Shown: positions 1-64,000 of the stretch, in pieces
Position numbering within the stretch: the first letter of the stretch is position 1
Layout: the number at the start of each line of letters is the position of its first letter
Made by a program: the position numbers and the translations under genes
The notes under the pieces: model-generated
What the model was told of the DNA's origin: nothing
Seen by the model: only the letters and a program-made list of their open reading frames with translations
Databases searched by the model: none
DNA from: Polymyxa betae A26-41
Lineage: Eukaryota; Protista; Endomyxa: Phytomyxea
DNA: 64,000 bases
Assembly: GCA_003693705.1 (NCBI GenBank)
Contig: RBZT01000219.1
Coordinates: 57,697 to 121,696, forward strand
Direction: 5' to 3'

Positions 1-52
1 TAAACCGAACTCTCTTATACGGTAGTTAGCAGCTGCGGTGCTTGTTCCGGGT

Positions 53-1084
53 TCAGCCAAATATATACCAAAGAGTAAATAGCATACAGGCCGCGATTAT
101 CGCAGCCAATACGATTCGGTCTCGTTGCTGATATCTACGGGGATATCTATCAGCTTTGACACATACCTCATCCGAGGAAAACGAACCTCCTTATCCTTGT
201 CATTGTATTCTGAATAAGAGGAAACCTTTGGACTAGTTCATTCAGCTTGCTGGCCGTATTACTGAACGTCCCTTTCTGCCACGATAAGTGCTCGCGAGTA
301 GCTTCAGCACGCCTAGAATCGATAAATTAGCGGATGGCAACGAAAGAGATAGTGGTCTTTGTTTTACCCGATTAGCTCATCGATCACGTTAATAGACGCA
401 TGCAATTGATTCTGTTCGCGAAGTAATATTTCGGTCTCAGACTTGCTGCCTTCCTGCCGAGAAGAATTCCCAGCAAACAATTCAGCCCGCTGAAGACTGG
501 ATTGGAGCGATGCCTGCAATGGAATTCGTTATGACATCAGTGATCCTTACCAGAGCGAGAGCATACTCGAGTCCTGTTGAATTCCAATTGGTAATCCCGA
601 TGAACTTCACGAAACCGATCAACAGCACGTTCCATATTGACGGGTGGAGGAACCGCGCCCGACGTCATGGCATCGGTCATTCGAGAGATAATTTCTTCTA
701 GCTACACGAAATATCAATTTTCCTACAGATTGTAAATGGCATTATAATAGCAAAAGGTTGCTTCGTGACTAATAATGGAAACAAAGAGTTGACGAGTAAA
801 CAAGCTGTTCGATGTCGAATTCGAAACTGATAAAAAAAGGAATTTGAATGTTCAAATCTTCCTGGACGAACCTTATTCAGCAATTCCTCGATGGTCTTCT
901 GTAAAGAATGGGCATCTTCCTGCAACTCATCCCGTCCTCCAGTTCCCAGACTGATCGAAGCCTGAACCTGCCTTAGGACGCCGACATTCAACTTGGCCAG
1001 CTCATCAAGCTTAGAATAGATCTGCTTTTCCAAGCGACGCGCCTGCAGCCGATATCCATCGAGATCGGACCCGATCGAGTCCAT
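53..1084 (-). CDS. GOS1: Golgi SNARE GOS1/GOSR1 (Qb-SNARE), multi-exon
   Basis: N-term MDSIGSDLDGYRLQARRLEKQIYSKLDEL; spliced middle RFREVHRDYQLEFNRTR...LLREQNQLHASINVIDELI; C-terminal TM anchor RRYQQRDRIVLAAIIAACMLFTLWYIFG*. Confidence 0.85.
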
Positions 1085-1671
1085 GCCAGGCACCGACTTT
1101 CAACTCGTCTCAGTCTGATATGGAAAGGCCGCACCGCTCTATAAATCCATCATGATGTTTAAAATGCATCTCCGATCAGAGTTCTACGAAAGCAAGATTC
1201 GCTATACAAATCTAATGCATGCTCAAAGATTTTAGCTAAGGGAAGGCTCCCATAGAAATTTATCATGGTGAAACGGTTATCGTCTGATCGTTATTGAACT
1301 GAAATGACTTTCATGGCCCAATATACCCGGGGCTGATACCATGGCGAGCTGCACCCGAACTGTCTGTCTGCTCGACACACAGTTCGAGCGCCTGGCCGTC
1401 TTCAACCAAACAGAACCGCGATCGTACATTGTCCCTGGTCATTGCAGGTCCAGGCTTTCCGGCTGGTCTGTCTCCCAAACCTGCGCCTCTGTCACTGCGC
1501 ATATCAGATCACGCCTCCTACAGCTGCTTTAATCGGTTGTTGTCCATCGTCGGCAAGTTCCGGGCCCTATCACCGTCGCCAATTTCTGCACCTGTTAAGA
1601 TCGTCTTTCCTCCAACGACGATCTTCTCTTGTTTCGTGCGACGGTTAACAACCGTCGGCTCCCGGTTGTTT

Positions 1672-2429
1672 ATGACGACTGGACAGCGGCCGCTGGTCGT
1701 GGTAGGGCCGAGCGGTGTCGGTAAAGGAACTTTACTCAACAAGCTTCGAGAGCGATTCCCAAATGCTTTCGGCTTCAGCGTCTCACATACGACCCGTTCA
1801 CCCCGAGCCGTAAGGCTTCGTTTATCAGCGTCATAGACTTCCATTAACCCACATGGTGGCTTGCAGGGCGAGATCAATGGCGTCAATTACCACTTCGTCA
1901 CTAAAGAACAGATGCAGGCAATGATCAATGCGAACATGTTCATCGAACATGCCAATGTAAGTTCAATACGGTTACTGGTCGCTAATTGTTTCTTAATAAA
2001 TGGGGACTTACAGGTCCATGACAATCTGTATGGAACATCACTTGCCTCGATCGATGCTGTGCAGAATTCCGGCAAGATCTGCCTGCTGGAAATTGATGTC
2101 CAGGGCGCTGAACGTATTCATGAGGCCAAAGTCCCAGCTCGATTCTTATTCATTTCTCCTCCTAGTGCCGATATTCTTAGGTTAGCCTAGCGAGGAAAAG
2201 TCGATGGTCGCTCAACATAGTTTGATGTATTGGCAGGGATCGACTGGTTGGACGCGGGTCGGAATCGAAGGAATCGCTGGGGCTGCGGTTGAAGAACGCC
2301 ATGGGCGAGCTGGAATTCTATAAGAAGGCGGGATTCTTTGATGCCAATATTGTTAATGATGATCTGGAAGAGGCCTTCAAAAGGCTCGAAAAAACCGTAA
2401 TGGATTGGTACCCTCATTTAAAGCATTAA
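1672..2429 (+). CDS. GUK1: Guanylate kinase (3 introns; possible longer N-terminus from 1341)
   Basis: [16 protein letters not shown]-loop, [39 protein letters not shown]; ends MDWYPHLKH*. Confidence 0.95.
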
Positions 2430-3075
2430 AAAAATCCACGGATCATCATGATGTATTCTTCGGCAGCGGTTGAGAAAGATTAGCACAGCGGTAGGCAGAT
2501 AGATGTTAGATACGGTAATCGGAAAAGACCATCATAGTGATAGAAGCTGCAGTGAAGGAATATCCAGAAATCGGGCACCATCTACCTACCTTCGAATGCC
2601 GTGTCGTTGATATTAAAATGTGTCGGGGTTTAGCCTATCTTCCTTTCGCGATTAAGGTAACGACTTTTTGATTGGTTCTATTCCACGTGTTGCTGTTTGT
2701 GGATTTTGTTTAACTTGAACTATTTCTCCAGCAACTAAAGGACATGATTTGTGACCAACAGTGACTTATCCACCTGTTCTCGTAAACATTGTGCCAGCAA
2801 ATACAAGTTGGTCTTAACCCAATAGACAAGTAGACTATGAAGCTTGGCCAAAGCATTCTACTATTGTAGTGCAAGCGGTCAGAAGGTATCACAAAAGGAA
2901 AATCACGAGCTTCTTCTACATTATTCGCGCCTTTACGAAACAAGATGGCGCAGTTTGTTGTGCGTCTAGCAGTATTGTAGATGCGTAAGTGCGAGGCTGT
3001 CTGTGAATATTATTTCTGTTACAGAGAGAGAGAATAGAGAGACATTGTTACTCTGTTTATGCATCAGATCGACAT

Positions 3076-4036
3076 ATGGTCTCTAATCATGACCAATACA
3101 ACGAGACCATGACCGATGATCACGATTCTGTCGTTAGTCAGCTAAAGCAGGAGATCCAGAGGCTAACGGCTTCTAGCAATCAAGCCGCCCAATCCCATGA
3201 GCAGCAGGTATTCCTGGCCCTGCTGCCACTTTCACATAATTCTTATACTCTCCTCGTAGCTCTATGCAGCTGAAATTACAATTGCTGCTCGGGAGAAAGA
3301 GCTCGATCAGCTCTACAAACACGTGCACCAGCTGACGGCCGAAAACGAAGCCCAATCCGGGTCCATACATGATAGAAGTGGTCTTGAAGAGTCGAGGAGA
3401 GAGCTGGACGCTGCTCAGAAATACGCTGCCAGCGTATCGACGTCCTTACACCACACTCAGCAGAAATTGAAGAATGCGGAGAACTTGCTCGCCTCGCTTC
3501 GGCCCCAACTTGACGCCGCCAACAATCATATCAAATCGTTAACGGGCGAGAATCAGCGCCTTCGCAGTCAGCTGCTGGGCGCTGATGACGCAATTATGCA
3601 GATTCGTCCACAGCTGGATGCAGCTCGTTCTGAAGCGGCGCGCCTCTCTGAGGAGCTGGATCGGGTTCGGTCGAGTAAAGCGGCCGGCCTTGTCCCATTG
3701 CAGAATCAACTGCAAGAAGCCGAGACGCATATCGCCAAGCTCGATTCCGAGCTGGTGGCGGTCGACCGGGCCCGGTTCGAATTCGAAACAGAATGCGTTC
3801 GCCTGCGCGAGTTGCTGAGATTTAGCGGCGGTCTTGGACCACAACTGTCGAGAGAGATTGAGAGGCGACAGGCCGCCCAGCACGATCTTTTAAAGCTCGA
3901 TAAATACTGCAGGTATCTGCGCGAGCAGATCGCCATGATGCAGGCTGGCAAGCCGCTAAAATCGTTTCCACCACCTCCGCATCCTTACGCCCCCACAGGC
4001 GAGATGCCGCCATCACCGCTCGATCGCATACGATAA
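3076..4036 (+). CDS. Uncharacterised coiled-coil protein with Pro-rich C-terminus (1 intron about 3208-3259)
   Basis: ORFs 3076-3273 and 3323-4036 joined by a GT-AG intron; long heptad pattern. Confidence 0.7.
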
Positions 4037-4254
4037 CGTTTTTAGATTCAGGATAGAAGATTACCCACCATTCATCGTTAAACAATCTACATTATTCTAC
4101 TTGTTTACTAATCGTATGATATCTTATTGAACATTTATTACAATGAGCGTCGATTTTGACGTTTTGGTCACACAGGTTTGATGTTTCCAGCTTGACTCGA
4201 TTGACGATCGCCAATCGCCAATCGCATGTACTTCTTTCGGTGATGATGTTGAGA

Positions 4255-4806
4255 TTATTGTAGCGGTTCGGGATAGTTGGCTTGAAGAAATCTCAAGGTG
4301 GCCTGTGCTTGATGTTCGGCAGCGATATCAACACAGTAACGAACAGCAGATGAACGTAATTCAGGTGGTAGTTGAACCATCAGATATTGAATAGCGAATA
4401 GATTGGAGTATTTAGATGCTATTCGTAGGTGTGTCAGATCCCAATAATAACCTTCTCGAACATTTTGTCGCAAGCGTTGAATATCGTTATTGACGATAAA
4501 CCACTTATCGACCTTGGGCAATGTCGCCCGATCTTTGAAATATCGCCGCAGACGGTATAAATCGTTTCGGGTCGCGGATTGATTTCGAATCCGGTTGTCA
4601 TACTGGACCGTAATGGGATGTACGTCAGACCTGCCTGCGATATTCTCACTATTATCAGATGATGGTCTCTGTGTAGTGATTGATGTCCTTCTGCCATTCA
4701 GATTGAGTTTAGTTGCAGCTGCCAATAAGCAGGTCCAGATGAATGTCGCTGACGTCACCGCCTGCGACATGATCGCACTCAGTGTCGCCCCCCGAACCGA
4801 TATCAT
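4255..4806 (-). CDS. Putative secreted protein with degenerate ankyrin-like C-terminus
   Basis: 183-aa single-exon ORF; hydrophobic N-terminal stretch AVTSATFIWTCLLAAA; LRIASKYSNLFAIQYLM and VDIAAEHQAQATLRFLQ resemble ankyrin helix pairs. Confidence 0.5.
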   Translation of the reverse strand: MISVRGATLSAIMSQAVTSATFIWTCLLAAATKLNLNGRRTSITTQRPSSDNSENIAGRSDVHPITVQYDNRIRNQSATRNDLYRLRRYFKDRATLPKVDKWFIVNNDIQRLRQNVREGYYWDLTHLRIASKYSNLFAIQYLMVQLPPELRSSAVRYCVDIAAEHQAQATLRFLQANYPEPLQ

Positions 4807-5126
4807 CGATTTCTGCGAGATCTCTGCAATAACCGGACGTGCTGACGTGGCCCCTGCCCTGAGCTAAACGTTGCAGCTGCAGCATCAGCAGGTTCAGAGT
4901 AGATCTTGGTTGCGCTTCATACTCAGCCGGTAACGATACACAGTTAGACTGCACCGGGCCAGTACCGCAGCTGCTCTACTGCTGGTAATGTATGCTGGAC
5001 TGGAAAAGGCCAGCCCGACCCCAACGATACAGTAATCATCTCATGGCCCTGAAAGATATGTTGTCGGGGTCGTTGTAGTACGCTGAGGATCCAAGGTGGT
5101 TAACGACCAGGATCAGGTCGGCCTGG

Positions 5127-6275
5127 ATGGCGCCGTTTCGGCCGAAATCAGCGCTGGGCGCGTCTGTATCACAGGCTCAGCTACCTGTTGTACCATCACG
5201 TCCAAAGACATCATTACTGCAACGTTCTTCGAAATCTGAGACGACCTTATCCATGCCTGGCAATGCTGATCCCCGTAGGGCACCGCCACCGCCTCGCCTA
5301 CAACGCTCCGAGTCGGCGAAATTTCGTCGGCAGCGATCGGCAGCTGGACGTCGTTTGATCTCATGCCTGAATGATGAATGTCCTGGGATATCAAACAGTG
5401 TCAGATTCCTTCCACGACATCAGATTCATGATAGACGTTTCTATCGATGCAATCAAGAGAATTTCTGGAATAACATCTGGCGAGTTCCAAAATCACGTTT
5501 AAAGTATTTGACACCAATTGTTAACAATCAATGTATGTCTAGATGTATGTACCAGATCACAATATTTAATTCAACAGATGCCATCGATGCAATTGACGCC
5601 CGATTTCATGAACAACGCGACGACGATAAAGATGAGGAGCGTCTGCGTCGTGAACGTCATGATGAGATTCTATCACAATTCCGAGTGCAACGATTGAAGA
5701 ATGTAAAGCGTGATCTTCGTTGTAGGTATCCTACTACATGTTTGGCTGGTAGAAGAGAACCTTTAGCTATTCGAATATACAAGACAGAATCAGCAGCTGC
5801 TCTTCATCAGAAACAGGTCGGTGTTTCATTATCATCAACAGAATAGTTGCTGATAAAGATCGAGGTTAGATCTGTGATAGATTATCACATCCACGACAAC
5901 GTCGAAACCGTCCTGAATGTTCAAGTTCCGATATGATAGAATATCGTGGTCTTATTGTTGGTGATGATATTGATTATTTCTACAAAGATCAATATGATAC
6001 AACTAATGCAGCTCTGGCATATGCTCATGATGTTTATCGATCTATGTTTCCAGACCAGGAGAAGTTTGTGAAATAGGTCGAGGTCACATTACCGAGCTGA
6101 CATACATTCTAGGATGCAAGAGACAAATGATGAAATGGAAGTGCACGAGGGCCGACCTGTCAGGTGTCTGAGGCGACGTCAAAGCACCGGATCAATAACC
6201 AAGATCGCGGATGAGACACGACGGGAACTGAATGATTTCGAGACGCGGCTGATTATTGCCAATAGAGGGGGTTAG
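5127..6275 (+). CDS. Uncharacterised basic protein, multi-exon
   Basis: 239-aa ORF continued through GT-AG introns (about 5817-5869 and 6077-6111) to ...ELNDFETRLIIANRGG* at 6275. Confidence 0.55.
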
Positions 6276-6326
6276 CTAACAGCCATAATAGAGAGCGGTA
6301 GAAATCAGCAATAAAATACAGATGAA

Positions 6327-7552
6327 TTAATCGAATGGAAGAAGTCGGATATTGGATGATGCAGCGATAGCGCTAGGTACAGGAATACCACAACATGTTG
6401 GAAATTCATTCTCCAAGCAGCAGTGAGCGTCATCGGAGCGTTCTGTACCGCCATTGAAGGCGATTAACGACCCGAACATGAAATGCTGCATGATGGGAAG
6501 TTTTGAGAGAACTTCACCTCGATACATCTTGATCATGCCTGAGTTAACCTTCTCCCATGTCTTAATAGCAGATATATCATCTAACATTGGTGAATGCCAT
6601 CGCAATGATGCTACTGTCTTCACTGAATTAATGAATTGTATACAGGCAAAATATAGATATTGAGGTGCTAGCTGTGTTACTACCTCACTGCTTCGAATGG
6701 CGCGAGGACGGCAGAACCTATGTCCTGAGAGACGATTTCAAACCCTAAAACCCTAACCCAGACCCTTATACCGATCAACTGCGCCGACCCGAATAGAAAC
6801 GGCAGAAAGTGATAATCATCGAGTCCCCAAACACCATGAGATCCAGCAGGCTCAAGCCAGTACTTGAGCTGTAGTTGACGCATCACATCCATGTACCTAT
6901 ATAGTGACAGTTCGCTGCCGTACTGGGCCCGGAGCAACAAATATAAGCCGAAACCAACCTAGCAAATACGCATAGAACAAGATCGGTATCATCATCAGAT
7001 GTAATAACACCGATCTGATCTAAACAGAGCAAGAACGAGAGGAAATTGACTTCATGTCCGGTCCCATAATCAATTCGCTGCCGATTTCCAAAACTCTCTT
7101 GCAGATAGACACCGATCTCGACGATGGCTTCGGGCGGCTGTACGATCGGCGCCAATAGAGACGATTGGTTTGAAGCGAGACGATCGTAGAAGAGGCGAAA
7201 GGCCGGATTGCCAAATCGTGATTGGTTGTTGTCTTGGGCGGGAATATCATCAATCCATTTTAATAATGTATCCAGCAATGATAATATCAACATAATCACC
7301 TACAGAGCTTGATTTAGTATAGAGAAAGTGGTGAGATAAATGGGCGACCTTGGATGGTGTCCTGCTTACGAGACGATCGGATGAAATAGGCACACCAATC
7401 ACTGAGCTGTTTAGGCGTTCGATGAAAGATATGAAGAGCTGACAACAGCTGGATGCCAGGAAAGCATCGAGGTCTTCACGAGATCCAATCCGTTTCGATG
7501 GTTTTCGGAATTGATTGGATTTTGAATCTGCATGGAGTCTATGAGGATTCAT
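6327..7552 (-). CDS. PTPA: PP2A phosphotyrosyl phosphatase activator (PTPA/RRD)
   Basis: [78 protein letters not shown]. Confidence 0.95.
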
Positions 7553-8216
7553 GAAGATGTTATTGATATCATCAGACAGTAACATCAACAAATAGGCGCA
7601 ACTTTTCAGGAATCCTGTTTTGGATAACTCGAATTTGTCGTAAGTCGGAAAAAAATAAAACGATTCCACAGGAGGGTTCAAAGAAATTTTTTGAGCAATA
7701 AGCAAGCTGTCGATGCATGATATCATGTGTGTCTGTATGTCAAAAGATTGCATTAAATGACAAGCATGGTATTGTGCTAGTTCAAAACACTGGTTTTCTA
7801 GCGCCATCACATGGCCTGCACTGCTGCAGCAAAATCGTCTATAGATCTTGAAGACCGGTCGTCAACACCAATCGTATATTCGCTGAGTTTACTTTTAATG
7901 GTTGCGATCGCGACACAATGCTGAGAAGTCCAGATTGTCTAAATAACATTCCTTTTGTTCACATTATCGATCATATGTAGTCTGCAAACTCCACAAGTTC
8001 GTTTCGCAGAAATTTGAGCATTTTTATAGGAAAATTGGAGTTTGCGTCCCGTCACGGAAGCTGGTTGCTGAATCACTACATCCGGTTTGTATAGAACCGG
8101 AACTTCAGCATTCGTATTGAGCTGTTGTTTGTAGTAGCAAGCTGTGAGTGACGACTCTCTCCATATTTTGTCATATTCTCATATCAGAATCCAGACGGAG
8201 AGCATATCAGGTGATC

Positions 8217-9292
8217 ATGGAGCCCGCTGTTGCTGTTGGTATCATTGCCAATATTGCCAGCTCGGTCGGTATCGTCTTGTGCAACAAGTTTGTCTGGACA
8301 CGATTCGGTCAGACCATGGTTCTTTCATTGAATTAAGCCGAACCTGAAACCATTATTAGGCTATAACTTTGTCGTGACATTGTCGTTTATGCATTTCCTA
8401 ACCACAGCTCTTACAACACGAATCCTGCTGCGCTTAAAAATGTTCGAGTACAGGCCAGCGCCATTATCTGGCCTGTTGCCGGTCTCAATCGGGACGCTTG
8501 GAAGCGTCATTTTCATGAACTGTATTCTGATACACTTCTCTAAGTCTTGTAAACTGATTATCTTGATAGTGAACTTAGCGAAGAATTCGGTGGGATTCTA
8601 TCAAGTATCAAAGCTGGCATGTATTCCAGCTACATTGGTGCTGCAATATATTCTTCATCGGAAACAGGTCTCGTATGAGACCAAACTGTCCTTATTGGTG
8701 ATTCTATTGGGCGTCGGTATCTCGACTATTGCAGAGATCTCCATTAATGGTGATATCATGATTACTGGCGATATTGCTGAGTCTTCTGACATTGTTTCAT
8801 ACAGCTCTGGGATTGACGTTCGCCACAATCGCGGTCCTATTCACAGCTCAGGGACAGATCTTCACGAACACATCACAGCAGCAGATGGGTCTCGATTCTA
8901 TGCAGCTTCTCTACCATACTAGCCCTCAGATTGCACTCGGCATGTTCGTCTGCATCTTTTTGTTCGAGGATATTGTCTCCATTGTTGAATTCGAATATTC
9001 ATCCGCTCTTGTGTCACTAGTTCTATTAACGTGTGCATTAGCCGTTCTAGTGAATATTTCCAATTATCTGGTGATTGGGAAGACATCACCAATCACATAT
9101 CAAGTCGTGGGCCATTCCAAGACCTGCTTAGTACTGATTTTGGGCTTCATTATCTTCCAGCAGCCGGTGACCTGGAGGTCTGTCATGGGAATCGCCACGG
9201 CCATGGCTGGTGTCATCTGGTACGGCGAGATCAAACGTGGCGAGTCGAAAAAGCCAGCTTTGCCTCAATACACGTCGGTCCCCAAAGAATAA
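8217..9292 (+). CDS. Nucleotide-sugar/triose-phosphate transporter family (SLC35E3/UXT-like)
   Basis: NIASSVGIVLCNK, NSVGFYQVSKLACIP, VIGKTSPITYQVVGHSKT; multiple TM helices. Confidence 0.9.
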
Positions 9293-9307
9293 AAGCCAAA
9301 TAGGCGT

Positions 9308-10000
9308 TTATTTCATGGCGTCGAGGATCTCTTTGACAGCGTCCTCTGGTAGAACGACGCGTGATTTCACGAACAAATTCTGCTCGGGGAGCTCAATCCC
9401 ATACTTTCGCGCCAATGGCGTCCAGATACGCTGACGAACGTTGATGAACCTGTACGGCCGATAAATGGCAGTGTAATACCATTGAGATGACTAACCAGTT
9501 ACTGACTTGACGAACGGTCATGTGACTTTCTTTCGCTAATGCTTCTTTCTCTTCGTTGGTAGGATATGGCCTCGACATATGATCCAGGAACCATTGCTTC
9601 AGACGTTGTCGATCAGGTTGCATTGTTGCTGGTTGCTGTTGTGCCTCTTCTTCTGGCTGCTGCTGATCCTCTAACGCCACCTGTTCGCGAGTAAGTGGTA
9701 TATGGATTAAGATAGATACAAACATACTCCTTGGATAGTTTCGTTATAATCAGCAGAAATCCGCCCGAGCCTATAGATGGCGGTCTCAACAAGTGAGTTC
9801 AGTAACGGCGCTGGAACATCTCTTTGAAGACGTTTCACGATTTCGTCAGCGAACGTTTGGTATTCTTTTACATTCTTTTGCAATATTTCATTAATATGTG
9901 GACTGGCAGATGACAATGTCGCCTATCAAATGAGATTTAGGCAATTTGCAATACGAGCGTCAATTGTTACCTTATCAGAATGTCGCCTTGGCAGTGTCAT
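9308..10000 (-). CDS. TALE-class homeodomain transcription factor (5' end uncertain)
   Basis: LKQWFLDHMSRPYPTNEEKEALAKESHMTVRQVSNW/intron/FINVRQRIW: PYP loop and WFIN motif. Confidence 0.85.
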
Positions 10001-10547
10001 TCGGACGTTGCAAGAGAATGTGGTCACGTGATCTGACGATCTGAGGCAGTACTTGGAAACATAACTTTTCCTATGGCGACCATGCAGATAGTAATTAAGC
10101 CAATTGATTCAGCCAAAATGAGTTAACAACCAGAATAGTCGTTGCTTCAAGGCTTCGCTTCTGTGATGAAACCCATAATATGGGGATCTTTGTTTTGTAG
10201 CTGATAACGAATTCGCTATCGCAACGGGCAGCGCCCTTACTGCTCTACTTTGAAATCGACTTTTCTGGATCACTCATAACCATCGAGCATTGGTATTGGC
10301 ATACAAAAAGCTGCTGTCAGATGTCTAACTTTGAGACCAAGGCGTTTTCGAAAATCCTGTTATTTTTGTCATTCGTCATATACCAACGATAAAAAGGAAA
10401 TAAAGTTTTCGAGATTCTAAATTGACTTCGTCAAAAAATGGGCTTACAAATTGCTTATGGTTGTTACTGTAGGATAGGAAATGAAATCACACTGTTTTTC
10501 GATCCATTGGAGTTTTCAAGTTGTTAACTTCGGTCGATCTTAGAGCG

Positions 10548-13127
10548 TCACGTTGCAGAACTAGATATTGCTAATAGTTTCAGCTTGAAAAGCGGATGTA
10601 GTTGCCCCTTCTCAGCGCCAAATAAGTACCATTCCTTGCTGTTTGTTATTGTCAGATAAACTGATCGCAATAGTGAAATTCCGATTACCCATCTTTGCTA
10701 AGGTGGGAATCGTAGTCTGATTTTGGAGGAACCATTTGCCAGAAATCTTGAAACTGGTATGATTTACCTAAAAGAATCCTGAGGTGACAAACCCGTTGAT
10801 AAATCCTGATTGAGTTACCCGGGATACATTCGACCATAATCACATCAAATATTCTCAACGTCTGTTGCGGTCCGGATGATTGATTTATATCTGTCATACT
10901 CAGAGACGATGAAGCCGAGATTGTAGGTGTTGGTTCCTGATCTTCGTCGTCAAGCGAATCAATGGAGACGTTTGGCAATAAATGCTGCAATGATCTGACA
11001 CAGGTTTTGGAGATGTAAACACTGTAAGTTTGGTTTTAAGATTGCACGTGTTTGTAAAGAGCATTGATCAAAAACATTACCCTTTCTTGGGATCTCCATA
11101 CCAGCGATCTTTTTCATTATTCGGGTTATTCTTGTGAAGTGATGGATAAATCCCGTTGATGCATGCAGTATCGACGAATTTTGCATCTGTTGTATAAAAT
11201 CCAATACGAACCCTTTTGTCGTCGCCGTTACGATCAGATCGACTGAAAAAATTTCTCTTCCATTTCAGCCATCGATCATCGATATGTTTCGTATACACCT
11301 AGATAATTTAGTTCAAGAACGACAAGAGTCAATGCTGCATACTCGGTGAATAGACAGGACCTGTGTTAATGATTAAGGTAAGACGTTATTAATCAATGTA
11401 AAAAGAACAACCTGAACCGAATCAAAGGCAGGCGCATTTCCCATATGGCGTAAAAGAATAGATTTGCAGTGGATGTAATCGTCATGGTCTGGTTGCAACT
11501 CAGTAATTACACGTACATCTGATTGCTTGAACGTCTCCAAGGCTAGAGCTGCATTAGAAGGGTTATGACGTCCAAGATTGTTGTGTACCGTCCTCAGTTG
11601 AAAGTTCAAGAATAGCTGAAGCAATGCGACGTCTTGTATCAGATCGATTTATATGCAACAGCTGGATAAGCTCCTGTCAGTAAACAATAAGTAAGGGTTT
11701 TCTGAGCCTCATTTCATGCATGCCTCATCTTTCAACTGCAGTAGCTTATGTCCAGTTATTGCACTCTGTTTAACGAGCTGTGCAATGCGCTCGTCAGAGT
11801 GCGTTAGCTGCTTCAGAAAGTTGGCGACAACTTCGACGCTCCAATGGTGTGCACGTCCTCGAAATCTGTCGAATACGAGATAAGAAATTGACTGCATCGA
11901 TGATTCCAGTAAACCTGTCAGGTATTAATCGCTTCCGCTTTCCACCGAATTCAGAGCGATATACGACTTGCTCAGACCGACAATCGGATAGCCATATAGC
12001 ATCGTATACTCGACCATCACAATGATAAAACGTTCCAGGTCCCGATCTTTTGCCACGCTTGTACAGACCAGCATGGCAATCGCCAGGCTCAAATCTATAT
12101 CGGACACCATTGTCGTTTATGATCTGAATGGAGGCCCAGATATACACACCATGACCTTCCTATAGAATATAGTAGGTTACAGACTATATTTGGGATCTTG
12201 GGGTCACCCCATCACCTTAAAACCATTATGCCAATGACCTTCATATCGACATCTATTACTATATATAGCAACGCCATATCCATCTCTTTTATCATTCAGC
12301 CATTCTCCATTGTACTCGTATCCCGACGCCGTCCATTTACCACGGCCATGGCGCCGTCCAGAATGAAAGCTTCCGGCGTATTCGTCACCAGTAGGATACG
12401 TTAAGGTCCCCTGTCCATGAGGCAAGTCTTGATACCATTGGCCATGATACTGAACTCCATTTGGGAACAGTTGACGGCCATTTCCTTGACGAAGCCCTTC
12501 ATACCATTCACCTTCGTAAGTTTGTTTTCGATGAAATAGGCGACCGAACCCGTGGCGTAAACCTTTTCGAAATTGTCCTTTATATTCACTTCCTGATGAA
12601 GAGATAAAATACCCATTTCCATCAGGTAAGCCTTCTTTCCATTTGCCTAAAATGGGAGTATAACAATTCATGTGGTTTTACTTCAATTGAAATGCTCACC
12701 ATCATACTTGGCACCCGATAATGCAAATAATTGACCGTGACCATCGCGCTCCCCAAGCAACCACCAGCCTTTGTAGTAATCGCCATCTGGCCAAATCTGT
12801 AGCCAGAATAAGCAGAAAGAATCAATTGTTTACAATTTATGTTCTCACGTGGATACCGTGTAAAGGTTTGGTATTACTGTTTGGTATCTGATTAGCATCA
12901 TTGAAGTTCCGTATTGGAGTTGACTGCTTTTTTGTCGTATTTGCAAATGGTGCCGGAGGAAGTAGTCTCTTCGAGACAATGTCGTAGGTAAGGTCGTTAT
13001 TAGTACATGCAATACATGCAAATGGCGATATCGATTGTGTCCAGACATCCAAGCACGAATTGGCTAATTCCGAAGATATACACTCAGCAAGATCATGACT
13101 GATCTCTTCGTCGTCATCACCTGACAT
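10548..13127 (-). CDS. MORN-repeat (about 10) + SAM + PARP-fold (ADP-ribosyltransferase-like) protein, multi-exon
   Basis: YxGxW..G..HG repeats 11980-12860; SAM WSVEVVANFL...ITGHKLLQLKDEELIQLLHI...RRRIASAILEL; C-terminal RIGFYTT...CINGI...YGDPKKGVYIS...VECIPGKSY...PPKSDYDSH...KEWYLF...QLHPLFKL. Confidence 0.8.
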
Positions 13128-13176
13128 TGGAACTTGGTCTTTTATTTTGCTTTTGATTTCCTCATTGATAGATATT

Positions 13177-15141
13177 TTATCGATCTAAATGTGTCCTTGA
13201 TATTGATTTGTGATTTACATTTGTACTGTTATCGGATGGCGGAGATATATCATCGAGCTGTATTCTCGAGACTATATCCTTCAAGAGAATTGATGCTTTA
13301 GCGTCTTCGAAGTTAGAATAACCGATCCATTTGGAATACTCAATCTCTTGCAATTTCCAGCGAATAGCATTCAAAGCAGAACTTCGATGCTGATCATGTT
13401 TGATACTTGATATGAATTCAGTACAACTTGCTCGTGCATTAATATCTGAAAAAGTTAAACACTGTAAAATGGTAAAGGGAATCAGATCCATAATGTCTTC
13501 AGTGACGTTCAAGCATTCGTGAAGAACCTTGACAAGTACTAGTTCATCCTCTGCTGAATATGGTGGCGCAATCCACAACCGAACCAAAGCAATATCGGGC
13601 GGCGACGATTGTCGAGCAGCGAATATTTTCAAAATTAGCCTCAAAGCTAAAGGGCGCCTTCTTGAATCATAATGACATAGTGCTTTATAGACACTGGCAG
13701 TGTGGCCAGAATCTGCAAACAGGGGCGATATGCTTTCAACCAGCATATCACATACATCTGGACTGACACAATCCATTCCCAGAACGCTATGAATCAGATC
13801 ATCGACGTCAGGCAGTTTATCAAGAAGTTGATGGAAAATGACAGCAATTAACTTGACAAGAAAGGCAGAATGGGTGCACCCATCGCTGATTTGCCTTAAT
13901 GATGTCATAATGGTTGATATTCCCAACTCCACATTGATCAAACCCCGATGTTCTTCAGCGATGGCATGTAGAAAATTTAATGCTTTCAGATTGCGGATGC
14001 AGGCGTGGACAAAAAAAAATGAACTTAACAGACTCTCGATTAACGGTTGATGTCCCAGAAACTCATGAAGTGAACATAACGAATCTTCAAGGATCTCGTT
14101 TGAAAAAACTTGTTGATGCGTTAGAAGGCTTGTTAAAGTAGAGCCAACAACAGTTAAATCCTCTTTTGTTGAAGAATTCAAAATAAATAAGAATAACTGC
14201 TTATGCTTGGATAAACCGGATAAGAGACAGAATCGAAAGATATCTGTTCGAGCAGGTGTGGGAACCGTCTGGGCTTTAAGCAGCTCTATCAATGCTTCCT
14301 CTTCGATGAGTAGCCTTTGCCTAAGTGCCAATAACAAGCGATATGATTCAACTGTCACATTGAACAGCGAACTGTCCCAAATATTCGTCAGTGAGATAGA
14401 CAGTTTTGACTTGAACGAGTTCGAAGCCTTGTGCTTAGATAGGGCGACAGGATTTAAAAGCATCAAGCGTAGCTCATCATCAATCAGTATGAGTTCAAAA
14501 AAACGTATAGACGGGCTTTGAGCTGATTCGATCATCGGCTGGAGAAAAACGTTGGGAAAACGAGATTTATCAGATGTGATGATCGAGAATAAAACGTCGG
14601 CATCGTTTTCAAGACGACAAAAAAGATCAAGCACGAGAGCTTGGCAATTTGCAGACGAGTCAATGATATTGTCAATTAAAGGCATTAATTCGGAAACTGG
14701 TCGCTGTGTCGAAAGAAAATGTCGACATAACCCAATACGAAATTCGATAGGTGCTCGAGAAAAAATGAGAGCTGGCAATGCCGATACTGCACACGATAAC
14801 GTAGCAATATATTGTTCTCGAACTGAAGCTTTGGCACCTAGGATGGCTTCAGTCAAAAGTGTATCAAACTGTCCAGCTTGAAGTTGTAATAAAAGCTCCA
14901 GCGTAAAGTCGCCTTGTGAGAGCAGATTGGCAACGCATTGGATGACGTGATCTGGTTGATTTTTAAAGAGTTGCTGGGTAAGCCATGGGTAGAGAGTTAA
15001 TAGGGATAGCAAATCGGAGCTGATCGAGCACGTCTGATGCGAAGGATGCTTTCTATGAGATGCAGTAATATGATGTCGGATGAGCTGGAGACCATCGGGC
15101 CTGGTCAGACATTTGGCCCATGGATGAATGTCTGAGGTCAT
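13177..15141 (-). CDS. Single-exon 654-aa Leu-rich alpha-solenoid (ARM/HEAT-like) protein
   Basis: Long intact ORF with amphipathic Leu-rich helices; family not recognised. Confidence 0.7.
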   Translation of the reverse strand: MTSDIHPWAKCLTRPDGLQLIRHHITASHRKHPSHQTCSISSDLLSLLTLYPWLTQQLFKNQPDHVIQCVANLLSQGDFTLELLLQLQAGQFDTLLTEAILGAKASVREQYIATLSCAVSALPALIFSRAPIEFRIGLCRHFLSTQRPVSELMPLIDNIIDSSANCQALVLDLFCRLENDADVLFSIITSDKSRFPNVFLQPMIESAQSPSIRFFELILIDDELRLMLLNPVALSKHKASNSFKSKLSISLTNIWDSSLFNVTVESYRLLLALRQRLLIEEEALIELLKAQTVPTPARTDIFRFCLLSGLSKHKQLFLFILNSSTKEDLTVVGSTLTSLLTHQQVFSNEILEDSLCSLHEFLGHQPLIESLLSSFFFVHACIRNLKALNFLHAIAEEHRGLINVELGISTIMTSLRQISDGCTHSAFLVKLIAVIFHQLLDKLPDVDDLIHSVLGMDCVSPDVCDMLVESISPLFADSGHTASVYKALCHYDSRRRPLALRLILKIFAARQSSPPDIALVRLWIAPPYSAEDELVLVKVLHECLNVTEDIMDLIPFTILQCLTFSDINARASCTEFISSIKHDQHRSSALNAIRWKLQEIEYSKWIGYSNFEDAKASILLKDIVSRIQLDDISPPSDNSTNVNHKSISRTHLDR

Positions 15142-15696
15142 ATAAAGATTATCTTCTGATCGGCATTGCAGCCTAACCTAAAAATCTATCTCCGCTGTAA
15201 TAAAATAATCAGACTCGCATTCATTGTTATCTGTGCAGATTCGGACGCAGCAAGTTTAAAATGTGTCGATAACGTATTAGTATAAACGAAATTGGTAGAT
15301 GAGATATATGACTTGGATGAAGCTCGCAAAAGGTGAATTTCTGCTAAACATTTCATGTTTATGAGTGTTTAAGTGAAGGGGCCGGTATAAATGGTGTTCA
15401 GCCAAGTATCTAATAATGAGCTCGTGCTGAGCATTGTGATGGGTGACCTAATTCTGATTGCATTGATTCGGACTGAATAAGCATGCTCTTTCCTTTGAAC
15501 AAGTGCGGCGACATCGCAGATCTTAGGTCATCTGGAGCCCCAGTTCTATTCTAGCAAACCAGCATAAGATGAATCCATTTCGACCTATGCAATTTTGAAA
15601 CAAGTCCATCTCTATCAAAAACTATTTGCGATTTGATGGCGTATCTCATATCGTTACTGAGAATAAGAGTCTATAAAACAGCATAAACATGCGAAG

Positions 15697-15768
15697 GGCT
15701 TAGTGGTCTAGTGGCATGATTCTCCGTTCGGGTCGGAGAGGTCCCGGTTTCGATTCCCGGCTGAGCCC
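15697..15768 (+). tRNA. tRNA-Pro(CGG)
   Basis: Acceptor GGCTTAG/CTGAGCC, A-box TGGTCTAGTGG, anticodon arm CTCCG-TT-CGG-GT-CGGAG, T-loop TTCGATT; TATAAAA about 25 nt upstream and T-runs downstream. Confidence 0.92.
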
Positions 15769-16066
15769 GTCATTTTCCTTTTTTGTCATCCAAGTGAGCA
15801 GAATAGAAGCGCTCTTCGGTTCTTGACAGCAGCATCCACTTCAAGGCACCAATCCATTGGGCCTTGTAGCTGTTAGGTTGGGTGGGATTGCTTCAGAAAC
15901 AAATGAGGGAAATTGCGTTGGATACTGTGAGCGCTGCCCACGCTCGACTGGCGAATAACATGTGCACTGTTGGTATGCGACTGGCTGGTGAATGGTTTTA
16001 CGTCTACGGGGCTTTCCTAATCCAATGTCTGCTATGTCATAACCATTTGTTACTGACAAATTCAAC

Positions 16067-16501
16067 ATGATCAAGTTCTACCTCTTTCTCGTCTTAGGGC
16101 TGATCACGGCCCTTGACGCACAAGTTAACATCGAAGCGATCCCAGATGTGACCGGGGCCAAACCTGAAGAGGTTCCTGCTAAAGCAGCAGAATCCTCCCC
16201 TGGTGTTAACGAGAACGAGCAAGAGTTTTTCGAAGGGTCTATCAAGGCTGGTGACTTGGACAATTTCCCGATACAATTCAGTTCTTTGCTGTGTGACGCG
16301 ACTGACTGCATCCTGTTGGAAGAGGAAGTCGTTCTGGGTAATCATGTACAATTCGATGATTTCGCCATCGAAGAAGCTGTTAAGACTATTGAGTCAGTTC
16401 TCGATGCTTTCTTTAAAGTCTTCAATCTCGACAATGAGTTCAAGCTTGAAAAGCCCCAATCTGAGCCAACCGCTTCCGCTGCGTTGGAGTCGAATGCCTG
16501 A
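16067..16501 (+). CDS. Small acidic secreted protein (signal peptide), unknown function
   Basis: MIKFYLFLVLGLITALDA signal peptide; 144-aa intronless ORF. Confidence 0.75.
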   Translation: MIKFYLFLVLGLITALDAQVNIEAIPDVTGAKPEEVPAKAAESSPGVNENEQEFFEGSIKAGDLDNFPIQFSSLLCDATDCILLEEEVVLGNHVQFDDFAIEEAVKTIESVLDAFFKVFNLDNEFKLEKPQSEPTASAALESNA

Positions 16502-16687
16502 ATTATCATACATCTCAAGTTTAATTTTCTAGATCATAATCATACATACTCGCTGATTTTCTTTCGTCTAATATCAGTCGTTTGCATATTGTTTCTAGTA
16601 GCGATGTTGTAGCATCTGCAACGAACATTTACAGCATTTGCCATAATTTGACCTATGTGTTTATTCTTGTTTATCAATCGTGTGGAT

Positions 16688-17386
16688 TTACGGTATGTCG
16701 CTGTAATCGGTGGTGTTCATTCGCCTCAAATTTTCTGTGTAATCATGCACCAAGTGCTCAATTTGTGCAACTTCATGACGTATCTCTTCGTGCAAAGCGC
16801 TGTGCTCAGCATTGCTAGGATCTGGTAAGCCAAATGTCTGTACATGACGCATCACGTCGCCGAGAACGACAAGAATAGTTTGTGACGAGTCACTCCAGCT
16901 ATCAGCATCTTCGATTTGTTCGAAATATCGATTGATGCGGTCGCTGTAAGACCGCACTGAACGAATATGATCATTATCTAAATCATTGCTTCCAGCATCA
17001 TCTTCGCTTGTGTTCGTAGTAGCGGCATTCAAAGTTGTTGTGGATAATGTTCTTGTCGACTTCAGTCTCTTGGCATTAGAACAGTTAACGTCCACTGTCT
17101 CGCCAATATGATTGTTGCAATCATCTTGTTGGAGCGATTGGTGCTTAGTATCATTTCTGCCTCGCTTTGAGCGAACAGCTTCGGTTCTCGGTGGAGCATT
17201 ATTGTCTAATTGAATCACAAGCTGAAGGCCATGAGGACCTTGACGAACAACCCTTGTAGAAATAGGATCGCGCTCCAAAAGTGGTGTTAGAACTGCTGGA
17301 ACCGGCTTGCTGACAGCAATTCCACCTCCCGGCTCCGCCTTCGATGTTGGACCATGATTTGATATCAAGGCTGTCTCGCATGGCAT
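16688..17386 (-). CDS. Uncharacterised 232-aa protein
   Basis: Intact ORF with disordered N-terminal half and helical C-terminus; basic patches RSKRGR and KRLK. Confidence 0.55.
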   Translation of the reverse strand: MPCETALISNHGPTSKAEPGGGIAVSKPVPAVLTPLLERDPISTRVVRQGPHGLQLVIQLDNNAPPRTEAVRSKRGRNDTKHQSLQQDDCNNHIGETVDVNCSNAKRLKSTRTLSTTTLNAATTNTSEDDAGSNDLDNDHIRSVRSYSDRINRYFEQIEDADSWSDSSQTILVVLGDVMRHVQTFGLPDPSNAEHSALHEEIRHEVAQIEHLVHDYTENLRRMNTTDYSDIP

Positions 17387-17775
17387 TGCAGTCTCTAACT
17401 GGAGACGTCGGGCCCGAATTCGCTGGACACAGCGGCACCCGCGAGAGGTTGATTAAATCGTTAAGATCTCGCTTCGATCCTAATGATATTTAAGGTTCGC
17501 GTGTGCCCTTATAGGGAGATACATCAATCTTGACATTAAATATCCTATATTTACGTACTAATGTGTATATAATAGGCACGAGAAAATCATCCAGCAGCAC
17601 GGCTCAAGAACCCTGAATACAGACCAATAACATGGCTTCCGAGCAAATGCAGTACGAAAAGGAGACATAAGTAGGAGATGGTCCGATGGCAGAGGAGTGG
17701 TCACATTAATTTTCTCTTGCTTTTATACACTCACTTAAGGAGACGCGTACCCGCGCCGCTCTTATTACTATCATC

Positions 17776-19078
17776 ATGAAGCTTGAAGCTTTATGGGGCG
17801 GATTTGGGGCTGCTGCTGCCTTCATAGCTGCTGTCGGCTTAGCCACTCTGGTTAAGATCTATGGCAATGACAACACTGCTGTACCGTTGGCTGATATTAC
17901 CCCTGATCCTAAACGTTTTCCTCAGTATATCCAGACGAAGCAAGGTTGGTTATCCTGCATCTTAAATCGTTTATTATACTGAAAAGGTACAGGACATTGG
18001 CTATTCTGGAGGAAATGGTTTGTGGCTTTTGCTGAATCGATAGTGCAATTCATTATGAAGTAAGGACTGTTCCGGATCCAGAAGCTGTGGTTTTTTTAGC
18101 TCACGGTTTTGGTGAACATTGTGGGCGGTATGAACACGTTGCTCAGTATTTAGCAAGTCGAAAGATCAACGTATATGCTGTAGACCATCAGGTTTTGAAT
18201 ACTTCAGTTATATCTCGTACTGACAATTGAGCTGTTATCGCATAGGGACATGGACAATCAACTGGAACATTTACTTTTTTCCAGAAATTTGAACATTTAG
18301 TCGACGATTTCAAGTTTTTCATAGAGACAACAGTCTCAACAATGAACGATTTCGAAAAAGCGCTTCCCAAGTTTTTGCTTGGTCATTCAATGGTAGTCAA
18401 AAACAGTTTTTTATAGCGTTCTCTTACTTGCGTAGGGTGGAGCTGTAGCTGTCCATACTGCATTATTATCCAAAAATGAATTTACGGGTGTCATTCTTTC
18501 TGGTCCAATGCTCGCTCCAGATGCTTCAGTGGCAACCCCAACTAGAGTTAAAATGGCTAAGGTTATTTGCTATAAGGATCATATCACCAATTATCAGTAA
18601 CTGTGGTTCTTAGATGATGTCGAAACTCCTACCCAAGCTGCCAGTTGGCTCGTTAGATATCAAAACCATTTGCTCAGACAGCACTGTAGTCAAGCTGGCG
18701 TTATCTGACAGATTATACAGTGAATTGCCAATGGTAGCTAGGGTGGCTTATGAATTTCTTGCGGAGATGGATTATTTGCAGTCTGTGGCTGCCGAAGTTA
18801 CTTTTCGGTACTACGTTCTCTTCGGAAGTGATGATAAAATCGCTTCAGTCGAAGGAATTTCTCTATGGCATAATAACACTAAAAGCCCTGACAAAAAGTC
18901 GACTTGCTTTCCAGGCCTATTCCATGAGCCATTCCACGAGGTAAATGGTTGCTCATGGGTACTTGCCGAATGCTCATTCAAACGATTTCAGCGGGAATCT
19001 GAAGAGGTTCTAGATTCTGTGGCCAAATGGATTCGGGATCGATTAACCATCAATGAACCGATAACCCTTTCCGTATAA
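17776..19078 (+). CDS. Monoglyceride lipase/lysophospholipase (alpha/beta hydrolase) with N-terminal TM anchor
   Basis: HGFGEHCGRY, DH(Q)GHGQS, GHSM/GG nucleophile elbow, FGSDDKIA, GLFHE. Confidence 0.9.
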
Positions 19079-19571
19079 CGGAAATGCTCAACCAATTATG
19101 AAAACTGGCTCTTTGAAGATCGACTTTAAACTTGTTCTTTGTTCACTATGCTATAAAGCGCGAAATCAAGCGTTTGATTTCGTCTTCGACTACTTAAGTT
19201 GGTGAAAGGAATGCGCTTGCAATAAAAAAAAAGTGAAAATATTCACGCTCAAACTGGGAGTTGGCAAGAATGATTATAGGAAAACTGCTCTAAAGTAGAT
19301 CGGGGCAGATTGCAAAGAAACTTCGAAAGATCTAAATCATGTACGTATTCATGGTGATTAAGTTGCCGGTCCCAGTGATCTATTTATCTTACCAGTCGCG
19401 ATCGGTACTCGGTGAGTGGCGCATTTTAGGGTTTTGATTGCGCAGCTTCTCATATATATTGAGCTCGCAGATCAGTTCCGCAGTTCGGATTCCCCGTCTC
19501 GGTCACTTCCTCTCTTCTCCATTTTCACAGTCGCACCTTGTTTGTTCAAGTGATCTGGAGGTTGCCTCATC

Positions 19572-22221
19572 ATGGCTTCCACTGACGCCATCGCCATCAC
19601 CTTGGCTGTAGCATGTCCCATTATCGGTTTCACTGCCGCTGCCATCTTTTACCTGCAGACGCGTAAAATTGAAATCGACCCTGCTCGTGACACCAACTTG
19701 AACTCCAAGACTTCCGAGGTAAATTTTCCGATTTCCGTCGAATTATCAATTCAATGCTAACCGTGCGCCTTGCGTTTTATCAAGGAGATTGTTCACATTG
19801 TTGATGCTATCAGCGAAGGCGCTTACTCTTTCCTGTTCCGCGAATACATGTACATGGCTGCTTTTGTATTGTATGCATATTGTCTCTGCTGTTTAAACTA
19901 TGTAACTTAATTATCTTTTAGCATCTTCGGTCTACTGATCATCTTTGTTGTCGGAATCGCCACCAATCATTGGGTTGATGGTGTTCTTACAATGGTCAGC
20001 TTCGTTGTTGGCGCTTGTACGTCTATAATGTCCGGATTCATCGGAATGGCTATTGCTGTTTTCGCCAACGGCCGCACTGCTGTGAAATGTGCTGAGAGCT
20101 TGCACTCCGGTTTCGTCACCGCCTTCAGAGCTGGTTCTGTCATGGGTCAATCTCTCGTTGCTCTGGGTGTCTTCGTTCTTGTCGGATTGCTGTGGCTGCT
20201 CAATGCCTACTACAACTTCCAAGCCGACAAGGTAAATTCGTTTCGCAGCGATCTGTACTTTCTAACATTTCTTTGTAGGAGGCTTCTGTTCGCATGTTTG
20301 AGGTCGCTGCCGGTTACGGTCTCGGTGGAAGCTCCATTGCTATGTTTGCTCGTGTCGGTGGTGGTATCTATACGAAGGCTGCCGATGTCGGCGCCGATCT
20401 TGTAGGAAAAGTCGAAGCCGGTATCCCCGAAGACGATCCCCGTAACCCTGCTGTTATTGCCGACAATGTTGGTGACAACGTTGGAGACATTGCTGGAATG
20501 GTAATTCTCATTGCTTTCTTTCGTAGCCAGCGTTATAATTCTGCTTAGGGTGCCGATCTTTTCGGATCATTCGCTGAAGCTACCTGCGCTGCCATGGTTC
20601 TGACTACGACTATTGATACCAACTTCGTGTCTCATTCTTGGGCGTTGTTCTTGTACCCATTGTTGATCTGCGCAACTGGTATCATCTTTCGTTCAATTCC
20701 ACCTCAATGATGCTTATAAGCTCTAGGCCTTGTCACCTCCTTAGTCATCGCTTTGGTTGCATTTTACCGCCGAATTCAATACGAGAAAGATGTCGAAACG
20801 GCTCTGAAGCTTCAGCTCTGGGCTACGACCATCATGCAAACTGCTGTTGTTTTCTTTATCACCCGGGTTGTGCTCCCTGATTTTCTGGTTTTCTCTGGTA
20901 ACTCTTCCCAAGTTCACTGGTATCATATTGCGTTTAGCTTCTATATTTGTTGATTAAATTGTTGCTAGGTATTCTATTGCTATTTCTGTCTGCACCGGTC
21001 TTTGGTCTGGTCTTCTTATTGGATTGGTCACTGAGTACTATACATCGAATTCGTATTCTCCTGTTCAAGAAGTCGCCGAATCGTGTAAATCTGGTGCTGC
21101 CACCAACGTTATCTACGGATTGGCTTTGGGATACAAGTCTGTTATCGTTCCAGTTATCTGTTTGTGTGCCACTATCTACATCAATCACACTCTTTGTGGT
21201 ATGTATGGTATTGCTATGGGAGCTCTTGGTATCCTCTCTACTATGGCTTGTGGTCTTGCCATTGACGCCTATGGTCCTATCTCTGACAATGCCGGCGGCA
21301 TTGCTGAGATGGCTCACATGGATCATTCTGTTCGTGATACTACCGATGTTCTTGATGCTGCTGGTAACACAACCGCTGCCATTGGGAAAGGTTTTGCGAT
21401 CGGCTCGGCTGCTCTCGTCAGTCTTGCTCTTTTCGGTGCTTTCGTATCGCAGTCATCTGTGTATGTCCCTTTTTTTCTCAGCGAATGTTCTTTTAAATAT
21501 GATGTAGATTCAAGTCTGACGGAGGGATACCCGTGGTCAATCTTCTTAATCCGATGGAATTCGCTGGGCTGTTACTGGGAGCCATGATTCCTTACTGGTT
21601 CTCTGCCATGACCATGAAATCCGTCGGTAAAGCTGCTTTGAAGATGGTCGATGAGGTTCGCCGTCAGTTCCGAGAGGACCCTGGTCTTCTTTCCGGTAAT
21701 CTAATTTCACCGTTTCTCGATTTATTTTGAACGTCATGTCCAGGTGAATCTCGGCCTGACTACAAACGATGTATTCAAGTTTCCACTGATGCTTCTCTTT
21801 CGGAAATGATTGCCCCAGGAGCATTGGTTTTGTGTACACCTCTTTTCGTCGGTTTTGTCTTTGGACCTCGTGCTCTTGCTGGTGTTTTGGCCGGTAGTTT
21901 GGTCTCATCTGTCCAGCTTGCCATTTCCGCTTCTAATACTGGTGGCGCTTGGGACAATGCCAAGAAGGTTGGGATATTCTATTCTGTGCTACAAATTGAA
22001 CCCTCAACCTGATTCTTGCCTAGTTCATTGAGAAAGGAAAGATGGAGGGGCACGCCAAGGGTTCAGATGCTCATAAGGCTGCTGTTGTTGGAGACACTAT
22101 CGGTGACCCTCTTAAAGACACCTCCGGCCCTGCTTTGAACATTGTCATGAAGCTGATGGCTATATTGTCACTCGTCTTCGTTCGCTCTTTCCCAGAAAAG
22201 GGCTGGCTTCACCTTGGCTAA
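19572..22221 (+). CDS. Vacuolar-type H+-translocating pyrophosphatase, K+-stimulated type
   Basis: [57 protein letters not shown] (Ala at the K+-dependence site), [17 protein letters not shown]. Confidence 0.97.
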
Positions 22222-22583
22222 CTTGGCCATCATTCCCTTGCAATTTTAAACCTGGAATAGACATTCATTTACTTATCGATTTTTTGTCATATTTGTGATT
22301 GAACAATGATTGTGATGGGACCATTTTGAATACCGTTCGTCTTCTGCAATCCTAATTGTCAGATCAGATATTGAACAGGAAGTCAGAGAGATCCAGCTTG
22401 ACGTCTTTGAGAATCGTGCCTTCAACTTGGAAACTTTGTTGACCCCTGCAGGTCGGACTATGCAGGATTCCCATGGCAAAATGATCATCCAACAGAAACA
22501 GTTTCTAAAGATATTGATTTTCACAAATTTGAATATTCAGAGTTTACATAAAGTTATGACTTCTGAGCATTGTATTGAGATGT

Positions 22584-23580
22584 TTAAGCCTTGACATCAA
22601 TTGGCTTGATGCCCATAGCCAGCAGCTTCTGCTTAATACGGCCTTTGCGTTCCTGGATCGACTTTCGAGCCTTCTTGAAGACAGGCCAGGTGGCAGGCTT
22701 CTTGTAAGGTGCTTTGCGAACCTTGAAGCAGCCGCGTTCCAAAGGATCACGCTTCTTGAAGGGATCAGCCCGGATGGCGGCGTGAATCTTCTTGTACAGG
22801 TCCTCGATGTTACCGGATTTCAGGCCGGCCTTGATGAAGGCAGAGAACTGCTTCTCATAAGCAGCTGGATCGTTCTCTTCCAGCTGAGCCATGTATTCAG
22901 CGACATGACCACCATAAATGAGCTTCTTGTGTAATTCAGGGTCGTATTCGGTCTCACCGCTCTCAGACTTGCTAGCGCCTGGGAATCGCTTCTCTGAGTG
23001 AGGAATGTTAAGACCACCATCAACAGCACCCTATGAACGATATTTCAGAAAAGTAATCAGATGCGATTAAGGAGACAGTTACCTTCAGGGCACCAAAGAT
23101 ACGAGCACCAGTTGTGGTACGAGCCAGACCGACATCGAGCAAAGCCTTGAAGGGCTTCTTGGCTTCTTCATCGTCTTCATCAACAGACACGATGAATGGT
23201 TCACCAGTAGCCTCAACAACACCTTCGTAGTCCAGACCGAATTTCTTGTTAACTCGGCGAGCAAGGAGAAGACCAGTAGCATAGGCAGTAGCGTAGTTAG
23301 TGTTGCCCTTAACAGGGAGTCCATAACGAGGCAATTCATGAGAATAGGCAGCAACCAAGCAGTTATCGTGTGTCAGATCTGCAGAGAAAATCTGGCAGAT
23401 AACATCGCGGTTCGTGATACGAACAACGAAGCGGTACTTGGGAGTAGCATACTTGTTCTTATCCTGGGTGACAAGACGCTGACGAGCATAGTAGTCGGTC
23501 TTGTTCTCGCGACGACGGCGATACTTGACCTGGTATCGCTTGTAGTAAGCCTTGTTCTTAACGACCTTGATGAAACCCAT
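22584..23580 (-). CDS. RPL5: 60S ribosomal protein L5 (uL18), 1 intron
   Basis: [33 protein letters not shown]; [28 protein letters not shown]. Confidence 0.98.
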
Positions 23581-23639
23581 GGCTATCTCTGTTGTTTACG
23601 AGATTATAGAAGACGATGATCAGACTGCAAGAACCATTT

Positions 23640-23652
23640 CGGAGTCCGTCAC
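23640..23652 (-). promoter_or_regulatory. ACGGA-N-TCCG motif upstream of RPL5
   Basis: GTGACGGACTCCG on the gene strand, 60-72 nt upstream of the ATG; related motifs lie upstream of RPL14, RPL18 and DRS1. Confidence 0.6.
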
Positions 23653-23977
23653 GCATTTTCCATTCATATACGAGATCTCCCCTAAGTATATCAACTCATA
23701 CATCCCCAAAATCAGAACTTTCTGTTTTTGCATGTGACTTAAATCGTCTGATATCAATGTTCTGTTGATTAAGCGAGTATCAGGCTGCAATGTAAAATCA
23801 GCATTAACTGGAAACTGGCGTTACGTGTAGAGAGGATTTCGTTACTTTCAAATTTGTAGACCTGAGACATGATATTTAATGAATGTTAATACCATATTGG
23901 ATAATATACAGATTGTAAGGATCGAATGAATACAGAATCGCTCTAATACAATCATGAAAGAGCTTAATATATGTTAT

Positions 23978-24237
23978 TTATTTGGAATCTTTACGAACTT
24001 CTTCGTGCCATTCATCGACTTTCTTCTTCACCAACTGGAACGTCTTTTCAACATTTGGAATGGAGTCATATCTGAATATAGGAAATATTGATCAGATATA
24101 CAGAACCAATACTACATTCTGTCATACGTTTGTTCTAAATAGATGCCAGTAATCACTATTAACCATTATTTAATACAATAAGACAATGTCTTCCTATCTT
24201 GCCTACCTCCGGTTATAAAAGACACGAATCGGCTCAT
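23978..24237 (-). CDS. STMP1: STMP1/DUF4535-like 50-aa mitochondrial micropeptide (3 exons)
   Basis: Exons 24237-24207, 24155-24128 and 24071-23978 give MSRFVSFITGVITGIYLEQTYDSIPNVEKTFQLVKKKVDEWHEEVRKDSK*, matching the family pattern GxxxGxYLxQxYxxPN. Confidence 0.8.
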
Positions 24238-25430
24238 AACGTTGGAACAAAGCAAGAGGGCAGATACCAGACGGACGGAATGTGGTGCTGGGATCTAGTA
24301 CGGTCGCGATCGTCCTGACACCTGAATTTCGTAAACTTGATCAGAAGTCGATCGTAATATAAATTCACCGATTTATCTTTGAGCGGTGATTTCATTCATC
24401 CTTGATTTCTTTGAAAATCGGTTTGCAGACGTTGGCTTTCAGTTTGCAAAACTATTGAAGCTTGTTCCAGATAGAGACAGATTATGATCAAGGATATCTT
24501 TTTGACCGAGTTACTATCAAATAGCTCAAATCATGTAAATTCCATCATAAGATTACACAATAACATATCTTTATTATCAATGACATTACAGAATCGTGAG
24601 AAACTGCACTTCTCTATAATTTCCATCATGAAACCCAATTCACAAACCTCAGAATATCTGACTATCAACAAATCAGAGCCAGGTCACGTCATACTACATT
24701 TGAGCGTGCTCTGCTCTACTGGCCCGTTGCGCCAACTTAATTTACAAGATGCGGTCTCGAGTCGACTATGAGATCGTGAAGCCATACAATTGTATGCAGC
24801 ATACAGATTGAGATAAGTGCCAGGGCTGATACTCATCATTTACTTCGACCATAACAAGCCCACGACTAGCATTTGTGCTCGAATAAACGTATGAGAGATA
24901 TTTTTGGAATCCTATTTTGTTAATAGCTGCAGTAAATAGAGTAACATGCTTATTTGTATATGGTAACAAGCAGTTAGAAAATTATTAGTGATTCAATCGC
25001 TATTGTCATCGTCGCCTTAACTGTCAGAAACTGTAACAGCTTGAAAAAACATTAATATCGGTTCCATTATGATGGCTTGACGATTTCACGTCATCAACCT
25101 CACGCATGTATGGCAGCAACGACATGCACCAACATCAATAATCGGGAGAGAAATTTTAGAGTACTTCGCTCCCCAAGTCTCACGAATTACGTGGCCTACC
25201 TAGCTTATATTGAATGATGCGAAAACCTTCAAGACAAGGCAGTATAATCCAGTTGATGAGCGATATGCAACAGGTACTTTAAGCATAGAGCTCTAGCTGG
25301 TTATAGACAGATTCCAGTACTGATGATTACTAACATACTTGTAACGTGCATATTAATAAGATGATAATACAGAAGAGGCCGAGTTCGTATATGCATGTCT
25401 GCGTTAATAGTGCGGGATCCTGTATTAGAT

Positions 25431-25445
25431 TCACGGACTCCGTGA
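25431..25445 (+). promoter_or_regulatory. Perfect palindrome TCACGGA-C-TCCGTGA upstream of RPL14
   Basis: 50-64 nt upstream of ATG 25495; shared with other ribosome-related genes. Confidence 0.6.
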
Positions 25446-25494
25446 TCTGGATAATCTCGCCTCCGATCTCCTGTAAAATCTCGTCGTCGTCACC

Positions 25495-25896
25495 ATGGTC
25501 TTCAACAAGTTCGTCGAGATCGGCCGTGTCGTCTTCATCAATTACGGCCCCGACTACGGCAAGCTGGCCGTCATCATCGACGTTGTCGACCAGAACCGTG
25601 CTTTGGTCGATGGACCCAGCGTCAACCGTCACCAGCTTGTTTTCAAGCGCATGACTCTGACTCCCTTGAAGATGTCCATCTCTCGATGCCCCCGTCGTGG
25701 CACCCTCTTGAAGGCTTGGGAGAAGGATGAAGTTGAATCGAAATGGTCCAGCACGAGCTTTGCTAAGAAGATCGCCAAGCAGCAATCTCGGGCCTCGCTC
25801 ACCGACTTTGGCCGATTCCAGGTCTTGATGGCTCGTAAACAGAAGGCATTCCAGCTGAAGAAGGAGTTGTCCCAACTCAAGAAGGCCAAGCAGTAA
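25495..25896 (+). CDS. RPL14: 60S ribosomal protein L14 (eL14), intronless
   Basis: MVFNKFVEIGRVVFINYGPDYGKLAVIIDVVDQNRALVDGP...RASLTDFGRF. Confidence 0.97.
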   Translation: MVFNKFVEIGRVVFINYGPDYGKLAVIIDVVDQNRALVDGPSVNRHQLVFKRMTLTPLKMSISRCPRRGTLLKAWEKDEVESKWSSTSFAKKIAKQQSRASLTDFGRFQVLMARKQKAFQLKKELSQLKKAKQ

Positions 25897-25989
25897 ATCT
25901 GTCGTTTATGACAACCAAAAATAAATTCATCTTATCTACAATCGCTTCTCGACAAGTTCTAGACTTCTTAGCATGTTAAGCACAGTTTA

Positions 25990-27793
<1,804 letters not shown>

Positions 27794-28080
27794 CGCCTGA
27801 TTGATCGATGATATGGCTGTTACCTAGGTTTGATGTTGCCGAAAAGCCACGACTCGATTTGAGAATCGTCGCGGACTTCAAGTCGTATTCTACTGGAGTT
27901 ATTGTATGCTGTATAGGATTGCATTTCTAAGCTGAAAAAGAGAGTTATGATGTAAATCTACCTTTAGACTGGTATATAAAATCTATTTCAATATTGCTTG
28001 AAGTTTATGATTGAAACGTGGCTGCAGTCGGGATCAGACTTAGGACCCTGCTTATTTGTTATTAAACTTTCGAAACCATC

Positions 28081-30810
28081 ATGGTCGTCAATGATGTCGC
28101 GTCTCCAATTCTGTCCAGTTCACAGATTCAGACCGTTCTTGATGCCTGGCAAGGTTCGCTGTGAGCTAATATTGTGTCGATTGATAAACACAGAGAAGGA
28201 ATTGCTCTGGATGAGCTTCGGCCGATGATAGACCGTCAGGCGTTAGCGATGAAATCTGCTGAAGAACGAAGTCAAAAAGCTCGAAGGCAACTAGCACAAC
28301 TGTTGAAAGTCATAAAACAACTACAGCAATCGGAACAAGACCAAACTATAGTCAATGTATTTTTTTTCGATCGTATAATCGCCATTAGTAAATTTCGGTC
28401 TCTCAGAAATCAATTGCTGATATGGTCAAGTCGTTCCAGAAAGAAGTCGATGAATTAACTAAAAGGAGTACATATGCCGAAAATTGTTTTCAGCAGGTAA
28501 TTCGGCACCAAGGTCGCTTCTGCTTCACGGGTTGAGCTCACCCTTTATTCAAGGTTTACAGTAAACTTTACGTAGCACCAGATCCAACAGTTGCATTGTC
28601 AATGGCAGTCCTGTACCATAAAGAGAAGGTAGAAGCCGATAGCATGCACAAAGTTTCCTGGATTGATTTTTGCAAAGGAAAGGACGTCGTCTCTCCAGCA
28701 GAAACTGCATGTTTATGAATCTGAACTTAATCAAGTTAAAAATCAAGAAGTAGTCAGAAAAATTATCACTTTGTTTTTCAGACAATTGCTTTAGGTTACT
28801 ATTCGAGAGCTAGAACTACGTATCAAAGAGCTATCTGAAGGGGAAGCATCACGATCCTGTAAGGCACTTTCATACGTTTGAATTTAGTTATATAACGCTT
28901 GTAGCCAATGATTTGAAGGCGCAAGCAAAGCAATTTGAACTTGAACGGACTCGTTTGGTGAAGGAATCGCAAGCAAAAGAAGATCTGTTACAGCAACAGG
29001 TCTATATATTCTGGTTGTTATTTTTTGGTTCGCTATGAAATGACTAGCTCATTAGCTTCACAAATGTCGCGATTTGCTTTCGAAGACGCAATCGCAATTG
29101 GACGATTTACAGAGTAAGATGGTTGTAATCCATGATCGAAAAGAGAAGGAGGACTCGGCTCGTGAACAATTCTCAAACTCAATTAGTGAAGAGTTGATAT
29201 TTGTGAAATCTCAGCTGGCTTCATTGAAGCATGATAACGTAAGCTAGCGTGCACAGATTCAGCGATATCGATATGGCTTTAGGCGATATTAAAAGCTTCG
29301 TTATCGCGTGCATCAGACCAGTCGACCAATGAGGTTTTATCGGAAGCTAAACGGCAATCGTTGGAGTCACAGCAGGTGTTAGGTATCTTATCAATACACC
29401 CGAAAGTAGCTTTGTTAAAAACTGTTAGAGAAATTGCTACGCGATTATAACGCGTCGTTACAACAGAATGAACTTCTGCGTCAGCAGCTTAATGATGAAA
29501 TTAATACTAATGCTTCAACTGAGAAGCGATATCAAACAGAAATCGAACTTCTTCAGCAGAAGACCAATTCTCTTCAGGTAGTTGTTACTGTTTTTTCGCC
29601 GTGCCAAATGTTGACTTCATTATTCAGGATACTATAAAGTCGCTCCCTTCTTTAGATGTAGTGAACTCTCTAAAGAAGCAACTCAAAGTGCTTCAAGTTT
29701 AGTTGTATCTACATATGCAGTTCATGTTTTCTTAGAAACGTTTGTTAGATGGTCAGTTTTTCTGCCATCGAAGAAGGAGAGGCGTCAACGGATCTAGAAA
29801 GAGCTTTGCTTACGAAGGCCCAGAAACTCGAATCCGAATTGACCAAGTACTAGTGAATTGCATCAATCGGGCATTGATGATGATACTTTTCAGGATGCGA
29901 ATCGAGCAAATATCGTTACAAAAACAGCTTGAAGAGGCATCATCTTCTCTGCAAACCAGCCAAAACCAGGTATACACAGTCGCAGTCAGTTTGATTCATA
30001 TTTATCCAATTTAAACTCAGAACGCTCATTCAAGCTCCATAATGGAGAAACTTGAGTCCACGATAGCAGATCTTTCAAGAACCCCAAGTAAACCTTTTCC
30101 GAAGCTCAAGCAGTCATGCCTAAAGAACTCTGACCTCTTTGATCAATAGTTGCTGGATCTTTATTCATGTCGCACCAAACTTCGATGTCGAATACAAGCG
30201 AGATAATAACAATTCAACGTGATCGATACAGAAAAGCAGTGGAGGTATTTCAGCATTTAGGGTCACAAATGATAGACTGAGAGTTACAAGTCTCTCGAAG
30301 TGGAGAAATCAACCCTACAAAGTCGCAATGAATCGCTTTCACAGCAGTTAGGCACACTTCAGAAGGACAACGAGAACTTGTACTTAAGGCTACAAGCCAT
30401 ACAGTCTTATAACAACAAAGGCCAAGGTATTCGCAGGCAATTGATAGCCGATCTTCACCGTCTAAAGTTTGGTTTCAAAGCTGATTTGGAATCTGGACGC
30501 GCTGTGGAAAGTAAGTATGCCAAAATTATCAACGAAAAACAAAACCCGTTCAAAAGATTCGCCCGTTATCAGAAACAGAAAAGGTAACAGGAATGTTTTT
30601 CTTGCAACTGTAAATATAATGCTCATATACAGCTACGCTGAGCTAAATATTATGGAAAAAATGATTTTGAGCAGTACTAAGATGTGTCTGGGCCACAAGA
30701 CTCTGCGAACAGCGACTTTTCTCTATATGGTCACTTTGCATGCTTTGGTTTTCATCTCTCTGCTGACACATACTGTTTTGTCACATTGTCCACAAAATTC
30801 AAAGCATTAA
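28081..30810 (+). CDS. CASP: Golgin CASP/COY1 (CUX1 alternatively spliced product homolog), multi-exon
   Basis: N-term KSFQKEVDELTKRSTYAENCF; C-term IQRDRYRK, LQKDNENLY, NPFKRF, and TM RTATFLYMVTLHALVF with the conserved Y/H. Confidence 0.85.
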
Positions 30811-30840
30811 TGATTAATATGCGTTTGCGTCAACATAAAC

Positions 30841-31765
30841 CTATCTGTGATTCTGTATGATGATATCGTTACTTTGAAGAGTAAACATGCAGCCAACGGG
30901 CACATGGTCGCTGGGCCAAAATGCATTTGGCGGAGGATCTAATGTCATCGTTTGCAGATCAGCGGCTCCTTTCAATGCATGAAGGGCTGCTACCGGTACC
31001 AGATTCGTTCTTGTGTAAAAAATGAAGTCGAGTTCATAGGACGCAGCTTGGGTGAAATACGACGGCAGCCTCTTTTTATCAGCTTGAGCTGAACAGAATC
31101 GATCCATAAAATGTTCTACATCTTCGAAAATGAATTGATGCGGTTCTTCAAGTTTGCCATGTAGAAAATCTGCCACATTGCTGTCGTCATCGTCGTTGAA
31201 ATCTCCACATAAGATCACTGGGCAACTTTCAATGTCGTACTCAGAGTCTACAATATGTGTTTCAAGACGATGTAGAGCTTTCCTGGCTTGATGTAAACGC
31301 ACATCTGCTTTATCTGGGCTCGCTTGCAGGTGCATATTGCCAATAAAAATATTTCTTGACTGCACCTTCCAACGAAGTTGAACTAACAGCGCTCTTGATC
31401 GTGATTCGTGCCAGAGAAGTTCGAATTTATCAGACTGAAAAAGCACTGCTGTGACAAATAATGGCATGTGCGACGATTTCTTTGGATCTTGCAGAATCAT
31501 AGTATATCCGTATTGAGCAAACTGCTTCTCTAGATCTCTCATAATAATCGGATCCAGATCGACTTCCTGCAGACAAATGATGGAAGGCATCATAGCAACC
31601 AACAAATTGACGATGCGTTGCAGCCGATGCACCCATGCATGATATTCAGGATCACCTGTATAGCGGTCATGGCGATGCTGTTCGAGACAGGTTTGGGAAA
31701 GAATGTTGAAGGAGACAATCGAGAAGTTGTCACATCCGTGATGGATTAGTGAATTGATATTGAAT
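30841..31765 (-). CDS. Endonuclease/exonuclease/phosphatase (CCR4/Angel/PDE12-like) domain; probably the 3' exon of a gene starting at 32851
   Basis: VSFNILSQ, IICLQEVD, GNMHL, ILCGDFN, LDFIFY, WPSDHVPV. Confidence 0.88.
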
Positions 31766-31845
31766 CTATAGGGAGGATGCATGTATGATAGAAATAAAAT
31801 TGGGGTTAATGGGTATACTTTTGGGGGCACGTGTCTGTATCTTAC

Positions 31846-32851
31846 ATATCCGTTCTCTCCGATTGGCGCTCATTTGATTTACCATTCTTTAACCTAATTT
31901 TACATCGATGGTACATACCATCATAGTCTAATGATTCGACCCGGTTGGGTCCGGTAAGCCTGCTAATTGGGCGAACTCGGCAGTTCGTTGCTACTGGTGT
32001 CGCTTTCGATGCTGGCCGTGATAATGCTGGAGCTGAAAATGAACGCGGGATGGATTTGTCATGATGTCGGTTCTCGATCCTATTCACATTAGGTCAACAA
32101 TGAACTTTCTATATTACACTCAGGAGAAAAATACGATTTCATTTTCAGAAGTAATCTATTAAGCTCAGTGACATTCGCATCTAAGTTTCTTTTGCATGAT
32201 ACAGTGCGTCGTCTTGTTGGAGGCATGAAAGCAGGCAATGGCTTTCCAGGAAATCGTATCACCAAACTTGATTGATAAGGCGTCATCTGCGGTGCTGTTA
32301 CCGGATGAGGCGATCTATAGGCAGATCCTGATTAGGATTGGTGCAGGTCCACATAATGCATATTACTGCAAGGATTTAGAGAATCGTGGTGCTTGGAATC
32401 CAAAAGCCGCTTTTGCTGTTGGTGGTTTTATCCTGTAACCATGATGGAAACAATTCTCGTAATAATCACGGGAGCAGATCGACCCAGAACTGGTCGTACA
32501 TCGTCTTAGGCCTGATCCTCCAAATCGCGTTACACCACGACCAGATAAAGTTGAACGTGGTGTCAATAATCGATCCTCTCGGGTCACCGTATCGCCATTT
32601 GGACGACCTTTGAGTCTGCTGAATGGCTGAGATTGTTTTCGTACTAGAGTGCGACCTCGTGGTCGTTTGAAATGCTGTAGTCTAGTCTTTGGAAGTTTCA
32701 GCATTTCTCTGGAGAATGATGTTTTAAGAAACCGATTGCATGCGATTGTTTGCGATGTCTGAGATGTTTCTGGTTGCGGCAGATGATGATGTGATGAAAG
32801 ATCATGAGCAATGTCATGGCGAGCTGATCGAATCAAGTTTCGGATGTCCAT
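31846..32851 (-). CDS. Arg/Ser-rich low-complexity exons (N-terminal part of the EEP gene, or a separate gene)
   Basis: Three ORFs joined by GT-AG introns; an 80-nt intron 31845-31766 would fuse them in frame to the EEP domain. Confidence 0.5.
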
Positions 32852-33465
32852 TGAACTGGATCAGTATTTTGTACCTAGTTCCATCTAATGGCGATTCAAA
32901 CCACTAATTATTAGCATTTCGGAATGCTTGTTGAAGGTTCATTATTCATCCTTTCTTGTTTTTTTTTTCGCTTTAAAGTTCAAGGTAAGTAAATGCTCCC
33001 AATCTGTGACAGTTACAATAAGATCAAATGGACATGAAGCAACAAATTGTCATTTATGCCCGCTGGCTTTAATACAGCTGACATTGCATTCCAGATGTGA
33101 GCCGTGCTGTTTTGAAGGCGCGTAGTTCTGAATCAGGTCTTTCTTTGTACATAGCAACGCTGCTCGTCGCATTAAAGCTCAAATTTACACGAGTCCCAAT
33201 CCATATTTTTCTCCTTTCACAGAGCGCAGGGCATTGATTACTGCAAGCACATTGCTGAATCTCAACCTGAACTATGTTTGTTGATACCGCTTCCTTTAAA
33301 AAATAAGAACTCAAGTTCTTTACTGTAAAGCTATGTCCTTCAGATAAAATTTTTAAAAAAATGTCAAAAAGTTTTCACAAATGTGTGCGTGATTTAGTAA
33401 AGGCTGCTCCAACGTGTTCAAGTGACCTCACAGCCATTGGTGTCAATCTCATTTCAATTTTGAAA

Positions 33466-35269
33466 ATGTTGGAACTTCATCTTAGGCGCGGATCCGCCTT
33501 ATTTCGCTTGTCATGGCGAAATTTTTCGTCCAGACCTCAGTTAAAAGACGCCATGCCAGAGCGACAAGCACCTGCTGTTTATTCATACAAGGGACGTGTT
33601 ATGACGTCGCGGTCGCTGTATCTTGACATGCAGGCGACTACTCCATTAGGTTTTTATATATTAGCCGATGTTTCAATGGTCTGCTTAATTCCTTTTAGAT
33701 CCTCGTGTTCTGGATGCTATGATGCCGCTTTTAACGGAACAGTATGGCAATCCTCATTCCACTACACATTTATACGGCTGGGAGACCAATGCTGCTATTG
33801 AAGATGCTCGGAAGGTTGCAGATTTCTTGTTAGAGAGCCTCTTTATTAATATTGCAATTAGCATGTTGCTGATACGATCGGAGCTGACCCCAAAGAAATC
33901 ATCTTTACTTCAGGAGCTACCGAATCGAATAATGCTGCATTGAAGGGTATTTGTGTCTACATTATCTTAGTTTTTTATTCAAGCTTAATCTTATGAATTC
34001 GCCAGGAATCGCTCGATTCTATTCAGGAGCCAAGAAGCATATTGTAACTTTACAAACTGAACATAAATGTGTTCTAGATTCCTGCCGTTCTCTTCAACGA
34101 GAAGGTACTTTTTTCTATGTTAATTAGCGTATTAGTGAAGCGTGCTATTTTCAGGATTCGATGTCACATATCTTCCTGTACAAAAGAACGGAATCGTTGA
34201 TTTAGAATTATTAGAGAAAACAATTACGCCAAATACCTCTGTCGTTTCTGTTATGGCTGTTAACAATGAGATTGGAGTAATCCAGCCAGTTGCAGAGATT
34301 GGAAAAATGTGTCGTGCCAAAAAAGTTTACTTCCATACAGACGCTGCTCAAGCTGTGGGCAAGGTCAGTTTACTTTCAACTTTTCATTAAACATTATTCC
34401 AAGACATTATTGCTTTCAGGTACCGATTGATGTCAATAAGATGAATATCGATTTGCTTTCAATTTCTGGGCACAAACTCTATGGTCCTAAAGGAGTTGGT
34501 TCGTTAAATTCTGAGTTTAGCGCATTGACGTATCTGATTTCCTCTAGGGGCATTGTATGTTCGCCGACGTCCTCGTGTAAGGTTGGATGCTATCATCAGC
34601 GGTGGTGGACAAGAACGAGGTTTAAGGAGTGGCACATTACCAGCACCTATTGTCGTTGGTCTGGGGGCGGCTGCAAGGATATGCCAAGAGGTTTTTTGCT
34701 GCTGTATGTGTCCATTATATGATGTCTGAGCAGAGATATTAGGAAATGGAAGCAGACCATGAACATATCATGAAGCTGTCGAAAAGATTGTGGGATGGTT
34801 TGCAACAGCAACTGGAGCATATTGAACTTAACGGCGATGCAATCCAACGTTGGATTGGTAATTTGAATGTCTCTTTCGCTTATGTTGAAGGAGAGAGCTT
34901 GCTAATGGGTCTTAAGGACATCGCCGTTTCGAGGTATCTTATATTTTGTTTATGATTTGCTCCATTGAGTTGCATTTTTAGTGGAAGTGCTTGCACATCG
35001 GCATCGCTGGAACCAAGCTATGTTTTGAGAGCCTTAGGAGTCCACGAAGAGATGGCCCATACATCAATACGATTCGGAATCGGAAGGTATAGGGTGATTG
35101 CTTATGGCAGGGGTTGCTGATAATATCTAGATTTACTACCGAAAAGGAGATCGATCTTGTTCTTGATATGACTGTTAAAGAAGTAACTCGTTTGAGAGAA
35201 CTGTCACCATTATGGGAGATGGTCCAAGAAGGGATCGATCCATCAACTGTCCAGTGGACCCAGCACTGA
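33466..35269 (+). CDS. NFS1: Mitochondrial cysteine desulfurase NFS1
   Basis: Presequence MLELHLRRG...; [61 protein letters not shown]; ends WTQH*. Confidence 0.97.
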
Positions 35270-35527
35270 GTTTTGTAACTTTACTACCTACCAGATAAAC
35301 AATTCAGTAACGTATCTTTCTCATTAACAAACTTTTTCTTCGCGTAGGCAGGCAGCTGTGATTTCTCCGGAAATGTTTTGATTGTGATTTACGAATGGAA
35401 AACCTGATCAGCATTAGGCGTCTGCTGATACTGGCTTTGCATATATGGCTATTATGAATGGTGTGAGAAATTGAGCAAGTAAATCCGACAGGTTTTGCTT
35501 GGAAAATGGGCATTTGTGCCCCGCGTT

Positions 35528-38164
35528 TTATTTCCTTCGTTTGAACCTCTTCTTGGAGTTGAAACTACCATTCTTAACACGTTTCTTAATCTTGTCGTCA
35601 GCCTGGTTACCACCTTTATCGACATCATCCTCCCTGTATCTTTTGGCAAAAGGATTGGTTAGCTCCTTATCTTCGTGATATTTCCGTTTTCTGTGTGTCA
35701 ATGAGGAAAATATCGAATAGAAACACGGTGCAACTAACAAAGCCTTTTTTTCCTTCAACAAGGACCCCTTGTCTAGCTGCTGCTTAGTGATACGACGCTT
35801 GGCTTTTTCTTTCCGGGAAGCAATGCTCAGAGCAGCCTGCGGTGATGGCCCTTCACGATCTTCTGCATCCTACAAATACCTGTATTGAAAGCCTAATAAG
35901 GAGCAAAACGGGAAGCCTACCTTTTTGTCTTCAACAGATTGAAGTTTTCTTCGTTTCTGTTTGCGACTAAGACCTCTCAGTTGCTCTTTCAGCGGCTTCT
36001 GGGATTCCGTGATAATATCTTTCTTGATTTTACTAACCTTCAACGGTTCGGGTGCGGATGCAGCAGATGCTTTTTTCTTCTCAGCAACTGAGCAGAACCA
36101 TGTCTTCTTTGGACGGTTCATGATCTCGCTAAAAAAAATCTGAATATCCTGAACAAAAGCCGGCAATTTAAATCATACTGCTCATGAGACAACATATTCT
36201 GCATCTTATTCGCATTCATTTCAGCAACACGAATTTCTTTTTCGATTCTCTCTTCGTTCCGAATTTCGTAAATGCGATCTTTCATAGAATCAATCATCTC
36301 CATATGCGATTTAATAACCGCAAAGGATATTTTCCTGCTTTTTACACTGCATGAGGAATTCTTCAGAATTTCCTAAAGACAAAATTAACAATGCTAACGA
36401 AAAACGGGCGGGTAATACCTTGAGCAGCGGTCGAGCTTGGTCAGTCACTAATGTAATGGCGTGTCCTGATTTTCCAGCACGAGCGGTACGACCGACACGA
36501 TGAACATATGTTGCTAGTTGTGAAGGGAATGAGAAGTTTAAGACTGTTTGTACATCAGCAATGTCAAGACCTATATATTATATTATATACCATAATTGAG
36601 AAAGCCATCAAATGAGTAGTATCTGCCTACCTCGACTGGCAAGGTCTGTACAAAGTAGAAAATCAACAGAGCAAGCTCGGAACTGTTCCAGTGCATCCAA
36701 TCTCTGCATTTGAGTCAAGTCACCGTGTAGCTCAGCGGCCTTAAGTCCAGCCAAACCAAAAATGTGGAATGCACGATGAGCAAGGATACGTGATCTATAT
36801 ACATGTTGATAACAGCAATGAGAGAATGATAATCAAAATACGGGAAGAAGACAATAGTTTTTGATTTAACAGTTCGTCTGCACAATGACAATAAAATGGC
36901 CATGGATGTCTCAGTAGAATTATCCCGAATACGAACGAATTCTTGAGACAAATTTGTAGGCAAGGCGTGAATTGCCGAGATTGAGATTCGGCGAGGATCG
37001 GTTAGTGACAAATCAGCTAAAGACGTCACCTGCAACAGGACAAGTAAAAATGTTTGTCAAATGCGGCAGGGAATGAACTGACCTGTGCTGTTAATGTGGC
37101 TGAGAACAGCATCGTCTGGCGTCCTTTAGGGCAGGCATTGATACATTCTTGTACCTAGACAATGTGGGTACCGACTAGAAGCAGGTTTTGTAATTGGTTT
37201 TATGCACCTCGTCCACGAAACCAAGTTCAAGTAATCGATCGGCTTCATCAAGGACTAGGATTTCGATTGTATCCAAATGGATACTCTGTGAATTGCGGAT
37301 ATGGTCAATCAATCGCCCTAGGCGATAAATCAGCTGCAATGGGGCAATTTAACTTGATGCAAACCTGGCGTAGCAACAACAATATCAGGACGAGTTTGTA
37401 AAGCAGCGACCTGTTTCTGGACACTAAAACCGCCAACAACGAGACATACACGAAGTGATGTCCCATGACAGAGTTGCTGCGTCACCTGAAAACATTGATC
37501 TGCAAGCTCTCGTGTTGGTGATAGAACCAGGACCCGAGATAAACTCAATCTATTTGGACATTGCAGTAACCGTTCAAGAATGGGCAATATGAAGGCACAT
37601 GTCTACATTACATCATTAATAATGAGTAACATTATATTGATGGACGCAGCCATCTACACATACCTTTCCACTTCCAGTAACAGCATTAACTAATAAATCT
37701 TGACCTTGTAATACACATGGTATAGATTTCTGTTGTACAGATGTAGGATGATAGATACTCATTCGAGATAGGTTTGCAAGAAGGACACGACTCAGACCAA
37801 GGCTGCTGAAGTCGTTGTCTTTGTCAGTCACTGCGACAGATGCTGCGTTGGCTGACACCGATTTCTTCTTCGGGGTTTTGGATTGAATCTCGACGAGCTG
37901 CTCTTCGGCATCATCCACCGGGACATCTTCAATTTGGATCTTACGGCAGGAGATGCTGGATTTCATTGTAGTGACACCCTGGTCTGGGATTTGGACCAGA
38001 CGGCTATCGTTTTTCTTGAGTGGCTTGTTCGTACAGAAATCGAAAACGAAATCAGAATTGATTTGATCATCATCGTCGGATGATAATGACTGAACATCTG
38101 CATCCTCTTGATCTGATTCTATTGTAGGTATATGAGACAGCCCATTGGCTCTCATCATGCTCAT
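35528..38164 (-). CDS. DRS1: DEAD-box RNA helicase DRS1/DDX27 (60S biogenesis)
   Basis: [64 protein letters not shown]-terminal [11 protein letters not shown]. Confidence 0.92.
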
Positions 38165-38201
38165 GTTTGAGATTTTACAGATCAGGTTGCTGAATTTTTC
38201 T

Positions 38202-38222
38202 GTCCGTGGTCCGTCACGGACC
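38202..38222 (-). promoter_or_regulatory. TCCGTGACGGA motif upstream of DRS1
   Basis: GGTCCGTGACGGACCACGGAC on the gene strand, about 38-58 nt upstream of the ATG. Confidence 0.5.
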
Positions 38223-38393
38223 TCATTCGGCATTTTCCTAAGACCTAAATCGATAAAAAAGTTTTTAGATTTTTCCCGTAAGTTTTGAGTTGTGCAAATG
38301 AGAATAGAAATGACAATGAGTCACGTTCTAAGCCGGAACATGAAATCGTACAGGAGTTCAATTCATTGGCTCAAATCATTCCAAAACTGCATT

Positions 38394-39074
38394 ATGGAAA
38401 ACGCCTTGTTGACTTTTGTTGTTTTTTCAATCACTCTATCAACCATTGCTGAGGTCCAGGCCATACAACAACCACACCAGACTGCACAACAAGGCCAAGA
38501 GCCAGTTGGCGTGCTTTCCCTTCCAGAAACATTTAACGGGTTGGATTTGGCAGCAGATACTGTTAGTGATGACATGAGGATTTATGCTCAAATCAAATCG
38601 GGATATGGTGCCAACCCTCCCTTGGATGAGCCAGATTTCACCGATACAATTAGAAATGTCATGGAGGTGGACGACTTCTACAAGAAGTTATCAAGCTTCG
38701 AAACGAAATTGATCTACATGCGGTTGATGTTAGCAGCTCAAGCTGTAGCTTTAGCTACCGAAAACCTTTATAAGTTGCCTCTAGCCAGACAGCTGTTCTT
38801 CATTACGAAAGAATCCAAGGCCTTGGATCAAAGACAAATGGAACTTCGACAAGCGAGCAAAGATCTCGAAAAAATCAAGGGCTTGAAACGTGGGAAATAT
38901 GAGGAGATGATAGCAATGGCCCATCATCGTTCACAACCTGTAATAAGCGATACTATGCATGGTAGGTTACAAGAACGAGCCCCTGATTTCATTCTGCCTA
39001 TTGCTGCTACAGCATTGGTCGCTACCATTGCTGTGATGGTCATGGGTGTTTATGTCCGTCAAAACAAGCTGTAA
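38394..39074 (+). CDS. Type I membrane/secreted protein (signal peptide + C-terminal TM), unknown function
   Basis: MENALLTFVVFSITLSTIAEVQA signal peptide; FILPIAATALVATIAVMVMGVYV TM; intronless. Confidence 0.7.
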   Translation: MENALLTFVVFSITLSTIAEVQAIQQPHQTAQQGQEPVGVLSLPETFNGLDLAADTVSDDMRIYAQIKSGYGANPPLDEPDFTDTIRNVMEVDDFYKKLSSFETKLIYMRLMLAAQAVALATENLYKLPLARQLFFITKESKALDQRQMELRQASKDLEKIKGLKRGKYEEMIAMAHHRSQPVISDTMHGRLQERAPDFILPIAATALVATIAVMVMGVYVRQNKL

Positions 39075-39223
39075 TCGAATACAATGAACTCTTTCAAAGA
39101 TGTTGCAATCTACAATGATTCTTAAAGCATTTCTACGAGGTTTCTGCACAATTACCAAAGCAAAATAGGAAATAATGATGAGGAGGTTTAATGGAGTAAA
39201 TACGAACAGATGTTGGACTAAGC

Positions 39224-39784
39224 TTAGACCTTGAAGCCACAGCTAGCACGACGACCACGAGCACGCTCAAATTTACGTCCCTTAGAGCGGACGTAAGGCT
39301 TGGCATGCGAGTGCTTAGTACCGGCAGCACCGAAGTGTTTAACAGCCTCACGGCTCTTGACTGGACCACGAAGGAGGATGGTGTTGGAGCCGGTAGGAGC
39401 ACGCAGGGCCAGCTGATCGAAAGTGATGATTTCACCTCCGGCAGCCAAGATACGAGCCCGAGCCGATTCAGTGACACGAAGGGCACAAACCGTCAGCTTG
39501 GGAACTTCCAAAAGACGAACGTCGTCGGTAACGGTACCGACAACGACGGCGATCTTGTCCTCTTTACCCTTGACGAACGAGGCAAGTTTGGACAAAGACA
39601 GAGGAGGTCGGTTGACCTGCGATGTTTGCAGACGCTTGACGACGACCTCGTTGAATTTGGAGTTGGTACGGCGGGCCAAGAACTTGTAAACCTTGATCAG
39701 CATCTGGATGTAGACATTCTTGGAGACGACGGCAGTACGTCCCTGGGTAGGACGGCGCCCACCAGCTTTCAGATCGATACCCAT
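39224..39784 (-). CDS. RPL18: 60S ribosomal protein L18 (eL18), intronless
   Basis: [10 protein letters not shown]...[15 protein letters not shown]...[25 protein letters not shown]. Confidence 0.98.
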
Positions 39785-39828
39785 ACGGACGGATGAATAG
39801 ACGAGATCGGGAACCTGCGAGGAATGGC

Positions 39829-39857
39829 GTGACAGACTCCGTGAAGAACTCCGTCAC
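39829..39857 (-). promoter_or_regulatory. Tandem ACGGAGT motifs upstream of RPL18
   Basis: GTGACGGAGTTCTTCACGGAGTCTGTCAC on the gene strand, 45-73 nt upstream of the ATG. Confidence 0.6.
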
Positions 39858-39937
39858 GGCATGAAAAAACAATATATTGGCACTGACATTAAAGCACAGA
39901 TAACCTAAGACTGAACTGAATCAAATGTTGTATTATG

Positions 39938-42019
39938 TTATGGAATCGGTTGATCTGTTTGTAATTTTTGACTATATCCTTTCATCATGACATTGAGATC
40001 ACGTGAGTCCTGATTTAAAAGTGCTATTAAACTCTTGAGCGATTCACGTTGTTGGTCTAAGAACTATGTACAGATTTATCAGGACGCAGTGAGAGGCTAC
40101 TAATAGCTTCACATACCTCATATATTCTTTTGAAGTTTGGATCTGATGGATTTAACCTGAGCATATCTATTTGGGAATCTTGCGAATCTTGAGCTGGGAC
40201 ACTCGATGCGATACCCTCAACGCTTACTCGAAGCTGAATGACTCTCTTTCAAATTGCTGTATTGAGTGGACAAACGAAACTATCACCTTGTCAGCGGCAC
40301 GTTCTAGTGCTTCCAACTCTTTAGTCAACTTGAGCTCAGCATCACTTCTTGGGAATCCTCGACCCTACTCAGCAGTTCATTACCAACAAAACTTCCAAAG
40401 GTAAGAAAATAACAACCTGTTGAATATCGAGAGTCTTAGCTATTACTAATAACCGACGTGAGAGATCAAGGTGTCTCTGGCGATACTCAGGAATTGACAC
40501 TTTCTTAATACAATCATGATCCTGCTCCAGTTGATTGATTCGTTCCTTGCAGATTTCAATTTCTGTGCTGTGATGGCCTCGAGCCTTTTCTTGTTGAGCA
40601 ATCCGCTGCTTTAAAGCGTCGAAACCTGTACAGCAAAAATGACAATTCAGACAGAATCAACCCCTTAGTAAATCAGATTGAGAAATGATGACAGAAAACC
40701 TGTAGTGGACCCGGAACAGACAACACAGAAGCGATAAAAAGATTGGCATAGGCATTACCTAAAGCAGGAACTGGAACTAGATGCTGTGGATCGGGATTCT
40801 CCCTGATCGCTTGTTGATATAATCCAGTATGGATCCGAAATGCTGGTGCCGGTTCGATGCCAGTTGCATCATCAACTTTATTGTACAAAGCGTATTGAAA
40901 TCGACATTGTGGATGATTTGGATCATACGCGTTCACAATTGCTTGGGCCTCAATCTCCCAGGCTAGCAATACGTGAGTTGTCATGTCGCAATTTAAGCGG
41001 AGAGAAATCTCATACAAAGGGTAAGGTACAAAGATTTATCAACAGATACCGAGCATAGATGCTCCATTAAAGGAGCAGAAACTGAAAAATAAACATTGCG
41101 ACAAAATGAGATGTTAAAGAAGAGATTCTTAAATGAACTAGAGATAATCATAACAAGACTCTAACCGGGCAATGATGGTTGAATAGCCTGTTGAGGCTGC
41201 TGAGCAGGAACAAGAGCGCCTGCAGACCAGCTACCTGATCATATCTTAATCAGATGACCGATAATTCAAGTATATGATTATGAGAGAGAATACACTACTT
41301 GTAAATGAGCCTCCAGTTGCTGGAGTTGAACCAAATAGAGGTTTTTGAGGTTGTGGTGATTGTCCGAATAACGAAGATGTCTGTGGTTGCTGTGACTGCC
41401 CAAACAAAGATGATGTTTGTGGTTGACCGAATAACGATGTCGACTGCTGAGTTTGTGGTTGCTGACCGAAAAGAGATGTCGCCTGCTGCTGTTGAGGTTG
41501 ACCAAACAATGATGATGTTTGCTGCGTTTGTTGAGGCTGACCAAATGATGACGAAGTTTGTTGTTGGGGCTGACCAAACAATGATGATATCTGTTGCTGA
41601 GGCTGCCCGAATAATGATGACGTCTGCTGGGTCTGTTGGGGTTGCCCGAATAATGAAGTTTGTTGGGGTTGCTGTGTCTGACCAAACAAAGACGAGGTCG
41701 GTTGATTTTGTTGTACCTGACCGAATAATGACGAAGTCGGCGTTTGTTGTTGAGGCTGGCCAAAGAAAGAATTTGACGACGTCTGTTGGGGTTGTTGAGA
41801 CTGGCCAAACAGCGAGGATGTCTGCTGAGGCTGCCCAAACAACGATGTGGATGGTTGCTGTTGAGGCTGGCCGAATGTATTTGTAGAGCCAAGAGCTGGT
41901 GACGTTGTCTGTCCTAAGCCGGTCGTAGAGGTTTGACCAAATAGCCCAGCCCCTGTCGGCTGTGTTTGACCAAATCCTGGGGCAGACGGCTGCGATCCAA
42001 ATGCGGTCGCCCCAAACAT
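39938..42019 (-). CDS. NUP54: FG nucleoporin Nup54/Nup57-like
   Basis: N-terminal SLFGQ repeats; AYDPNHPQCRFQYALYNKV...YQQAIRENPDPQHLVPVPA..GFDALKQR; C-terminal FLDQQRESLKSLIALLNQDSRDL. Confidence 0.85.
41330..41990 (-). repeat. Coding tandem repeat encoding (T/S)SLFGQ(P)QQ FG units
   Basis: More than a dozen degenerate 30-45 bp units inside the Nup54 first exon. Confidence 0.85.
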
Positions 42020-42557
42020 CACTGAAACGATCGTAATAGATCACACAACACCCAAATAGACACACCTTTCTCCGTATTAGACAAATTTCCCCGAAATTTG
42101 AACGAATCCGATGTCGGTGATTAAATACATTAGAGATCATTAGTATGCCGACGAATCGTATTAGAGGACTGATTTAGGCTAAGAGTTTTGTTAGGTATGG
42201 TAATTTCTTATGTAATCATGCAAGCATCGAATTCGTTCTACTATATGGAGAGTAAGCTAAAGAAAATATTAAACACATCTATTGCTTAGATTAACCGACA
42301 GACCACTGACTACATAAACCGAAGAAGACAGAACTGGCCTAATCATTTTTATCAATGGAAGTGGTGGTAAAAGACCGATGCAGCCTATGTAGTTGAGCAT
42401 GGACCATAACGAAATGGTTCTGGAAGATTGTATTTGTATGACAGATAATGTAATAGTTGAGAGAATGGATTGATGACAGAGAGAGATAATGGTCACTGTC
42501 ACAGTAGATCATACATGTTATCATCACTTAGATCTATCTATATAATATGACACAGAT

Positions 42558-43273
42558 ATGCAGATTTGCTCGATTAGGGATGGAGTCATCTTGCTCGTTG
42601 TAGGTGGCTCTATAGCAGCATCATATCTGGCTGTAAAGGCATTATGCAGATGTAGACGACATCAGCGACATCTCGTATACATATTCCCATTTCCAAACAC
42701 CACGACAGGTTTTCTGACATTTGATCAGGAGCAGCTTATAGATGATCTGCAGGATGTTATAGAATCACTATCTCAAGACAATCATACCCTATCTGAACGT
42801 TTATCTGCTCTAGAAGTACACACCAGATCGAATACGACTGCTCTGCGAGCATTTAACACGAGCACGAGATTGAATCTTCACAAATGTGTTGAGATTATTG
42901 GCAGATTTCAGGGACGCCCATCTTCTCTGGATGATATAGCCATTGTCAATGAATTGAGAAGGGCACCCTTTCTAAACATTGACCGTCGATCTCCTCAACT
43001 CAATCCTGATTGTACTTCTCCAAGTCGTAGACTCGAAACAAGGTCTGTTCTGATGTGACACGTTCAGGTCTTCTATTGACCTAAAACTGGTGTTTATCTC
43101 TCAGATTTAGAGCGCTGTGTCATGATTGCTCGGTCGATGAAGCTGCTTGTCAAACTTTGCAAGAGTTCCAACAAACGGAAAATATTGCAGATACAGTTCG
43201 TGGAGCTGCGGAATTACGCTTAGAGGCGTTAATATCTCTACAGAGCATTTCTGTCCAGAAGAAAAACTCTTAA
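42558..43273 (+). CDS. Uncharacterised N-anchored membrane protein with coiled coil (2 probable introns)
   Basis: GVILLVVGGSIAASYLAVKAL TM, then a heptad region; splicing extends the ORF to TAA at 43273. Confidence 0.5.
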
Positions 43274-43489
43274 ACCATATTTGAGTTACATTGCAATATC
43301 TATTAGAGCGTGTACATCTATCAATGCGATGTATTTAATAAATTTTATTGTCAACAGTTAGCTGTGAATCATGGTTACACTAACACAAAATGCTTTCTGA
43401 GATCAGTGAAAGATGTCGAGGTTACAGATGTGGCACGACTGTCACATATGATCCAAGTTAGGCTTCTGGTCACAATCCTAACAACAAAC

Positions 43490-44528
43490 ATGTCGAAGAA
43501 ACCAGTGAAATCTACCCCAGTACATGATGCTAATATATTATCAGGAAATGGGGAAACTCCTATAGTAACCATTTACGTAAATATAACGTTATAATCATAG
43601 TGATGGCGACTATCATTAAGTAGTTGATGCATTAGGACCAGCTCGAACAATCAGTCTGGAATCTACCAACACGTTCAGAACAATACGAGTCTGGATCACA
43701 TTTATTCGGCCAAGTGATTTATAGATTGACTTTCAAGTCTAGGGCGTTTAACAAGCTATTCAATTATCACGTTGGAGGAGTCTGTCATGAGACCGTCCTC
43801 AGTGAGGAGATATTTCTTCTCGCTATTCACTGTCGAGAATGCAGTATAACAGCGAATCGAACTGCAATCGTTGTCGATTGCCTCAGGCAACTATTCGAAT
43901 CACTTCAACGCCAACAACTTCAAACACGACGTCAAGCTTTCGATTGGGTTTGCGATTATTTGAAGCAGAGAACAGCAGCCGGAGAAGAGGTGCCTGGCTC
44001 TGGTAATAATGAAGTCAGATTATCTTCAGACCAATGCTGTCAAATTGTACAGTACATTTCTGACAGGTACGTTCATTCACACCTACTCTAAACCAAGTCA
44101 GAGTGAAAAGAGATATTATTCAGCGTTCTGAAAGAGTTCGATTTATTCGCAGCAGTGCTTGGTTATCCAATGGATCATGAAATTATGGACATTACAAAGC
44201 GCTTGCCTACACCAATCATTGCTCTACCGTCATTGTCGTCTGCAAAATACGAACCCATTCCAACCGAATCAGAACCGACTTTAACAACTTCCGAACAGCA
44301 GCAAGAGCAAGCGCAGCAAACGCCTAAAACAGATGGTGAATCTGCCGTCAATAAGCTGGACAAGCTCAAGGAAGAGATAATAGCCCGCATGGTGGTAAGA
44401 ATTATATCATTGGTTTTTGAGCACTGGTAAATGTTTCGTAGGCAATAGATGTATCGAAGGCTAAAGAGGAAGTGGAACGAACGATTGCTAATTACCAAGC
44501 TGGACTTGAATCGAGAATGAAGACCTGA
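43490..44528 (+). CDS. Possible flagellar C1a-32/CLAMP-family (CFAP119/C8orf74-like) protein
   Basis: EEIFLLAIHCRECSITANRTAIVVDCL...AFDWVCDYLK...LSSDQCCQIVQYISD...KEFDLFAAVL resembles the family pattern; boundaries approximate. Confidence 0.5.
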
Positions 44529-44628
44529 TAAATATATGATAAAATACGAATTAGTATAGCTATATAGGGATCTTCAACTGAGTATTGATAGGATATTATG
44601 ACTTCATCAGGAAAGAAGATTAGCAATG

Positions 44629-46054
44629 TCACTCTTTCCGCAAAGAAATAACAACTTTGCCTGATACATGTGCCCTTTCCATATAACTTTGAGCGGCTGC
44701 TACATCTTCTAATTGGAAAACTTTTGATACGCGAGCCCTTAACTCTCCATTGGAGCCTACCACAATATCAGTTTAATATTGATATTACGAGATACCAACC
44801 TACTCAATTCCACTATTTTCTTCCATGTTGACGCGCATGGCTTAAAGAACGCCCACTCATAGTTAACATGGCGATGATACTGATACTGATACAAACCAAT
44901 TAGCATTTCAATTCATGTTATACAATCAATAATTTACCTGGACTTTCGATTGTGCCAAGTTGATTGCTGCTAAAGAAGCGCCAACAAAAAAATTATTAGA
45001 AGAGTCACACATTCGAATGAATGGTGAAGACAGTGTTATGAAAGTAGCACCAGGTCGAAAAAATTTCAGATTTTGATCCATTGGCTGGAAGTTTACTTTC
45101 CTGCCACTTGCATCGAGTACAAAATCTATAGAGCTTTGCTCAACTTTATCATCAATGTTCTCTATAGGGTAAATTAACAAGTGCAGAGCAATGATATAAT
45201 CCGGTGTTGCCTTTGGTATAATCAACAAAGACATCAGCTCCGTAATCAGAACAGATCTGAGAATTGACTCCAGACGCAACAGCAACAACATGAGCCCCCT
45301 GCAGTTTTAGCATTTGCAAAGTAAATAATCCCACACCTCCTGAAGCACCAATGACAACCGCTCGACTAAGTCACCGTCATAATCAGCAAATACCAAGTTC
45401 ATTTCATACTGTATTTTTCTGGAACCAATTGATGATGCAGCTGTCATAGCTGCGAATGGAATAGCAGCAGCAGAATGATCATCTAAATGTGCAGGTATTC
45501 GACCAACTAATGATGCTGGAAGGTCAACAATTTCGCTCCAGGTCTAATAATATTCAATCGTGATCAACATAAAATATAATATATAAATCTAACACCATGC
45601 CCAGTATGATTAAGCGGTGAGTAGACGCCCATAACACGATCTCCTTTTGTGAAATCTTGAACAAGAGCTCCAACTGATTCTACAGTCCCGACACAGTCAA
45701 GACCCAAACAAAATGGGAATCGCTCGCTGCGTAAAGGTTCGAATATGGATTTCCCGTATCCCTACGTCTTCATATCAAATACAATGGCAAGCATGTGCAC
45801 AGAATAGATCGGAAATCTTTTAGATTACAGAACTGCATAGTTTAGCTAACCTCTCTCATCATGACATCTAATGGATTTATACTTGCGGCATGGACACGGA
45901 TTCTCACTGAATCTGGACTGGGTCTAGGTTGAAGCTCTAAGCCAGTATTGCATACTTTGACGGCTGTCGCGGGTCCATAACTTGATATAATTGCAGTCCT
46001 TCCTGATGTTGGCTTCCCCGTTATCAAGCGAATAAATCGGGTTTTTTTGAACAT
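44629..46054 (-). CDS. MDR-family NADPH quinone oxidoreductase (RTN4IP1-like, mitochondrial)
   Basis: VRIRVHAASINPLDVMMRE/GYG, LGLDCVGTV, AAIPFAAMTA, VIGASGGVG, HVSGKVVI. Confidence 0.85.
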
Positions 46055-46402
46055 GATTTATAAGCTGGAAGGCTGCGCCAATACATCATCTGGCTGTCCT
46101 CATCACTACAATATCTTATTCATTTCATTACTCTAGTTTGTATATGATGGCAGCCAGGTTTCATACAATCTTAACCCTTTCATATAGCTTGATTAAAGCC
46201 GACGCCTAGAGAATCCGAACTCATACAGCATTAGTGCTTTTTTGAACTGACTTCGGTTTAAAAAAGAAAGCAGTATTTCTTTGATTGCTTAGAAAGAAAC
46301 CTGAGCATAAATTTGGCCGGAAACTCTACCCAGAATCAAATCTATTGCTTATATAAGTGTACCAATTTTATAAAAAAACGATGATTTTGAGATTCGGTTC
46401 TT

Positions 46403-48804
46403 TTATTTTGCTGTCTCATGAGATTTGGGACTGTCTTCAACCTTATGGTATCTGTTGATGATGTCAATGAGTCCTTTGCTGGCCAGCATTTGACCGTTCT
46501 TGTTCTGTTCTTCATCAAGCAAGAAGCAGAGGAAAATCGTGTCAACTGCTGTCTCGTACACAACCTGTGTAATTAATAATTAGCGTTATATCTAGTATAG
46601 AATAAGAAGGCTAACCATGAAGACAGCTGCAACCATATAAGCCAGCAATAAGACAATAAAAGCTGTCAACAAAGGGGAAGACACTTGTGACTTCCAAGGC
46701 TCAGCCTGTCCTAATATCTATTCTCTTCAATTAATGAAGGTTAAGAGATGGATCTTTCATCACATACCTGAATGATAATACCTGTTGTGCCAAAGGAAAC
46801 CAGTAATTTCCCCAGGACTGAAATATAACTTCCAACCATATTAATGGCTACTACTCGAGCAATATTTCTCCATAAAATTGCAAAACTGGTCCACGCTGAC
46901 ACACAGAATGGGTCACCGTAAATAGCACAATAAATGAAGGCGTTCGTTGATAACTTGTCCAAGCAGCATTTTACACACTGAATTAATGCATTGAGCATTA
47001 GTCTGGTAATGTTTGATGCAATCTACCTTCAGTATACACTGAACCATGGCAAAGATCGCTTTCTGAATGCGATTGTTTTTCCCTTTTGAAGTTCTTTCCA
47101 AATACATTACAAGGGCACGAATGAACTGTACAATTGCAATAAGCAATGCTCCGAATGCAATAGTCCCTAAATGATATCGAATAGCTCGCCAAACTGAATA
47201 TCGAACGGCGGCTCTGTGAGCACTATTAGCTTCAAGATTTGCAGCATTCAGTTATATCGTAACCTTGGCAATTGTCCTTCTCCCTTTCCTCTCTGTTTCT
47301 TGCCATTTTCTTGATAGGGGGTAAAGTACCAATTAGCTACAGCTCCAGCAACGACTAAAATGCAAGCATTCAATACTAAACTTTCGCAAGAATCACAGAC
47401 AGACTCATGTAGGAAAAGTAAATCAGGAACTGAACATTCCAGAGCAAATGAAAGAAATGAGCAGCGAAAAAGTTCTGCATATTCTGATCCCATGCTCGTT
47501 TCTTAAAAGTGGTTGGAGCGCCAGGCAATCCACTGAAATCTGGACTGATCTCTGTAAGTCTGAATATATTTTCAGAACAAATGAAAGCAGAATATTGGTA
47601 AATCATCAACATACGTGACATCAGTAACTGTGACGACAGAGAATATTTCTAGTGCTCCATAAATCCAGAATCCGAAATATCCCAAAGTTAGTATGAAAGG
47701 AATAATTGGGAAAAACATCATCATGGGCATATCCCCAACAGATTTAGAAGCTTCCTTTACCACTTCAACTGCAATCTTGATTCGTTTTCGAAGGGCGATG
47801 ATAATCTAACGTTAGATAGTTATTAATTGGGGAATATAGCTGGATGAGACTGTACAATGAAATATAATGGAGTTAATGCCCAGGCCACGTAGGAAGCATA
47901 TTTCATTCCTTTAGCTCGATTAGGATCTGCAGAGGTCTCTGCTTGTTGAGCTTGCTGATGCAAACATGAATCGTTTTCATAAACAATAAACACGACATAC
48001 CTGGAAGAAGGCGAATCCCAATATCACGCCACCAACCAGAACGATTACCAGGGTCATCCAAACTAGAACGCCAGCCATACGTTTGCAGAACCATAAGTAA
48101 AAGAAGGCAAGTACGACAGCAATAATGGCAGAATAGCTGAGAAGTTACGTCATCAGATAGCTAGCTAATTGAATATCACGTTGGTCGTACCAAATCAAAT
48201 CCCAGGTAAGATATAGATCACCGACAGCTCGTGATGCACTCTCGCCAGCTGAATCAAATCCAACCATGTCGACGACAGAGCGATTAGCAATGGCTTGAGG
48301 GATACAGTAATACAGAACTATAAAAACCTTCAATATTGACCATGATCATCTATCAATTTAAGATACATTTTTTGGATTGATAGCCCAATTTTTGTATCAA
48401 AGGTCCACGAAACACAGCATCAGTTTGTGTAGCATTACACCCACGAACACAGACTTTTACTTGATAGAGGCTCTGAGTTGTTGGAATAATGGGCCAGGCC
48501 GCCTAGATATCATTGTTATAACTTTATTGATGTCTCTAATGGAGCTGAGAGAAGTTACCAGAGGTAGATCTTTTACAGCTGCATCAACACCACATATATT
48601 GGCATTCCAATCAACACCTCGTACCAATCGATTAGGATTAGCATTTTTACTTTGGACAGCCACTTGCAGCATAATAATGATAACGGCCCAAAATGCAATA
48701 AAAAGGAGAAGGAATGGGATATCGGTACATGATCTTCTCTTCTTGATTTGAAATAATGGTGTATCACCTCGTTCTTCACAGCTACATCCTAACCAATTTC
48801 CCAT
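46403..48804 (-). CDS. Choline transporter-like protein (CTL/SLC44)
   Basis: KRRSCTDIPFLLLF, GVDWNANICG, VAGAVANWYF, RYHLGTIAFGA, NAFIYCAIYGDPFCVSA, VYETAVDTIFLCFLLDEE. Confidence 0.93.
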
Positions 48805-49146
48805 GATGTCAGACTAAGTCTGTTTTGGAAATTCTGGGATAATCGTGGTACCTCTGATAGGTCAGAAATGGCCCTATGACGACCAGCTCAATGACGAAAG
48901 ATACGACAGACGGTCACAAACTTCAGATCAAATGGTCCAGCAACAATAATCATGGCTCTCACGCTTGCCTGTAATGCACCAGTTCCAATCAAGCCCATAG
49001 CAGTTTAAACCAACGAGCATATATTTCGTAGCAACGAGCAGATTGCTTAAAAAGGAAAGATCAGATCTCTGAATTCATAAAGATGAAGTGATATTGGATG
49101 TGAATTTGAGATTGTATTTACATACTCGGCATCAATAAAAAAGTAA

Positions 49147-49375
49147 GGGGGTATCAAAGCTGGCGTTTCGGAGAAATTTTAAAGCGCTTTAAAAATTGTC
49201 CGAGGCATCGGTTTTAAAGCGCTTTAAAGTGGAGGACACGCAACCTTGCGAAAAAAAATCGGAAAAATACCTATTTTTCACCGAGTTATAGCATGAACAG
49301 CAAAGTTTAAAGCGCTTTAAAGATCCTTTAAAGCAGACGTTTAAAGCTACGGTAATGCGCAGGTTCGATACCCCC
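49147..49375. mobile_element. 229-bp non-autonomous MITE, PIF/Harbinger (Tourist-like)
   Basis: TIRs GGGGGTATCAAAGCTG / CAGGTTCGATACCCCC (14/16 match); TAA direct repeats at 49144-49146 and 49376-49378. Confidence 0.8.
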
Positions 49376-49472
49376 TAATGAAAGTTGATAACATTCTGGA
49401 AGAGTGGATGGAATTGCGCACTTGTTAATGGAACTCATGTGAGTTGACGTTACTGTACAGTACTGTAGTTGT

Positions 49473-51146
49473 ATGATGATAGATACTGATCAACTCATAT
49501 CATCATTAGCAGCATGTCAATCGACACAAGATCTGGATGCCATTCTCCTTGTTATCATGAATTTCGCTGATGATGTTATTAATGACATTGGTGTAGTATT
49601 TGTTGAGGGAATATCTCTGGTAGCTGATCTCAAATACGATAGGATGGGAATGTCTACCTGGATTATATCCATATCTGAACAGATCAAATAATGCTCAATC
49701 ATTATGGAATAGAATCTTACATTTATCTAACGCCAATGAGATTATTTTATCTCTAAATCAACTCTTACAAACAGATTTCACACTTCAAGCACCAAATATT
49801 CTATTCAATGCATACACCTGCACATTAAGTCGATTAATTCATACACCAAAGAGGCACGCTAGCATTCAGCGAGATCTGTTTGATAATATCAGATCCCTAC
49901 TACACGTAAATTCATCTCCACTATTGCTTCAAGAACATTCATAGTAATTTCTATCTCAGAATGAATGGAATAAGAATCCTGTTATAGTAACAGAACTGGA
50001 GCAATTTACAAAGCGGTATCTTGATGATCGATGTGGTATAGAGCTAGCATTAGATCTGCTATCATATAATCTCACTGATCTCAAACTGATTGCCCATATA
50101 TCTCACAAATTATCATTTCATGCTGCTGTTTTGATGGCATCATCAGCAACATCTGAATCCTGCCCAGGTCTATGCTTAGTTTTAATTCATCATTTACTGC
50201 ATAAAACAGATGATACTCAACAAATCGATATGGATATGCTCGGGTCTGTCTTACAGCTTCCCAGCTGCCGTTTAAACCTACCTATTTATTGATTTTCAGA
50301 TCCACATTCCTTAGGTTATGTTCTGTATTGTCACGAGCTCGACGAGACAATATTTTGTTTGAGTTTGTGAATGTTATATTGCCATTATTAGATGGATGGA
50401 GATGTGAAGATACAGAAAATGTCAAAGCTGTAATGGAGTTCCTCATACCAGCTACTGTATTAAACTCGTCCAAATCACGCCTACCATCAAAAGTCAGCTA
50501 AATCTATCTTTTATGATATCCTAATCTGAATTAAATATGTCTAGTTCCTATCAGTGATATGTTCCGATCAATGTCTTATTGACCTGGCTCTAAATATGAA
50601 CCGTTCTCATCCATATCTGGCTTCTGCATCTCTGCGTGTTCTTAAAGACAGATTATGCTCGGATTCCAGGTTAGTTTTTTAATGATATATTTTATATCTT
50701 TATCCCCTTTTCTTTGTCGTTTCAACCCAATTTGTGGGATTAGATCATTGGATTTGATTGCGAGCAGCTGGTTGCTTGTTGTGACTATACCAATGTATAT
50801 CAGGGATACCTTACTGTCGTCATGTGCATCTGTAATTAGAACGATATTATCTGAATATCGTCCAGATTTAAACGTACAATTCCCAGATTTCGATATGGAG
50901 CTATCATATTTGGATGTGATCTCCTGTTCATTGAATGTTGCTATTTATATGGTCATATCTCACAGAATCAATTTCGATGTCACATTGATTCGTTCCTGTA
51001 TGACTCAAATATCTCTCCTACTAAATTGTCTGGAGATTCATTACCAGATGATATCTGATTCAGATCGTCTGCATTCAGGTCGAATGCAGGTCCGATTGGT
51101 GGAATCAGTAGGCGAGCGTCTTCTTCAGATTCGGGACTCGAAATAA
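49473..51146 (+). CDS. Glomulin/ALF4/YBP-family-like helical protein, multi-exon
   Basis: Spliced N-term DVINDIGWECLPGL...LSNANEIILSL; C-term LDVISCSLNVAIYMVI and RLVESVGERL recall glomulin motifs. Confidence 0.55.
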
Positions 51147-51189
51147 ACATTCTGATATCTGTCAGTACTCGATCGGATATTCTACAAGG

Positions 51190-52359
51190 ATGACGTCGTC
51201 AAGATCAGCAATGTTAGAAGTTGATGGTCGGGTCTGGTTAGCTGAAGATCCACGTCTCATTCTTATTCATGTTGTTCTTGAGAACGCTATCGATAAACTC
51301 GATATCGTCCAACATTTAATCAGTGATGGAAAACGCAACGACCTTCATAATGATACGATTGGGGCTTTGTTAGAGCAACGTCAAGCTCTAGAACTTGAAT
51401 ATCAAAAGAGAATGTTATCTCGTAGTTCTATACAAGATTGGAATAGGAAAAAGATTGCAGAGGATGCTCAAGCCACCCAGTCTCTCATACAACGACTTCG
51501 ATTATTAGATCAGACCATGCAGAAACATGTCTATACTGAGCGACAGGCCGGTACGGCCGCCATTCAAACGATGAAACGGGAGAAGACTCGGGCCCTTAAT
51601 ATTATGCAAAAAGCGGTCAAAGACCTGGAAGATTCGGGTCGTTGCGAATCACTGGCTGCCGTACTGGCCGAAGATATGAGATATCAAAACCAGCTAGAGG
51701 AGGCTCTGACTTTGGTCAAGCAACTCGTTGATGGTAATACAAGTTTGAAACAACTGATTAAAGATGAAGCTGTACAGTTCCAAGAACTTCAGATCAGGAT
51801 GAATCAGATCGAGACGTTGAAGGTCGAGCTGGCACAGCTTCATGGACCCGTCGAAATTGATCAAAACATGGCTGAGATGGAAGCTCGAGCACTTATTAGA
51901 ACACAAAGCAGATTGGTACAGAAACAGCTTCATCATACAGCTGAGGTTGTAGATCGTGCCCAACTTGATCTCAAGACACAAACCAAGACACATGGATTTG
52001 CTGAGATTTATTTTAAGAGGAAGTTAGAGATGGCCGAGGCCCAACTATCAGAATGGGTAAGAAGAAGAAATGATGAAGAGACACAGACTGCCAAACGTTT
52101 GGAACAGATACGATTAGATCGTGAGGCCCAACTTGATGAGATTCAAACATTGAAGGATATTATTGATAAAGAAGAGGCTGCAAAAGATATGAGATTAGAA
52201 TTGGAGCGTAAACAGGCTGAATTACAAAGAATCAGACTGAATGCAGCCATTACCATACAGGCTCGAGTTAGGGGGTTCCTGGTCAGACATACAATCCAGA
52301 AACCGAAACCAAATAGTAAGAAATCCAAAAAAGGAGGTAAATCGAAAAAGAAAAAATGA
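51190..52359 (+). CDS. IQCG: Dynein regulatory complex subunit DRC9/IQCG
   Basis: Coiled coil; VKDLEDSGRCESL; H...EIYFKRK...LSEW; C-terminal IQ motif IQARVRGFLVR followed by a Lys-rich tail. Confidence 0.75.
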   Translation: MTSSRSAMLEVDGRVWLAEDPRLILIHVVLENAIDKLDIVQHLISDGKRNDLHNDTIGALLEQRQALELEYQKRMLSRSSIQDWNRKKIAEDAQATQSLIQRLRLLDQTMQKHVYTERQAGTAAIQTMKREKTRALNIMQKAVKDLEDSGRCESLAAVLAEDMRYQNQLEEALTLVKQLVDGNTSLKQLIKDEAVQFQELQIRMNQIETLKVELAQLHGPVEIDQNMAEMEARALIRTQSRLVQKQLHHTAEVVDRAQLDLKTQTKTHGFAEIYFKRKLEMAEAQLSEWVRRRNDEETQTAKRLEQIRLDREAQLDEIQTLKDIIDKEEAAKDMRLELERKQAELQRIRLNAAITIQARVRGFLVRHTIQKPKPNSKKSKKGGKSKKKK

Positions 52360-52406
52360 AGAGCAACTGGATTTTGTAATATAGATTCATTTTTATTCTC
52401 GTTGAG

Positions 52407-54050
52407 TTAAAAATACTCATACGATAATGTATAGTTAAGACGAGGTTGAGCAACCATCTTATGCTGATCATCAAATAACTCAAATCGGATTTTAGCATAA
52501 ACTTGTTGTAGATCAACACTTTCTAGATGACATGTCACATCCAATAATCGATCTTTCTTGTACGACATCATACTCATCACACTTGAACGGCCGATACCTA
52601 ATAGACCAATTCGACCAATAACTTCCCCTTTAAACATCACATTTAAAATATATCCATCGGATGTTGATCGCAGATCTGGAATGTTCATCAAAACATGTTG
52701 CCGCCGTGGTTCTGAACTCATTTGGTTCTTATTCCACGATGTTCCAAAACCGAATGCATTAGTTGTAGCAGTATTCATTGGTATCAAACCCATTGCCGAA
52801 TTACTAGACAATGATGAAGAAGTGGCCGGAACTGAACCAAATGTTCTAGCAGGCGATGATGTGGTAGGTAGTGCCTGTGATGCTTGTGAACCAATAATAG
52901 TATTCGATGTTATCGGTGAAGACCCTGGTGAAGTGGCCAACGTTCCACCAATGGAAATAACAGAAGATGAGGCTGTAGATAGTGCTTGTTCCTGTTGATT
53001 ATTGAATGTGTTCGACATCATTGGTGATCCTGGAGAAGCGGCAGATAACGCACCAATCGTCTTATCAGATGGTGAGGTAAGAGATTGGCCTGGTTGATTA
53101 ATACTGATATTTGACATTGTTAGTGACGATCCTGGGCTTGTAAGTGACATATTAGAAGAAGTCGATACCGGCTGTCCAGATACAGATCCATTCGGTAGAG
53201 AGGACGAAGAAGATGTGTTGGGAAGCTGAATGAGAGGTGGTACTGACGTATTACTGATAGTAGATGATGGTATCCATGCAGATATATCATTAGCGATCTG
53301 TTCACTGGATATAAGACCAACAGCAGTTCTGACATAATCATTAATAAGTGGTGATATCCATGTTGCGTTTCTAGATGGAGATGTCTGCCATAGAAACCAT
53401 ACACGATCAACATTCTTATGATGTGAATAGAAGAGGGGATCATATGATGCATAATCGATATCAGACATATCACCACCTATACATACATGAAGTAGATTAT
53501 GTGCATCTTCTAATGCAGATGAGAATGCTGGCAGATCAGATCTAGATAGAGCCAGATTTTGTCCCAATCTTAAATCTGTAGTTGGGAATTCTCCAGCTAA
53601 AGATCTATTTCTATGTGATGTATGAAACCGAACACCTATTTTTAATGGATTCGCCCATATACGTCCTTCTGAATCTGTATATGTCTCTTCAGTAAATGCC
53701 AATGGAATGGGATCTTGAGCCCAATCCCTAACATATCATTATTAGAACATTGTAGAGCAGTATATGATCATGTACCAGTATGGAATTGTGCAGTTCATGA
53801 TATTCTCCCATTGAGCTAGATGATGTCTATGCCATGGTAAAAACTGTAGATTCCCATGTGGACATAATCCTTGAGGTGCACCATGCTCACCTGCAATCTC
53901 CACATAGCTACCTGCTTCTAATCCATTACGAACACAATCACGATACTGATTCAGTTCAGTTAAAGACAGACTATTGATATTCTGTGATATCGGCAGAGAC
54001 CAGCAGATGTTAACATAGAACAATATAAAGACCGATGATAGCAGCTGCAT
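52407..54050 (-). CDS. Secreted tyrosinase (type-3 copper protein) with S/T/P linker and C-terminal beta domain (1 intron)
   Basis: Signal peptide; CuA EHG...CPHGNLQFLPWHR; IPYWDW; CuB LEDAHNLLH...DPLFYSHHKNVDRVW. Confidence 0.92.
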
Positions 54051-54157
54051 CTTAAAAGAGATTCCTTATGGAATTTAGCGACAAAATAGGAATGAGCTGA
54101 TTCATTGCATAAACAGGTACAAAGTTGATGTTGAGTCATCGACAGACAACATTTACT

Positions 54158-55555
54158 TTAATCTGAACTGATATTGTTCTCTGTTCTTCTTCTTTTAGTC
54201 AAATTCTTCTTTAAAATAAACTCATCCTCCTTCTCACCCCTGTCTTTAATGACGTCCGAATTCGTTGTTAAACTATCCAGAAATGAATTCGATCGAGACG
54301 ACGCGTCTAAGTGCTTCTTTAGACGACGATCTTCTCGCTCTTGTTCCATTTTCTCTTTATGCTGCTTAGCTCTATAATTCATATTCAAATCAGTAGATCT
54401 CTCTTGTGTCTCATGCAGCAAAATTTGTTGATATCGAACAGACTCATAAAAACTGAAAAATTGCTGCATTGGACTGGAAAAACCAAACTACCTAATACTT
54501 ACATGATACTAGTTGGATCTCGTATGCAATTTTTACATTGATCACGTTTATGTTTAAGTCTTGCCCATATCTCTGTATCATTAGGTATAGATCTTGATAG
54601 AATATTCTCTATCATCTCATCAATGTCTTTCATAACTTCCAATAATTTCACATAATCAGCATGTGACGAGAACGTCCTAGTGAACCTACACCAAGCAGGT
54701 TAGCAGAACTTCATCTCGAGGGCCAATCAGCGTGCTGACCATTCACTGAATGATTTCAATCGAAGAACTTTAGCGGATCTTTGAACACAGACTAACGCGA
54801 TCTGTGATGGTGTATAGAGAAATATGGCATCTGTATAGATGGCATGCATGGCCTGGGTCTCAGCCTGGACCAGTACGGCCCGGGTCTCAGATTTAGTTAG
54901 ATTAGGAAGTTCATTAATAAATCCATGCATAGCTCGGAATGGAATGTGAACTTTTAGATGGAAATCTATACCTTCTAATAGAATCTGTTCAAATTCTAAC
55001 AATATCTGTAATAATGAGATAAGTTGGATCTTAAATCTAGAAAACATATCAAACCTCAATAGAAACTTGTGTAGATCGAGCTAAATCTCCAACACGTATA
55101 TGAGCTTCTTCTGATTTGGTGGCTAATAATAATGAACTGATAGATATTAAACGGGGATCTTCATCCATCACTGTTCTGTTGAGATAAAATCTCTTAAAGT
55201 ATACCATAGCTGTGCCCTAAGCAATTAATAAATCATTTATACAATAGAAAGAAATAATAAACAAACCTGGACAGAAATGGGAAGAGAGAATGCAGCTGCA
55301 AAATCTGATATTCGTCTCTGATAATAATATAGAAGTAAATCTTGTTCAGTACGTGATAGATATCCATCAACGGGTTCTTCTTCATTATGTAGAGCACGTT
55401 CTTTATCATATTGCAGACGAGCATCGAGTCTCTTTCTAATCAAAATTATTATACTCATAGGATATTATATCACATGGATGTATCTCTTACTGAGCCAGCT
55501 CAGATCTAGTGAACATCCAATGACGTCGTTGTGTTGAGTCTGAGAATATCGGCAT
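54158..55555 (-). CDS. CCNH: Cyclin H (CDK7/TFIIH kinase module)
   Basis: FSDSTQRRHWMF, TAMVYFKRFYL, LLATKSEE, EQILLEGIDFHLKVHIPFRAM, TDAIFLYTPSQIAL. Confidence 0.9.
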
Positions 55556-56058
55556 TTGTGTCAGATCTATATCTCCAATCTGATATGCAAATAACTGGAT
55601 CAAACATGAAAACAAGATGTCCGTCCGTGTCCAGAGCACCATATTAACAAACAGCATGATAGACAAGAACAATCCGGTTCTAAAAGAGCAACTGATAAAT
55701 TCTTCAACATGCTTGTACAGAGCATGAAGACAAAATGAAATTGAATTCGATTCGACAACTACAGTGCTTTATTGTGATTTAATAAATGGTGATTAGACAG
55801 AGGAAACCACCTGGGTTAGTAGATGTTGTCATAATTTTGTTATTCTTTTAAATTTTTTTAGTACATTAGATTTTTTCGGAAGAGAACTGGTGATATATTT
55901 ATTTGCATATGACTGACGTATATTGACAATATAAGTTGTTATTGTATAAAGGAAAAAAACGGAAATCTCGGAATTGAGTGAATTTATGGCTGACTGGAGG
56001 TTACTGTAGTGGTTTTGTATATAGTGAAGTGTTTATACAGGTAACGTTGTATATAGTA

Positions 56059-58735
56059 ATGAGGTTTTGTAATAGGAGATATATAATCTCTACTATATCT
56101 ATAGCTGCTACTGCTGCATATACTTCATTAACATATGCAGATCAAGATCCATATCTATATTCTAGACCAATACCAACTAGGGCACAGCTCTCCAATCTAA
56201 TCCCAAATACACAATATGATATACTCGTGATAGGAGGCGGGTCTGTTTCATATTCTCTACATACCATTAGTTCTAATCTGCATTATCTAGTGCAACTGGA
56301 TGTGGAATTGCATTAGATGCAGCTAGCCGTGGATTAAAGACATGCCTAGTTGAAAGGGATGATTTCGCTTCTGGTACCAGTTCACGAAGCTCTAAACTAA
56401 TTCATGGTGGTGTTCGATATTTAGAAGCTGCATTTCGTAATATGGATATATCTCAGCTAGCTCTAGTATCAGATGCGTATGTAATTCGATAATTTATTAT
56501 CGTATGAAAGATATATTGTATGTGAATATAGATTACGAGAAAGGAAGCATATGTTAGCATCTGCACCACATCTAGCTCATGCATTACCAATTATCGTACC
56601 TAATTATGATCCTTTTCCTAAAGTCCTCTTTACAGCTCCATATTATTGGATTGGTGTCCTAATCCGCCCATTTTCTGATCCTATTTCTTACCAAATATCT
56701 AGGCCTTAAATTCTACGATCTAGTTGCCGGATGGAATGGGATTTTAAAATCCAGCTATTTCATGACCAAAACATCGGCACTAAACACGTTTCCGATGTTA
56801 GCTGAACAAGATTTAAAATGTGCTGTTGTTTATTACGATGGTCTCATATCTTAAAATGGCACCTCAAATCGTTCAATTGAAATGTTAATTTGATAGGATT
56901 ACAAGATGACGCCCGAATGAATATAGCATTGGCATTAACTGCTGTTCATCATGGAGCTCATTTGCTTAATTATGTCTGTGTCGATGAATTTATCAAAAAT
57001 GAGGAAGGCGTGTTAATGGGTGCTCACCTTCGAGATACATTGACTGATGAAAGATTCTTTGTTCGTGCTAAAGTATTTAAGTCATTTATGCCGATCGGCT
57101 GCATTTCAAAAATCATTTTCAGATAATAATCAATGCCACTGGGCCATATTCAGATCAAATTCGAAAACTTGATGATCAGACGTTGTCTGATATGATCTCT
57201 CCAAGGTTTGCTCTATCGGAATTCATTCATTTTACATTTATACTGATACTTTAGCATTGGTGTTCATATCACATTACCTGGAAATTGTTCCCCTGAGAAT
57301 ATGGGATTATTGATACCGAACACTTCTGATGGTCGTGTGCTATTTCTACTACCATGGCAGGGGTCAACAATTGCAGGTACAACTGACTCTTCATGCAATA
57401 TTTCCGATCTTCCAATTGCTTCTGATAACGGTACAACTTCTTAATTTATTGCAATTCAAATTGTTACCCAGCAGTTATCAGATATTAATTGGATACTCAA
57501 CGAAGTCTCGACTGTTCTCCAAGAGCCTGTTACTACTAAAGATGTTCAATCAGTATGGGCAGGTCCAGTCCATATAGTGTTGATCACGGCGACCTGCTTA
57601 CCTTGATATCTTTATAGGTATTCGTCCTCTTGCTCGTCCAGTCAATAACGATCCGAAGACAACCAAGTCCATTTTGAGAGATCACATAATTGATGTAAAT
57701 CCTCGCTCTAACCTGATTACCGTTGCTGGAGGTAAATGGACTACCTATAGGTAAAGTCGCAGCCAGCTTCATTTTGCGGTTTCAAATGAAGTCCAGATCA
57801 ATGGCTGAAGATGCCGTTACTACTGCCCTGTCTTTGGAACCATCACTAAATCCAAGTCGTGATTGCAGAACTGTAGGATTAAAGTTAGTTGGAGGACAGA
57901 ACTGGAATGAACATGTCACTTCTCACATCAAATCCATGGGTATAATTCGTGTGTCCAAATGCACAGTAAACATTGATGGGTTTCTCTAGGCTTTGCTGAT
58001 GACATCGCTGAGCATCTCTCACACTCGTATGGTGACAAAAGTTTCGATGTTATCAAGATCTGCTTTCACGTTGTAAATATTTTCTCAATGTTCGCAACGC
58101 TGATGAAAGTTTGCAGGAAAATTTAGATTTAAATCATCGCCTGGTACCTAGATTTCCTTATCTGCGCGGTGAAGTCGTCTATTCGGTTCGCAATGAATAT
58201 GCACAAACAGTTGTTGATTTCTTAGCTCGTCGCTCTCGTTTAGCGTAAATATGCGTTGCTGTTGCTTGTTTCTACTATCTGAATAACCGATAATAGATTC
58301 TTGGAATCGTCAATTGCAAGAAAGTCCATCAATCAAGTGATCGAGCTCATGGCCGGAGAACTTAACTGGGACCATTGCCGTCAAATTGCTGAATTCAAAC
58401 GGGCGGACAAATTTCTTGCCACAATGGGATCAAAGTTTACAGAAGAAAGTTGTAATCAGCACTTGCTGGATGCTTTCTTCCGCGTAGATTTGCAAAAATC
58501 AGGACTTATTCCTGCAAGGCACATTCATTCTGTTGTATATTCTTGTAAATTATTCGGTAAACTGTGAGCATGATCATACTGTTTGTACTAAATGGGTGTT
58601 ACAGAGGATTTTGAACCCCAGCAATGTGCAAGACTTATACAATTGCTGGAAGCAGGGGCCGAATCCGATCAAATCGTTTTATCAGTATTTGCATTCACTG
58701 TTTCATTGTTCGTTAAGCATGAATCTCAAACATAA
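56059..58735 (+). CDS. GPD2: Mitochondrial FAD glycerol-3-phosphate dehydrogenase with degenerate C-terminal EF-hand
   Basis: [82 protein letters not shown]. Confidence 0.95.
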
Positions 58736-58815
58736 AAGGCACCATTGCTGAAAACTGAAACGTTGGAACTGTCATTTTAATGAATATAGGAACATTGCTT
58801 TGTAGAAGAAGAGCT

Positions 58816-60751
<1,936 letters not shown>

Positions 60752-61115
60752 GGTGATAATGTGGTTATACTGTAGTGCAAATAGATGGGCGAGTCCAAAG
60801 CCTGTCTGTACTTGTGACTATCAGCAGGTAAAGTCTGCTGATGGTGGATGTCAGAAGGTTTAACAGAAGTGATAATCTGGTAAGGAAGAAGGAGCCTGGC
60901 TGAGACCACCTAGTAGGAGGAGGTAGCGCATTTATGTCAACTCAAATTATACATGAGTTGTGTGTTATCTCTCTCCATCACTCGTTATAATAATCTCATG
61001 GTTGTTGTATTAAAAACTCACTGTCTAATGCCCAAAGAATAGCAGGTAATAGAACCCGATACGAATGATAAACACCTAAATTATGGTCAACTGGTAATTT
61101 TGTAATACAGCATCA

Positions 61116-61716
61116 CTAACCGAACCCATTTCGAAAGCGAATCATCTCTCTGGGATTCAAAACAGGCATTCTTAGTTCAATACTATCTGGATGCTGCCAG
61201 TTGAGAGTATCAGCTAATGAATTAGATATCATAGCCCATTTATGCCATAAAGTTTCATCCATTAAAAATACATGCAATGCCAAAGATGTATACACAGATC
61301 GATGATATTTCTGTAACCGACAATGTTGTGTCCATTCCTGAACTTTATCAGCTGGAATCTTCATATTAACCTTCTTTGTAGAGGATTTCCTCCATTTTTT
61401 CTGAAGTTTTTCTAAGACCTCATCTGTCCATTGATGATGGGCGCTAATGTCATCCTCTGATGAAATGGCAGTATCATCTTCAGTACTATCGTCAGTAAAG
61501 CATGGGTCATCCAGAGAGAAGAATTTCGATGGATGCTCAATATTAGCTGGCCAATCAGAATAGATATTCATCCTGAAGAGCATGATGAGCAAAATTTGAC
61601 GTGAAGTTGGTAATCAGTGAAATATACAATGCATTTGGATCTATCTGCATATGTGGCCATCTAGCTGCAGATATTTTATCGTGTGAAGGATGATGATAGA
61701 GATTCTGATATGACAT
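61116..61716 (-). CDS. Uncharacterised protein (probable 1 intron)
   Basis: 158-aa ORF plus a plausible upstream exon MSYQNLYHH... joined by a GT-AG intron. Confidence 0.45.
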
Positions 61717-61827
61717 GATGATGATAATTAGTATTTATTAGACGGTGTCCGTCCGATGTGATTAATTCTATAATTTGTGTAGTGTGGTATTATATAGTAA
61801 TCAATAGTGAAGGGAGTTGATAGTAGT

Positions 61828-63134
61828 ATGTCATGGTTATATGATGATCAAGATCTTGTCCAACCACCACTACCAACATCCACTACTACACATTCTAATA
61901 CTCGTCCAGCTCACGACTTTGAACTCTTCCATGAACAAGTCGCTCCTATTGATGTTGATCAGACAGATCTGCAACCTGTCGCTGCAGATCAGGGTATAAA
62001 ATATGTACGTGTTAGGTTAGTAGCATTGTATCTCTTATTGCTTTTGATCTAAGTGTGAGCTTCATCCAGAAACCTGCAATGGTGGACAAATGAGAATACA
62101 CTTCGTGATATATTATCAGAATGTGGAGTTATCAAGTCTATTGAATTCGAGGCCTCTATGAAGAATGGCAAATCTTTGGGTATTGCTAACATCGAATTTG
62201 AGACATCAGATGCAGCACTTCGTGCTATTGATCTGATTGATAATCATGACGTTGATGGGAAGCCAGTCAATGCCAGTCTGTTAGTTGTTGAAGATGTTAA
62301 AGTACATAATGTTTCTCAATCACAACGTCAACATCAACCACAAAATAATCAACAAGCTCGAAAACAAATATCACATAAGCATCCTGTAAAGTCACCATCT
62401 CGAACAGTTACGTCTGTGCAAGAGCCACCTCCCGATATTCCGAGGTACTCCTTCAGTTTATTTTTCTACTTCTCTTCGGATTCTTAAAGTTAACTGTTTG
62501 TTTGTAAAGGCAACAGAAGATACCAAGTCGAGAAACTAGTATGGGAAGAACAGGGAAATCTGGTGACAATCGTCAAGATGTTAGTGACAGGGCCGGTATG
62601 CGAGATATAAATCGAGGTCAATATGGTCGTTCACATTCATACTCATCACAAGATCATAAAGATCGAGATCATACTCGACCTGTATCATCATCACGTCATG
62701 AACATCAAAGTCACAGACGTGAATCTCACACAAGAAGAGATAAAGATCGGGTTCATCCCGCAGAAACCGCTCGAACATCTCGTTCAGGATCTAATCGGGA
62801 CTCTTCTGAGATAGATCCACATCATGCAAAGGATGCGGAATGTTCTCGCCGATCCTCATATCCAGATGACAGATATTCTGCTCATTCCAGACGTGCCGAA
62901 TCTGACCGAGGTTCTCGTGATTCCAGGCCCGATTATGATGGATCTCATCTTAGATCACATCGTAGTTATGAAGACGATCGTGCATCAAAGCGGACCCTTG
63001 AGTACAGTAAAGATCATGGATCCGGTTATGATCGACATCGTGATAGACATCATGATCGCACTGAGCTCCATGACCGAATTCGACATCTGCATCATAACGA
63101 CGCCGATAATCGACATAAAAAGAAGCGACGATGA
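61828..63134 (+). CDS. CFIm large subunit CPSF6/CPSF7-like (RRM + R/D/S/H-rich tail)
   Basis: Spliced RRM NLQWWTNENTL...IKSIEFEASMKNGKSLGIANIEF matches the CFIm68/59 WWT and NGxSxG motifs; RD/RS-rich C-terminus. Confidence 0.75.
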
Positions 63135-63981
63135 TTATTGTTGTTTATAGACGAATTTATTAACAGGCATATTTAGCGTTCTCCTTATCAACAGGTTTAG
63201 AACTGGGACGCCAGTCATGGCCTGTGTTGAATGTGACAGCACCGCCTGTTAGTTTTATTCACAATAGACTAGACGATTTCAGTTGATTCCATTCATAGGT
63301 TTTAATAGCTACCAATCTAATGATTTGACTTTTAATTAGGAGGAGTCAACTCTACAGGCTCGTCTTGAGTCAATCATTCATGATTTTGTTTGTACTGACA
63401 ATAAAAGACACTTTCGATTCTGGTTCTAACTTAGAACATCTTTAGTTTATCTCAAGCATCTTAGTTTAGTTTCAGTCAGCGTTTTCTACAAGTTCTGCTC
63501 AACTTCAGATTCTAATTCTTTTATGATCAAATATTGAAGAAGATTACATGTAAGGCAGAGAGCAAAAACGCAACCGTGAAGACGTACAAAGAAGCCAGCA
63601 TACGGATGAAGCAATTTATCGCTTCGAAATTGGAAGTAGAAGCACTGATGGATATTACGGCAGCGATGCGCCAACGACAACAGCGCCGCCTGTTCACCAA
63701 AATCAACGAACTAGAAAAATTCAATGCAAATCCATCCAAAGATGCCAGGATATTCATTGAGTCAGTTCCGCTTGTGATTCTTCAATCTATCCTCCTCGGC
63801 CCTCGCATATCCTTGTACACGATGGGTATGTGCAGGTGTATGGTAATATTAGTGTTGTGGCACTGGTGAGCATTTCAATTGTTGACTGTAAGATTGCGAC
63901 TGCGCGGTAACCAACTTTTCACTGGAGGCTACGGTAATTTTCGCGATGGTAACATAAAATTATAAATAGATAGGATATTTA

Positions 63982-64000
63982 GAGCATCTCCACCGCGGGT
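63982..64000 (+). mobile_element. Possible left end of a Harbinger/Tourist-type element, truncated by the window edge
   Basis: TTA immediately followed by GAGCATCTCCA, a typical Tourist/Harbinger TIR start; partner end not visible. Confidence 0.4.

What the first reader, a model, noticed from the sequence alone, without database searches (positions are those of the whole stretch)
10548..13127. Tankyrase-like architecture with MORN repeats: MORN-SAM-PARP-fold protein with TASOR/TEX15-like motifs
Seen: manual splicing joins about 10 MORN repeats, a complete SAM domain and a C-terminal domain reading ITELQPDHDDYIHCKSILLRHM...VQVLSIHRVYTKHIDDRWLKWKRNF...RVRIGFYTTDAKFVDTACINGIYP...WYGDPKKGVYISK...VIMVECIPGKSY...PPKSDYDSHLSKDGKEWYLFGAEKGQLHPLFKL*. 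Established: these motifs occur in the same order as in PARP catalytic domains (LxxxxxEY; IxxIxRV; LFHGT; ICxxGF; YGxGVYF; VxxG; PxxYDS; EYVVF...QxxPxY). GDPxKGVYxS and PxxxxDxHxS most resemble the DUF3715 pseudo-PARP of TASOR/TEX15, animal transposon-silencing factors. Repeat scaffold + SAM + PARP is the tankyrase layout (ANK-SAM-PARP). Inference: this may be a convergent, possibly polymerising ADP-ribosyltransferase scaffold using MORN repeats for substrate or membrane/cytoskeleton recruitment. I do not recognise this architecture, and the ORF track hides it in fragments.
Basis: partly seen in the sequence, partly recalled or inferred. Interest (0 to 1): 0.88.

Follow-up and report, generated by a model that had tools for sequence, protein, structure and literature searches.

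The report
MORN–SAM–pseudo-PARP gene of plasmodiophorids
A plant-root parasite and two relatives share a gene that joins a repeat scaffold, a self-association domain and a PARP-shaped domain in the layout of animal tankyrase, but the PARP domain has lost key NAD-binding residues, so it is probably a non-enzymatic scaffold.

Summary
A 12-exon, 674-aa open gene (13127→10548, minus strand; introns 40–59 nt) encodes about 10 MORN repeats, a SAM domain and a C-terminal PARP-fold domain. The genome matches the Polymyxa betae draft. The same architecture is in one Spongospora subterranea protein (CRZ11348.1) and in a syntenic, probably Plasmodiophora, locus. There a single exon runs MORN→SAM→ART start, and all 5 introns coincide with window introns. 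PARP-fold evidence comes from the orthologues: the Atlas model matches only PARPs (TM 0.53–0.60), and a three-species profile ranks ZAP/PARP13 first (E 0.003). A special link to TASOR/TEX15 is not supported. The active site reads Y-Y-E instead of H-Y-E, with G863→T and Y907→H in all three species, so it is most likely a pseudo-PARP scaffold; the kept glutamate leaves atypical activity open. It is not a tankyrase (no ankyrins, no H-Y-E). I found no relatives outside plasmodiophorids and no description in the literature searched. The scan noted this only on this same stretch, not on other DNA. No RNA reads could be checked.

The parts
12849..13127 (-). Exon 1 (aa 1-93): N-terminal region with a conserved C-x12-CxxC and a Pro-rich motif; no signal peptide or membrane helix
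12700..12796 (-). Exon 2: first MORN repeats
   Evidence: 20/31 identical to P0001
12216..12646 (-). Exon 3: six MORN repeats
   Evidence: Pfam MORN E 2.9e-33
11915..12159 (-). Exon 4: last MORN repeats and conserved linker to SAM
   Evidence: 46/81 identical to P0001
11724..11865 (-). Exon 5: SAM domain, first part
11674..11723 (-). GC-AG intron inside the SAM domain
   Evidence: orthologues run through this junction uninterrupted
11589..11673 (-). Exon 6: SAM domain, last helices (helix 5 starts D-T-R-x-R)
11412..11548 (-). Exon 7: start of the PARP-fold domain (strand, helix)
11343..11360 (-). Exon 8: 18-nt micro-exon (VLSIHR strand)
   Evidence: matching strand in both orthologues
11081..11298 (-). 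Exon 9: PARP-fold motif I (F-Y-T-T; Tyr codon 11196-11194 in place of PARP His) and a long D-loop
10819..11021 (-). Exon 10: motif II Tyr (11017-11015), His at the Y907 position (10984-10982), a variable acidic insert, and the VxMVEC strand
10689..10767 (-). Exon 11: P-x4-D-S-H-x-S-K-D segment
10548..10638 (-). Exon 12: motif III Glu (10634-10632), last strands, stop codon

Best explanation
A single-copy, plasmodiophorid-conserved intracellular scaffold made of MORN repeats, a SAM domain and a PARP-fold domain that probably cannot bind NAD+ productively (pseudo-PARP). Shown: gene structure, domain order and conservation in three species. Well supported: the PARP fold. Inferred: the MORN repeats bind partner proteins or dimerise, the SAM domain binds itself or another SAM protein, and the PARP fold serves as a conserved protein- or RNA-binding surface, as in ZAP, TASOR and LRRC9. 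The tankyrase-like order arose independently by domain shuffling.
For: Open 12-exon model. One-chain orthologue P0001 with MORN and SAM_1 over cut-off plus the C-domain. In L002 one exon holds MORN, SAM and the ART start. PARP fold: all 10 Atlas structure rows are PARPs, TM 0.53-0.60, and the top feature hit is PARP at 0.93; profile hits ZAP E 0.003 then PARP10; weak AlphaFold model still ranks PARPs first. Motif I is F-Y-T-T in all three species, like F-Y-A-T of inactive ZAP; the Y907 position is His in all three. PARP-fold proteins lacking two or more NAD+ contacts are inactive (PMC7532188); ZAP is Y-Y-V (PMC8568172); LRRC9 also has H→Y (PMC7955679). MORN repeats are protein-interaction modules (PMC7725318).
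Against: The motif II Tyr and motif III Glu are kept (Glu seen in two species only), whereas ZAP and LRRC9 lack the Glu. The D-loop and pocket-flanking residues are strongly conserved. Both AlphaFold models were poor (pLDDT 40), so the pocket could not be inspected. HMMER prefers another register for motif II (RWYG against GIYF). No localisation or expression data.
Confidence: 0.62

Rival explanations
1. An active, atypical Y-Y-E ADP-ribosyltransferase, possibly switched on by SAM polymerisation, with MORN repeats recruiting substrates: a convergent tankyrase.
For: Tyr II and Glu III kept; the ART core is as conserved as the MORN region (47-55% against 42-65%); motif I substitutions can be compatible with activity (RhsP2 is R-Y-E, PMC12340436); tankyrase activity depends on its SAM (PMC9688111).
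Against: His and Gly of motif I and the stacking Tyr are all replaced; the nearest sequence match is the inactive ZAP domain; the SAM lacks the helix 5 Gly of the tankyrase polymer interface and tankyrase SAM is not among 40 PDB SAM hits.
Confidence: 0.2
2. The PARP fold binds a small ligand (ADP-ribose, NAD+ or RNA) without transfer, acting as a sensor that couples nucleotide state to scaffold assembly.
For: Conserved pocket-lining aromatic residues and a basic exon 9 (net +6); the TASOR pseudo-PARP binds ssRNA weakly (PMC7532188).
Against: No direct evidence; Tyr-Thr at motif I would crowd the nicotinamide site (inference).
Confidence: 0.12
3. A DUF3715/TASOR/TEX15-family silencing factor.
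For: The G-x-P-x-x-G-V-Y-x-S and P-x4-D-x-H-x-S-K motifs resemble TASOR as I recall it (memory, not tested).
Against: No DUF3715 hit; TASOR absent from PDB profile hits; Z 3.3 against 5.0-5.3 for PARP1/2; Pfam showed no SPOC or PIN domain in P0001.
Confidence: 0.05
4. Two separate genes wrongly joined, or a decayed gene.
For: No RNA reads of this genome could be checked.
Against: One-chain Spongospora protein; MORN, SAM and ART start in one L002 exon; five shared intron positions and phases; open frames in all three species.
Confidence: 0.01

Closest known systems
Tankyrases (TNKS1/2, PARP5a/b; ANK-SAM-PARP)
   Same: Order repeat scaffold, SAM, PARP fold with a short SAM-ART linker.
   Different: MORN instead of ankyrin repeat clusters; Y-Y-E instead of H-Y-E; SAM closer to DGKδ/Polyhomeotic/neurabin SAMs, no helix 5 Gly; tankyrases are reported only from animals and choanoflagellates (PMC9688111).
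ZAP/PARP13 PARP domain
   Same: Best sequence and Foldseek match; Tyr for His at motif I (F-Y-A-T against F-Y-T-T) and loss of the stacking Tyr.
   Different: ZAP has Val at motif III, this protein Glu; ZAP carries CCCH zinc fingers and WWE domains, not MORN or SAM. The match is weak (E 0.003) and does not show orthology.
LRRC9-ART (PMC7955679)
   Same: Repeat protein with a Pfam-invisible ART-like domain and H→Y at motif I; predicted pseudoenzyme.
   Different: LRR repeats flank the ART; no SAM; motif II Tyr and motif III Glu are lost in LRRC9 but kept here. No direct sequence comparison was possible.
TASOR/TEX15 (DUF3715)
   Same: Degenerate PARP fold; recalled motif resemblance around motif II.
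   Different: No profile hit; TASOR has Leu at motif I and SPOC, DomI and PIN domains; TASOR has lost all but one catalytic residue.
UniProt A0A0H5RBE7 / CRZ11348.1 (Spongospora subterranea)
   Same: Direct orthologue with the same architecture.
   Different: Annotated only as SAM domain-containing or hypothetical; the record ends before the last PARP strands.

Membership tests
PARP/ARTD fold | ART fold by structure comparison | tested here: met
   Atlas model of orthologue: 10 of 10 rows PARP, TM 0.53-0.60; own AlphaFold models too poor to be decisive but rank PARPs first
PARP/ARTD fold | Pfam PF00644 over cut-off | tested here: not met
Active PARP | Motif I His-Gly-Ser/Thr | tested here: not met
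   Tyr-Thr-Thr in three species
Active PARP | Motif II Tyr | tested here: inconclusive
   G-V-Y conserved in three species, but HMMER offers another register
Active PARP | Nicotinamide-stacking Tyr (Y907) | tested here: not met
   His at +11 from the motif II Tyr in three species; depends on the motif II register
Active PARP | Motif III Glu | tested here: met
   E-W in the window and L002; position assigned by motif order, P0001 lacks this part
Active PARP | NAD+ binding and transfer | not testable with these tools
   needs biochemistry
Tankyrase | Ankyrin repeat clusters | tested here: not met
   MORN only
Tankyrase | SAM domain directly before the ART domain | tested here: met
Tankyrase | H-Y-E triad | tested here: not met
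   Y-Y-E
Tankyrase | SAM head-to-tail polymer | not testable with these tools
   helix 5 Gly replaced by Asp weighs mildly against
DUF3715 / TASOR / TEX15 | PF12509 match or TASOR structure as nearest neighbour | tested here: not met
   (searches of limited sensitivity)
LRRC9-ART | ART between LRR blocks | tested here: not met
   no LRR
LRRC9-ART | Profile similarity to the LRRC9 ART domain | not tested
   no LRRC9 sequence was available by reference

The most novel reading that the evidence does not exclude
An active Y-Y-E ADP-ribosyltransferase whose SAM domain polymerises and whose MORN repeats recruit substrates: an independently evolved tankyrase analogue in Rhizaria with an undescribed active-site chemistry.
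Probability: 0.13. Interest if true: 0.8.

Novelty: new variant of a known kind. Interest (0 to 1): 0.5.

Why it matters
SAM next to a PARP domain behind a repeat scaffold has been regarded as the tankyrase layout of animals and choanoflagellates. A conserved MORN-based version in Rhizaria shows that the layout arose twice. It also adds a Pfam-invisible ART-like family with an unusual Y-Y-E site, which keeps the catalytic Glu but loses the nicotinamide-anchoring His-Gly, and so gives a natural test of which residues an ART needs. The impact is tempered: more than 100 PARP architectures are already known in eukaryotes (PMC4245714), the family looks restricted to plasmodiophorids, and it is probably a pseudoenzyme in organisms that are hard to manipulate.

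Tried and rejected
The joined window model was never sent to a search or fold tool; it was assembled inside scripts only to test the reading frame. My first exon models failed because two small introns (11914-11866, 11588-11549) were missing. Pfam PARP and DUF3715 searches of the own genome found no candidates, which is uninformative. The search for homologous proteins found nothing for exon 9 and only P0001 for two regions. P0003-P0006 are repeat-rich chance hits. JGI metagenome, viral, prokaryotic and phage scans gave nothing; L003 is a chance match in a TPR-like protein. Both AlphaFold jobs gave pLDDT 40. Septin and haemolysin rows (E above 0.25) were treated as noise. My recollection that RhsP2 has an aromatic residue at motif I was wrong: it is R-Y-E. 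Two papers I wanted (Aravind 2015, Karlberg 2015) were not held, so prior mention of this architecture there is not excluded.

Full report
Source. The window lies in a 27,085,814-base, 1,001-contig eukaryotic assembly. This matches the Polymyxa betae draft (1,001 contigs, 27,085,946 bp; PMC6328671), a plasmodiophorid root parasite. The identification is by assembly statistics and by the nearest protein hit being from Spongospora.

Gene model. On the minus strand, 12 exons from the ATG at 13127 to the stop ending at 10548 give 674 aa with no internal stop. The 11 introns are 40-59 nt and poorer in G+C than the exons; ten are GT-AG and one is GC-AG (11723-11674); exon 8 is 18 nt. P. brassicae introns average 60 bp (PMC4471660). 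Joined translations were used only inside scripts, to test the frame and, for the orthologous locus L002, as a local pairwise target to map window exons.

One gene. Exon 9 against 1.84 billion representatives gave two real relatives. P0001 is Spongospora subterranea CRZ11348.1, 658 aa, with MORN (E 2e-30), SAM_1 (E 1.6e-5) and the C-terminal domain in one chain; from memory this accession comes from the species' transcriptome set (described). It ends before the last PARP strands. P0002 lies on a 61% G+C Logan contig (L002), probably Plasmodiophora (inferred from G+C and shared neighbours such as the TPT transporter). L002 holds the whole gene in six exons and one open frame of about 704 aa. 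Its five introns fall at the positions and phases of window introns 2, 3, 8, 9 and 10, and it reads straight through the other six window junctions. Its third exon alone contains a MORN repeat, the full SAM domain and the start of the ART domain. This removes the two-gene reading. The gene is single-copy in the own genome. No relative was found outside these three species, but these searches have limited reach for divergent eukaryotic proteins.

The C-terminal domain. Pfam and NCBIfam do not recognise it. The Atlas model of P0001 residues 465-658 matches PARP clusters in all ten structure rows (TM 0.53-0.60, 122-143 residues aligned), and the best feature hit is a PARP catalytic cluster at 0.93. 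A three-species profile ranks ZAP/PARP13 first in the PDB (E 0.003) and PARP10 next (E 0.006 with the retained intron removed). My own AlphaFold models were poor (pLDDT 40); even so 49 of the top 50 Foldseek rows were PARP-family (best E 0.01), the top three VIA rows were PARP1/2 (Z 5.0-5.3, a range that can be chance) and nine of ten Atlas rows were PARPs at TM under 0.4. Each line is modest; together they make the PARP fold very likely. TASOR did not appear in any profile search and scored Z 3.3, so the DUF3715 link rests only on recalled motifs.

Active site. Motif I is G-F-Y-T-T in all three species, aligned by HMMER to F-Y-A-T of ZAP and H-G-T of PARP10: His becomes Tyr and Gly becomes Thr. 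Taking G-V-Y as motif II, which the following helix in the model supports, the Tyr is kept, the Ser904 position is Ser or Ala, and the stacking Tyr907 position is His in all three (PARP1 numbering from established knowledge). HMMER prefers another register, with RWYG on GIYF, so this assignment is likely but not proven. Motif III is E-W in the window and in L002. The site is thus Y-Y-E. PARP-fold proteins lacking two or more NAD+ contacts are inactive (PMC7532188); ZAP is Y-Y-V (PMC8568172) and LRRC9 has the same H→Y change (PMC7955679). The kept Glu is unusual among these, and RhsP2 (R-Y-E, PMC12340436) shows that motif I can vary in an active enzyme.

SAM and MORN. The SAM profile's best PDB matches are DGKδ, Polyhomeotic and neurabin; tankyrase SAM is not among the 40 hits. 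Tankyrase polymers make their closest contact at the Gly-containing start of helix 5 (PMC4980433); here that position is Asp in all three species, as in neurabin, which also lacks the Gly. Polymerisation is therefore neither shown nor excluded. MORN repeats act as protein-interaction and dimerisation modules rather than membrane binders (PMC7725318). There is no signal peptide or membrane helix, so nothing suggests a secreted effector.

Mechanism. Most likely (0.62) the protein is an intracellular scaffold: MORN repeats bind partners, SAM self-associates or binds another SAM, and the degenerate PARP fold offers a conserved binding surface. Tankyrase itself can scaffold without catalysis. An active atypical transferase (0.2) and a nucleotide or RNA sensor (0.12) remain open. 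The gene structure and conservation are shown; the fold is well supported; all functional steps are inferred.

Novelty. Two eukaryote-wide PARP surveys and a tankyrase evolution study do not mention MORN (PMC2964712, PMC4245714, PMC9688111), and full-text searches found no MORN+SAM+PARP description. The orthologue is annotated only as SAM domain-containing. It is a new architecture and a new divergent ART-like subfamily, within a superfamily known for many lineage-specific fusions and several pseudoenzymes.

Noticed in passing
window 13128-13176: Only 49 bp separate the stop of the upstream 654-aa gene from this gene's ATG; both orthologues have about 17 more N-terminal residues, so the start or the 5' UTR may overlap the upstream gene.
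   Followed up: partly
window 13177-15141 (-): Intronless 654-aa ORF with no Pfam match and no counterpart in locus L002.
   Followed up: partly
window 12849-13127 (-): Conserved C-x12-CxxC in the N-terminus of all three orthologues, with no Pfam match; possibly a small metal-binding module.
   Followed up: partly
window 9393-9725 (-) and about 8144-9292 (+): Downstream neighbours are a TALE-type homeobox gene (Homeobox_KN E 6e-14) and a TPT-family transporter that is also next to the orthologue in L002.
   Followed up: partly
window 52407-53702 (-): Tyrosinase domain followed by a long Ser-rich linker (Pfam E 5e-17).
   Followed up: no
L002 6001-6519: The database protein P0002 is a gene-caller fragment that retains a 57-nt intron in frame, so the orthologue's ART domain is split in public protein sets.
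   Followed up: yes
elsewhere in G000 (scan notes s1-687577, s1-690548, s1-658988): Other first-stage notes report degenerate PARP-like domains fused to kinesin, zinc fingers or a B-box; my profile did not pick them up, so any relationship is distant.
   Followed up: no
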